Shown here one piece after another: positions 1-64,000 of a stretch of DNA of 64,000 nucleotides. The position numbers and the translations under genes are program-made. Source of the DNA: Mantamonas sphyraenae STR306 (taxonomy: Eukaryota; Protista; CRuMs); assembly GCA_026936335.1 (NCBI GenBank), contig JAPMXV010000029.1:372001-436000 (forward strand), in the 5' to 3' direction. The notes under the pieces are model-generated. The model was not told the DNA's origin. It was given only the letters and a program-made list of their open reading frames with translations, and did not search any database. Numbering within the stretch: the first letter of the stretch is position 1; every line of letters starts with the position of its first letter.

Positions 1-426
1 ACTCCGCGTGGTGTGATGGAGCTCAGAACGTTGCAGGAGCAGGTTATGCAATCGTTCCCAGACACTCTGCGCTCATTTGCTTCGCTGCGCCATTTTCTGG
101 CGGTGCACGCTGGCAACGACATCAAGTTTCAATCTAGTGGAAGCTCGAATGACCCTGAAGACTGTGTGGTGATGCTTACACGTCACGAGGGTCAGCTGAT
201 GTACGTGGAGCCTGTTCGGACCGCCAAGGATGTTGCGTTTGTGGTCGAATGGCTGAAGACCACCCTTAGCATGCAGCTACACGGGTGCATGGAGAAGAAG
301 CAACTGCAAGCGTTGCTGGATGAGCAGGAGTTTGGCGACATTGGCAGATCGCTCGACTGGATGTTGGCGGAGGTCGGCGCGGTGACGATGGCAACGGAAC
401 GGGGCACATTTGTGTTTGAAAAATAG
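1..426 (+). CDS. Uncharacterised protein, probably the 3' part of a gene starting upstream of the window
   Basis: The frame is open from the window edge to TAG at 426 and has coding-like codon usage. No family recognised. Confidence 0.5.
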   Translation, partial: TPRGVMELRTLQEQVMQSFPDTLRSFASLRHFLAVHAGNDIKFQSSGSSNDPEDCVVMLTRHEGQLMYVEPVRTAKDVAFVVEWLKTTLSMQLHGCMEKKQLQALLDEQEFGDIGRSLDWMLAEVGAVTMATERGTFVFEK

Positions 427-450
427 AGACATTGTGGAGTAGTTACCCAC

Positions 451-1137
451 ATGGACGGCTTCGTGGTTGTAAACAAGCCTTCAGGCGTGTTGTCGACACA
501 CGTGGTGCGCAAGATCAAGCAGCTGACTCCGCGCAAGACAAAAGTGGGTCACGGAGGAACTCTGGACCCTCTTGCTTGTGGTGTACTGGTGCTGGGCATT
601 GGCGACGGATGCAAACGGCTGACGGAGCTCCTGTCCGGACCCAAATCGTACGTGGCACACGGGCAACTGGGGCTCGCCACGGACACGCAAGACTGTACGG
701 GAGCTGTGGTCCGCAGGGCAGACTACGGCCACGTTACGCGAGAGGATATCGAAAGGGTACTTCGTATGCAGTTTACAGGACACATTCGACAGCGTACGCC
801 TCTGTACAGCGCTGTCAAGGTGCGCGGGATGCGCCTTTACGACTACGCACGCAAGGGCATCCCCATAGCAGAAGAGGACCTTCCCATGCGTGACATTCAT
901 GTTCCACACATCCAGTGCACAGACTACACCGCTCCCCATGTGGCTGTGGAGCTTGAGTGCAGCGGGGGCACGTACGTTCGAACTATCCTGCACGATCTCG
1001 GCCTAGCCCTCGGCACGGTCGCCAATATGACCTATCTGCAGCGTACGCGCCATGGTGTGTTCTCTTTAGCCCAGAGTATTGATTTTGAGCATCTGGATTC
1101 CGTGGAGTCACTCAGGAAACACCTGCGGAGCGATTGA
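451..1137 (+). CDS. truB: TruB-family tRNA pseudouridine synthase, catalytic domain only (no PUA domain)
   Basis: Motifs VVNKPSG, VGHGGTLDPLACGVL (catalytic Asp), YSAVKVRGMRLYDYAR and CSGGTYVRT. Intronless. Confidence 0.95.
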   Translation: MDGFVVVNKPSGVLSTHVVRKIKQLTPRKTKVGHGGTLDPLACGVLVLGIGDGCKRLTELLSGPKSYVAHGQLGLATDTQDCTGAVVRRADYGHVTREDIERVLRMQFTGHIRQRTPLYSAVKVRGMRLYDYARKGIPIAEEDLPMRDIHVPHIQCTDYTAPHVAVELECSGGTYVRTILHDLGLALGTVANMTYLQRTRHGVFSLAQSIDFEHLDSVESLRKHLRSD

Positions 1138-2500
1138 ACTTCATTTCTTTCGTGAGACCGACTCGTCGATAGACTGCTCTTGCTCTTGCTCTTGCTCTTG
1201 CTCTTGCTTGCTCCTTTGGTCTTTCGCGAAGATTCTTTGCGCAGAGACGAGGGCTTGGTGGACAGCGACTCTTGCTGCTGGCGTGCCATTGCCCGCTGCC
1301 GGCGTTCCAGCTGGCGCTGTTTGTGCCACACACGGTACCGACGACGATAGATGTGAGATCGAAACGCACGTGCGATGGTTTTCTGTGCATGCGTGAAGCG
1401 CTGGAGCTTGAAGTTCACCATGAGTTCGTTGTGGAACAGGCGGCGGTACTTGAACGCGCAAATGTTGGTCACTGCGTTGAGCAGACACGCATCGTGGCAA
1501 AAGAAGCCACAGCCTCGGCAACGCCTGTTGACTTGCTTGTGAATCAGTGTGTGGCTGAGTCCCAGCTCATCCACATTCACCTTCAGCCGCGTGCCACACT
1601 CAGCACACATCTGATCCTCCTCAACGGCATCTTCGTACACCTCAAAGTCGTGCGCCACCTCACTCATACCCAGCAGCCCCTCCACGTTCATGCTCGTTTC
1701 GCCACGCTCGTGGTTGGCGTCCACGAGAATCAGAGGCTCGCCGTCGTCAAACGTAAACTCGTTCAGCTTTGCATCGTTGTCCAACCACGTGCCCAGACGG
1801 GGTCGGAACAGCTTCCAGTCCTCGCCCTCTGCCTTGAAATCCAAAATGAACTCGGTGAACGCAGGGAGCGGTGTCTCCATGACTGCGTCCATGACTCCAA
1901 AGCCTCCAGGACCGCCCTCGGACAGCTTCTTCAGGTCATTCATGCCCGGTGCATTCTCAACATAATCCATTCTGCTTGCGTGTCGCAGGGCGTGTTGATC
2001 CTTCACGTGGCGAATGTTGTCCGCCTTTTCGACGGCCACATTCGTGTCCGCATGCCTCGGCTTCTGTAGCAGCTCGTCCATCACCGCCTCGTGAACCGCC
2101 TGCGTTGGTACAGTTTGGCGCGTGGCCGGTGGAGACATGCTCCTGCGCTTGCTCTTCTTCTTCTTCTTGCGCGGCGCATTGCGGCGTGCAATCTGTGCCT
2201 TTTTGGAGAAGAAGACATCGTCCTGCGCCAGGCTGCCCGTCGATGACGAGGAGTCGTAGTCCTCCTCCATCACACCCTCTTCCATGGCCGCGGCCTCCAT
2301 CGCAGCCATGGACGCAGCCTCGGTCGACGGCAGAGCCATCATAGACGCTCCGCGCCCGCCCATGTTGATCGCGCTGGTCTGTGCCTGCATCGTCTGCAGC
2401 GAGTACGGATCAATCGGAGCCGATTGCTGTTGGTACGGGTAGGAACCTTGTGGCATTTCCATGCTTTTGGTCAGCGTTTCCTGTTGTGCATACTGATACG

Positions 2501-2535
<35 letters not shown>

Positions 2536-5500
2536 GGTGCTGTGGCTGTGGCGGTGGTTGTGATTGTTGAAGCTGTTGCTGCGGAGGCGGCGGCGCAACC
2601 ACTTCCTTGTCGTTGTCCCCACGGATGTTGGTGTAGTCTGCAATCTGGTCCCATACCTGCAGCGTACGATTGCGCTTCTTGGCACGCTTCTCCTCCTGTC
2701 GGCTGTACAAGTTTGGTGCGGGTTTGCTCTTGCTCATTGATTTCAGTTGAGGCGCAAGTTGCGGCTGTTGCTGCGACTGTTGCTGCTGAGTAGGCTGCTG
2801 TTGTTGCTGTTGTTGCTGTTGCTGCTGCTGAGGCAACTGCGGCGGTTGAGGCGGTGCTGTGTCACGCTGCGGGGCACCGCGTCGTGTGCTCGAGCGCATC
2901 ACCTTTGATCGAGGGCTCGATCGGGCAGTCTTGCTCGCAGCAAGGTGTTTGGTGGACGCCGGTCCACGTGACTTTGAGAGTGACTTGCTCACCGATGTGC
3001 TCTTCTTCTTGGCCACGCCACTGGGTAGGAATGACTCCTTCGGCGGCATGGGCGGCATCGCCATCTCGACCTCCCCATCACTGATACCGTCATAGTCATC
3101 GTCGCTCTCGTCATCGTTCTCTTCATCGCTGAGCGCATCGGCAGAAACGTTGCTCGTTGCACTACTTCCTCCGCCAAACAAGTTGGAGAGCTTCTTCCAC
3201 GCCTGTTGGGCAAACGAGGGCGACTCGTTGTACGACTCGGAATCCATGTCTTCGTCCAGCACCTGTACATCCTGCTCCAGCTCCACCTCATCGTTGATTG
3301 CTTGGATTCCGGAAAAGATGTTCTCCTGCATCCTCAAGTTCATCATGCCCTGTGCGCCCAAGTAGTAGTCTTGGTCCACGTCCGGCAGATCGTTCAGCAG
3401 TTCGGTCATGCCAATCATCGAGCCTGCTCGGTTGATGTTGCCCAGCGAGCCCTTGTCTCCTGCTGTGGTCTCCTCTTCGTCGGAGGACTCGTCGTTGCGG
3501 ATGATCACCTTTGCGTCCTTGCGACTGCCTTGGTTCTCCCGCAGCGACATGCGCTGCAAGTGCACTCCTGTTTTTTGTTGCACGTGGCCGAGAAAGTCCG
3601 TCACAAACGCACCCACCGTCATGTCTGGTGAGTACGTGCTCAGCAGCACCGAGTGCTGTACTTTGTGCAGCACAATGGTCACACTCTGCGACAGGGGAAG
3701 CCGATCGCTGTGTTCAACCCACGTCGAGTCCAGAGCGTTGAAGCCCTCCTTCCACATCGCATCATCTGCGGTGTTCAACGGTTTCGTCAGCAGCGGCGAC
3801 AGGTTGTTCAAGGACACACACTTGAGAAATTCCGTGCGAGGTGCAAACATCACCGTCAGTTGGCTCTTGTAACCATCTTTGACCTCCTTCTCGCCTTGCT
3901 CGCCGTCAATGCTGCCGCTGCTGCTGCTACTGCTGCTGCTGCTGCTGCTGGTGGTGGTGCTGGTACTGCTGCTCCTGCCATCTTCCATCGAGCCTCCTAC
4001 GCTCTCGTCATCCACCACCGTGGATTCAGACGTAGACGATGAGGGCGATGCGATCGTCGACTCCATCTCGGCCTCCATGGCCACCCGGCTTGTTTCTGCA
4101 TCGTTGCGAATGTCCTCAACAGAACACGGCAGGTTTCCCTTGCTCACTCGGATGTGCAACTTCTCCTCGATGCGACTCAGCAGTGCATCCATGTCCATGC
4201 CTTCGCGCAGATCAAACGTCTCCTCGCTCTCTGCCGGCGTCAGCGAGTTGACAAACTTGGAACGCACCAGGTTCTTCAAACGACTCGTCCAAAACATGTG
4301 CGCGCGCAGGTTGCTCTTGGAAGCAAACACCAAGTGCAATGTGCGCATTGCTCCGTCGCTGAAGCGGCTAAAGTCCATGTGTGTGGTTTCTTGCGACTCA
4401 ATCAGTTCACGCCAGGTCTCTTGGATCAAATCGCGAATCACGCGTGCCACCATCTCCAGCAGCATGTTGTGCGCCAGCAGAGGCGAGCGCTCCACCAACC
4501 GCGCACGCACAAGTCCCAGAAAGCGCATGTTGATGCCAGCGCGATGCACGTGGTCCACCAACCATTGTTGGCTGACGAAGCGTGCACCCTCTACACTCTT
4601 TACAAGCACGTCGGCCTCGTCGGAGATGCGATTCTGCACCAAATCCACAAACGCTTCCCTGCACTCTGCGTCGTGTTCCTTTGCGTTGTGCCTGCCCCAG
4701 CCCGTAAATGCATCGCTGGACAGCTGTCGCTCGTACGACTGCACAAACTCCGAACGCAACAGCCTGTACAAGGTGCCGCCCTTGACCGGAGCGACCTCGG
4801 GTGGACAGGGCGGCTGCAGACGTGCCAGATCAACCAGATAGTACTTCCCATCCTTTCCTTTGTGCCCTTCCACATCTCCACACACAGACAGCTCCACCGC
4901 CTTGCTGTTGGTCGCCGACAGCACCTTGTGCGGCTTGAGATTGAGCAGCCTGCCCACAAGCGACATCTTGCGGTTGAACGTCTCATCACTCGCACGGATG
5001 GTCACGCCGCCGTCGCCCGAGCCGTAAATGAGGGTGCTATGATCGATGGGCAGCAGCGAGGAGACAAGCACGCGAATGCCCAGAAAGTCCACGCTGGACA
5101 CGAGCGGGATAAACACATCCTCCAGTTCACGTGTGGACTGCACCTCACTGCTTTCCAGCGTTTGTTGGCCAATCAACAGGCGTCCAATCTCGTTCAAGCC
5201 CTTCATCTCGTGTGCAGCTCCTTTGGAGGCGAACTGGACGCCGTCGTACAGATCGTACTCGTCGGTGGCGATCTTGTAGAAGAGGCCGTCGTGGACAAAC
5301 TTGAGTCCTCCTGCAATGCCTCCAAAAGCGGCGCGTTTGATGGTTTTGTGTTCGTTCTCCACAAAAAGCTCGGAGAGGATGGTGGACACGTTGTGCTGAA
5401 TGTCGGCGGAAAACACCACCAGGAGCCGCTGCATGCAGGCCCACAGACCACGCGTAAAGTCATCGTTGACAATGGTGTACCCCAGGCTGGCTCTCTCGCG

Positions 5501-6391
5501 CACGAGGGAAAGAAAGCGCAGCCAGGTGAGATGAAAGTGGGAGGCCGAATTCCTTGCCGCGTTTGCAGCTGCGGATTCCGTGCTTTCGTTCGCACTGCTC
5601 TGTCTGCTGTCCTGTGCGCCCAAACTTGTGCCGGAAGACGACGAGGATGTGTGCGTGCTGGTAGAGCTCTCTTCCATGGGGATGGTCAAGTCGTAGGCAA
5701 AGACGTCGACGCCAGAGCCATCGGTGAGGGCACACTCGCCCGTCTCCCGGTAGTTGCCCTGGTTGTCCACGGCGGGGCCTCCCAGGCTGAATCCATCGTC
5801 GTCCTCGTCCTCGTCATCGCTATCGCCGTCTCCACGCAAATCGTCCCCCGTGGTCATGGCCGAGCCCGATTCCGAAGTCGTGGAGATGGTCACCGCTGCG
5901 TCCAGCTCGTAGGCCGATGCCCGTTCGTTGGCCTGGTTGTTCTCGTTCAGGGCAGCAATGCGTTGAGACGTCGCCACACTGTCTGCTGGTGCCTCTACCG
6001 TGTACAGAGCCAAGCTGTCTTCTGTGTCGATGTCATCGTTGCTGCCGTCGTTCTCTGAGCTGCTGCCCCACAGCTGCGCCACCAAGGCGTTCAGCTGCTC
6101 GTTGTCGCTTGGACTCTCGCTGTCCTGACCATACGCACGCGGGTGGTACAGCCTGTACTTGGTCATCCTGTACATGTCACGCTCGCGCTTGTCCAGTTTG
6201 ACAAACGGATTGGCGTAGTTTGCTTTGCCGCTGGGATCTCCCGAAGAGACGCCAGCGCCGTCGTTTTGCCCGTTCGAGTCCTGCTCCGCACCTTCACCTG
6301 CTGTCACCACTGCAGGGCTGAAATAGGGCGAGCTGATTAGGTCATAGTGTGCCAACCCGGGCATCGGCTGATCGCCACCGGTTGGATCCAT
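1032..6391 (-). CDS. Large Clu-domain-like protein with Q/S-rich linker, C-terminal Cys/His zinc finger and IQ motif; frameshift at ~2538
   Basis: Clu-like motifs GGLKF, AAHEMKG, LIYGSGDGG, DVEGHKGKDGKYYLVDLARLQPP, LSSDAF and HRAGINMRFLG. The frame switches inside a CAG/CCA tract (ORFs 2471..6505 and 1032..2654). The tail has CAEC...CRGCGFFCHDAC and IARAFRSHIYRRRY. Probable ATG at 6391. The true stop may be 1141. Confidence 0.75.
1177..1208. repeat. (CTCTTG)n hexamer microsatellite encoding an SK repeat on the minus strand
   Basis: Tandem repeat seen directly. Confidence 0.85.
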
Positions 6392-6464
6392 GGCCTTTCG
6401 TTTGCATCGCGCTGTGCAGCTGTGCGTCGCGGCGGCCAAAAGGCCTCTCTGCAGCAGCCGACGC

Positions 6465-9400
6465 ATGGCCACGTTTGCATCCTTGCTGGCAGATGGGGCC
6501 GACAATGGGGCCCTCGTCGACTATTTAGCCGACCAGTGTGGCAAAGGCAGGCTGCTGTTTTCCATCTTGGATGACCTGGACGCACAGGGCGGAAGCTGTG
6601 TGCACGCCGCGCTCTCCGGCGACCACGGCCAAGACGCGAGCGCCGGCAGCGGGAGCGACACTGCACAAACAGAGGAAACAGAGCCAGAGAGCCCCTCTCT
6701 GGCTGCACAGCGGATAAGCATGCTTCTGTGCATGGGTCACCGACCTGATCACACAGGAGCCGAACACACGGCGCTGCATCTGGCTTGCCACCAGGCCGAC
6801 GCGCATGTCACAGCACTATTGCTGGCGTGTGGGGCACGCAGCACACGCAAGGCGTCTTCAGCTGGGGGGCTGTGGTCCGGACGCTGCGATTGCATGCAGT
6901 TGAGCGAACAAGGCCCAAAGTCCGCCGGCGTCCAGAGCCCGAGCGGAAGCAAGGCTCTGGAAGCCGTGCAGCACACGCTGCGACAGTTTGCTCCTTTTGA
7001 GGAGGCTGTCTCCAATGTACAGGGCATCCAAGAGGGAGGTGTCACGGTGACCGAGCTGATGAATGGGTCAAAGGAGCTGCGCCGGACTTGGCAGCAGGCA
7101 TGTCCGCCGCGTTTGGCAGCGCGCAGGCTGGCGGTGGTGCACACAAACGCCAGCAGCGACGAAGAGGTGCGAAATATGCCCTTTGTGTCGCGTCTGGCAT
7201 CGCACGCGTGGAACGTCGAGGTACTCAGCGCCGAGGAGGACATCCACGCCGCGTTCCACGTTCCAGGCTACGAGACAACGCGCCACGCAACCGCCGTTGT
7301 CTGGGTCCTCTCAGCACCCACAGACATCGCGGCCTCCCTTTCATTATTGACCGACCTACGCAATCTGGAGGACGAAGAGTTTCCCCTGCCCGTCCTCCTG
7401 TACCTTTTGCCCCAGCCGGAGGATCAGCCCGCCCTCGACCCAGCGCCGCTGCTCCTCCTGGGCATTAGCGCCGTGTGTACAGACGACCAGGAGCTATTGG
7501 GTCATTTCTACGAGCGCTGGCTGCTCCCTGCGTGTGCTCCCATGTTTGAACAGGCTGCACACGTGGCAACCCCGGCGACGGGCGCCCCTCTGCAACACGC
7601 CTCCCGGATGGTCACACAAGCAACCAACGAGGCAGACACGCAGCAGGGAAGCAACGAGACACCACCAAAACGCTCGCATGTGCTTCCCACAGCGTCCACA
7701 AAGCTGAAGATGGAGTTGGACGGCGACGACAAGCTGGAACGAGGCAGCAGCGGCAGCAGCAAAATGGAGGACGAAACAAGCACTCCGACTCATAAGCTGC
7801 TGTTCTCAGGGTCCATGTCGTCCGTGTTTGAATTTGGCGACGTGGTCAACACGGGGGACGTGGTGCAGGTGAGCCGCTTCATCTTGGAGCAGCAGGCACG
7901 GTCGGCGTGTCCTGCGTTTGCCCTGTTGGACAACATGACAAACAAAAGCAACGCCACAGCGCTGTTCTCGGCGGTGATCAACGGCGACGTGGAGATGTGC
8001 CAGCGCCTGCTGCAGTTTGGCGTGCTTGTCAACAGACGCACGGAATCCGGAGGCGCCACGTGTCTGCACTACGCAGCTGCACGCCTGCGCGACCACGCGG
8101 TGGTGTCGCTTTTGCTGGCATATGGTGCACGTGTATCGTACCGAGGGTCGTCCACGAGTTCCTGGGACGGCAAACGGACGGCCATGGAGATTGTGGCCGC
8201 TCGGCATCTGCACGACGTGCACGACAAGACGGTGATGCGCATGTTGGATGTGCTGGCCAAGGGTCATGGCACCTCGTTCATCCAGCAAAGACAGCTGTTG
8301 TACTGGCAGCCGGATCTTGCTGACGAGGATGTGTTGGCCAACGACGAGGTGGCCCGTCTGGCAACACACGTGACCGGCTGGACGTTGTCATGGACAGGCG
8401 TGTCGCAACTCACCCAGCAAATGCTCATGGATGTCACCTGCCTGGTTGCCAAGGTGCAGAACGACAACCAGCTGGAACGGTGTGTGGAGTGCTTGCAAGA
8501 GCTGCGACACACCGACTGGGGTGCATGGATCCCACTGCTGGTGTATGTGCCTCCCAGTAGGAGCAATCCACAAGAGTGGCCCGGTGAAGCTTGGCGCGAT
8601 GTGTACGATCTGCTATGCAGCAACGGGGCAAGTATGATCACGCGAAAGGCGCGAGACGTGTTGCAAGCGATGGAAACAAGGTGGCTGCTGGGTGGGCAAG
8701 ACGAGGACATGGACAGCATGGACAGAGATATGTTGGAGCAGGTGCTGCCTGCCAGCATGGTGGATGCGGACAAGCTGGTGTCGTGGCACCAGCCCGGCAG
8801 CAAGCTGGAAGAAAGCGTGCGCAGGGACAACCTTCCCACGTTTGTGGAGACGTTGCAAGAACTGCAAACAAGAGCAAAGAACTCCATTTTCGAGGTGATG
8901 GACACCGAAGTGACCATGCGGGAACACATGTCAATGTTGCAAGTGGCCGTCCAGTGTGGACATCTGGCCATGGCGAGGTTGTTGATCGACCAGGGCGCTG
9001 TGGTCAATTTCCGCGATCTGGAAGAGGCTACGGCGCTGCACATTGCCTGTGCCCAGGCAGATCTGGAGGCTGTGGAGCTGTTGCTGCTTCACGGTGCCTT
9101 GCCGTTCCTGCGAGCATCGAGCTCGTTGGGTCTGTGGCCCGGACGTCGCACCTGTCTGGAGATTGTTAGTCACATGGCCATGCAGTGTGCTTCGGACGAC
9201 GACAAGAAGCTGGGCCGGCTGAGGCGCATTCAACACATGTTGTTGGACATGGGCATGGGCGAACGCATTGTGCGCGCACGCAAACTGAACCCGAGGCAGG
9301 TGCGTCGCCTGGTGTTTGTCGATGTTGAACACGACACGGTGCAGAATAGCTACTTGCACGCCGTCGAACATGCCTTTCCCGGTTGGGAGGTGCGCACGTG

Positions 9401-10252
9401 CGCGAGAGACACCGACGTGGAGCAACTGATGGACGATTTGGCAAGTACACGCATCACCTGCCTGGTCATGTGTGTCGAGTCCGAGCAGGGGTCTATGATT
9501 GCACGTGCCATCATGCAACGTCTGCACAGTCGCGAAACCAGCATGATGGCGGACGCTCAGAGTTCAGGCGACCTGGGAAGCAGACATGGACGTCTGCAAC
9601 TTCCAGTGGTGCTTGTGGACGAAACAAGCTCGGATCACGCAAATGGCTTCGATCTTGCGGACGATGGCAGTCACTCTCGGCGGGATGCGTTTGTGGAGCT
9701 CGGCGCGTCCATGGTCGGCGATTGGGAGGCTGTGGAGCGGGAGATGCAATGTCGGTGGCTGCAACACTATCTGCACGACGACATGGTGGCGCAGTACGAA
9801 CATCAGCGACGCAAGGAAGAAGCGCGACGAGCACAGCTGGCCTCGGAATCGCGCAAGCGCTCGCACACGCTCATGCACGCCAGCAGCACACCCGAAGGAG
9901 GCATGCTGCATCAAAGACATGGATACAACGACGAGGACGACGACGACGACGATGACGAACATCACCATGACGAACACGACGTGGAGCATGAGAGCAAACG
10001 CAGAATGCTACACAGCAGCCATTCCATGCCCATTTCCTCGAGCCGATCCAAGCGAAGCAGCCGCCAATGGTCATCCTTTGACCACGCCAACGAATGGAGA
10101 ATGAGCGGCAGTGGAAGTGGCAGCGCAGTGTCATCGTCATCCACGACATCGCTGTCCGCTTCCTCCTCATCAAAGTCAGCCATGGCGTCATCCAACTCGA
10201 GTTCTGCGTCGTCGTCCTCCTCATCCTCCTCTTCATCGTCATCCTCCTCCAT

Positions 10253-10285
<33 letters not shown>

Positions 10286-11362
10286 TCGTTACGGGCCAGT
10301 TTTGTGCGTGTGTACCGAATGGACCGTCTGCCTGTGGCCAGGCACCGGGACATGAGCCTGGAAAGCGCAGGGTCGTCTGCAAGCCGCGAGTGGGACAGCA
10401 TGACATCGGTCGCGGGGGAACACGATGGAGGGGACGACGACCGCGTGCGCTTGCACTCGTCGTTCCCCAAATCGGTGGCGTCAGGCTCTGAGGAGGAGAT
10501 GACGACAAACCTCATGTACCATTTGTCCGAGGTGCGTGAGCGACGCGACAGGGTGGCGTTGCACGTGCTGGACAAGTGTGACGGTGACAAAAGCGCCCTC
10601 CACGTGGCAGCTTCGTGTGGCCACAGCCAGCTTGTGCGTGGCCTGCTGCGCATGGGTGCACAGGTGAACCAAGAAACTGAGGGAGGGGCCACGGCACTTC
10701 ACTACGCCAGCTACAAGCAACACGCACGAGTCATGCGCATACTGTTGGAGTATGGTGCGGATAGGGAGATCCGGGGCAGCTCATCATGGTGGGATCACGA
10801 GCACCTGTCGCCAAAAGAGATTCTGGAGCGTCACGGCCTGTCGGATGACCAAGTGGACGACCTGTTGTACCCAAGATCGGTGGAGGATATGCACGACCGC
10901 ACCTTGGTGTGGATCCACACGCACGGACCGCGCATCGACCACATGTGTATTCCGCGCTTGACGGACTCGGGTCTGATTGTGTTCAATGCCTTTGACTTTT
11001 CTGTGAACAAGATGACGCCGCTGCTCAAATCGCGCCTGATGAACGTAGACACGATGGGCATGGTGGTTGTGATTGGCAACCAGACGGATCTGAACGAGGC
11101 GCATGACCTGCTGTACGAGGTGCGCACAACCAAGAACGGCCTGTTCATTCCCGTCGTACTGTACCTTCTCAACAGCGAAGAGGGTTTGGACATCCCCGAC
11201 GAGATGTTGCAACTGTGTGTGTCGCGTGTATGCTACTCGGGTGACGAGATTGTGCACGAGTTGTCGAAGCGCTGGCTCAAGGGCCAACAACGCATCGAGA
11301 TTGCCAGTCACGACCAACATGTGCAGTTTGGACGGGTGGAAACGCGTGAGTTGAGCCAATAG
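6465..11362 (+). CDS. Ankyrin-repeat protein with four ANK + receiver-like modules; frameshift at ~10284
   Basis: Ankyrin motifs TALHLAC, TCLHYAA, TALHIAC, SALHVAA and TALHYAS, each cluster followed by an alpha/beta domain ending in RWL. ORFs 6390..10355 and 10094..11362 join across a 1-nt gap at the end of a (TCA)n tract. Confidence 0.8.
10252..10285. repeat. (TCA)n microsatellite (poly-Ser)
   Basis: Tandem TCA repeats seen directly; this is the site of an apparent frameshift. Confidence 0.85.
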
Positions 11363-11466
11363 GTGACAGAAGACACACAGTGCGGAGAAGAAAGCGAAGA
11401 AGAAACAACGCTCGGTTTCCCAACACAATCATCAGACAACCCCACATCCACTCCATCACCACCACC

Positions 11467-12568
11467 ATGGACAGCTATTCCTCACGGGTGGATGGCCGCA
11501 CTGGGGAGGAGATTGTGATCATTGACGAGCTGTTTGCAGGTGACGAGAGTGAGTCTCCGGCACGACCGGAGCCTTCCTCGTCATGGCACGGCTCACAAAG
11601 CACCTTTGATTCAATGCGTGGCAGCAAGGACTCGGACACCAGCATGCTGGGGAGCATGAGTGTGGAGCAGCTGATGTCGTCGCCGTTGGGTCAGCCGCGG
11701 GCGGCACCGCGACGCCAGCAACTCGAGGCACTGGGCAAACCCTCGGCACGCAACATCGTGCAGTCAGACCTTTTGTTTGACGAGAGCGTATACGATTATC
11801 CAGCCGATCCGATGGCCATGGGGGCATCGTTCACAGCGTAGGTTGGGCGAGGCATGGCAAAGGACGAACTGATGAGCTGCAAACGCGGCAAAACCGTTAC
11901 CAGGGAGGCGCTCACACGTCCTGCGCACATGACACAGCGACCTGCACGACTCGGGCGCTTCGGGAGCGTTCGGGCTCTACACTGTACATGACTATTTGGA
12001 GGACTCTGGCCTGTTGTCAGGCTTTGAGGCCATGCTCAAGTCGCTGTTTGCCGAGCACCAGCGTGGTTTTGCGCCGCTGAATCTCTTCACCTACGCAGCT
12101 TCGGAATTCGAAAAGTTTGGTCGCTCGTGGGAAGTGATGCGCAGGGAGCGCGCACGACGTGCCCTGGCGGTCGATACGCTGCCGGACATTCTGCAGGAGG
12201 AACTGCGGCGATTGTACGCTACAGTTCGCATCCAGGCGGCCTTTCGCGGCTTCTCGGTGCGCATTGAGAGAAAGCGAGAGCTCAGTGCAGTGCGTATCCA
12301 ATCTGTGTACCGAGGGCACTGTGTGCGCAAGCAGTACCCCCGCTCCCGACCGCAGGAGGGCGAGGACTTGGACGACGAGTTTGTCGCACTGGAGGCGGCG
12401 GCCGCGGCAGAGGCAAAAGGCACAGGTAGCAACAGCAAAGACAACGCACGGACCGGCGCAGGCAAGAACACACCCAAGAGGACCACTGGAGCTGGCAGGG
12501 GGCAGCGAGGCAAACGAACGGCCACACCACAGCGCGGTGGGGGGCAAACCAAATCGTCATCAAAGTAA
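11467..12568 (+). CDS. IQ-motif (calmodulin-binding) protein, 2 exons
   Basis: Intron 11838..11937 (GTAGGT...CACAG) joins the two frames. Two IQ motifs (IQAAFRGFSVR, IQSVYRGHCVR) follow a short helical segment YLEDSGLLSGFEAMLKSL that resembles a docking/dimerisation domain. Confidence 0.75.
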
Positions 12569-12576
12569 ACGGGAGG

Positions 12577-13227
12577 ATGAGGTTGTTCAGGGTATCCATG
12601 TTTGTTGTGTGGGCGCTGGTTGCGTCTGCGATCCTTGTGGCAAACGTGCAGGGTGCGCCGACGGCCAACAAGGACAACAAGGGCGTGCGCACGCTGGATG
12701 TGACCTCAGACAAGGTGGTCGAGCTGTCCAAGGTAAGCTCCTGTGGTGAGAGGAGAGATTCCCAATGCTCTCTTTGCACTTGCAGCCGTGTGCAACTCGT
12801 GCAGCGGCCGGAAACGGACGTGGTGGCCGCGTGCTGACGCCCCTCTCCCAGTTTGCCCTCGACGAGCTCCAGAAGCTGTCAGACAACTACAAAGACCTGA
12901 GCATCAAGCATGTGCAGAGTGCAACCAAGCAGCCAGCTGCTGTACGTGACGCTATCCAATGCCTGAAGACGCCGGGAGACGGTAGGAACCCAGGCTGGGC
13001 ATTCCCCACTCACACGCCTCCCTGCAACCGCATATCCCACACGACGCTCGCACGCATGCACGTCCGCACAGATTGAGGGCCAAGTGTACTTTCTGAAGAC
13101 CAAGCTGCAGCTGAACGACCGCGTAAGCGACCACGAAATCATGGTGCTGGAAAAGTCGGCAGGCAAGTTTGAGGGGATGGCCATCGACACGTTTCCGGAC
13201 GTTGCCACGCCGTCCAAGACGGGGTAA
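12577..13227 (+). CDS. Small secreted protein with possible cystatin-like fold, 3 exons
   Basis: Hydrophobic signal peptide. GT-AG introns at ~12733..12851 and ~12942..13071 give VVELSK|FALDELQKLS...HVQSATKQPAA|IEGQVYFLKTKLQL... Confidence 0.6.
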
Positions 13228-13300
13228 GGAAATGGACACACATTGGGGCGGGATGTGTTACTTTCTTTCTCTTGTGTGTGTATTGTGTACGCTCGTTGGT

Positions 13301-16300
13301 TCACACGGCCACAAAGGCCAGCAGCTGATGCAGCAGCTTGCCCAGGTTTGTCAGCGACTGGGTGTAGCTGAGCAGAAGCTGCGAACGCACCAGAGCCGTC
13401 GCCTCGTCACTCGCTCCAACGTCCACGCCCACGCTGTGTTTGCTGTTGTCCACAAACCCAGCCAGGGCATCCTCGTTCGCCAACACGGTGGTCACGCGCG
13501 TATGCAACGTGTGCAGCGCAACGCTGATCTTCTCCAGCACATTGTCGTCACCTCCACACAACAGGCCGTGCAGAGCCACGAGATGAGCATGCTTTGCCTT
13601 GGGCTTGCGTGGTGGAAGGCTCTTCTTCCACGAAGCCTGCACCATGGCAAGCACAGGCAAAGCATCACGCACGAGCATATTCAACGCAGCCACGTGCGTG
13701 CCCTGCACCTGCGCCTCTGCACCCTCGCCCTGTCCCAGCACCGCCTCTTGTACACGTGTGCACATATCCACAAATCCGTCTGCACACTTGCGCACGGAAG
13801 TGGTTGCCTCTGCGCACAGCCCGTCCACCACGTCTTGACTCTCTCCTTCTGCTGCCGCCAGCTTGGCCACATACGGGAGCGACGCAAGTGCATCTTGAAC
13901 CCACTTCCAATGCGCACAGGCCCACGAGGCATCTCTGGCCACCAAATTCAGCCCGTAGTTTGTGTTGCGCTCCTCCTGGGGCACAAGCGATTCCTCAATC
14001 TGCTTGGCAATGACCTCCAGCTCGATGCTGTCACTGTCAGAGCTATTACCACTGCTGTTGTGGCTACTGTTGCTGCTGCTGCTGCTTCCACTTGCTTCAT
14101 CAGACAGACCCAGCTGATCCAACGTCGCTTGCAACTCTGCTTGCAATTGTTCCACGGACTCATGCTCGGTCACAAGTGCAAGGAACAGCTCGTAGGGTAG
14201 CACACGCAGACGCAGCAGTGCACGTTCGTCAGACAGTTGGACCTGGGGCGTGGCTGCCGTCAGCTGTTTGCTTGCACAGGCTTCCACAAGTTGCGGCTGC
14301 CCTTGCAATGCAAGCGACGACAGGTCTGGTTCTGCTCGGTAGTCGCAATTGCTAACCAGCTGCTGCGTCGCTGCTTTGCTCATCCCCATGCGAGTCAATG
14401 ATGTGCGTACGAGCCCCACCATGTCATCCAGCTGCGTCGACGATTGTGCCAGCGAACTGTTCATGCGCAACACCATGCTCAGCAGCTCGTTCTCCACCAC
14501 GCCACCGGCATAGCTGATCGATCGTTCCTGTCGCAGTACGAATTGCACAAACTCTTCCACCTTGCTGTATGCCAGGCGCACGTAGCTGCGCATGATCTGG
14601 TTCGACGATTTCATCACTCTGCGCAGCTGGTAGCCCTCCATGCACGCGTACATTTGCTCCTGCAGATCTGTCAGGCCGTGCACAACCAGTCCGTCCAGCA
14701 TCAGGTACGCCAGCGAGTCCCACTGGATGTGCTTGATGCTCAGTTCCTGGTAGTGCTTGTGAGCAGGCCACGCCGCACCCAGCGCCGTGTACAGACGCAT
14801 GGCGAACAGCTTGAGAGGGTAGTCATGCGGTGAAGGTACCAGTGCGTCCTCCAACAGCTCCAGCGCACGCACAAGGTATCCCAGTTTGCCCGACAGAGCA
14901 AATTGTCGTACGCAAATCCGCCCCACCAGCATCACAAAGGGATCTCCCACTCCAGGAGACGTTGCCTCTGCCTGCGGAAACTCCTCTCGTGCCTGCCGAT
15001 ACAGACCGGCAAGACGCTCGATCTCTGCCGCTGCTGCCTCCTCCTCCAGATTATCAAAGCCTCCGTACAGGTTGCGTACGTTTTCCAGCGTGATTTGCAT
15101 CAGCGTCTGCTTCAGCGCATCCTCGTGCACACACTTTTCTTCCAGCGCCTGCAACAGCGACGCACGTTCGTCCTCAGCCACCTCGCTCAGGAACGCACGA
15201 AGATCTTCAAAGCAGATCGGCTTGCTACCGAAGCGCACGTAGTAATCCACCAAGATCTGGGTGAGTTCCTGGCCAAGGCCTTTGGCCGCCTCGCTGTGTG
15301 CCATTGTCTTCCACAGGTAGGGTTGAGCGAGGTAGGGGCCTCGCAGCTTACCCTGCAAGCTGCGCTCTGCCTGCAGCCACGCAATCGTGCTTTCCAGCCA
15401 ATCCTGGCCGACTTCAATCTGTGATGCGTCCACTTGCACGCCGCTCTCTTCCTCGTCACTGCCTGTGTTTGCCAGATGCTCGCCAGCAAGTGCGCGCAGC
15501 TCGTCGTACGCCTCACCGCGCTTGCCCTCCATGTGTGCCACCGCCTGACCCACCATGCCTTCGTAAAAGAGCCAGTTGTCTGCGTCATGTTGCGCCAACA
15601 GTTTGTAGTGAAGCATGGCTGCCGTGTCATGCACGCCTGCCAGTTCACAGGCATGTGCCAGCTCACGTAGAAAGTCTGAGCGCACCTTGAACATGGAACT
15701 CGCCTTGCTGCTGCACAGTAGACGCACAGCGTCTGCATACGCCTTCTTGCGGTACACAATCTGCAGGTGCAGCATCAACAGCTGCACATTGTAGTATCCA
15801 TCCTCAATGTTCTTCTCCAGAAGCCTCTCTGCCATTCCCACTTCCAGCTCGTCCGCATGTCCTGTTGGCGCTCGCAGAAACCACGAAATAATCATCCAGT
15901 GGTCATACCGGTTGTGCTTCGTGCCATGCTTTTTCAGCAGCGCCATAGCCATCGACGCCTGCCCGACAAAGTCGTGTTGGGCCACGTACGCCTCGAATGC
16001 AGCAGAACCCAGTTGCTCCTGCTTCGGGTTGCGTTCCCATGCCTCGGTGTACATTGTGGCTGCCTTGTCCACTGTCGTGTCCACCGGTGCACGTACGCGT
16101 GATTGTCGCAACCCACCGTCCTCTGTGTCAGCGTCCTGGAATGTCGCTCACCCGAGCTCTGCATTTCACACTCCTTACATTGGCCCAACATCCCGTACAC
16201 GCGTCGCATGCAATCCAGAATGTTTTCGTCGTCCGATCCCACGGCTGCCACCTCCTCCAAATGGGCCAGTGCCTCCTCCCGTCGGCCGACTGCTGCTAAG

Positions 16301-16678
16301 CACAAAGCCACCAGAACCTGTGTGCACACGCACGCGTCAGCACGCCCTTCTCGGCCTTCTCCACCACTTGCATTGTGTCCTCGCACATTCCGGCACTCCC
16401 TCTCACACACATACTTTGTACATCCACGAGTTGGGCTTCTTCTTCAGCGCCTGCTGGGCAGTTTTCAGTGCAAAGCGTGTGTTGGGCACGTCCGCCAGCA
16501 GCAACGCGTACACCTCGTTCACCTTGCCACGTTCACTCTCGCTCATCACCACAGGCGTGTCGTTGACCTTTTTGGTTGACGATGACGATGATGAGGACGC
16601 CGAAGACGTTTGTGCCTGCCCCTTACGGCCTTTCTGCTTGCCCTTGCCAGCTTTTACTTTTGCACGTTTGCCCGGCAT
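13301..16678 (-). CDS. NAA25: NatB N-terminal acetyltransferase auxiliary subunit (MDM20/NAA25)
   Basis: N-terminal TPRs; motifs DADNWLFY, LRGPYLA, YYVRFGSKPICFEDL and LSIKHIQWDSLAY. Two GT-AG introns near the 5' end. Confidence 0.92.
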
Positions 16679-16830
16679 TTTGTTTCAGGTGCATCCACAC
16701 GCGCATGCCTACACCAAGCCATCCACTCTCATTGCACAGGATGCTTTCACACCTTGTCCTTCCCAATCACTCTCCCAGAAACAACCCAAGAACGAGGACG
16801 CGCCAACCAAGGCAAAACTCACACGCACAC

Positions 16831-19800
16831 ATGTCCGACAGCGATCACAGCGACGGCGAGATCGACGAAGACACCCTGGGTACGTTGTACAGTGGTGATT
16901 CCACGTCATCCATGCAATCATCCATCTCACACACTGCCTGTACACACACTGCAGCCGCCCAGATGGGCTGGGGTCGACGCGAGGACGACGACGACGACGA
17001 CGTGCCCGACCTCGAAGAGTACGACGAGGTACAGGTGGGCGATGACGATGACGATGAGTATGACGACGACGACGACGATGAGTATGACGACGACGACGAC
17101 GACGACGACGCAGACTCCATTGCCAGCGGAACCACGGCCGATTTCATGATGCACGACCACGTACGTCGCCACTTCCGTCAGCCCCCATATCACCTGTGCC
17201 AGCGCTTACATTAACACACCCAAACCCCACGCTATCCACTTGTACCGTGCACCCATACAGCCCATGATGGAGCGTATTCAAGCTGCATTTAAGGAGACTC
17301 TGACCAAAAACCTGGAAACCGCCACCCTCGAGCTTCGCGAAAAGGTAACGGCTTTCTTGGCGCCGCCCCACACATGCCCACATTGTCTCACATCCCACCC
17401 CGTGCCCATCCACAGACTGAGGAGGTGCGTAAGATGAAGATTGACCGCGAGCAGCTGGGTGTGCAGCTCTACTCGCAGCAGCAGCAGCTGGCAAAGTTGC
17501 AGCTAAAGCGCGAAGCCGCCATCGAGAACTTCAACCACAGCAAGGCCGTGCGTGAACAGCTCGAGGAGGAAGTCAAAGGATTTCAAGAATCCCTCAAGGA
17601 CCTCAAAGCAGAGGTGCAGGCTGGCCGCAGCGCAGTCACTGCCAAGCAGGCGGACCTGGACAAGCTCAACGCAACCATCAAAGGCCTGGAGCAGTTCAAC
17701 GAAGGCATGAAGAACCAAATTGCAGTCACCCGCCGTGCAACCTACAAGGCCGAAGAGTCGATCTCGAACATGGAGAAGGGCAAGGCCACGCAGGATGAAC
17801 TGCTCGACAGGCTCACCGAAGAGGTGCGCACTCTGCAGGACAAACTCGCCCTTTACGAGGCCCAACTCATCTCCCAGAAGCAGGAAACCTCAGTGGCCTC
17901 GGAGACTCTTGCCGATGCGGGCAACGAGATGGAAGCCATCAACTTTGAAAAGAAGATGCTTGTCCAGCAGTGGAAGAGTTCCCTCATTGCCCTCGAACGC
18001 CGCGACGAGAACCTCAAGGACCTGGAGAATCAGGTCCGCGCACAGTGGGAGGAATCCATGTCTCTGGACGGCGAAATCTCGGCCAACAAGCGCCTCATTG
18101 CCAAGGAGCAGGAGGAAAACGAGAAACTGACGGGCATTCTCAACAAGATCAAGGGCGATTTTCACGGGGTGGAGCGCATGATCAAAGCGGCCGAAGAGAA
18201 GAAGGCCAAAATGGTTGAAGAGTACAACATGTACAAGATCTCCCTGGAGCAGACCGAGGAGGAGATGCAGCGAGTCAGTGGCGAACGCAACATTCTCAAG
18301 AGCACCCTGGCCTCCCTGAACCGCGAGAACGAGCAGGCAGCAGCGCGCATCCGCGAGCTGGAGATCGAGATTCGCAAGAACCTCAGCACACAGACCACGC
18401 TGCAAAAGAGCACCCAGAACGTCACCAAGGCGGCCAACAAGATTGATTCGGCCGTGAACGAAAAGGAAATCGAGGCTGGCAAGCTGGAGAACGAACTGCA
18501 GCGCATTCGCGTGGACATCCTCAACACCCAGTCGCACAACCAGCAACTGGACAGCACCAAGCTGGATCTGCTCAAGGAGCTCAAGGAGAAGGACGACCTG
18601 ATCGAAAAGTACACCACCGAGATCCGAAGGCGCAACGACGTCATTGAAAAGAAACAGAGCGAGGTGGATCGACTCAACCGTCGCTACGACCACCTGGTGT
18701 CCAACATGGAAGACGAGAACCTGGGTCCGCTGGAAGCCACCATCCACAACCTAACCAAGAGCATCTCGGAAAAACAACAGGAGTGTCAGGACATGCAGCA
18801 CGTGTGGCTTAAGCGCCAAACAGACCTCGTGGCGCTGACAAGGGACATCAACGAAAAGAACGAGGCCATCCAGGAGCTGCGCAGCCAGATCACCATTCTG
18901 ACCCAGCGCCGTGTGCGCCTGGACAAACAGTTCACAGGACACGCCACCGAAATCAAGGAGATGGAGGCGTCGATCAGGCAGCTGCACAACGACACCGTGC
19001 GCCTCAACACACTCATCACCGACCAAAGCGGCTCGCTGGGCAACCTGGCCGAATCCAACCTGACACTGGAGACGTCCATGGTAAACAATATCAAGGACCA
19101 GGAACTGGAGAGCGTGCAACTAGAAGCCAAGATTGACGCACTGCGCGACGAGAAGGACGCCATGCTCAACGAACTGGTGGAGGTGGAGCGACAGATCATG
19201 CTCTGGGAAAAGAAGATTCAGCTGGCCAAGGAGACGCAGGAGGCGTTGGACCCAAACTTTGGCATGGCCGAGGTCAAAGCGATGAAGAAGCTGATCCATC
19301 GCATGGAGCTGGATTACACAAAACTGCAGGGCGAGCAGGAAAAGCTGGTCAAGGAGATGGAGCGGTCGATTTACAAACGCGAGATGATTTCGGACAAGTA
19401 CCGCACCAAGAAAGGCACAGTGACCAACACAGCGACGCTCAAGAAGCAGATTGTGGACATCGGCAAGCGACTGACAAAGGCTGTGGGCGACGCCAAGCGC
19501 TGCGACGAAGAGATCAAGCGTGTTCTGGAAGCACAAAAGGCGGTGGGTGCAGAGGTGGAGGATGCCACCGAAGACTACCGCAACCTGCGCTCGCAAAAGG
19601 CCGAGGTACAGCGTGAGGTCCAGTGGACGGGCTTTCAGAAGCAAAAGGGGCTGGAAAAGCTTTCGCGCGTGCAGGAGCGGGCCAAGAAGTATTCGGATCT
19701 GAAGCGCAAGGCACAAGACGGCACACTCAAGGTTATGAGCAAGGAAAAGGCAGTCAAGGTGGAAACCAGTCTGCAAGCAGAAATCGAAAAGACGGCCCAG

Positions 19801-19947
19801 ATCCGCGCCGTTCTGGAACGCCTCGGCACGGAGTTTCCCGACCTCAATGGGTACTTTGGCAACATGATCCACTCCATCGACCAAGACGCCATGCTGGGAA
19901 GTGAAAAGGATGGCGCTGGCAGCAGTAGCAGCAGCAGCAAAATGTAA
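16831..19947 (+). CDS. CCDC40: Coiled-coil domain-containing protein 40 (axonemal 96-nm ruler, FAP172)
   Basis: Motifs REQLGVQLYSQQQQLAKLQ, IAVTRRATYKAE, LVQQWKSSL, LGPLEATI and ERQIMLWEKKIQLAKET. Acidic N-terminus and three short 5' introns. Confidence 0.93.
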
Positions 19948-19964
19948 AAGGTGAAGTTTGCTCC

Positions 19965-22900
19965 TCACTCCCAGCCCAACTGGCGTGCCAGTTCACGCAC
20001 AAACCGCTCAACGGACTCTTCTCGAGTGGCTTCATAGACATCCATACCATACTTGATGGCCAGGCCAAAGTTACCTGCTGCACGTGCCTCTTCGGCAAGT
20101 CCCATCAGCTCCCACGGCTCCATCTCGTCATCCACCGAGTCGGACGCCAACGACGGACCTTCCTCCCCACCCAGACCGTCTGATTCTTCGTTTTCTTCGT
20201 CTTCTTCGTCCTCCGGTTCAGACAATCCGTCAAAGATGTCTTGCGGATTCTGCGAAAACACGCGTGCCATGTCATCTAGCTCTTCCACATCGACGCCGTC
20301 GTCGTCATCATTGTCACTGTCATCTGAATCATCGTCCATGTCGTCGTTGAACCCAATGCCATCTCCCTCGGGGTTGTTGTATCCATAGGCATCATCCCGC
20401 TCGAGTGAATCAGGTTCAGCGTGTCGACTCGGCCCACGCACGTACGGAGACAGCAATGACGGCAGATCATCGTCGTCGTCGTACTCATCGCCACCCTCGT
20501 CGTAGAACGCCTCGCTGGTGTCCTGCATGGAGAAACTGTGGTCCAACGGAGCGTCATCTGGAACGACAAACGAGTCGTCGGCGTAGCCATCATCCTCCCC
20601 GTCATCTGACGCTTCATCCTGTTCCTTGAATGCGTCCAAGTCCAGATCATGGCCATGAGGGCTAAAGCTGTGTCGGTGCGACGGAATGGGTCCGGAAAAG
20701 TCGTCTTCGTCCTCCTCTTCTTCGTCCTCCTCCTCATCCGAGGAGTGCCCTTTGCCAAACACGTCCTCCCGTGTGGGATTGATTCGCTCAGCTTTGGGCA
20801 CACGCTTCGGTGCGGGCTTACTTGCTCGCTGGGGCGTGTCCATGTACACCTTGAGACGTTTCTTCGCTTGCACGGCACGCTCAGTCAATGCCCTCGCTGC
20901 GACCTTGTCCAGATGCTGCTTGGAGTCTTCGTTGAAAAGCAGGTTGTGATCTGAGATGCCGTAGATGTCCATGGCCATCAGATCGTCGATGTGTTGGTCC
21001 AACTCAGGGTAGGAAATGCGATCATGTGCGTGCAGCTCAGCCAGTTGCTGTTGTGTCTTGGACACCATCGGGTCGTCATCCAGCTTAAACAATTCGCGCA
21101 GCTCGGCATTGGTGAAGTATCGGTGGTTCTTTTGCTCCATGGTCGACTTGAAGAGGGCACCCTTGAATACCTGCTTGCGGTAGATCTTTTCTTCGATCGT
21201 CCCACAGGTGATCAGCCTGTAGATGACCACATCTCGCTTCTGCCCGATGCGGTAGATACGGTCTTTGGCCTGTTCGTCCACAGTCGGGTTCCACGCAGGG
21301 TCCACAATGACCAAACGGTCGGCACCGGTGAGGGTGATGCCGAGGGACCCAATCTGCGTTGTCAGCAGCATCACCTGGATGCGTGAATCCTCGTTGAAGG
21401 TTTTGATGATCTTTTGCCGCTTCTTCGTATTACGCACATCGCCATCCAGGCGTGACATGACGTAGTTGCGCTCCATGCATAGGTCCTGAATGATGTCCAA
21501 CATCTTCTTGCTCTGGCTAAACACCAGCGTGCGGTGGCCATGACTAGAAAGGTTGTCCAACAGCTTGAAGAGAAACACCAGCTTTGTAGATTGCTCCAGA
21601 ATGGAGTATGCAGCCAGCTTCTGGGCAAATGCGTCGCCGACAAGCGCAGGGTGATCGGCAATCTTTTTCAGCACAGTCAGCTGCACCAGCGGACTGCGCT
21701 TCGTGTCCATAATGGCTTCCTTCACCTCGTCACTGGACAGGAAGTCCCGATACACATCGAGCTGTACCTCGGTCATGGGCAGCCACACGACAAAATCGTT
21801 CTTGCGACAAGACAACGCCTTTGCGCGCAGTGTTTCGCCAATCGGTGTGGCGGGAGGGGCAGGATACAGCGAAGAGGAGGATGAAGATGCCATGCTGCTG
21901 TTCCCACTGCTGCTGCTGCTGCTGCTGCTGCTGGAGGAATCCTTAGGTGGGGCTTGGTTCAGACGGAACACCTCGTCTTTGGTACGCCGAAGGATGTAGG
22001 GCCCAATAAGGTTGAAGAGCTCCTGGTTGACGCGTTCACCGTACTGCTTGGCAGCCAACGACGCGTCTTTGCTGTTGCCGTCGGTGATTGGCGTGCAAAA
22101 CTCCCGCTTGAACACGCGCTGGTCCCCGAGCAGTTCCGGCTGCACAAAGTCCATCAAGGCCCACAGTTCCATGAGATTGTTCTGCACGGGCGTGCCTGTC
22201 ACAATGATGCGGTTGGGACATTCCACCTCCCGCAGCGCCTTGCTTATCTTGATGTTTGGGTTCTTGATCTTGTGGCCCTCGTCAAGAAACATGTAGTGCC
22301 ACTTGACCTTGCAGAATTCTTCCGTGTTGTTCAGCAACATACCTGCCAAAAGATGTGGTTGTGAGTGTGTGTCACTGGTGCATGCTTGCATCGCAACTCA
22401 ACTCACCGTACGTCGTGATGCACACTCCGCGATGCTCCTCCCGAATTTTCTGCAGCTTGCGATTGCGACTCGTCGAAGATCCACCGTAGTACACATGCAC
22501 GGGAATGCGGTCGCCGGCACTGTACGGCGTATGCAATACATGGTCGTGTGAGCGAGGGTGGTGGCGGGCACGACGGGCGAACTTTTCTCGAGACATCATG
22601 ACGGATGGGGGAAGAAGAAATGAACTTACAGGCGGTCAAACTCTGCACGCCAGTGTTCGACTACAGACACGGGACAGAGAATGAGGATGTAGCGACACTG
22701 TTTGGAGTAGAGGAGGCCGATGGAGTAGCACGCAACTTGGACGGTCTTGCCCAAACCCATGTCGTCACCCAGAATGCCTCCCACTTCCTGCCGGAACAAG
22801 TTCCAAAGCCATTCGAGGCCGCTTCGTTGGTATGGATACAATCCTTTGTGGATCTTGCGGGGAAGGCGGAAGCCGTCCGGGAGAAACCAGTCGCGCCGCT

Positions 22901-23498
22901 GCGAGTCAAATGTAAACGGTGTGTCATCGTTGTTCAACGTCTTGTGAGGTGTTTCAGGCTGCGGCCCACCAGACTTGTTCAACGTGGAGGACGGCTCGGA
23001 TGTGGGCGGAAAGTCCGTCGACTTGTTCTCGAGACTCGGCAGGGTGAGGTCCAGCTTGCGCTGCGCGGGCTCGCCTTGTGTCAGTGCCAAGCCGCATGGA
23101 GATGGGAACTCGCAAACAGGTCCGCAAAGACCACGAGTGTGCTGGGATCCTTTTCCGAATGCTGGGTATGCGTGTGTGTGGTGGTTTGCTGGAAGAGCGC
23201 GCCAAAGACGTACCTCCAACGAACGGATTTTCTTGTTCAGCTTCCCGACTTCAAAGCCGTCGAGGGCGTTTGCAGCCTGTTGGTACTTGAGGAGGGCACT
23301 CGCAAGCAGGCCGTCCTTCTCATCCTTCTTTGCTTGCTTGACAAACTTGTTGAAGGTCAGCTTGGCCTCTTTGGATGGCTGTGAGCTGTGTGTGGGTTGG
23401 GCGGGAGTTTCGGCTGACGTCTCTTCCTGCTGCAAGTTGAGTTTGGAACTAAACTCGGCCGTGAGTGCTGAAATGGCCTCACTTGTACTGGTGCTCAT
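19965..23498 (-). CDS. ERCC6L: SNF2-family DNA translocase, ERCC6L/PICH-like
   Basis: N- and C-terminal TPR-like helices; motifs GGILGDDMGLGKT, LDEGHKIKN, TGTPVQNNLMELWAL, KNDFVVW and DPAWNP...DRIYRIGQ. GT-AG introns. Confidence 0.88.
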
Positions 23499-23596
23499 GT
23501 TGTTTGCCGGTTCTGTGCTGAAGGGTCGTTCGGAGGACACGGGCACCTTTTTGGTCGAAGCGGCGCCGGCGGCCGCACACCAACCACCAATCCATC

Positions 23597-24971
23597 ATGT
23601 CTGTTGAGGCCCTTTTCGACGTTAGCGACGTGCATCTGGTCAACTCGCCCGAGCTGAGCTCGGACAATGGAGTGGAGGAGGGCACTGTGGAGGAGTTGAC
23701 GCTGGAGATCGAGGCAGGAGGCGAGAACTCCTCGAGCGGTTCGGATCGTAGGAAAACAAAGGACCTTGTGTTTCCGCACCAGAATGACCCCATCGGCCAC
23801 CTCGCAGTGGACATTGGTGGCACACTGGTCAAGCTTGTGTATTTCGAACCCAACAAGGAAGCGGAGGGGGGCAAGCTCCACTTCACGCGCTTTGCCACGA
23901 ACAATGTGGAGAAGTGCATTGAGTTTATCCAAGGTGAGTGCACAGGGGTTGGAGCGTCGCCCATGGTGCCTGTTTGCCCGTGAATTGAGGGTGGAAACGG
24001 CCGTGTGAGCGTGTTTAGCGGCCTGGGCGTGTGGCCGTCGAGCCTGTCCAGACGTCTGCGTTTGCGTGTGCTGACGTGTGGGCTCGCCTGCGAGCACAGA
24101 GAACAAACTGCACCTCATGCCCGACGGCAGTATCAAGCGCATTCGTGCCACAGGGGGCGGAGCGTACAAGTATGCGAGTCTGTTCAAGGATCAACTGGGA
24201 ATCGAGCTGGAGAAGGTCGACGAGATGGAGTCTTTGATTCAGGGGTTGAACTGGTTGCTGCAGCACGTGGAGGACGAGGCGTACCTGTGGAAGAACGGAA
24301 GCCGCATCAACGTGGGTTTGTTGGACACAGGAGACGAGGAGAACCCTCTGTTTCCATATCTGCTGGTGAACATCGGCTCGGGAGTGTCCATCATCCGTGT
24401 CGACGGCCCCAACGAGTACAAGCGCGTGAGCGGATCGTCACTGGGTGGAGGGACCTTTCTGGGTCTGTGTGCCATGTTGACGCAGACGACACGGTACGAC
24501 GAGATGCTGCAGCTTACGGAGCAAGGGGACAACGCAGGCGTTGACATGCTCGTGGGTGACATCTACGGCACCGGGTATTCCAAGATTGGCCTGGCAAGTG
24601 ATACCATTGCCAGTTCGTTTGGGCGTGTGGGTATGAAGCTTAAGGAACCAGACGCCGAAAAGATGTTGGGAACGTTCCGGCGCGAGGATGTGGCTGCCTC
24701 GTTGCTCAAGTGCATTAGCAACAACATTGGCCAGCTGGCCTTTCTCAACGCGCAACTGAACAAGTGTAAGCGAGTTGTCTTTGCCGGCCACTTCATCAGT
24801 GGACGCAACGGGCTTGGCCACATTCCTACCATGGCTGCTCTCGAGAGTGCCGTCGCCTTTTGGTCGGGTGGCGACATGGAAGCCTACTTTTTGCATCATG
24901 ATGGCTATCTGGGTTCTCTGGGTTCCTTTGTCTCCACCCAAGTGACGATTCAGAGCGAAGAAACCCCGTGA
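23597..24971 (+). CDS. PANK: Type II pantothenate kinase
   Basis: Motifs AVDIGGTLVKL, ATGGGAYKY, PYLLVNIGSGVS and DMLVGDIYG. Intron ~23934..24099. Confidence 0.95.
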
Positions 24972-25000
24972 TTTTTCATTTTTCGCTTGTCATCGGTCGT

Positions 25001-27196
25001 TCACACCCGTTTTGCGGTCAGTGTGGGCAATGGGTGGATCTCTGCGTCATCCAAATGCGAGCTCCCCGTGTTGTTGAGCGGATCATTGTTGTTGCCCACG
25101 TTGTCGACGGTGGAGTTGGTCGACTCGGACGAGCGCGAGGGCAAGCTCATCATGATGGTTGTGTTGGCGGCTGTGTCCTCCCCAATCAGCAAATCGTCTG
25201 CAGATTCACCGCTGGAGCGGTGTGCATCCATCTGTGCCATCTCCTCGGTGCTGCGACGCGCGCCAATCGCCGGAAGTGTGGCTAGGCCGTTCCCACTCCC
25301 AGCATCGACGGCGGAAGTCCCTGTGCCGTCATGTGCGCTTGTGCTTGCTGTGTCTGTGTAGTTGTTGCGTGTGTGGGCCATGCTGGCTGGGGGAGGCACA
25401 GAGAAGCCACCTGCCCCTTGCAGGTTCGGTATCCTGTCACTGCCCTCCAGCATCTCCTCGTTGTCCAATTCATCGTTGGTGTCCCATCCCTCGGCACTGT
25501 CACTTGTGGGGCTATCCATAAGAGAGGCGCTGGGCATGGAGAGCGGGCGCAGCGCGATCACATTGGCCATCGGCTCGTCCTTCTCCACAATGCTCGTCAT
25601 TGCCAGAGCTGTACGTGCCGCTCCAGATCCCTTGCGTCCAGGCCGTGTTCGCATGGGCGACTGTCTATGCACAGGGCCGTCCGCCAGTCGCTCGCGGTCG
25701 CCGTTGTCGCCGTTGCCCACTCGGCTGCTCTCGCCGCCATTCTCGTTTCCGCTTTCCTCGTCACCGTCGTCGTTCTCTTCTTCCTCCTCATCTTCCTCAT
25801 CGTCGTCTTCGACAGTTGTCTGGCGTGCGCGACGCTTGCGTTCGCTGGTAAAGATGATCTGGGGCATTTGTGGCTGCGACAACGTCGAACCACGCTGTCG
25901 ATTGGAGTTGAAGCGGAATAACCTCGGCCCCGAGTTCTCTTCCTCCACTTCCTCCTGCAAAAGGGAGCTCACAGGGATGGCAAACCGCATGTAATCCTTT
26001 GGTTTGGCTGCAAGATCGACCTCGCGGTCGTCCATCAGCGGAATCGACGCCATGTCCTGGGATTGCTGTTGCCTTTTTAGCAGGTTTCGGTGCAAGAACT
26101 CCAGCCGTTCATGACGTTTGGTTAATCCTCGGTACCGTTGTCGCTTCTCCTCGTATTCAGGCATCTTGGCCCTCAGATGTTGGAACCGTTTCGCCTCTTC
26201 CTCCTGCTGCTCGCTATCCTGCTGCTGCAGGGCTTCGTCTACACGTCACCCAACACACAAACGGTAGTAAACATGGCGAACGGCGAGTGTCAACAACGAG
26301 GGGGGGTGTCAGCGGGCGGACGGTGTGGGGCAAAAAGGGAAACGGCTCGCTGAAAGGGTTGGTCCACATACGGATGACCTGGCCGTAACCAAGGAGCACT
26401 TTGCGGTCGAAATGGATAAACTCTGGGTGAAGGACGCTGCGTGGGATTAGGGTGTCACGAGAGCCCTCGCTGCGGCCATCGGGCGGATTGACGCGTGGCA
26501 GCCACGAGAACTCAAGCATCTCCTCAGTGCTCTTGTCCTCCTCCACCAGCTGCGTCGAATAGCCGTACCCGAACGTTCCGTACGCAAATTGAATGCTCAG
26601 TTCGATTTCTCCCACAATGTGGTCGCCTTCTCCCTCAAGGTCGAACCAGCTGTCCACGGGACCTGGAGAGCAACGGGCACTCGTTGAGAGTCAGCTTGCT
26701 GTGAACTTTTGGCCACTCGCACGCCCACCCGTCCACACACTCCTCCCTTGACCCCGGTCACGTGCCGATAGATCACGGGTTGTATCAACGTACTGCTTTT
26801 GATGACGTCGTGCAAGTGGAAGAGCAGGCTTCCGCGCTCGACGCTGCCTCGCTCGTCCTGTGTGCGTAGCGAGACCGCAATCAGGTTTTCCGGATGCTGG
26901 GCGTCACGTGGCACCAGCACAGGGAAGTTGAGCACCTCTTCATCCCAGTCGGGCGACTTGCCGGCCGAAGCCTGGACCAGCTTGGTCTTCTTCACCAGGT
27001 CTTTGATGCAGATGGCCACGTACACCGAGTTTTCTTCCTGTAGCTCGGCAATGAACAGCTTGTTGGCCTGTTTGACGGTCACAGACAACACTCCTGTGAT
27101 GTATGGTTTGGCAGGCTCGCCCAACACAGTGTACACTGTGTGCACCTTGTCCTGCATGGCGTTCGGGGCCGCGATTGTGCGCGCTCGCGCACCCAT
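25001..27196 (-). CDS. C2-domain protein, C2CD6/ALS2CR11 (CatSper-tau)-like, 3 exons
   Basis: C2 domain followed by GEIELSIQFAYGTFGYGYSTQL...SWLPRV...HPEFIHF, which I recall as the ALS2CR11 family signature. GT-AG introns at ~26793..26663 and ~26371..26239. Start codon uncertain. Confidence 0.6.
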
Positions 27197-27222
27197 TGCA
27201 CCACCCTCCGATTCAGCTTGGG

Positions 27223-28875
27223 ATGACGACACTCCAAGACTCGGAAGCGATGGAAGCGCTGCGCAAGGACATTGCCAAGCTGCAAGCGACTCTTGAGCGT
27301 TCGCTTGCCAAGGAAGAGGGAAAACAACACGCGTCGTCCTTCTCCAGCACTGAAACCAAGCGCATCACGCCACGCAACCATTGTCTGCAGACTCTGGACA
27401 CCCTTAGCAAGCCCACCATGGCGCGCAAAACGTCGATCATCGCAACAATCTCCCCCAAGTGGGGCACCGAATCGAAGCACCTCGAAGCCTTGCTCGACGG
27501 GGGCATGAACATCATGCGACTGAACTTTTCGCACGGCGACCACGAGTCGCACGCTGCACAGATTGCTCGCCTGCGTGCTGTGCTGGAGAACAACCCGTCA
27601 TACAAGGCGAGCGTGCTGCTGGACACCAAGGGGCCAGAGATCCGCAGCGGCTCCGTCAAGGACGGCGAAATGACGCTGGAAACGGATGCAAAGATCACCC
27701 TGCATTGTGGGGAAGACGAAAGTGAGTTGGAGGGTACGCCCGAACAGCTGTGGATTGACTACTCGCACCTGGCGCTGGTGTTGGAGCAAGGCGACTCGGT
27801 GCTGCTTGACGACGGCCTTATTGAGCTTGTTGTCGAGAGTGTGGAGAAGGAGGCGTGCTTGGTGCACTGCAGCGTGGCAAACGGAGGTGTGGTCACCAAA
27901 GGCCGAGGAGTCAATCTGCCCGGCGTCGTCGTCGATCTCCCCAGTGTGACCGAGCAGGATCGAGCCGATCTGCGTTTTGCCGTGGAGCAGGAGGTCGATT
28001 TTGTCGCCGCCTCCTTTATTCGCTCTGCCGACGCCGTGCGCGATATCAAGGAAATTGTGGGCGACATCCCGGTCATTGCCAAGATTGAAAACAAGGAGGG
28101 TGTTGAGAACTTTGACGAAATCCTCGCGGTTGCGGACGGCATCATGGTTGCACGCGGCGATTTGGGCTCTGAAATCGCCTTGGAGAGCGTCGTGAACGCG
28201 CAAAAGATGATGATCCAAAAGTGCAACCTGGTTGGCAAGCCTGTGATCTGTGCCACGCAAATGCTCGAGTCGATGATCAAGAATCCTCGCCCAACGCGCG
28301 CTGAAGTCAGCGACGTCGTCAATGCTGTCATTGATGGCGCGGATTGTGTCATGCTCAGTGGAGAAACAGCCAAGGGGGCGTATCCGTTCAAGAGCCTGAA
28401 GATGATGACTCAATGCGCACGCAGTGGCGAGCTCATGGTCGACCACAGGGCCCTCTTTGAGTGGCTGCGCACCAACTCGCCCTCCAACGTCGGCATTGTC
28501 GAGTCCATGGCTGCTGCATGCGTAGCCACCTCGTTTGATCGTGCTCAGGACATTGCCTGCATTGTTGTGTTCACGGAAACCGGCGACAGCACTCGGCTGG
28601 TTGCCAAGTTTCGTCCCTGCGTGCCCATTGTCAGCGTCGTCAGCGCCTCCAACCAGAGGCTTGCTCGACGTGCTTCCATCCACCGAGGTGTCGTCTCTGT
28701 GCAGGTGGATGACAGCGGAGCGCACACCATGGAGGAGATGCTTCCCTTTGTCCTGGATCTGCTCAAAACAAGTTCCCTCGCCGCAGAGGGCGACCAGGTC
28801 ATTGTTCTCTACGATGGCGATGTCTCTGATGGTCAGGAGCTGGCCACATACATGCATGTTGTGGATGTTTGCTGA
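27223..28875 (+). CDS. PYK: Pyruvate kinase
   Basis: Motifs RLNFSHG, LLDTKGPEIR, IAKIEN, DGIMVARGDLG, ATQMLESM and MLSGETAKG. Intronless, with a short N-terminal extension. Confidence 0.97.
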   Translation: MTTLQDSEAMEALRKDIAKLQATLERSLAKEEGKQHASSFSSTETKRITPRNHCLQTLDTLSKPTMARKTSIIATISPKWGTESKHLEALLDGGMNIMRLNFSHGDHESHAAQIARLRAVLENNPSYKASVLLDTKGPEIRSGSVKDGEMTLETDAKITLHCGEDESELEGTPEQLWIDYSHLALVLEQGDSVLLDDGLIELVVESVEKEACLVHCSVANGGVVTKGRGVNLPGVVVDLPSVTEQDRADLRFAVEQEVDFVAASFIRSADAVRDIKEIVGDIPVIAKIENKEGVENFDEILAVADGIMVARGDLGSEIALESVVNAQKMMIQKCNLVGKPVICATQMLESMIKNPRPTRAEVSDVVNAVIDGADCVMLSGETAKGAYPFKSLKMMTQCARSGELMVDHRALFEWLRTNSPSNVGIVESMAAACVATSFDRAQDIACIVVFTETGDSTRLVAKFRPCVPIVSVVSASNQRLARRASIHRGVVSVQVDDSGAHTMEEMLPFVLDLLKTSSLAAEGDQVIVLYDGDVSDGQELATYMHVVDVC

Positions 28876-28939
28876 GTGAACAGAGAGTTGCGCGCCCACC
28901 AACCCAGATCTTTGTGACTTTGTTTCGTCCTCAGCAACC

Positions 28940-31177
28940 ATGCTGCAATCTGTATCGTCTGTGGCTGTCGCGTCGTTGGCTTTGCTGACTGCGGCCATCG
29001 CCGGACTCAGTGTGATGTCTGGCCAGCATTGGAGCGAGCATCTCTATCTTGACTGGTCCAGCTGGACTGCCTTTCACTTTTTCATGTACACCTTTCCGCT
29101 GGGTTTCACTTTGGCTGTCCTCGCCCTGTCCCACACCCTCAGTAATCGCGCGTTGCCCCGTTCCAACAAGATCACGATTTTGTGGACGAGCATTGCCGTT
29201 CTCGTCGTCATCCAGGTCGTTCTGTGGTCGGTCATGATCCGCCCTTACCTTCCCCCAAGGCACGGCATCCACCCAGAGGACCAGGACAGCTTCTCTATCT
29301 TTTCCGGAGTGTTCCTCTCCTTCCTGGGTCTGTGGCTCCTTGCCGCCCTCGTCCTTGTCCTTCAGCGCACCCTCAAACAAACCGCCGCCCAGGCCTCCGA
29401 TGTCGACGACGCCTCAATGCATAGTGCACTCCTTTCCACAGACACAAGTGCCACTGTGCCGCCTCTCCGCTCGTTTGCGGACCGTCTGGGAGACGACGTG
29501 TTCTTCCTTGTGAGCGCCGTTTTTCTCATCCTGGCCATCGCTGTGGCTGCTGCCTTCTACCCGCCTATCTGGAATGTGCCCGTGGATTACTATTGGCCGC
29601 TGGAGTCGCCCCACACGTGGCTCAGCATCACTGTGGAGCCCAACGAGCTGGTGATGAAAATCTACCCTGACCACGTGGTTTTCTACGCGTTCATGCTGTT
29701 CATGATCGGCGTGGGCATGATCGTGCGCACGACAAACGCGTTTAACAGAGCGTTGCATCGTCCACTGCGTCCCTGGTCTTTCCTCCCTGGAGAATACCGA
29801 AAGACGACGGTCACCGTGGGCGAGGTGCTGGTCTCCCTCGCTGGGCTTAGTCTGGCCGTATACTGGTTTCATTACTGGTGTTTCTACTATGTGGACGCAC
29901 GCACGGGGCGTATTGCCAAGCTGCCGTTCTGGGAACGCAGTGCACGCACGTGGGGTCACATGCTCAACCTCCTCCTTGCCTTTGTCATCATGCCCGTCAC
30001 ACGAAACTCAATATGGCTCAAGCTGTTTGGCATTCCCTTTGAGAGAGCTATTCGTGCCCACCGCTGGCTGGGCACCATGGTCGTGCTTGTGCTGTCGCTG
30101 CACGCACTTAGCTGGTGGCTCTTCTGGCTCGAGCTCGACCAGCTGTCCGATGTGTTCAACGTCACCCCCATCATCATCGACACCCGTCTGCTCCTGCCTC
30201 ATCGTGACAACTTTCTCATGCCTACCCTCACTATCACGTGGCTCTCAGTCCTGGCCATGGCCGCCCTCAGCTTCAACCTTGTGCGCCGCCAACGCTTCCA
30301 GCTCTTCATGAATGCCCACTACCTGGTGGTGCCTATGTTCTACTTTGTCGCTTTGTCCCACGCCTGGAACCTCTGGCCCATTGTCGCCTTCTCCCTGGCC
30401 ATGTACTTTGTCGACCGCGCCGTCCGCTTCGTCAACGGAACCAGCCAGGTCCGTGTCGTGCGCTTTGCCCCATCCGTGGACGGCGGACACACAGAGATCG
30501 ACCTCCTCGTCGACAACTTTTCCTTTTCTGCTGGCCAGTACGCGTTCCTTTGTGTGCCGTCCATTTCTCCCACCGAATACCATCCGTTCTCTATCTGCAG
30601 CTCGCCAGCCACACCCGGTGGCCTTGTCTCCTTTAAGATCAAGGATGCAGGCGATTGGACCCACGAGCTGCATGAGCTGGCGCTGGAGGGTGGCAGCGAC
30701 CGCACCGTTGACATCAAGGTCGACGGAGGCTACGGCAGACCTATGGAACCCATGGACTTTGACCACGTGCTCCTGTGTGCAGGCGGCGTGGGAGTCACAC
30801 CCATGTTTAGCCTGCTGGAAGATCTTTATCGCCACAAGCAGCAGGGCGAGGATCTGCCCGCCGTGACTTTCGCCTGGAGCGTGCGCGACGTGCGCACCGT
30901 CGCCATGCTGGAGAATGAGCTACACGAAATCAACCAGCGGGAGGACATCCACGTGATCATCTACGTCACCAAAGCCAAGTCGGAAGGGACAACCACACGC
31001 AAGAACCTGCCGTACACCCCAGGCCGACCGAAAATCAACGAAATCATCAACGACATGGACATGCGTGCGCCTCGACTCGGCGTCTACGCGTGTGGACCTG
31101 CACCCATGGTCCAAGCCATCGCCGATCTTTGCTACGAGCGAGGGACGGCGTTCCACGAGGAGACGTTTGCCCTGTGA
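28940..31177 (+). CDS. Ferric reductase / NOX-like flavocytochrome (FRE/FRO family)
   Basis: Multiple TM helices with heme histidines (HRWLG...LH; AHY...SH), FAD motif EYHPFSI, NADPH motifs DGGYG, AGGVGVTP and CGP, and terminal ETF. Confidence 0.92.
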   Translation: MLQSVSSVAVASLALLTAAIAGLSVMSGQHWSEHLYLDWSSWTAFHFFMYTFPLGFTLAVLALSHTLSNRALPRSNKITILWTSIAVLVVIQVVLWSVMIRPYLPPRHGIHPEDQDSFSIFSGVFLSFLGLWLLAALVLVLQRTLKQTAAQASDVDDASMHSALLSTDTSATVPPLRSFADRLGDDVFFLVSAVFLILAIAVAAAFYPPIWNVPVDYYWPLESPHTWLSITVEPNELVMKIYPDHVVFYAFMLFMIGVGMIVRTTNAFNRALHRPLRPWSFLPGEYRKTTVTVGEVLVSLAGLSLAVYWFHYWCFYYVDARTGRIAKLPFWERSARTWGHMLNLLLAFVIMPVTRNSIWLKLFGIPFERAIRAHRWLGTMVVLVLSLHALSWWLFWLELDQLSDVFNVTPIIIDTRLLLPHRDNFLMPTLTITWLSVLAMAALSFNLVRRQRFQLFMNAHYLVVPMFYFVALSHAWNLWPIVAFSLAMYFVDRAVRFVNGTSQVRVVRFAPSVDGGHTEIDLLVDNFSFSAGQYAFLCVPSISPTEYHPFSICSSPATPGGLVSFKIKDAGDWTHELHELALEGGSDRTVDIKVDGGYGRPMEPMDFDHVLLCAGGVGVTPMFSLLEDLYRHKQQGEDLPAVTFAWSVRDVRTVAMLENELHEINQREDIHVIIYVTKAKSEGTTTRKNLPYTPGRPKINEIINDMDMRAPRLGVYACGPAPMVQAIADLCYERGTAFHEETFAL

Positions 31178-31244
31178 GGTGCTCTTCCGCTGCTTGTGGA
31201 TCCGAGAGCGTGTGGAATGAAACGGATATTGTTGTTGTGCGTGC

Positions 31245-32675
31245 TCACCACCCATCCCTGTAGCTGCTGTACCACAGCGTGGCGACAATGAGAAAGAAAA
31301 AGATGACTGCAAACACCACCGTGCTTTCGCTGAACCATGCGTCGGAAAGGGTGGAGAGGATGGTGTCTGCGTGGTCGACCAGGCTTGCGTCGTTCTTGTG
31401 CTTCTTGCGTGCAATTTCTACATACTTGGGCGTGTCGAGGGCGCGGAACTTGTCCCAGCCTTCGCCGTGGCCACACAGCATGCGAATGGCAAAGAGAACG
31501 CCGTTGAGCACGACAGCGTCGTGAATGTGTGTTTGGAGGGTCTGTGCGAGGGCCTCACATGCGCCTGCTTCGAAGCACACGTTGCGGTTCTCCTCCCAAT
31601 CGGCGGCAGCCACTGTGCCGAGCAAGCCGCTGCCTGCAAGCTGGATGCTTCGCTTGGCAGGGTGTTCCTCCATGGCATTGACCACACTCTCGATCATGGC
31701 CTCGTCTGGGGTCAGCTTGTCCTTCACGCCGTCGTCGTTGGCCTCGGAGGAGGAGATAGGTTTGCTTGGGGTGATAAAGGCAAAGGCGTAGCAGCAGTTC
31801 TCCTGCACATCCTCGTCTGCAAGATGCAGTGTCATGGCATCTGTCATGGCTCTCAGCAGGGTGGCACGGGAGGAGCCGACAATCTCCTTGTCCTCGCAGA
31901 CGAGCTCGCGCAGCGCAGTTGTGGTGATGCGTGCCACCAAGCGGTCGTCGCGCAGGGTGTCGAGGCCGGCAATGAGCGCATAGAGGCCACCATTCTCGGC
32001 AAGCACGATTTTGGATTCCTTGTCGCCAAGGGAAAGGAGAGAGAGGCTCATGGCGTTGCAGCGTTGGACGTCCCAGTCGCCCTCGTGAGTCAAGAGGGAT
32101 GTGACCATGGCGCGCACGCCTTGCACATCCACCTCGTTGGCAGCGGCCACGCCCTTTTCGTCGGGCATGAGGAGCAGGGAGCACAGCTTGCGGCTGGTGC
32201 ACTTTTGCAGGTCGACGTCATTGAAATCTTCCGCCATGGCATCCACTACCTCGCGCACGCTGGGTGTCTTGGCACTGTCAAACAAGCGTGCGTCCATACG
32301 CAAGAGCTCGGTGCATTCGTGTTGCAGCTTGGGATCTACCTTCCAAAACCGTTGCGGAGGCAAGGCGCAGGGGCAACCTGCTGCAGGGCAAGGAATCTCC
32401 TTCTTCCGCTCCTTGGTCTTGCCCGAGCGAGCCTGCTCCACACTCTGTTTGTACGCCTCCAAGCAGGTACGACAAAACGTGTGGCCGCAGCCCAGCTGCA
32501 CGGGGTCGGAAAAGAAGTTGAAGCAGGCCGTGCACACCGTCTGGGTGTCTTCAAGCGCAGTCTTGAGGCTTGTCTTTCGCGCTGCCGAGCTCTCTTCCTC
32601 CTCTTCCTGCTTGCGAGCGATGCGTTCCAACGCACTGCTGCTTGTTGCGCTTTGTGAACTCGAACCCTCTTCCAT
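31245..32675 (-). CDS. RING-finger + ARM-repeat protein with C-terminal TM anchor (putative membrane E3 ligase)
   Basis: C3HC4 RING (CTAC...CGHTFCRTC...CPAAGC), ARM-like repeats (DVQRC, DVQENCC, SIQLAG) and a hydrophobic tail VVFAVIFFFLIVATLWY. Confidence 0.8.
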   Translation of the reverse strand: MEEGSSSQSATSSSALERIARKQEEEEESSAARKTSLKTALEDTQTVCTACFNFFSDPVQLGCGHTFCRTCLEAYKQSVEQARSGKTKERKKEIPCPAAGCPCALPPQRFWKVDPKLQHECTELLRMDARLFDSAKTPSVREVVDAMAEDFNDVDLQKCTSRKLCSLLLMPDEKGVAAANEVDVQGVRAMVTSLLTHEGDWDVQRCNAMSLSLLSLGDKESKIVLAENGGLYALIAGLDTLRDDRLVARITTTALRELVCEDKEIVGSSRATLLRAMTDAMTLHLADEDVQENCCYAFAFITPSKPISSSEANDDGVKDKLTPDEAMIESVVNAMEEHPAKRSIQLAGSGLLGTVAAADWEENRNVCFEAGACEALAQTLQTHIHDAVVLNGVLFAIRMLCGHGEGWDKFRALDTPKYVEIARKKHKNDASLVDHADTILSTLSDAWFSESTVVFAVIFFFLIVATLWYSSYRDGW

Positions 32676-32862
32676 GTGTGGCTTGTGTGTGCGGGTGTTG
32701 GGGACGAATTGGCCGGGGTGGCGCGTCGATGTTGGCAGCCCATGTGCTCTCCACGCACCAAGACCAAGAGCTGGACTGTCGCAGTGCATGTGTGTCGCTG
32801 CCTTTCCTCGTGTGTCGTTGATGCAAGATGCAGTTCGGCGCATGCAGAGCCAGAGAAAACCG

Positions 32863-34255
32863 ATGAGCAAGCGGGCTGCCGAGGACGTGCTGGAGGAGGA
32901 TCTGCGGGACGACAGTGTGCATGCAAGCGGAAGCCAAAACCACAGTGGGCAGCCTGACCAGAAACGAGCCCGTGTGGAAGCATCACAAGAGAGCAAGGGC
33001 CAATCGAAACGGGCAAAGAAGCGGAACAAGGCGAAACGGGGACTCGACTGGGACGCATACGGGAGCAGATACATTGCGCTGAAGGTGGCCTACCTTGGCT
33101 GGAAGTACCAAGGGGTCGCCTGGCAGAAGGACACAGACAACACGGTGGAGGGGCACCTGTTTGCAGCCATGGAGCGCACGCGGTTGATCAGAGACAAAGA
33201 CTCGTGCGAGTTTAGTCGCTGCGGGCGCACAGACAAGGGTGTGTGTGCTCTGGGCCAGGTGTTTGGCTTTCGAGTGCGTTCTTCCCTCACCACCGGCCCA
33301 GGCGTTCATTGACGCGGTGAAGCCGCCTGCCAAGCCACGCAAGAACGCAGGGGAAGAGATGGATTATGCAAAGGTGCTTAACGGAGTGCTCCCTGACGAC
33401 ATACGGGTACTTGCATGGGCCCCTGTGCCCGATTCGTTCGATGCACGCTTCGACTGCACCCATCGTATGTACAAGTACTTCTTTGTGGGCGCAGGGTTGG
33501 ATCTGCAGGCCATGCGAACCGCTGGCGAGTCCTTTGTGGGCACCCATGACTTTCGCAACTTTTGCAAGATGGACGTCAATGCCACACTCAACTACTCGCG
33601 ACGCGTCCTATCGTTTTCTATTGAAGAGGTGGCCAACGGCGTGTACGCTGCGCGAATCGTCGGGTACGCGTTTCTGTGGCACCAGATCAGGTGCATGATG
33701 GCGGTGCTGTTTATGGTGGGGCGAGGTGACGAAGACCCAAGTATTGTGTCAACTCTGCTGGACATCGAGGCCGTGCCAACCAAGCCTACGTACGCCATGG
33801 CGGCCGACGAGCCCTTGTGTCTGTACGATTGTGGCTACGAGAATCTGCACTTTTCGTACACTGAGGATGTGCTCTCTGACCTGGAAACTCTTTTTCACGA
33901 GCAATGGGAGCGCCTGCTCTTGCGTACGACCATGAATTATGCCATGCGGGACTTTGTGCTGCACCACGCCATGGTTGCAAGCGGTAGCGAGCAGCATAGC
34001 AGCAGCAGCAGCAGCAGTAGCAGCAGCAGTAGTGGTGGTGACAATGTTGTACAAGATGAGGCGCTTGAGGATGTGCTCTTCTTGTCGCAAGTAATGCCCG
34101 CTCGAACAGCATCCTGGGCATCTCTGGATGAGCTGCGCCGCAATGGTGCTTCCAAACTCCGTGCAAGAAAGCACGTTGCGCTATTGGAACGCCCACGCGA
34201 GTCGAGCATGGAGCAGCGGATGGCCAAAGCGGGGATCGACGCGGACGCAAGTTGA
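32863..34255 (+). CDS. PUS3: TruA-family tRNA pseudouridine 38/39 synthase; frameshift at ~33305
   Basis: Motifs IALKVAYLGW, FSRCGRTDKGV, FDARFDC, GTHDFRNFCKMD and AFLWHQIRCM. The two ORFs join by removing one base. Confidence 0.92.
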
Positions 34256-34281
34256 GTTTTCCATTTTCCCATCCTCATTGC

Positions 34282-37200
34282 TCACCTGCGTTGCTTCTTG
34301 TGTGCGTTGCCTCCCTCTGCCCTACGTGTCGCATCTTCGTCTCCTTCGTACTGTTTGGCCTCTTCCACTTCTGCAACGGCCATGGCTAGGTGTGGGTACA
34401 GGCACGTGGATGCTGTTGGTAAAACTCCCGTGCCTCCTCGTGGCGAATGCTCCACGTGCCATCGTCCTGCTTCTGGAAGAAAGGAGATGCCCCGGTAGCA
34501 TTGAGAGATGCCATGAACGAGCGACGCGGGTCGGAGTTGTACGCTGTGTTGTTTGCGCGGCGCAGTTTGCTCCACAACTTTGTCACCACAGGAGCGATCT
34601 GGTCGGCGCTTGCAGCGCCACCGTACTGGTTGATGATCACCATGAGAAGGTTTTGCAACTGCGAGATGCTCGTGGGAGGCGTCAGGTCCACGTCCGAGCC
34701 GTCCGCGTTGACTTCCACGCCGTTGACCATCATTTTGCCGTTATCCTGCGAGTATACGTTGTCTGTGTCTTCCTCTGCACTCGGTAGGCTATACGTGTAC
34801 TCTACCATCACTGGCGTTGCGATCCGCCGCCTGGTTCTCCTCCTCGACAATGGAACGTCCTTCTTTGATTCGTCGTCGTCACTGTCGTCGTCGTCATTGT
34901 CGTCATTGTCGTCATTGTCGTCACCGTCTTCGTCGTCGTCTTTGTCCTCCTCCTCTTCATCCTCTTCATCCTCATTGTCCTTGTGATCCTCGTTCTCCTC
35001 ACGATCGGCATCATCGGTATCCTCTTGCTGCATTGAGTCCTCTACGCTTTCCTCAGGCTTGGCATTCGGGAGGATCACGTCCATGCTGTCATCGTCGTCA
35101 TCGTCGTCATTGCTGTCGTTTCCTTCGCGTTCGTCGTCGTTGTGGTTGTGTCCGCCCTGCTCGTCGCTGCGTTTCTTCTCGGTCTCGTCTCGCACAATTT
35201 CTGTCCCCATCAGCTGGTCGCTGACCTCTTTGTCCTCTTCGGTCATCTCTTCGCCGTCGTCGCCGATGGTGTCGAGATCAAAGGTTTTGGGGGTGGACAC
35301 AGGGGACATCATCGACTCGACAAACGACATGACCTCCTTGTTGATGGTCCAGACAGTGCCTCCATCCACGCTCACTTCCAAGAACAGGTCACTGTGGCCT
35401 GCCTTGCCCTTGAGGGTGTCCTGGATTGCCTTTGTGTAGTTTGTGGGCACACGCTCGGTGACACGCCTGCGGATCTGGCTCCAGTGCGGCGACAACACGT
35501 CGTAGATTTCGCCCAGGGACATCCGCCCGTCGTGGTCCTCAATTGTAAACACAAGGATCTTTTGCAAATCGGTGAGATCCAGCATGGCGTAGCGGGTCAT
35601 GTCTTCCTCGCTGGGCAGCTTCAGCTTCTTGGGTCGCAGTTCCAGGTCCAACAGAGTCATCTCGCCGTCGTCACCTCCGACACTTCCTCCCTTGCTCTTG
35701 TTCTTGCCAGCTGTCCCTTGCGCTTCTTGCCGCCCTTTCCTCCCTTCAATTTATCGCTGGGCGAGCCTGCGTCTTCGCCGTCGTCGTCAAAGTCGAGCAG
35801 TTCCTCCTCGGCCACAAGGTCTGCGTCCAGCTCAGCGTAGCGTGCCTCCATGACCTCGGGCGGCAGCAGACCTTCCATGAGCTCGTATGCGGCTTCACTG
35901 AGCTTCCAGTGGTTGTCCTTTGTCTCGACAAACATGCTGGGATTGTCCTGGTTGTCCAGCAGGTTGACAGAGAGCTGGGTTCGGTCGATGGCATTCAGGT
36001 TGGACTCACGCTTGCGTACGTTGCCCAGGAGTTTGATGACACTGCTGTAGATGTCGCTAAACGGGCTCTGGCCGCCTTGCTCGATGATGGTGCGCATCAA
36101 AATGGCCTGGATGTGTGTGAGCTGGCCCTGTCGTGCCACGTTGGTGGTTTTCGACGACGACGGCTTCACAGGCGCTGGCTTGGAGCGCAGGAATTCATCG
36201 ACAGGGTTTGCCGAGTCGTCCAGGGGCACGGCGGGCGCAAAGAGAGACGCCAGACTTGTTTCCTGTGCAATGCGCCAGGTGTCCTTGCGGTCGGGGTCGC
36301 GTTCAAAGATATTCTTGCCAAGGCTGGACATGATGGACTTTTTGCAGTCGCTGTTGTAGGAGGAGCCGTCGCGACGGCGCAGCTTGCTCCACTGGCGGTT
36401 GACAGCTTCGTAGATGCTCTCCATGGATGCGGAGCCCTCGTAGTGGAGGATGGTGTCCATGATGAGGAGTTGCATGTCGGTGTAGAGGCGCGAGAGGGCG
36501 GTCATTTCCAGGTGACGGGAAGCGACGCGTTTGCGGTCGAGCGGGCTCTGGGACTGCTGGGCTCGGTCTGGCTTGAGGTTGGCAAAGTCCGAGGGCCGAG
36601 TGAGCCACCAAAGGTCGTCGGCGTGGTGAAAGAGGGGATAGTACATGCCAGGGGTGAATTCGGGAGTGAACTCGTTGAGGGCGGCGGTCACGGTTTTGAT
36701 GCTTTCGTTGCTTGTGGGCGACTTGCGACGCCAGGCCTGGAAGTTCTTGACGAGCCAAGTGGTGAGATCAGTGATGGCAACGGGTCTGTTGAGCTCCCAC
36801 ATGGCCTGGATGAGCTGTTGCTGCAGCGCCGACAGGCCGTTGGGCACGAGTCCCAGGTCGGCCATAGGATGGCCTTGGAAGGCAGCCTGGTCGTCTTCGG
36901 GATAGTACAAGCTGTTGCTGTTGGCCTCCTCGGCACTGAGTTGGCCAAAGGCGTCGGAGGGCACGGGTGCAAACTGGGAAGCATCAGCGGCGGCTGCGGC
37001 TGCGGCGGCTGAAGACGAGGAGGACGAGTCGGACTGTGTGGCAGCAGTGATTTGGGACGTGTGTGGTGGGGGGGATTCGTGTGAGTGAGTGTGTGTGCGT
37101 GGGCATGGGCATGGGCAAAGTATGCATGGGTTAAGGAGTGGGTGGAGCGGTGGTGGGTGGCGACGTACATGTTTGCCTGCACGTGACTCCTTGGACGGAC

Positions 37201-38128
37201 GCCGGCGTCTGCCGGAGGAGGAGGAGCTGGAAGGGAATGGGGCGGTGGATGAGGTTGTGGTTGTGGAGGAGGATGCGGAGGAGACGGAGGCGTCGTCGTC
37301 GTTGTTGCGGCTGTTCTTGCGGTTTGTGTTTGCGCGGCGGTTGACGGGCGGCTTTCGCGCGCCAGTCCGCGAGCCACGGCCGTTGACCGGTGAGCGGCTG
37401 CGTGCATTGGTGCGAGCAGTGCCCCTGGAAGAGGATTGCTGGTAGGCGGCATCTAGGGGCGGTGGGAGGAGGTGGCGGGTGAGCAAGGGGCAGGAAAAGG
37501 CAAGCGCGCGGATCCCGAAAAAGAAAGGGCGTCGGGGCGTGTGACACGCAGGGGAGCGTTTTTGCGCACATGCACGGCAGTGAGGGGGAGACGCAGAGGT
37601 TGGTGGGAGACGGGATGCTGGGGATGGCTTGGAGGGATTGGCAAGGGGCCGGGGACTGAGGATATGGGACGTACAGGCGGCTGCGTCGTCGTCGAGTTCC
37701 GGGGGCGGAGTGGCGAGCATGCCGGCGAAGCGCTCCTCTTGCTTCTTGTCGGACATGGCAAGGCCGGCGGGAATCCAGAACGGGAGGGGAACGTCAACAA
37801 GGACGTCGATGGCGGCATCACCGACGATCTGATTGACCGGGTAGCGGGAGTGGTCGTGAAGTGTCTGGGCGTGAATGCGATCGAGGGTTTCCTGGTCGAC
37901 CTCGTCGTCGCTCATGTCGTCGACGGACATGTGACGGTGGGAGCGCTCACGTGTGCTGCGAGTGTGGCTGCGGTGATGGCCATGCTCGTCTGCATCCTGG
38001 CCAGTCTTGGCCACGACCTTGTACAGCTTGCTCTCCATGCTAAGCGAGGGCAACATGCCCTGGATAACCATCACCTCGACGTCGTGTTCGCTGGTGTGCG
38101 AACGCACAGGGTTTCTTTTGTGACGCAT
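34282..38128 (-). CDS. Putative nuclear protein with five winged-helix-like repeats; two introns and frameshifts at ~35716 and probably ~34410
   Basis: Five ~75-aa repeats of the form L(T/S)xxQxxL...G...I...W.xLRR...L...F...W.I. In-frame GT-AG introns at ~37675..37453 and ~37168..37034. The C-terminus is probably ...HKKQRR* at 34282. Confidence 0.7.
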
Positions 38129-38322
38129 TTTGGGTGGCGGGTGTGGGAGCAGCGGAAGTTTGGTTGGGCTGGACGAGGAGTCAGCGCCATCGCACGCAGC
38201 TCAATCTCATTTCCTCGTTCTCCAACGCGACGTTTTGGTATCGCCAGCGTGCACTCTGCGACTTGCATTGGCACGGAACGAAACACAGATTGGCGCAACG
38301 GAGGCAGGCATTTTCGGGGAAG

Positions 38323-39771
38323 ATGAGTCGACGGGTAGCAGCCGTGGCGGTGGTGCTGGTGGTCCTAGGATGTGTGGTGGGGCTTGCAGCAGGCAAGATG
38401 CCTGACATGGGGCATCGTATGGGCAGGAGCCAGGGCGAACGCACAGTGCTGGAAGGCTTTCTATGGACAAACGGACGGTCGGTAAAGGTGGGGCGAGTTG
38501 TAGCCCAGAAGTACGGCCAAGCGTTTGCAGACGCGGTGATGGGTGCAGCAGCGCGCCATGCGCTGGCACCGGAAATTATTATTGGAATGGTGGAATACCG
38601 ATACGAGGGCGGTGTAGATAGACTGGTGGACGCGCAGGAGTGGGCGGCAGTGGAGCGGACGGCAGCTGGATTGGCCGGAACGTTCTATGCAAAGCTGGAC
38701 GCGCTGAGCGACAAGAGGAGGCATGTACGATGGGAACACGTGGAGTCTGCAGTGCGTGTGGCTGTATACGGAGCCCTGGACAGCTGGAAAAGGGTGGATA
38801 GCGAAATGGAGGCTGAGGGCAATTCCTGGCTGGACAAGTTGGCCCAGTGGTGGAGCAAAGGGGCGGCGGGGCAAGTGGAGGCAATGGGACAGTGGGACGA
38901 TAGGGTCAGCGACAGTGAGCCACAGGCACATACGTTGCCTCTGGACGCCGGGATGGCACAGAGTGGAGGGCGAGCTGGGAAGCTGCTGGAAACCTTGTCG
39001 GAGGTCTACGCAGGTATCGAGCGAGAGATGACAAGGAGCAACGGAAGTGTGCCGGTGAACAGCGGCGGGCAACCGGTGTCGCCCGGGATCTCGATTCGGC
39101 TGAACGACACGTTCTTCCAGTTCCCGTTTGCGGTGAATCGGGTGTGGACGTGGTTCGGCGTGCACGACGCGGTTTACAACAGCAGGACGCACGACATGAG
39201 CGCCATCGACTTTAGCCCCGTGCCGACGCTAAAGTGGGGTGGAGACACAAAGGGCAAATGGGTGGTGGCTGCAGCGCCGGGCACAGTGCGCAAAGTGTCG
39301 CACTGTGCGTTTGTGCTGGAACACGCGTCGGGCTGGTCGACCTATTACTACCACGTGGACGAAATCCAACACGAGGGAGAGTTTGTGGATCGCGACGAAA
39401 AGCTGGCGATTCTGGCGAATGAGGAGAAGAAGGCAGTGTGCAACGGGGGTTTTGCGACCGCGCCGCATCTGCACTGGGTGGTCCGGCACTACGGCGTCAA
39501 CCAGCGCCTGGACGGGATCCTGCTTTCCAAGTGGACAGTGCACGCGGACAATGAGCCGTACGACACGGATTGCACAAAGGCGTACATGGACTCGAAGTAC
39601 TGCCGATACAAGGTGTGCGTGTCGGACCCGATCCTGAACACGGGCATCACCAACGTGACCAACAACTGCATAGCCAGCAGCGGTATACGGGATGCCGAGG
39701 TTAGAGGAGTGTGGTGGGCGATGGGTGTGGGGATGGCGACTGCGCTGGTGGTGGCAGGGAATCTTTGGTGA
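38323..39771 (+). CDS. lasA: LasA/staphylolysin-like M23A zinc metallopeptidase with signal peptide, propeptide and GPI-like tail
   Basis: Signal peptide MSRRVAAVAVVLVVLGCVVGLAAG. Catalytic domain GVH...AIDF, VVAAAPGTV, HASGWSTYYYH, CNGGFATAPHLH and YDTDC. Hydrophobic C-terminus. Intronless. Confidence 0.9.
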   Translation: MSRRVAAVAVVLVVLGCVVGLAAGKMPDMGHRMGRSQGERTVLEGFLWTNGRSVKVGRVVAQKYGQAFADAVMGAAARHALAPEIIIGMVEYRYEGGVDRLVDAQEWAAVERTAAGLAGTFYAKLDALSDKRRHVRWEHVESAVRVAVYGALDSWKRVDSEMEAEGNSWLDKLAQWWSKGAAGQVEAMGQWDDRVSDSEPQAHTLPLDAGMAQSGGRAGKLLETLSEVYAGIEREMTRSNGSVPVNSGGQPVSPGISIRLNDTFFQFPFAVNRVWTWFGVHDAVYNSRTHDMSAIDFSPVPTLKWGGDTKGKWVVAAAPGTVRKVSHCAFVLEHASGWSTYYYHVDEIQHEGEFVDRDEKLAILANEEKKAVCNGGFATAPHLHWVVRHYGVNQRLDGILLSKWTVHADNEPYDTDCTKAYMDSKYCRYKVCVSDPILNTGITNVTNNCIASSGIRDAEVRGVWWAMGVGMATALVVAGNLW

Positions 39772-39785
39772 GACCGAAACAGAGA

Positions 39786-40721
39786 ATGCACACGGCATGG
39801 CAGCGATTCAATGCTCTGGCGTCATATGCACTGTTTACGCTGATTGCTGCTGGGTTTGTTGTGTACGTGCACGTGCACTACGTGCAGGGGCACCCGACGC
39901 TTGACGCGCGTGTGGCTGTGAACGCCACGGATATGCTGTAGGTGTGGAAAGGAATGTGGGAGGCGCACTGGAGTGTGGCAGCAACAGGCAACTAACCTCG
40001 TGGAGGGGGCATCTGTTGCAGCATCAAATCGAGGTCGCGTTTTGGTCGAGAATACGACTCGGCGTACCTGAGCCTGGACATCGAGGCTGATATCCTTTCA
40101 TCTTGCGAGCATACGTGAAGGAAGAGAGAAGAGGGGGCAGGGAGACTATTTGTGCATGCGGACTGCATGGAAAGCGGATGGAAGAGAGGGAGAGGGAGGA
40201 AGGCATGGTGTGAGGTTGTTGGCTTTGACTCAAAGCGCACATTTGAGGCCTGCTTGGACGTGGAACACGCGGCAGTTGTTTGTGTACGTCCTGGCACACT
40301 ACGAGAGCACACAGATGGTAAGGAGGTGCACGGGGGAATGGGGTGAGAGGTGGTGTGTGAGCGTGGGGAGGGAGCCAAGCGGTTGGTGTGCAAGAGGTGT
40401 CCGCTGACGTCAGCGGGTTTGTGGGTGTTTCGTCGGGGATGTCGTGGCTGCTGCGTGCAGAAGGAAAACAAAGTGGTGGTGTGGAACAAGATCATCACAA
40501 GGGGCAATCGGGAGGAGGCCAACCTGGCTTTGTATGGGGAGAAGGCGTCGTTCCCGCTGTACGACTTTGGCACGGGCCTGAGGAGCACGGAGCTGCGCTT
40601 GTCGTTGCACTACGACGTGTGTCCTGAGGTGGGCCTGTTGCATGTGTTTTCTCAGGGTGGACTGAGCGATCCGCACATGCTCCCAGACAAGTACACGCAC
40701 GTGTTCAAAGGAGGACAATGA
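39786..40721 (+). CDS. SPCS3: Signal peptidase complex subunit 3 (SPC22/23), 4 exons, 185 aa
   Basis: Exons 39786-39937, 40022-40089, 40241-40317 and 40461-40721 give MHTAWQRFNAL...LDIEADLRPAWTWNTRQLFVYVLAHY...NKVVVWNKII...YDVCPEVGLL. Confidence 0.9.
40090..40240 (+). other. U12-type (minor spliceosome) AT-AC intron in SPCS3
   Basis: 5' end ATATCCTTT, branch-like GGCTTTGAC with its A 12 nt before the end, 3' end CGCAC. Removing it restores the conserved ADL...WNxxQLFxY. Confidence 0.9.
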
Positions 40722-40801
40722 ACAGAGTCGATTTCATTGTGCAAGGGTGCATGGCACAGAAGTTGGACAGGATGTTCGAGCAGGCACCCGTGAGACCACC
40801 C

Positions 40802-42181
40802 TTACGGGTCGTGGTCGCTTTGGAAGGTCTTGCTGCCGTTGATAAAGGCGTCCCAGGTTTCGCTGTCCAAGAAGACGTTGCCGAGCTGGATGTGCGGAAA
40901 GCGTTGCATAAACACGGCACGGCCCTGCGGCGAGAGGTCGCAGTGGATAGTTTTCAGGTGCGTGCAGGCGCGAGCGATGGCAAGGAGGCCGGCATCGGAC
41001 ATGTCTGGGCAGCGGTTGAAGCGGAGATCGCGTAGGCGAGGTGCACAGTGATGTGCAAGGGCATACAGTGTCGCATCGCTTAGTTTCTTACAGCCTGTGA
41101 GGACCAGGGCCTGGAGGTGGGGGCTGGTGCGTGCTACTGTGGACAGGCTATCGTCGGTGAGCTGTTTGAGGCCATTGAGCTTGAGCATGCGGAGTTGATT
41201 GGTGGCACGTGTGCCGTCACCTGTGGCAATGGCTGTGATACCCTCGTCGGTGACGTGTGTGCACACTTCGAGGCTGAGGGAGCGCAGATTGTGAAGTTCG
41301 CGTCCGAGGACGGCCAGGGCCACGTCATCGATGCCACTGCCGAACTTGAAGATGATATGTTGGAGATTGGGTGCCCCTGTGCAGATGGCCTGCATCCCAT
41401 CTGCCGTTAGCTTCTCGCAGAAGGAGAGATCGAGGACTTGCAGGGCGGGTGTGTGCGTGGCTTCTTCGGCCTGCTTGGACGATGTGGAGTGTGACGTGTT
41501 GTTTGGCCCCCATTCGTCGTCATTGTCGTCGTCGTGGGAGTGCATGCGCTGTTGGATGCGTTGCTGCACAAGCTCGTCCAATTCGGCTTCGGACAGCTCC
41601 GCTCCGACGGTGGTGACGAGTCCGGCGTTGATGGCATAGCCGGCCTTGCGACGTGCATCCTCGCTGTGGCCTGCCTCATCGAGGCTGTCTTCGTCTTCTC
41701 CGTCGTCTTGGGCGTCGTTGTTGGACGCGGACCATTGGGATTCGGTGTGCACCTGTTGGGCGAGGCCGGCAAAGAGTGCTCGAGCATCGTCGTCGGAAAA
41801 GTGCTCGAGGCCGTTCAGGGAGAGCGAGCGCAGAGTGTCTGCATACAAGTTCGCCCCGAGGGTGCGAAAGCCGTCGTTGGTGACGTCGGTACACAGGTTG
41901 AGAAGGAGGTGCTGTGTGTAGTGCAGGCGGGAAGCGATGGCTTCCGCGAACCGGTCGTCCACGTGCACGCCCAGCTTCTTGAGGCGTCCAAAGTGCACCT
42001 GGAGATGGAAGCCCGAGTCATAACTTACGCGCTGGAAGAGTCGGCACACACGAGCTGCCGACGCACGCTCAAACACATCCAGCAGGGAGAAGATTTTGAA
42101 CACAATCTCGTAGGGCAGGTCGTAGAAGCCCAGTTCGTCGGCGTCGTCCTCGAGAAACTCGGAAATGTCGATGTGTTCCAT
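40802..42181 (-). CDS. F-box/LRR-repeat protein (FBXL-like)
   Basis: F-box LPYEIVFKIFSLL...ARVCRLF, followed by cysteine-containing LRRs (LDLSFCEKLT, LSLEVCTHVTD, LVLTGCKKLSD). Confidence 0.9.
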   Translation of the reverse strand: MEHIDISEFLEDDADELGFYDLPYEIVFKIFSLLDVFERASAARVCRLFQRVSYDSGFHLQVHFGRLKKLGVHVDDRFAEAIASRLHYTQHLLLNLCTDVTNDGFRTLGANLYADTLRSLSLNGLEHFSDDDARALFAGLAQQVHTESQWSASNNDAQDDGEDEDSLDEAGHSEDARRKAGYAINAGLVTTVGAELSEAELDELVQQRIQQRMHSHDDDNDDEWGPNNTSHSTSSKQAEEATHTPALQVLDLSFCEKLTADGMQAICTGAPNLQHIIFKFGSGIDDVALAVLGRELHNLRSLSLEVCTHVTDEGITAIATGDGTRATNQLRMLKLNGLKQLTDDSLSTVARTSPHLQALVLTGCKKLSDATLYALAHHCAPRLRDLRFNRCPDMSDAGLLAIARACTHLKTIHCDLSPQGRAVFMQRFPHIQLGNVFLDSETWDAFINGSKTFQSDHDP

Positions 42182-42262
42182 GTCGACGGTCGACGGTGGA
42201 GGGAGAAGAAAGACGGGCGTGTGGAGGTGGGTCGGGTGGCGCAAGCGGCGACAACGGTGACC

Positions 42263-43069
42263 ATGTCGAGCAGCAGCGGGACAGGCGCCGGAGCTGTACA
42301 GATCACCAACGAGGTGTATCTGTGTTGCCTGACGCATGCATTGACGACAGAGCGGGAGGAGATCATGGGTCTACTGCTTGGAGACGTGCTGGAAGACGAA
42401 GTGTACGGGAGTGTTGTTACAGTGTGGGGCCTGTGTGTGTTGACGCGATCGGACAGGCAGACGGACAGGGTTGAAATCGACGCGGAGCAGCTGGAGCAGG
42501 CGTACGAACAGGCAGAGGCCATGACAAAAGCCGGCGGGGGGGTGCAAACACGCGTGGTAGGCTGGTACCACAGCCATCCACACATCACCGTGGGACCCAG
42601 CCACGTCGACGTCATGACACAGGCTGCATACCAGACCATGGACAGCAACTTTGTGGGGCTTATCTTTTCCGTGTTCTTTGAGGACCAGCAGAGCCACCAT
42701 GGCCGTATCCAGCTGACGGCGTTCCAGAGCTGCGCGAACGCGTCGGGCACTGCGTACGAGGAGGCCAAGGTGCCGTTGTTTGTGACTCGGACGCACTTTC
42801 TGCCCCAATACAAGGGCTTGCAACAGCTGGTGAACTTGCAGAGCACCATGCACGACGAGGAGAAGGATTCATACGAGAAAGCGCAACGCTCGAGCAAGTC
42901 ACCCATTGTTTCCCTGCACAGTGCAGCGGTGTACACAAAGTCACTCTGCGGGATCATGGAGCACTCGAGCACGCCGTTACTGCAGACAATGGACGACATC
43001 TGTGCGCGGTTGGCCAAGCGCAAGGAGGAGTTGGAAGCCGAGCTGGCAGGGTTGGAAGGAGGAAATTGA
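42263..43069 (+). CDS. BRCC3: BRCC36 Lys63-specific JAMM deubiquitinase
   Basis: Motifs CLTHALTTEREEIMGLLLG, DRVEI and VVGWYHSHPHITVGPSHVDV. Confidence 0.95.
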   Translation: MSSSSGTGAGAVQITNEVYLCCLTHALTTEREEIMGLLLGDVLEDEVYGSVVTVWGLCVLTRSDRQTDRVEIDAEQLEQAYEQAEAMTKAGGGVQTRVVGWYHSHPHITVGPSHVDVMTQAAYQTMDSNFVGLIFSVFFEDQQSHHGRIQLTAFQSCANASGTAYEEAKVPLFVTRTHFLPQYKGLQQLVNLQSTMHDEEKDSYEKAQRSSKSPIVSLHSAAVYTKSLCGIMEHSSTPLLQTMDDICARLAKRKEELEAELAGLEGGN

Positions 43070-43142
43070 ACACTTTTTTGGCAACGAATGGGCCCCCGTG
43101 CATTCATCGCCGCTTGTTGTGAAATGTGTGTGCGTGTGCCCC

Positions 43143-44150
43143 TCACGCCACGTAGTCAAAGTCCTCGGGGACGGAGAAAAACTTGTCAAAGTCCTTTGCC
43201 GGGACCATGAGCTTCTTGACGCAATAGGAGCGGATGTTGAAGATGTTGTCTGTCCAGCGGTTGGTGGCTTCCTTGCCCATGGCAATGGCTTGCTTCAGCT
43301 TGTCGACGACCTCCGGGTCAAGCGCTTCGGTTGCCTTTGCTTCCTCACGCAGTTGTGTGTTTTCTTCGCGCAATTCGTTCAGGCGCTGGCGTTTGCGTTC
43401 GCGTTCCTCTCCATCTGTGATTAGTTCGGAGCGAGACTCGTTGGCCTGGTTGATTCGATCGATGCTGCTCTGCAACTTGCTGTGTTCGTCTTCAAGGTTG
43501 CTCAGTTTGCGCTTGCGCACGTCTGCCGCCTCACTGGGGAATGCCCAGAAGTAGTTGCTGGATCCAATTTTGTCGTAGGAGATCAACTCGTCGTCCACTA
43601 GGCTTTGCACAACCTCTTTGACGCTCTGGGACACTGCGGGTGGGTGAGTGATCACGCTGCTTTCGGCGCGAAAGTTGCGGCACCTGCGTCCTGAAACACA
43701 TGCTCATCCTCGGTGCACCCCTTGTGCCCTCCACCTACCAATGCCTTTGTACTTGGGAAGCCTCTTTTCCAGATCGCGCAGCTGGAAGGGCTCGACCTGT
43801 GCAGATTTTTGTGAGAGTGGAAAGGTGAGCGATTTCCACCCGGGTTGTCGGGAACTCTTTGGGTGGTTGCTCTCTGCGCGCCACACATGCACACCCAACG
43901 CACGGCAAAGTTCTCTGTGGCCGTGCGTATCCAAACCCCTTCTGTTCTGCCCACTTACATGCTCCATGAGGTATTCCACCGTGCGCTTGCGCTTCTCTTC
44001 GTAAGACACTCCCTTGCGTCGGCTCTGTGCGCTCGGAATCCTGCTGTCAGCGTCTTTGCGGAGTCCACACCACCCACGCATGCATCGCAATGAGGCATTG
44101 CGTACCGCGTACACACGTCTGGTCTGCGCACTGCATTTCAAACTCACCAT
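43143..44150 (-). CDS. MND1: Meiotic nuclear division protein 1, 4 exons
   Basis: M|SRRKGVSYEEKRKR...|...LRDLEK...KGI|VSQSVKEVVQSLVDD...KIGSSNYFWAFPS...NRWTDNIF. GT-AG introns. Confidence 0.95.
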
Positions 44151-44204
44151 GGTTGCTTCGGTTGGGTGCTGTGTCGCGCCAACCCCCCGCAGCCACAACT
44201 GAAA

Positions 44205-45565
44205 ATGTCCTCATTGTCCGGTGCTTCGCTGACCACACGGCAACGCAGCGACCTGCACGCAGCTGTGTTGGAGTATCTGTACGCGCAAGGATTCGAGGGC
44301 GCCGCATCTGCGTTTGCCTCGGAGGCTGGCGTGGAACGCAGCAGCAAGCAGGAGGGCGCGCTGGAGAAGAAGTGGACATCGGTGGTGCGTCTGCAGCGCA
44401 AGAACATGGAGCTAGTCAAACGCACCAAGGAGCTGGAGGAGCAGCTGGAGGAGTACTCTGTCCAGAGCAGCTCCTTGCTCCAGAGCAGCACGGGCCTGGT
44501 GGTGCCTGTGACGCCGTGTATGCTATCGCGCAACCAGCACTCAGACCGCATCAACACCGTTGTCCTCCACCCCATGTATAGGATGTTCACCACGTGCAGC
44601 AACGATGCTTCCATCAAAGGTCAGCGGCCACAGCACCTGTCCCCCCTCTCGCATGCGTTGTTCCCCCCTCCCACTCCCCACGCAGACTTAACCGTACTCA
44701 CGACATCCGTGCTCCCTTTTCAGTGTGGGAGGATCACAGAGACACCGTGCGTACGCTGGTGGACCACACAGACGCCGTGCAGGACGTGGCGTGGAACTCC
44801 AGGGGCGATCTCCTCGCCTCCTGCTCAGCAGACCTCACCATCAAGCTGTGGACGCTCGACGACGGCTGCATCAAGACCCTTTACGGTCATGATCTCACTG
44901 TGTCAGCGTTGGCCTGGCTTCCCGACAGTGACAAGCTCGTCAGCGCAAGCCGCGACGGCACCATCAAGCTGTGGGACTCCTCCTCCGGGTACTGTGATGC
45001 CACGTTCCAGGGACACCGTGAATGGGTGCGTGGTGTTGCTGTGAGCCCCAATGCAAAGCTCCTGGCGTCCTGCAGCAGCGACAAGAGCATCGGCCTGTGG
45101 GACTTGGAAAAGCGCGAACTAATCGACATGCTCATCGGCCACGAGCACGTGGTCGAAAGCGTATGCTTCTCCACACCTGCCTTTGACCAGAGCTTCAACA
45201 CATTGCTCGGCGTGGAGCGAAAATCCGAAGCAAATGCCAACCCGCAGTACCTTGTGTCTGGCTCGCGCGACAAGACCGTGCGTGTGTGGGACCTTGTCAA
45301 CATGGCTTGCGTCATGACGTTGCGTGGCCACAACAATTGGGTTAGCCAGGTGGCCATGCACAGCAACGGTCTGTTGATCGTTAGCGCCAGCGACGACCTC
45401 ACCGTGCGCACCTGGGACGTCACCCAAGAGGCATGTGTGCACACCCTGGACCTCAGCCAAGACGAATCAGACCTCACATGCTTTCACTTGGCCAAATCTG
45501 GCTCCCTCATGGTCACTGGCGACGACAGCGGCAGCGTGAAGCTTTGGAAAATGGATTCGATCTGA
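44205..45565 (+). CDS. PAFAH1B1: LIS1/NudF dynein regulator (LisH + coiled coil + WD40)
   Basis: Motifs LTTRQRSDLHAAVLEYL and LEKKWTSVVRLQRK, plus WD40 repeats including GHREWVR and GHEHVVE. Intron 44620..44723. Confidence 0.92.
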
Positions 45566-45587
45566 TTGATTGTCCCGCTCTCCCTTT

Positions 45588-46798
45588 TCATCCACGCCAC
45601 GACACCCCTTTCTTTGTGAGACGGATGATGTGCAGGGCACGCAGCGTTTGCAACTTGGCGTCGCCTGTCTGGCCAGTCACCTTGAGTCCCAGCTGATCGA
45701 GCTGTTGGATGCTCAGGATGGTGTTGCTTGCTTCCTTCGCGTAGTAGTTGAACAGCTTCTCGTACAGAAAGTTCAGGTCGTCTAGCTTGACGCGCAGACG
45801 GATGTGCGAGGATACACCCTCAAACTCCTCGCTGGTCACTGGAACAAACACGTCCCCGGATCGCTGGTTGCTTGCATAGCCCAACGACTTGCGGTTCTTC
45901 TTCTTCTTGCTGCTTCCGCTTCGTCCGCTGCTCGAACGAAGGCTCTGGTTTGTGGTATTCACCTGCTGCGACTCCATGTTCTCGTTTGCCTCTTCATCGT
46001 CCTCTCCGTCCGATAGGGTGCCTGTCTCGTTGCCTGCATCCTTGTCCTGTGTCTCGTCGGTATCTGCAATGCCCATGGCAGCTCGCAAGCGCTCCAGCTC
46101 CTCCTCGGTTGTGCTCTGTTGATCCTCCATCGTGGTTGCCTCTGTGTGTGCTTGCACCGTCGACGTCGACGAGAGGCCCTCTTGCCGCTCATACTCGCTG
46201 ATCTGCTCCACAGGGCGTGTGTCCACGTGGAATGGTGCCTGACCCACCATGTCAATAAACTCCTGCACGAGCTCGGGGTCTCCACCGTTCTCCAGGCCCG
46301 TCTTGCTCTGCAACCGCAGGACCGTCTTGCGCGAGCTCAGTGCATATCGCGCCGTCATTTGCATCAGCTTCTGCTTTGCAGCCTGCACCTGAGCATGCTT
46401 CTGCTGCAGCTCGCTCAGTTGCGCCTCGGCCGCCTTGATCCGCTGCATCAGCTTCACAGGGTTGCTCTGCGTCCCAACGTTTTCCGCGCCCCTTTCCGTG
46501 TCAGCTACGCGCCTGCTCGCCTGTGTATCCGGGTACCCTCTGTCCACCACCGAACCCATGCCATTGGTTCCCACTCTCGCCTGTCACGTACCGAAGGACG
46601 CCCCACAAACTCGTACTCCTTTGCAAACTCCTGCTCCAGCCGCGTTTGAAGGATGTTCAAATCGTTCTGACACTTGGCAAACTGCACACGCACAGGGTCA
46701 GCGCGTGTCCACCTCCCTCCGCCAATCCCATCTACTCCTCGCCATCACACCGCACGACCACCTACGTGATGTTCCAGATTCGACACGGCGCTGTCCAT
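45588..46798 (-). CDS. SKA2: Spindle and kinetochore-associated protein 2-like, 3 exons
   Basis: MDSAVSNLEHH|FAKCQNDLNILQTRLEQEF...|SNPVKLMQRI matches the SKA2 N-terminus. The C-terminal extension is FVPVTSEEF...LQTLRALHII. Confidence 0.8.
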
Positions 46799-46870
46799 GG
46801 TTCTGTGTGCTTGTCTTGGTTCAAAAGGCGCAATCGCTGCCGTTGCAAACTTTTGGCGCCAAACCAGAAT

Positions 46871-49029
46871 TTATCGCATTTTCTTGCTGTTCTGCCTCTC
46901 TCGCAAGCGCTGAAGAACCTCCATCACACTTTCGGTATCGCTGCCTCCACTGATGGCTGTGCGTGTGCTGACGGAGCCTCGGCTACGGCGTGACGAGGCG
47001 CCGCTCTGGCCGATCCCCACACCCACGTCACCTCTGGCATCGGCACCTCCTCGACGCTGCCTCCCACGGTTGGAACCGAGTTGGTTGCGCAACTTTGCAC
47101 GCAGTTCCCTGTTGCCCTCCCGTTCGTGGAACGCAAGCATGTCCTTGCGGTTCTGGATGCTCACGTTCATGCGGACCGTCAGCGCACCGGTGCTTTCAGT
47201 CTTGAAGCCGTACCTGCTGATGACCTCCTTGTCAAAGTCGCTGGGCACCGACACGTACCGCGGATCTTCGATTTCGTTGGCGTTGCCCAGGAAGAAGTAG
47301 CGCATTTGCGACACCAGGCTACCCACAGGACGCCACATGTCGATATTTACATCGTAGCTGCCAGCTTCGTTGGGAATCTGCACATAGCCGTAGCCTTCGA
47401 CCCTGTGCCTCTCCCAAAAGTCGTACGAGTGCACAACCATCACCAAACGCGGCCAGCGCTCCAGGTCGCCGCTCTCAAAGAGAAACTCGAACGGGAAGCC
47501 CACGTAGTTCTCCTGAGTGGAAAAGCAATCGGTGAGGTAGTGGGACCAGGACCAGGTGCTGGAAAAGTGGGAGATGCCCGCCAGCAATTCGTCATCGTGG
47601 TCTACTCCGTACAGCTCCTCCTTCCACCCGGGTGGCACATCCAGGAAGTACTGCACATACAGATCGTGTGTATCAAACCCACTTGCCTTTACAATCTCTC
47701 CATGCACCGAGATACGCCACGAGTCGTCCTTGGGTGGCTCCTCAAATTCGCCAAGCATTCGCTTGCGCATGTTTGTGGCCCGCTGTTTGTTCTCTCGCAG
47801 AATCATCATGTCCTTTTGTTCTTTGCCCGTCATCTTGCTCTCGGACAGGTTGCGGATGGTGTACTCGTAGATGGAACCCTTTGGGGTCTCGAAGCGATAC
47901 GCTCCGGTTCTTTGGATGGACACGCCCGGCTGTTCCGAGTGTGAACCAGTGTGTGAGTGTGTGTGTGTGTGGCAAACTTTCACCTCGCTGGCTGCAACTC
48001 ACCCTCATGTCCACACATCCGTTCGGGTAGGCTTTGATGAAACACAACTCCTGCTCAAAGTACGTCGGTTTCCCCCCCTTTTTGTCACTATCCTGTCCCT
48101 CTTGGCTGTGGGTGCGTGTGTCAGTGAGCGGTGACAGATGGGGGACCGGAGCTGCGTCAGCGACGTACAGCCGGGGAGGGGAAAAGGGGAAGGCCTTTCC
48201 CGGTCACGCAAAAACGCACTAATCGACGTTGGCCATGATGTACATGGTCTCTGTGTGCGGCTCCAGGGTGCTTTCCACACCCTGCAGTTCCATGCTGGGG
48301 TCTTCGATCTTGTTGATGAGGGTACGGGCCATTGGATTGAGCGGTTCGTCCGAGTCGCGCACAAGGCTGAACCGCTCCTCAATGGGCACGTAGGGCTCCT
48401 TGTTGATGTAGGTACCGATGACATCGCCCGGATAGGAGCCCATGTTCCCTTGGTAGCGCCAGGACTGCATTGTCTCTTGCAGCTTGATGCTCAGCTCCTG
48501 CTCTGTGTTGGTTTTGCTCTCGCCGCCGTATCGTTCCAAATCGCTGCAGTGAGGCAATATTGCAGGCGTTCAAATGAAACACAGTGCACGCGTGGTGGCC
48601 ACACGGTGACGCGGTGTGTGAGCGAGTGTGCAAAGGGCGCGAAACGTGGTGGCAAAGGGGGTCCTTGTGGCGAATGGCGCCAAAAACGGTTGGGGCAAAG
48701 ACGAGAACGTACCCGGGTCCAAAAACCTTTTTCTGCCAGCGCACCACCTTTGTAACCTGGGGCAACTTGGAATTGACGGCCGTGGCAGCCAGGATTTCCA
48801 CCTGCTGGGCGTTGTCCTCGAGCTCGAGGGCGTTGGCTTCGGCTTGTTGGGCCGAAGCCGCAGCTTGGGCCTCGCCCATGCTCAGGCCCCCTTGCTTGCG
48901 CTTCTTGCGGCTGCCCGACATGTCCTGCACGCATGTCAACGTGATTTCCAGTGCGAGGTTGTGGATGTAGTCGTCCGAATAGTAGCGCGTCGTCGCGTGA
49001 CGCGACGGTGCGCTGCCTTTGGTTGACAT
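46871..49029 (-). CDS. MKS1: Meckel syndrome type 1 transition-zone B9 protein
   Basis: Motifs WQKKVF and MYIMA, plus B9 domain HGEIVKASGF...LYVQYFLDVP...SYDFWERHRVEGYG...WRP...FFLG...GFKTESTG. Three GT-AG introns. Confidence 0.92.
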
Positions 49030-49220
49030 TTTTGGTTCGTCGTGCGCACCCTGTGTGCTTTGCCACATCCACATGGATCGGGAAAATGCACAATGGCGGT
49101 GCTCCGGTGTCCACCCACAACATCGTGGAGTGCATGAGTCCATAGCCGCAGGAAGGGGGGCCGGGGGAAGCACCAACGCAACCCCTCGCTCTCTGCCTTC
49201 GTTCTCAATCACAAAGGGCA

Positions 49221-52200
49221 ATGCGTGGCGTCAACCGTGGTTGGGATTCCATCTACGGTCGGGGTCGTTCGCCTCCACGGGATCAGTGGGGCGAGCGTGG
49301 ACGTCAGGGGTCGTCGTCGTCGCGTTCGCCGCCGTCGCGTGGAGACGGTCGCCATCGGAGACGAAGAAGCAGCCGCTCGCCGTCGCCACGGGGTGGTCAC
49401 GGCTCTGGCGGCGGCTCGCAATATTGGAGGGAATCGAGGTCACGGTCTCGTTCGCCATCGCCTCGTCGGGGCAGCAAGAGCAGCCACAGCAACAGTGGAC
49501 AGGTTGCACCGCCCCCGCCACCTGTCCAGTACGGGACGCCGCAGCAGCAGAACGTGCACCGGTACGGGCAATATGGACAGCACAACGGGCTTCAGGGCCC
49601 GTCTCCCTCGGCTGGCTTCAACACCAACCAGCAAGCTTGGTCATATCAGGACGTGCGTGGCGGACGAGGATGGCGCGACCAAGGCGTTTACGGCGGGAAG
49701 CGCATTGGCGGCTACAGCCATGCGCAGTACGGCAGCCAGCAGCCACCACCGCCTCCGCCTTTGTCATCCAGCGGCAGTTCCAACTCATTCCACCCCCCTC
49801 CTCCTCCGCCGCCAAGCAGCAGCCCGTCCTTGGGCTCGTACGGAGGCGGCGGCGGCGGCGGCGGCGGCGGCACGTCTCTCGGCCAGGTCGACTCCACCGA
49901 CAGCTTGGCCTCGCTGTCCAAACGCGTCGACGATGTGTTCCAGTCCATGGATCTCGAGGGAGGGCCCTCGGTCGACGTCGACTTTATGAGCAACCTCGAT
50001 CTGAGCACACAGTGGGGAGAGGACGACGACGTGGCAAGTTCCCCGCGCGGCTCCTCAGGGGCGTGGGCGTCGCACAACGAACACACAGACAGCGCACGAA
50101 TGGGCATCCACAGCACACGGCAGCCTTCTGAGGGAGTGCAACTGTCGCTTTCCAGTCTGACGGCCAAGTCAACGCCGCACGGGTGGGCCAGGTCAACCTC
50201 GTCGTCCTCGTCTGCGTCGTCCTCCTCGGCTTCCTTCCCATCGTCATCCTCCATGGGACAGCGTGTCAACGAAACGCAAAACACGGGCAAAGAGAGTCGG
50301 AGCATGATGGATCTGGTGTTGGAATTGGAGCCAAAGGAGCCGAAGGAATGGGATAGCACTCTGGACCTTGTGCACACGCATCTGCGGGACAAGGAACAGG
50401 ATCCCAAGCCACGGGTGCTGCGCACACGGTACAACGTGCGCATGCAGGGCTATGCCTTTGTGAGTCCGTACGCCACGCGGATGTCCTGGGTGCTGCGCAA
50501 CCATCGCGAATTTGGCTCTCGGCAGCCACCTGTGCGCGAGGCATTGAAGAACACGCCGGTGTACCGGGTGGGTGGAGCCTGCCCCGAGGAAGAAAAGACG
50601 CTGGTGCCAGGCGACCCACGCCTGAATGACGCATTTGCGGTGAAGCCTCAGGCCAAGTCGAAGATGCTGTCGTTCCGTGCACACACACACACAGACGCGT
50701 GGACGATGAATGACCACACACCCGCGCGTGTGTTCTTCACCTCGGTCGATCCGTCAGAAGTGGCTTCTCTGGACAGGGGTCTCACCAAAACCTACGGCAC
50801 GGTCGAGTTTGTGGGCATCATGCCCAGCATCAGTGTGGCCCAGGCCCGCGGCGTGTACTGCGTGGCCCAGGTGCGCTTCAAGGACATGTCTGCGGCCATG
50901 CAGTGTGCGGCAGAGCACCAGGACCGTGAACCGCACATGCACGTGGTCATGGACCCAGAGGGAGTGCAGTACCGTTCCTTTGTGCGCCGCGGCGTCTACG
51001 AACCCATTGTGCGCCAGCCACCCACGCCTCCGCCGCAACCCTCACGTCCCTCGGCCTTCAGTGCCCAGTTTGGCAGCAACATACGCGGCGGCACACAACA
51101 GGATGACGACGACGTGGACATCCAGCCAATCAGCGAACTGGCTCTGGAAGTGTATGACGACGAACAAGGCAGCAATGCACGCCTAGTGGACGCCTTTAAT
51201 CCTAACAACACCAGGCTGCAGGATGAAGAGGCCGCGCGCAAGAAGGAGATGGAGGAGGAGGAGAAGGCGAAGCGCACGGATGCAGCACATGGCTCGGGAG
51301 CACCGCCTTCCACCATCCTGTCCAAAGAGATGGTGGCGGCCAAAGCGCGTGCAAAGAGGCTGATTTTGCGACGGGAAAGTGTGCGCCATGTGGAAAAGGC
51401 ACTTGTGCGTGCGGTGATGGACGAGCTGGAACACAGGGCGGTGGATCCTGTGCTGGTGGCCAAACTGAAGGAATTGCGTGGGCGTGCACAGAAGTTGGAG
51501 CAAGCAAAAGAGGAGGAGGCCAAGCGGAAGCTGGCAGAGAGGTCTGCAGCGTTGGACGAAGAGCTGCGAAGGCGGAACGAGGCCGAGGAGGAGAGGCGGC
51601 AGAAGCGACTGCGTGAAGAGAGGGAACGCGCAGAGCGCAAACGCAAACAAGCGGAGCAGCTGCAAGCAGCACAGCTGGCCATGTTTGAAATGGAAGCGAA
51701 CAACAGCGGTGGCACGGTGAAAGATCTGGCCGCAGAGCGATCAGCTCGCAAGCGAAAGAGCATGTCAAGCAAGGAGGACGGAATGGGCACGGACACACAT
51801 GGCAACGGGAGCGGGGATGGTGATGGAGACATGGACGATGAAGAGGATGAGCTGGAGTGGGATGAGGAGGCCAACAAGCTGGAAGATGACGAAGAGGCAC
51901 AGGCGTTGGCGGAGTTGATGGCGGAAGATGAAGAACAAGCCGAATTGGGCATGGATGTGGAAGTGGAAGCGGAAGCGTCCGCAGCAGCAGCGGGTGTGGC
52001 GTCGGAACAACCGAGCAAGGCCGGCGGGCACAAACGCAAGCGAGCACGAGTGCAGGGGAGTAAGATTGGCAGCGGGGAAAGCCTGGTGCAGTCGGATGAG
52101 CCAGAGCGAGGGGAAAAGCTTGTGGAGGTGCCATTTGCACACATGGTGCAGTTCTACGAGGCAAGCGCCGAGGTGGAGGACAGAGTGTACAGCCGGGAGG

Positions 52201-53066
52201 CGCTGGAAAACATGCGTGCGCACCTGGGCCACGACGTGATGGAGGAACTGGGGTCGGCTCAGGTGGTGTGGAGCGCAAAGAATGTGGAGATGCTGCGAGA
52301 ACGGCTGCTGGAGATGAGCAAAACGCAGCAGCGTGCAGCTCGGCTGCTGGGCAAAGAACACGTGGCTGAGGGCCAGATTGTGCGGCTGGAGCAGAACAAG
52401 AGCGGGTGTGTACGTAGCGAGCCGGCTCGCAAGGTGCCACTGTACATCAAGGCGTCATACTTGGAGTTTGAGAAGCCGAAGCTGAAGCATGTGATGGTGG
52501 AGCAATCGGACACGACCAAGAAGCAGGAGAGCAAGGGGGGCAGCCGAGACGCACGAAGCCGAGCACGACGACTGGGCATGGAGATGGAGGCGAGCTGGAT
52601 GCAGAGCGAGGCGGCCAAGGTGAGCGCACTGGCCGGGAGAAACAAGAAGCTCATGTTTGCCAAGAGCGGCATCCATGGCTACGGGTTGTTCAGCATGCAA
52701 AAGATTGCGGCCAAGGACATGGTGGTGGAGTATGTGGGGGAGGTGGTGCGCTCCGACGTGGCCGACCGCAGGGAGAAGCGCTACGAAAGCGAAGGGATGG
52801 GGTCCAGCTATTTGTTCCGCATTTCGAGGGACAAGATTGTGGATGCAACCAAGAAGGGGGGCCTGGGCAGGTTCATGAACCACTCGTGCGATCCAAACTG
52901 CTATGCACAGGTGGTGGATGTCAACGGGGAACCGCGCATCCTTGTGTACGCATTGCGGGACATCGGTGTGGGTGAGGAAATCACGTACGACTACAAGTTT
53001 CCGCTCGAAGACGAGAAAATCCCCTGCTTCTGTGGCAGCGAGAAGTGCCGTGGGTTCCTCAACTAA
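49221..53066 (+). CDS. SET1: Histone H3K4 methyltransferase SET1 (RRM, N-SET, SET, post-SET)
   Basis: RS-rich N-terminus, an RRM-like region, a WIN-like motif GCVRSE, then FAKSGIHGYGLF, RFMNHSCDPNC, EEITYDYKF and CFCGSEKCRGFLN. Intronless. Confidence 0.95.
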   Translation: MRGVNRGWDSIYGRGRSPPRDQWGERGRQGSSSSRSPPSRGDGRHRRRRSSRSPSPRGGHGSGGGSQYWRESRSRSRSPSPRRGSKSSHSNSGQVAPPPPPVQYGTPQQQNVHRYGQYGQHNGLQGPSPSAGFNTNQQAWSYQDVRGGRGWRDQGVYGGKRIGGYSHAQYGSQQPPPPPPLSSSGSSNSFHPPPPPPPSSSPSLGSYGGGGGGGGGGTSLGQVDSTDSLASLSKRVDDVFQSMDLEGGPSVDVDFMSNLDLSTQWGEDDDVASSPRGSSGAWASHNEHTDSARMGIHSTRQPSEGVQLSLSSLTAKSTPHGWARSTSSSSSASSSSASFPSSSSMGQRVNETQNTGKESRSMMDLVLELEPKEPKEWDSTLDLVHTHLRDKEQDPKPRVLRTRYNVRMQGYAFVSPYATRMSWVLRNHREFGSRQPPVREALKNTPVYRVGGACPEEEKTLVPGDPRLNDAFAVKPQAKSKMLSFRAHTHTDAWTMNDHTPARVFFTSVDPSEVASLDRGLTKTYGTVEFVGIMPSISVAQARGVYCVAQVRFKDMSAAMQCAAEHQDREPHMHVVMDPEGVQYRSFVRRGVYEPIVRQPPTPPPQPSRPSAFSAQFGSNIRGGTQQDDDDVDIQPISELALEVYDDEQGSNARLVDAFNPNNTRLQDEEAARKKEMEEEEKAKRTDAAHGSGAPPSTILSKEMVAAKARAKRLILRRESVRHVEKALVRAVMDELEHRAVDPVLVAKLKELRGRAQKLEQAKEEEAKRKLAERSAALDEELRRRNEAEEERRQKRLREERERAERKRKQAEQLQAAQLAMFEMEANNSGGTVKDLAAERSARKRKSMSSKEDGMGTDTHGNGSGDGDGDMDDEEDELEWDEEANKLEDDEEAQALAELMAEDEEQAELGMDVEVEAEASAAAAGVASEQPSKAGGHKRKRARVQGSKIGSGESLVQSDEPERGEKLVEVPFAHMVQFYEASAEVEDRVYSREALENMRAHLGHDVMEELGSAQVVWSAKNVEMLRERLLEMSKTQQRAARLLGKEHVAEGQIVRLEQNKSGCVRSEPARKVPLYIKASYLEFEKPKLKHVMVEQSDTTKKQESKGGSRDARSRARRLGMEMEASWMQSEAAKVSALAGRNKKLMFAKSGIHGYGLFSMQKIAAKDMVVEYVGEVVRSDVADRREKRYESEGMGSSYLFRISRDKIVDATKKGGLGRFMNHSCDPNCYAQVVDVNGEPRILVYALRDIGVGEEITYDYKFPLEDEKIPCFCGSEKCRGFLN

Positions 53067-53182
53067 GAGGACGTCGGACAGGCTGCGTGTGGACGAGCGG
53101 AATGTGAAGGAGAGTCTGAAAACGGACGGGAGGCAAAGGCGCCGCCAACACAAACAAAAACTCGGTCATTGTTGGCGTTGCA

Positions 53183-55695
53183 ATGTCCACACTGTGCAGT
53201 GAGTGCACGGAAAAGGATGCACTGGAAGTGGATGGCCAGAACGGTAGTCCTGGGGAGAAGGCAGGCAAGCGTGTGACTAGGTCCGTGGTGCGTCGAGACG
53301 AAGAGCCCGTTCTGGACGGATGCGAACACACTCGCAAGTACAAAGAGTCGCCGGAGCGGATGCAGGGTTTCCGCAAGGTGCAGAAGTATGTTGTGGCACT
53401 GTTGTCGCATGCCCCATCGATGATGCACAAGGTACGTTTTGCGGGAGTGCGACGGAACGGAACAAAAATTGAGGGGGCTGACCAAAGCTGGCGCCAACAC
53501 AGTTCCCGCTGCCCACATGCTTCTCGTGCAAGTGCCACGACAACGCGCTGCACCTGTGCACACACTGTGTGTATGTTGGGTGCAAGAAGGGCAACTGCCA
53601 CCTGCAGGACCACTTCAAAGGCAACCGGCACTATCTGGGTGAGTTTCTCGCCGCCAATTGTGAAGCTGCGCCATTCGGCGTCCCAAAGACACGGCACTGA
53701 CACACTCACGCAAACGGCTCGCAACGTGCGCCACCCTCACAGCCGTGGATCTGACCCATGGCCACACGTATTGTCACAAATGCCGCGATTACGTGTACGA
53801 CTCGACGTTTTATGAGATCAGTCTGGAAGCGCAGCGCCAGCTTGTCTATCTGTATCAAAGCAAGCTTGCGGAAGGTGAGTGGAGGGAACGGGACGGAGGG
53901 GGAGGAAGGCAGCAGCAGCTTTGTTTGACCCCCGCACGCTGTGGGCGTGTTTCCGTGTGCAAGACGTGCAACATGGCGGGGAGCGAGCTGGGAGGGAGTT
54001 TGAAGAGACAACTGACAAGGAGAGAGCGGATGGTGATTTTGCACAGCGCCCATCAACCTGCTATGGCCACACCAGCGTCTGGAGGAGAGGCTTCTGGCAA
54101 AGAACGCAAATGAGAAGCCGGGTTCGGGCCTGGAGGCGCGGCTGGTTGGCTTGCGCGGCATGTACAACCTGGGCAACACGTGTTTCATGAGCTGCATCCT
54201 GCAGGCTGTGGTGCACAATCCACTGATGCGCAACTACTTCCTGAGCGACATCCACACGTGCCAGTGCGAACGCAACACGGACAACGGAGTGGTATGCTTG
54301 GGTTGCGAGCTGACATCGCTGTTCTCCGAGGTGTACTGCGGCAGCACACGTCCGTTTTCGCCCCACTCCTTCCTCACCAGCGTGTGGAAGTACGCAAACC
54401 ACCTGGCTGGCTACGAGCAGCAGGACGCGCATGAGTTTTTCATTTCGCTCTTGGACGGCCTGCACATGCACTGCAATGGCACCACTCGGGACTGCGCCTG
54501 CATTATTCACAAGGTGTTTGCAGGTGAGTCGCGTTCCAACATCATGTGCTCCACCTGCGGGGCGGTGTCCACCGTCGAGGAACCGTACTTTGACATTTCG
54601 CTCGACCTCAACTTTGCCAAACACTGGACAAAGATCCAGGCGACGGAGCAGCAGCAGAGGGAACAGAAGCAAAGGAAAGCGCTGCGTCAATCGTCGTCTT
54701 CTTCTTCTTCTTCTTCGTCGTCGTCGTCAGCGTCTGCGTCGTCCTCGCGTGCTGCGCGTCTGGGTGTAAAGGCGCACAGCAGCGGTTTGGACCGTGGCGT
54801 GGGTGATGGGGGCGATCACTACAACGTGAGCCAAGTGAGTGTACAGCAAGGGGAATTCAACACCGACATCCTGTCGATGCCAATGAGCACGAGCTCTGCT
54901 TTGCGAGATCCGCTGGCGTCGCTGAGCAACGCGTGGGCGTCGGTCGCGAGTAGCAGCAGGATGCAAGCCAACCAAAGGACACACTTTGACGGTGATGGAA
55001 ACGAAGTCAACACCCCATCGCTTCATGATTGCCTGCGACGGTACACGAGTGCCGAACGCTTGCGCGGAGACGAATCGTTCTCGTGCTCCAAGTGCAAACA
55101 GAAAACGGAGGCGATCAAGCAGATGTCGTTCAAAACGCTGCCGCCGGTGATGGTGTTTCACCTCAAGCGCTTCGAGCACAACCTGCTGGACATGCAGATG
55201 GACCCGCAGAAAATCGAAGAGCAGATCGAGTATCCGGCCGTGCTGGACATGTCGCAGCATCTCACGGCGACGGTGATGCGACAACCGTTGCAGTTCCTCA
55301 AGACATCGTTCAGCAGCTTTTCGCTGAATGACCTTGAGGCGGATGAGTCGCGAGACGAGTCGCTGCGGGGGTGGAAGCGCAAACGGGCCGAGCTGGAGTT
55401 GGACGAGGCGCGCGGAGGCGACGCACCGGTGCTGTATGACCTCTTTGCCATTGTAAATCACAGCGGGAAGATTGACGCGGGTCACTACACAGCCATGATC
55501 CGCAAGCAGATGCAGTGGTACCGCTGCAACGACTCGTTCCTGCAGGAGGTGAGCGAAGAAGAGGCGCTGTCCACGCAAGCATACCTATTGTTCTATGCCC
55601 GGCGGGATCTGGGAGCCAGCAAGCGAACGAGGCACGAGGCGCAGGAGGCGGCATCGGTGGACAGCGAGGACTCGGAAGACGAGGAGAGCGATTGA
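53183..55695 (+). CDS. USP22: USP22/UBP8 SAGA deubiquitinase (zf-UBP + USP)
   Basis: Zinc-finger exons joined by three GT-AG introns; motifs GLRGMYNLGNTCFMSCILQ, LAGYEQQDAHEF, FHLKRFEH and GHY. Confidence 0.92.
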
Positions 55696-55727
55696 GCGGA
55701 GCTTCACACAGAAGCAAGCAATGGGCA

Positions 55728-56394
55728 ATGTACAAAGTGGAGGTTGGAGGCGAAGCGATGCAGTTGGTATCGGTTGGAGCGGGCTGCAGCATGTGCGCTG
55801 GCGTCGACATCTTTTCTGCTGGAGACGTCATGGACGGCAACCGGATGGACGTCGAGGGCAATAACGCATCGGAGAGCGGAAATGGCAATGTAGAGCTAAG
55901 TGTGGATGGGGAAAAGGTGGTGCAAAGAATGTCCACGACGAGTGCGGCGGCCGAGCAGGGGCTCAGAACTCCCGGGACGCGGAAGTTGTACAGCGCAGCG
56001 TCAGAAATGACAAACCCAACGACACCAGGGTACGGGGTACGTCACCAGAAGTTGAACGAGTATCTTGAGCGACTGAGCAGCAACACGGACGAGGAGGACC
56101 AGTACCTGCTGGCGGCGCTGGAGGGGATGGATGCGGTCGAGCTCGGCGAGAAGATCAAGGACATCGAGAACTGGGCTTACCAGCTGGGGTTGCAAGAAGG
56201 TACGTGGACGTGGCATGGTTGAGGGTGGGTGTGGGTTTGGAAAGTAGGGGGTGGAACGGCCAAAGATGGGCCTGTGTTTGCCAGATGTCAGGCGCTTCAG
56301 GTGACACCAGCTAACGTAGTATCGTGTGCGGTTCGTGGCAAACACAGCGGAGGAGATCCAACAAGGGAAGAAACTGCAGATCTTTGAGGAGTAG
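55728..56394 (+). CDS. LIN52: LIN52-like MuvB/DREAM subunit, 2 exons
   Basis: Intron 56200..56347 gives ELGEKIKDIENWAYQLGLQE|AEEIQQGKKLQIF, matching the LIN52 core AYQLGLEE..E..RGK.L.I. Start codon uncertain. Confidence 0.8.
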
Positions 56395-56455
56395 GGGGGT
56401 GGGGTTGTTCAGAACGACACGGCGCTCGCTGAGGCAAGCCCCTCTCGCGAAAACG

Positions 56456-57557
56456 ATGCAGCGCACACGCAAGGTGCTACGCTTCACATACAGGAAGCCG
56501 TACACAGAGCCGGAAACAGTGGAGCGGATCAAGGCTGTGATCCGGCGGCGGAAGTACCAGCAAGAGGCAGAGGAGGGGCAAGGGGAAGGGGAGGCGGACG
56601 ACGCGGGGCAGAGCTTGGAGGAGATGGAAAAGCGGCTGGAAGAATTGAGTGAGATAAAGAATTCGTTGTTCCAGCTGACCAAGACGGTGATCATGCACGA
56701 GTCGAACAAGAAGAAGCGGGAGGCGGAGCGGTAGGTGGAAAGCGGGAAAATTTGAGATTGATGATGTGGGAGCGATTTTGGCGGGGGGCTGACACGTGGC
56801 ACGAGGACGTTATGGTTGTGGATGCGGGCGCCACACAGAGCGATGCAAAATGTGAATACGATGATTGCAACGACAGAGGCGCAGACGATGGCATCGCCGC
56901 GGACGCCCATGCCCGAGTCGTTGCACACGCCCAACTGGCAGTTCCAACACAACGGGAGCGGTAGCGGGAGCGGCGGACACAGTGTCACTCCCATGGCCAG
57001 TGTTGCGGCTGGCAGCAACTACAACGGGCAGTATGCAAGCAACAGGACGAACGAGACGGGCATGATGTCGTCGTACGGTGGCCAGGAGTATGGCGGGTAC
57101 CGTGGAAACTCGCACACCACGACGAGCTCATATGGGCAGAACCAGGGACAGACGCAGATGCAGGGTTCGTCGTATGGCCAGTCTGTGTACCAAGGACAAC
57201 AGGGACAGCAGCAGGTGCAACAGGGACAGCAGTATGGGGGTTGGGACACGCGCGGAGGCGGGGGTGTCACGACGCAGCAAGCGCAGCAGCAGCAACAGTA
57301 TGGGCAAAGTGGATACGCTCAGCAGCAGCAACAACCACAGCAACAGTACGGACAGCAGCATCAGCAGCAGCAGCCACAACAGCAGTACGGACAGCAGCAG
57401 CAGCAGTACGGACAGCAGCAGCAGCAGCAGCAGTACGGACAGCAGCAGCAGCATGCCACAACAGCAGCAGCAGTACGGACAGCAGCAGCAGCAGTATGGA
57501 CAGCAGCAGCAGCAGTATGGACAACAACAATACGGGCAACACCCGTACGGGCGCTGA
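56456..57557 (+). CDS. Coiled-coil protein with Q/G/Y-rich prion-like tail (GPS2-like N-terminus); frameshift at ~57454
   Basis: Intron 56731..56838. Coiled coil SLEEMEKRLEELSEIKNSLFQLTKTVIMHESNKKKRE followed by QQQQYG repeats. Confidence 0.6.
57270..57550 (+). repeat. (CAG)n-TAY-GGA compound repeat encoding QQQQYG units
   Basis: Repeated CAGCAGCAGTACGGA / CAGCAGCAGTATGGA units seen directly. Confidence 0.9.
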
Positions 57558-57588
57558 ACCACCGAAATACAGCCTGTGCAACTCAACC

Positions 57589-58269
57589 ATGTCCACAACG
57601 GAATCAGTTGACAAAAGCAGTGTCGAGGAGTACGTCGAGGAGCTGAAGCACCCGATTGTCAAACACAGGTTGACAAAGATGCGCGACGACTCGACGTCGT
57701 TGCGGGATTTTCGTCACAACCTGCGCCAGATTGCCATCCAACTGGCCTACAAGGCTTTGGAGAACATGGAATTGGAGGAGCAGACTGTGTCCACGCCCAT
57801 GGGCACGTTTGAGTTGCCTGTGTTGAAGGAACCCAAGGTGCTGATCATCAGCGTGCTGCGTGCCGGAAATGGCTTGACGGATGGCATGATGGACGTGCTG
57901 GACGACGCAGAGTTTGGTTTCATTGGCGTGGCGCGCGACCACGTGACTCTCAAGCCTGTGGGCGACTACATTCGGGTGCCCAAGAGCGTCGAAGACGATT
58001 GCCGCGTGCTGATTGTTGACCCGATGCTGGCGACCGGCGGCACCGCTATCGACGCATGTGACAAGATGAAGGCTCTGGGAGCTACACGCATCACTTTCAT
58101 CTCTCTTATTGCCGCCCCCGAGGGCTGTGCCAAACTGCACGAGGCGCATCCCGATGTGCAGCAGATCACAGCGAACATTGACGACAGCCTGAACGACAAG
58201 GGCTACATCCTTCCAGGACTCGGCGATGCAGGCGACCGTCTGTTTGGCAACGTGCACGAGAAGGAATGA
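57589..58269 (+). CDS. upp: Uracil phosphoribosyltransferase, bacterial Upp type
   Basis: Motifs HPIVKHRLT, SVLRAGNG, VDPMLATGGT, AAPEG and GYILPGLGDAGDRLFG. Intronless. Confidence 0.95.
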   Translation: MSTTESVDKSSVEEYVEELKHPIVKHRLTKMRDDSTSLRDFRHNLRQIAIQLAYKALENMELEEQTVSTPMGTFELPVLKEPKVLIISVLRAGNGLTDGMMDVLDDAEFGFIGVARDHVTLKPVGDYIRVPKSVEDDCRVLIVDPMLATGGTAIDACDKMKALGATRITFISLIAAPEGCAKLHEAHPDVQQITANIDDSLNDKGYILPGLGDAGDRLFGNVHEKE

Positions 58270-58520
58270 GCGCAGACGAGGGGTGAGTGAGCTGGGTGGT
58301 GCTGAATGGAGGAGAGAAGTTTGGAATGGTTTTGCGCAGAAAGTTCTTTTTTCCCTCCCACCGACACGGCGCGTCTGCTGAACGCCTTGTGGCCACGTTG
58401 GACCAAATGGAACATGCATTTCTCTGCGCAAACGAATGGAGTGGAGTGGGGGAGGGTGCGTGGCTAGAGGCAGCAGAAAAGCTGTTTCGTCGAATTGCAA
58501 CACGTCAAACGAGAGGGAGC

Positions 58521-60031
58521 ATGAGTGAGCAAGTGAAGCAGGCAGACAAGCGGCAAAAGACATCCGAGGCAAGCGAGGTGGAGGTGCACACGAACAGCGG
58601 CAGTGGTGGTGGCGGTGTTGAGTCGACAGAGGCGAAGCAAGGACTGGGAGCGTTTGCACACCGGACTTGGACGGGGCCGAAGGAGGCAGACATGGGCATT
58701 GTATCGCGCATCAACAAGGACGAGAACCTGTTCAACGGCTTGCTCAAGGCACGCTTCACAGACTTTCTGGTGAACGAAGTGAGCCTGGACGGGAGCGTCG
58801 TGCATCTGACGCAGACGACGCTTAGTGACACGGTGCAAGAGCAGCTACGTGTCAAGAGTGGCGTGCAGGAGGGCTCTGCTGACGAGGGCCTGGCCATGCT
58901 CACGGACGTGGTGAGTGAAGAAAGCGTGCAGGGCATCCGTGCGCTGCATGAGCGTTCGCAAGTGGTGCAGGAGACGGACGAGAGCAGCAGCAGCAGCAGC
59001 AGCAGCGGCAGCAACGGCGGTGGCGGGTTCGGGCGACAGGGCGAGACCGGAACAGAAGAGTCATTTATGCTGGAAGAGATCCAGGACAAGGAGAAGCGTA
59101 AGAAGGTGCACCAGCTGATCAAGGGCCACTTTGGCAAGCTGGACACGCGGACGGAGAACAAGGACGGAGCAAGCCACATTGTGGTGTGGATCAAGTCGAC
59201 GCGGGCGCAGGAGAAGAGCCGACGAGGCAAGGCGGGACTGGACGCCAAGTACTTTCCCAAAGAGTACAAGTACTGCAGCTTTGTGATGCACAAGGAGAAC
59301 CGGTCGACCAACGAGACGATTTCGGATCTGTGCCGCATGACCCGCATGAAAACCAAGGCGTTTTCGTACCACGGCCTGAAGGACAAGCGCGGCGTCACTG
59401 CACAGCGTGTGACTGTGCACAAACTGTCGCCGCTGCGGCTCATGCAGCTGAGCAAGGGGCTGCGCAACGTGACACTGGGCAACTACGAGCTGACCAACCA
59501 AGAAGCGCGCCTGGGTCGCCTGGCAGGCAACCAGTTCACCATCACCATTCGCGACGTGACGGGACCGGCCCAAGAGAACATCACAGAGGCGCTGGAGAGT
59601 GTGGCGCAGCATGGCTTTATCAACTACTATGGCATGCAACGGTTCGGGACAAGCGACGTGCCCACATACCGTGTGGGCATCCACATGTTCAAGAACGACC
59701 ACAAGGGCGCCGTGGAAACCATTATGGCCCCTCGGTTGTCTGAAGAACCCTACGTGTATCAGGTGCGACAGCAGTTTTTGGAAACGGGCAACGCGGAGGC
59801 GGCGTTGGAAGAGTTGCCGCGTCGCATGAAAATGGAGCGACGCGTGTTGCAGGAGCTGAAGAAGAACCCTCGCAACTACAGCGGGGCCCTGGAAGCACTG
59901 GACCTCAAAATGCGCAGCCTGTACGTCCACAGTTACCAATCGCTGCTGTTCAACAAAGCCGTCAGTGCGCGTATGGCCAAGTACGGTCCCAACGTGGTGG
60001 CAGGTGACTTGGTGGTGGTCAGGCCAGACAG

Positions 60032-60073
<42 letters not shown>

Positions 60074-60738
60074 TGGAGCAGACGGGCGCAACGATGACAC
60101 CGCGTCCGACAACATGGCGGTTGAGGACAGCCTGGACGACGACGCCGACGCAGAGGACGACCAAGGGGTGGAAGGTGGACAGGCGCATGTTGTGAGCCAG
60201 GAAGAAGCCGAGACGGGTGCGTTTTCCCTGCAGGACGTGGTGATGCCGATGCCCGGGCTGGAATGCCGTCTATCCCGAGCACGATGTGGGCCGTGCGTTC
60301 TACGAGGAACTGTTGGCTGAAGATGGCCTCAGCATCGAAAAGATCAGCAGGGCGGCGTCGCATCTGAACGTACGCGGCACGGTGCGACATGTCGTGATCA
60401 AGCCCGACCAGATGGAATGGCGCTTCATGCGCTACAACAACCCAAACGCCAACCTGGCCCTCACCGATCTGGACCTTTTGCAAGAGGACGACGACGACAT
60501 GGACGCGGAGACCGGCGACAACGAGGAGGAGGAGAGCGAGAAGAAACCCGAAGGCGTGGTTGACGACGGCTACTTTCTGGCTGTGCAGCTGCAGTTTGTG
60601 CTGCGTGCAGGCTGCTACGCCACCATGCTTTTGCGTGAAGTTATGGCGGGGGACACAAGCAAGGGCTGGCAGGCGACACAGTTTCATCGCAAACGGCCGC
60701 GACCCGATCATCAAGACGACGACGAGGAGGACCTTTGA
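58521..60738 (+). CDS. PUS7: TruD-family pseudouridine synthase PUS7; frameshift at ~60256
   Basis: Motifs LKARFTDFLVNE, GLKDKRGVTAQ, GFINYYGMQRFG, YVHSYQS and GCYATMLLRE. Removing one G gives MPMPGWNAVYP...FYEELL. Confidence 0.95.
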
Positions 60739-60755
60739 GGACATGGAACGCCAAT

Positions 60756-61386
60756 TCACTTGCTGTTCGACTTTTTCTCCTCGATCTCCTTGCGCGTGGT
60801 GGAGCCGCCTGAATGCAAGGCGCACATGGTGTGCGTGTGCGTGTGTGAGCCAGTGAAGGGGGTCGAGTTTCCCTCTCTCGCGCTCGCTTTCTCCGCTTCT
60901 CCACGCTCGACCTACCATAAAACGACGTCTTCTCGTCGTACTCCTTCTTGCCCACGTTCTGTAGCAAGCACCATTGAAGCGCATCACAGAGTCAGCGAGT
61001 CTGTGCAGCATCGTGTGGATGCGCAGCGACGGGGAGGATTGTCTGAGCAAAAAATGAGCGGTGGGCCGATCCCAAACTTACCGAATCCTGCTCCGCAGCC
61101 TTCTTGGCCACGTCTGTCAGATTGCCCTTGGGCGTGCGGTCGGGTACAATGATCTTGGAGCCCCAGCGTTGCTCCTCCTCCGACACGTCGTTGACGTAGT
61201 CGGCGTCTGCGAACGCAGGAGACAAACATCCGAGAGGTGTGAGCGTCGCCGTTCCTTGTCCACGATATCTCACACACACAACATACCGGTCTCCCAGTCG
61301 TCGTCATCCTCCTCTTCGTCGATCTCGCGGTTGTTGGACTTGGACTGCACGTCGCCGGTCTCGTGTTCTCGCAGGTACACGCTCAT
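60756..61386 (-). CDS. 106-aa cortactin/HS1 N-terminal-acidic-domain-only protein, 4 exons
   Basis: Exons 61386-61287, 61206-61082, 60958-60916 and 60808-60756 total 321 nt, with all introns GT-AG. Translation includes [25 protein letters not shown]...SFYGG. Confidence 0.85.
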
Positions 61387-61438
61387 TTGATGTGTTTTGC
61401 TGGACGCGCTCCGCGCACCAACCCAATCCATTGTCACC

Positions 61439-61938
61439 ATGGTACGTCAACACCGCACTGCACACACACACACACACACACAGCACTCACTCACTCACAA
61501 TGGCCCTCTGCCTTCTGCATCCAAAGTATATTGACCGCGTGGAAGTGGAAAACTTCAAGAGCTACCGCGGCAAGCAGACGATTGGGCCCTTTTCACAGTT
61601 CACGTCGGTGATTGGCCCTAATGGTGCTGGTAAGTAAAACACAGCAGTGGGTGCCTGCGTAACCCGGCACCTGCCGGCCTGTCAGCGTGGGGTTGTCCGG
61701 TTTTGCGCGCGTCCTGAGTTCCTGACACCGCTTGGCGCGTTTTTGGCGCGAATCAGGAAAATCGAATCTTATGGACGCCATCAGCTTTGTGCTGGGCGTG
61801 CAGTCATCGCACCTGCGTGGCACTCTGGGACAGTTTGCCTACACACCCAAGAGCCGCCAGGACGAGGTCAAATACGTCAGCGTGACGCTTGTACTGGCGG
61901 GAGTTCCCAGCAAGCACACTCGCCTTCCGCGACGCAAC

Positions 61939-61974
<36 letters not shown>

Positions 61975-64000
61975 GTGTCCAGCAGCAGCAGCAGGCGCTT
62001 CCTGGAGGATGACATGGATGAGGAAGAGGGCGAGGAGGAAGGCGAGGTGGAGCTGTACGAGGTGGAACTGCAGCGCATCTTGCGTCGCTCGGGCGCAAAC
62101 TGGACGTCGTCGTTCAAGTTCAACGGGTCGGCAGTCACGCAGGACAAGTACGACAGCTACCTGCAATCCATCAATATCCTGGTGCAAGCCCGCAACTTTC
62201 TGGTGTTCCAGGTCAGTGTAGCGTTGTACGGCGCCCGAAAAAGCGGGTGGCGCCCTTTTTTGGCGGGAAGCCTGACACCTGACACACAACCACCCCCCCC
62301 ACCAACCCCGTACACACGCACAACACGCACACTTGACACAGGGTGATGTGCAAAGCGTCGTGTCCACAAACCCCATGGAAAAGACACGGCTGTTTGAAAC
62401 CATCTCCGGCTCGGGAGCGCTGAAGGACGAGTACGAACGGCTCAAGGCGCAGGTGGACGATGCCAAGATGCAAACATTGGAGCTGCACAAGCTGGTCAAG
62501 GACAACCGCACGGAGAAGAAGCAGTACCTGGAGCAGAAGCAGGAGGTGGAAGAGTACGAGGCGCTTCTGGAACAGCGTGTAAGTGTGTGCCTGACCCCAC
62601 GCGCTGCAACGCCGGCGAAAAGCGAGTCCTGATCACTCTTTGCGTTTTTCCTGATCACCCACCCGCCCCACTAGACCGCGCGCCCTCCACCTGCCTATGC
62701 ACCCCTTGCACGCACTGACACGGTAAGCGGTGGCATCCCACACGACACAGAACACCGTGAATCTGCAGCAGGCGTTGTGGGAGGTGTACCACATGAACCT
62801 GGAGATTGGCGAGCTGCACGAGAGCGTGCGGCAGGTGCAGGCGGAGTTGGAGGAGAAGCGACACCAGTACAAGCTGGGCCAAGAGCAACTGAAGGAGCTG
62901 CGTCAGGAGGAAGCACGATTCCAGCGCGAACTGAGCAACATCGAGCGCCGCCAGGTGACCCTCAAGGAAACCGCACAGAAGCAACGCTCCGAGCACGTTT
63001 ATGCCACACAGGAGGCCCAGATGCGCCAGGACAAGATCACACAGCTGGAAAAAAGTGTCAAGGCTCTGGAAGAGGCACAGGACAAGCACCAGCGCACCAT
63101 TGCCGACCTCGAGAAGCAGCTGGACATTCGCCAAGCGTGACCAGGCTCGCTTCGAACAACAGGTCGAGGAGAACGCCACCAGCCAGCAGGGGCTCAAGCT
63201 GGGTGAGCAGGAACTGCGCGAGTATCGCAAACTGTATGTTGTCACCGTTTGACCTGCATACACACACACACACACACTCAGAGCTGCACTCACACACACA
63301 CACACACACACCACGTGCCACTCACAGCAAGGCAGAGGTCAAGACACAGACAAGCACACAGCAAGCAGAACTGGACACACTGCAGCGACAGGCCAGGAAG
63401 GACAAGGACAAGATGGCGGATCTGGAGCGACGCATGGCGGAGCTTGAAGAAGCGCGCAAGACACACACGGAGACGCGACAGCTGTCTGCAAGCAACCGCG
63501 ACAAGCGTGAGCAGTCCATTGTGCAGTTTTCTGCATCGCTGAACCAGATCGACGCCGAGATGAAGCAGCTCAATGCAGAACTCGCAACCATGCGCTCGCA
63601 GAAGCTGGAAACCGAGGCCGAACTGGAGCAGGTCTCTCTGCGCCTCAGCGAGGCCAGCGCAGACCACAGTGAGTCGGAACGCGAGGCCAAACAGCGCGAG
63701 TGCGTCGATTTCCTGCGCAATGCCCTGGGCGACAACGTGTACGGGCAACTGGGCGAGCTGTGTGAACCCGTCGACGATCGCTTCCGCATGGCCCTCACAG
63801 TGGTCCTGGGCCAGCACATCGACTCGGTCATTGTCGAGGACATGCGCACAGCCAAGGAGTGTGTGCAGTTGATGAAGGAGAAGCAGTTTGCGTCCATGAC
63901 GTTCCTGCCACTGGACTCCATCCGAGGCTCTGCCGTGCCCGACCACCTGCGCCGCATCTCCCAGACCGCTCGTCCAATCATCGACGTCGTCTCCTTTGAC
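61439..64000 (+). CDS. SMC1: Cohesin subunit SMC1, 5' part running off the window; frameshift at ~63128
   Basis: M|[13 protein letters not shown]...IGPNGAG|[27 protein letters not shown]|GDV, and hinge motifs VYGQLGELC and TFLPLD. Several GT-AG introns. Confidence 0.95.

What the first reader, a model, noticed from the sequence alone, without database searches (positions are those of the whole stretch)
60756..61386. Stand-alone 'mini-cortactin': only the Arp2/3-binding acidic N-terminus
Seen: splicing four small exons that the ORF track misses gives [106 protein letters not shown]. Known: [23 protein letters not shown] is the N-terminal acidic (NTA) signature of animal cortactin/HS1, and its DDW motif binds Arp2/3. 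The protein here stops just after a 'YGG' where the F-actin-binding repeats would begin, so it has no repeats, Pro-rich region or SH3. The stop lies 17 nt from the PUS7 stop, leaving no room for further exons. Inference: this could be an ancestral minimal Arp2/3 ligand (branch stabiliser or competitive inhibitor) that pre-dates the multidomain cortactin.
Basis: partly seen in the sequence, partly recalled or inferred. Interest (0 to 1): 0.8.

Follow-up and report, generated by a model that had tools for sequence, protein, structure and literature searches.

The report
Stand-alone cortactin Arp3-binding head in Mantamonas
A deep-branching protist far from animals carries a small four-exon gene that encodes only the Arp2/3-binding head of cortactin, and similar short genes exist in zoosporic fungi, so this actin-branch regulator module is older than the animal lineage it was assigned to.

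Summary
The stop lies 17 nt from the stop of a convergent TruD/PUS7 gene. All four exons have GC3 of 0.83-0.94.

Exon 2 alone finds only cortactin in the PDB (E 5e-4). Against a profile of cortactin N-terminal acidic (NtA) regions, exon 1 ends at profile position 25 and exon 2 starts at 27, so the motif is made whole only by splicing.

The genome matches Mantamonas sphyraenae (CRuMs) in size and contig number. It has Arp2, Arp3 and ARPC2. It has no HS1 repeat and no full-length cortactin.

New here: complete 102-119 aa genes with an NtA plus half an HS1 repeat exist in Gonapodya, Blastocladiella and Catenaria. The short form is therefore a small family that I found described in no paper. Published surveys place the origin of cortactin in Holozoa.

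The likely function is docking on the Arp3 acidic-tail pocket, as the Cort1-76 fragment does: co-activation with WASP-type factors and mild branch protection, without F-actin binding.

Whether the short form is ancestral or derived is unproven. The joined protein was never searched; all searches went exon by exon.

The parts
61287..61386 (-). Exon 1: ATG at 61386-61384, 33 codons plus the first base of a split Asp codon. It ends in the acidic run and Trp31 (TGG 61296-61294), then Glu-Thr.
   Evidence: Translation. It scores 10.6 bits against NtA profile positions 8-25. GC3 is 0.88.
61207..61286 (-). Intron 1, 80 nt, GTATGT..CGCAG, phase 1. It interrupts the acidic Arp3-binding motif between WET and D.
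   Evidence: Sequence. The profile matches of exons 1 and 2 become adjacent (positions 25 and 27) only when this intron is removed.
61082..61206 (-). Exon 2. It holds the rest of the inverted acidic motif (D-A-D-Y-V) and the conserved [13 protein letters not shown] stretch (down to 61154). A linker follows, then the start of the helix-like segment.
   Evidence: Translation. PDB hits are cortactin only. It scores 33.6 bits against profile positions 27-63. BLASTP gives E 2e-9 to a full-length cortactin and 1e-7 and 7e-8 to the fungal short forms. It is single-copy in the genome.
60959..61081 (-). Intron 2, 123 nt, GTAAGT..CTACAG, phase 0.
   Evidence: If the intron were retained, the frame would stop after 29 more codons, so the product stays short either way.
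60916..60958 (-). Exon 3, 14 codons plus 1 nt (KKEYDE..SFY). It is collinear with the KKEY-E..SF-GY segment that precedes repeat 1 in cortactins.
   Evidence: Translation. The match is weak but collinear (E 0.12 to P0036; profile positions 74-78). GC3 is 0.86.
60809..60915 (-). Intron 3, 107 nt, GTAGGT..ATTCAG, phase 1. It contains a CA-rich microsatellite.
60756..60808 (-). Exon 4. It completes Y-G-G, then a 14-residue charged tail and the TGA stop (60758-60756). It has no HS1-repeat sequence.
   Evidence: Translation. No Pfam hit. GC3 is 0.94.
61429..61440 (-). Two in-frame upstream ATGs (61440-61438 and 61431-61429). They would add 18 or 15 residues, so the start codon is uncertain.
   Evidence: The extension does not match the MWKA start of cortactins in the profile.
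60286..60738 (+). Last exon of the convergent TruD/PUS7-type pseudouridine synthase gene, with its stop at 60736-60738. It leaves no room for further minus-strand exons.
   Evidence: Pfam TruD positions 393-412 of 412. All ORFs upstream back to 49 kb are plus-strand genes.
61500..61629 (+). First exon of the divergent SMC gene. Its ATG lies 113 nt from the ATG of the small gene, across a (TG)n-containing spacer.
   Evidence: Pfam SMC_N positions 1-37.

Best explanation
This is a real four-exon gene of Mantamonas sphyraenae. It encodes a protein of about 106 aa, probably disordered, that is a homologue of the cortactin/HS1 N-terminal acidic (NtA) domain and nothing else. It keeps three things: the inverted acidic motif with the key tryptophan (W31, equivalent to W22 of cortactin), the following [13 protein letters not shown] stretch almost letter for letter, and a weaker copy of the linker and helix up to the YGG that opens repeat 1. 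It lacks any HS1 repeat, helical or proline-rich region, and SH3 domain. Inferred mechanism: W31 and its acidic neighbours dock in the basic pocket between subdomains 3 and 4 of Arp3, the site also used by the acidic tails of WASP-family activators. The rest of the chain runs over the Arp3 surface. By analogy with the isolated Cort1-76 fragment, it should not bind F-actin or activate Arp2/3 alone. It should co-activate with WASP-type factors and give some protection to branches. It belongs with the short proteins (NtA plus half a repeat) of zoosporic fungi, so the NtA module is older than Holozoa and can work as a free-standing protein.
For: Shown here:
- The gene model and frame hold, and all four exons show strong third-position GC bias.
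- Cortactin is the only PDB match of exon 2.
- The profile matches of exons 1 and 2 abut across intron 1.
- The locus is single-copy.
- The genome shows no HS1_rep, and a full-length cortactin query finds only SH3 domains plus this locus.
- The genome has Arp3 (519 bits to 1k8k_A), Arp2 and ARPC2.
- Nine of the ten basic residues around the Arp3 tryptophan pocket stay basic, and the hinge helix is identical.
- Complete short genes exist in Gonapodya, Blastocladiella and Catenaria, two of them closed off by convergent neighbours.

From papers:
- D20-V29 of cortactin is the Arp3-binding motif. Cort1-76 binds with a Kd of 2-5 uM, does not bind F-actin and synergises with NPFs (PMC10613254).
- NtA alone partly protects branches (PMC11102864).
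Against: Exons 3 and 4 have no significant similarity on their own. The helix segment has smaller hydrophobic residues than in cortactin (L, V, A for I, L, V). The N-terminal MWKA stretch, which matters for synergy in Cort1-76, is absent. The complex prediction of Arp3 residues 113-418 with exon 2 gave no answer. Arp3 R230 is Thr here. The big phmmer search found no close orthologue.
Confidence: 0.68

Rival explanations
1. The short form is derived, not ancestral. The Mantamonas gene would be a truncated remnant of a longer cortactin, either inherited and shortened or acquired from an opisthokont by horizontal transfer. The fungal short forms would be independent truncations.
For: The core motif is closer to the animal consensus (15 of 18 to L002) than to the fungal proteins (12 of 17). 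The YGG, and in fungi half an HS1 repeat, look like the stump of a repeat array. No NtA was seen here in any other non-opisthokont.
Against: The introns are Mantamonas-type and sit at positions different from those in animal and fungal genes. The N-terminus and the segment after GSK differ from holozoan cortactins and resemble the fungal ones (a Pro-containing segment, no GSGR). Two separate outgroup lineages both carry short forms. The gene sits between housekeeping genes on a contig of the published assembly.
Confidence: 0.3
2. It acts mainly as a competitive inhibitor. By occupying the Arp3 acidic-tail site without binding F-actin, it would block actin delivery by WASP/SCAR and damp branching, as Arpin does.
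For: The pocket is the same as for the NPF A domains and Arpin (PMC10613254). The protein lacks the N-terminal residues that Cort18-76 experiments show are needed for full synergy. The genome gave no Arpin hit, so that role could be vacant.
Against: Cort1-76 raises rather than lowers NPF-driven polymerisation, and NtA alone protects branches (PMC10613254, PMC11102864). The absence of an Arpin hit is weak evidence, because the control for that search rang nowhere.
Confidence: 0.2
3. It is not a working gene: a chance or decaying set of exons that is not expressed, or only exons 1-2 are real.
For: There is no RNA evidence. The protein is absent from the protein libraries searched. Exons 3 and 4 lack significant similarity.
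Against: The combined profile score is about 44 bits across a splice junction. GC3 is 0.83-0.94 in every exon, against 0.34 at second positions. The splice sites are canonical. The frame is intact and ends in a stop just before the neighbour. A 760-nt gene-free gap would be unusual in this compact genome.
Confidence: 0.07

Closest known systems
Cortactin (CTTN) and HS1 (HCLS1) of animals and choanoflagellates
   Same: The NtA domain is collinear and lies at the N-terminus, as in cortactin. It has an acidic run, the DDW tryptophan, ETD-x-D-[FY]-VNDVSE-x-EQRWG-x-K, then a linker ending in YGG.
   Different: It has no HS1/cortactin repeats, helical region, proline-rich region or SH3. It has no MWKA start. 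The helix segment is less hydrophobic. The protein is 106 aa against 450-600 aa. The organism is in CRuMs, not Holozoa.
Cort1-76 / NtA laboratory fragments (PDB 8TAH; NtA in 8P94)
   Same: It spans the same part of the protein. These fragments are the only experimental guide to what a free NtA does: it binds Arp3, does not bind F-actin, synergises with NPFs and partly protects branches.
   Different: The fragments are engineered. This is a natural gene with a diverged N-terminus and helix, so its activity may differ.
Short cortactin-like proteins of zoosporic fungi (Gonapodya M427DRAFT_209479; Blastocladiella 'Hematopoietic lineage cell-specific protein'; Catenaria BCR44DRAFT_36206)
   Same: They are 102-119 aa stand-alone genes with the NtA at the N-terminus and a stop soon after YGG. 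Like the Mantamonas protein, they have a Pro-containing segment after GSK instead of the holozoan GSGR.
   Different: The fungal proteins keep the first 18-23 positions of one HS1 repeat (Pfam hit above cut-off). The Mantamonas protein keeps only YGG. Intron positions differ.
Acidic (A) tails of WASP-family NPFs and of Arpin
   Same: They carry an acidic stretch with one tryptophan that targets the same Arp3 pocket.
   Different: They are C-terminal and bind with the opposite polarity. There is no sequence homology beyond composition.

Membership tests
Cortactin/HS1 family | N-terminal acidic motif with the DDW tryptophan (D20-V29 in cortactin) | tested here: met
   Exon 1 ends in DDDDWET and exon 2 begins, after the split Asp codon, with ADYV. 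They align to profile positions 8-25 and 27 onward.
Cortactin/HS1 family | Conserved stretch after the acidic motif (NDVSE-x-EQRWG-x-K) | tested here: met
   15 of 18 identical to a full-length cortactin at E 2e-9. The only PDB hits are cortactin.
Cortactin/HS1 family | Amphipathic NtA helix (I55-T76) that sits in the Arp3 subdomain 1/3 cleft | tested here: inconclusive
   The profile alignment places L63, V66 and A70 at the positions of I55, L58 and V62. The similarity is weak, and exon 3 is not significant alone.
Cortactin/HS1 family | One or more 37-residue HS1/cortactin repeats (Pfam PF02218) | tested here: not met
   No PF02218 hit in any exon or read-through ORF or anywhere in the genome. 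A full-length cortactin query finds no repeats, and its one weak hit lies in the eRF1 locus.
Cortactin/HS1 family | C-terminal SH3 domain | tested here: not met
   The stop at 60756 lies 17 nt from the convergent PUS7 stop. None of the genome's SH3 hits lies near this locus.
Cortactin/HS1 family | Binds Arp2/3 complex through Arp3 | not testable with these tools
   The target is present and 9 of 10 basic pocket residues stay basic. The complex prediction with exon 2 gave no answer.
Short NtA proteins of zoosporic fungi | Stand-alone gene of about 100-120 aa that starts with the NtA | tested here: met
   106 aa here, against 112, 119 and 102 (partial) aa in the fungi. The gene models were checked on DNA.
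Short NtA proteins of zoosporic fungi | Ends with the first half of one HS1 repeat (GYGG[KQ]FGV..DRMD.SA) | tested here: not met
   The fungal proteins hit PF02218 positions 1-18 and 1-23 above the cut-off. Mantamonas has YGG followed by an unrelated charged tail.

The most novel reading that the evidence does not exclude
The cortactin NtA began as a free-standing Arp3 ligand of about 100 aa in a common ancestor of CRuMs and opisthokonts, long before animals. Multidomain cortactin arose later in holozoans by growth of the repeat array and fusion to an SH3 domain. Mantamonas would preserve the barest living form, one that regulates Arp2/3 branches purely through Arp3 with no F-actin contact.
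Probability: 0.4. Interest if true: 0.72.

Novelty: new variant of a known kind. Interest (0 to 1): 0.6.

Why it matters
Three published surveys place the origin of cortactin in Holozoa or later (PMC3748353, PMC4824007, PMC2824662). Because Pfam models only the repeats and the SH3 domain, domain-based surveys cannot detect an NtA that lacks a repeat, as in Mantamonas. This gene, together with the fungal short forms, moves the NtA module back to at least the split between CRuMs and opisthokonts if inheritance was vertical. It also shows that nature uses the NtA alone. That offers a natural test of a debated question: what does the NtA contribute by itself (NPF displacement, stabilising active Arp3, or branch protection) when it is freed from F-actin tethering and SH3 scaffolding?

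Tried and rejected
- Word search for 52-166 aa proteins with exon 2 alone found nothing. This blank means little, because the later profile search over the same size range found 4,254 candidates.
- The phmmer search of exon 2 against 1.84 billion representatives gave only three repeat proteins that match by repetition. Cortactins fall below the threshold for an 18-residue match, and no close orthologue is in that library.
- Exon 1 alone found nothing in the PDB. Pfam found nothing on any exon or read-through ORF.
- Complex prediction with Arp3 residues 113-418 and exon 2 gave no answer, score 0.00. It is not evidence either way. The peptide lacked the tryptophan half of the motif and Arp3 lacked its first exons.
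- The ESM Atlas gave nothing usable for exon 2. For the Gonapodya protein it returned only HS1-repeat clusters.
- The weak repeat-like hit on contig 62 lies in the eRF1 locus, in an ORF with no HS1-repeat motif, and is spurious.
- The upstream in-frame extension does not match the MWKA start of cortactins.
- A convergent acidic-W motif was rejected, because the match runs well past the acidic part.
- Contamination was rejected. The neighbours, introns and composition are those of the host contig.
- The joined spliced protein was never sent to any search, fold or alignment. Every test was made exon by exon, by reference.
- No fetched contig was taken for human.

Full report
**The sequence**

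On the minus strand, an ATG at 61386 opens four exons joined by three GT..AG introns of 80, 123 and 107 nt. I translated each exon by reference.

The TGA at 60758-60756 lies 17 nt from the TGA (60736-60738) of a convergent plus-strand gene. That gene's last exon matches the end of the Pfam TruD profile. On the other side, the ATG of an SMC gene lies 113 nt away on the plus strand.

Every gene from 49 kb to 60.7 kb is on the plus strand. A minus-strand gene therefore has no room for further downstream exons.

All four exons have GC3 of 0.83-0.94, against 0.34 at second codon positions. The neighbouring ORFs have GC3 of 0.73-0.79, and the introns show ordinary composition. This is codon-position evidence that exons 3 and 4 are coding in the proposed frame.

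The first intron of the SMC gene (127 nt, GTAAGT..ATCAG) must be removed to restore the Walker A motif, and it looks like these introns.

Two in-frame ATGs lie upstream at 61440 and 61431, so the true start is uncertain.

**Is the resemblance to cortactin real?**

Exon 2 alone (41 aa) was searched against all PDB sequences. It finds only two chains, both cortactin: 8tah_H at E 5e-4 and 8p94_I at E 4e-3. Both match at residues 27-44.

A metagenome scan supplied cortactin genes for comparison. A word search supplied 56 cortactins, including a EukProt entry whose naming suggests a choanoflagellate transcriptome.

I built a profile of the N-terminal acidic (NtA) region from 23 of these sequences.
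- Exon 2 scores 33.6 bits at profile positions 27-63.
- Exon 1 scores 10.6 bits at positions 8-25 and ends exactly at W-E-T.
- Position 26 is the Asp of the split codon.

The motif is therefore whole only after intron 1 is removed. This supports both the homology and that splice.

Exon 3 aligns collinearly at positions 74-78. It shows K-K-E-Y-D-E..S-F-Y against K-E-Y-E-E-G-P-K-P-S-F-G-Y in some cortactins, but it is not significant alone (E 0.12). Exon 4 supplies the second and third residues of the YGG that opens repeat 1, and is then unrelated.

**Is it truly stand-alone?**

- No Pfam HS1_rep hit occurs in any exon or read-through ORF.
- None occurs anywhere in the genome.
- A 591-aa full-length cortactin searched against the whole genome finds many SH3 domains and this NtA locus, but no repeats.
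- Its single weak repeat-like hit falls in the eRF1 locus and is spurious.
- Exon 2 is single-copy.

**The organism**

The assembly has 25,061,354 bases in 78 contigs, and the window's GC content is about 0.58-0.60. The published Mantamonas sphyraenae FALCON assembly has 25.06 Mb, 78 contigs and 59.2% GC (PMC10492846). An earlier agent in this scan reached the same identification. Mantamonas belongs to CRuMs, which branch outside Amorphea.

**The target is present**

The genome encodes Arp3, Arp2 and ARPC2. The last Arp3 exon covers residues 113-416 and scores 519 bits to bovine Arp3.

Ten basic residues are reported to surround the tryptophan pocket on Arp3 (PMC10613254). Nine of them stay basic here, and R230 is Thr. 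The hinge helix is identical. WH1-domain proteins are present, so WASP-type activators are plausible.

**Relatives that change the picture**

I ran a profile search restricted to small proteins. Most hits were cortactin fragments, but three were annotated proteins from zoosporic fungi:
- Gonapodya prolifera, 112 aa.
- Blastocladiella emersonii, 119 aa.
- Catenaria anguillulae, 102 aa, partial at the N-terminus.

I checked the first two gene models on genomic DNA and the gene context of Catenaria.
- The Gonapodya and Blastocladiella genes are complete three-exon genes with stop codons.
- The Gonapodya and Catenaria genes are closed off by convergent neighbours.
- Intron positions differ from one another, from Mantamonas, and from the animal genes, where an intron sits just before NDV.

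The fungal proteins carry the NtA plus the first 18-23 positions of one HS1 repeat, and then stop. An ichthyosporean entry of 169 aa has the NtA, half a repeat and a charged tail.

After the GSK residues, the fungal and Mantamonas proteins share a Pro-containing segment in place of the holozoan GSGR.

So short, free-standing NtA proteins form a small family. The Mantamonas member is the barest one and the only one found here outside opisthokonts.

**Literature**

- Surveys place the origin of cortactin in Holozoa (PMC3748353, PMC4824007) or in the stem of choanoflagellates and animals (PMC2824662).
- A 2006 EST study of Blastocladiella lists one EST with 'cortactin' as best hit among animal-like genes, without comment (PMC1550239).
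- I found no paper that describes NtA-only or short forms. No paper in the library mentions cortactin together with Mantamonas.

**Mechanism (inferred)**

Cryo-EM shows cortactin D20-V29 in the pocket between Arp3 subdomains 3 and 4. This is the site used by NPF acidic tails and Arpin, but cortactin binds it with inverted polarity.

The isolated Cort1-76 fragment behaves as follows (PMC10613254):
- It binds Arp2/3 with a Kd of 2-5 uM.
- It does not bind F-actin.
- It does not activate Arp2/3 alone.
- It synergises with NPFs.

At a branch, NtA residues 21-79 run over all four Arp3 subdomains and end in a helix beside the hinge helix. NtA alone gives partial protection against debranching (PMC11102864).

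The Mantamonas protein keeps the pocket-binding motif and the following stretch nearly unchanged. I therefore expect it to bind Arp3 in the same way and to act like Cort1-76. It lacks the conserved extreme N-terminus, and its helix is weaker, so its net effect could differ. Competitive inhibition is the main functional rival.

**Limits**

- The spliced protein has no reference, so I never searched, folded or aligned it as a whole.
- The complex prediction with partial chains gave no answer.
- Whether the short form is ancestral or derived, and how widely it occurs among protists, remains open.

Noticed in passing
window 61387-61499: The divergent spacer between the small gene and the SMC gene is only 113 nt and contains a (TG)n run. 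Two further ATGs in frame with the small gene lie inside it.
   Followed up: partly
L017:187-1200: An environmental contig with 57% GC carries a cortactin-type gene start (MAWKAQAG, then the acidic-W motif). It has introns after the first 7 codons and between DFV and NDV. The source organism is unknown, and the contig ends before any repeats.
   Followed up: partly
L029:3737-5389: In Blastocladiella, a 527-aa WD40 beta-propeller gene starts 253 nt downstream of the short cortactin-like gene on the same strand. I did not check whether the two are ever joined in one transcript.
   Followed up: no
L028:3505-4658: In Gonapodya, the convergent neighbour of the short gene, 43 nt away on the opposite strand, has a faint SH3_9 hit on record. 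This is probably coincidence.
   Followed up: no
window 60286-60320: The TruD/PUS7 gene is split into two overlapping ORFs here, which implies a short intron. The gene also carries long poly-Ser tracts, as does the SMC gene at 61930-61990.
   Followed up: no
G000:C37:52691-76166 and C71:25481-42169: At least five conventional actin gene copies lie in two clusters. Arp2 (C42) and Arp3 (C7) are split by introns.
   Followed up: no
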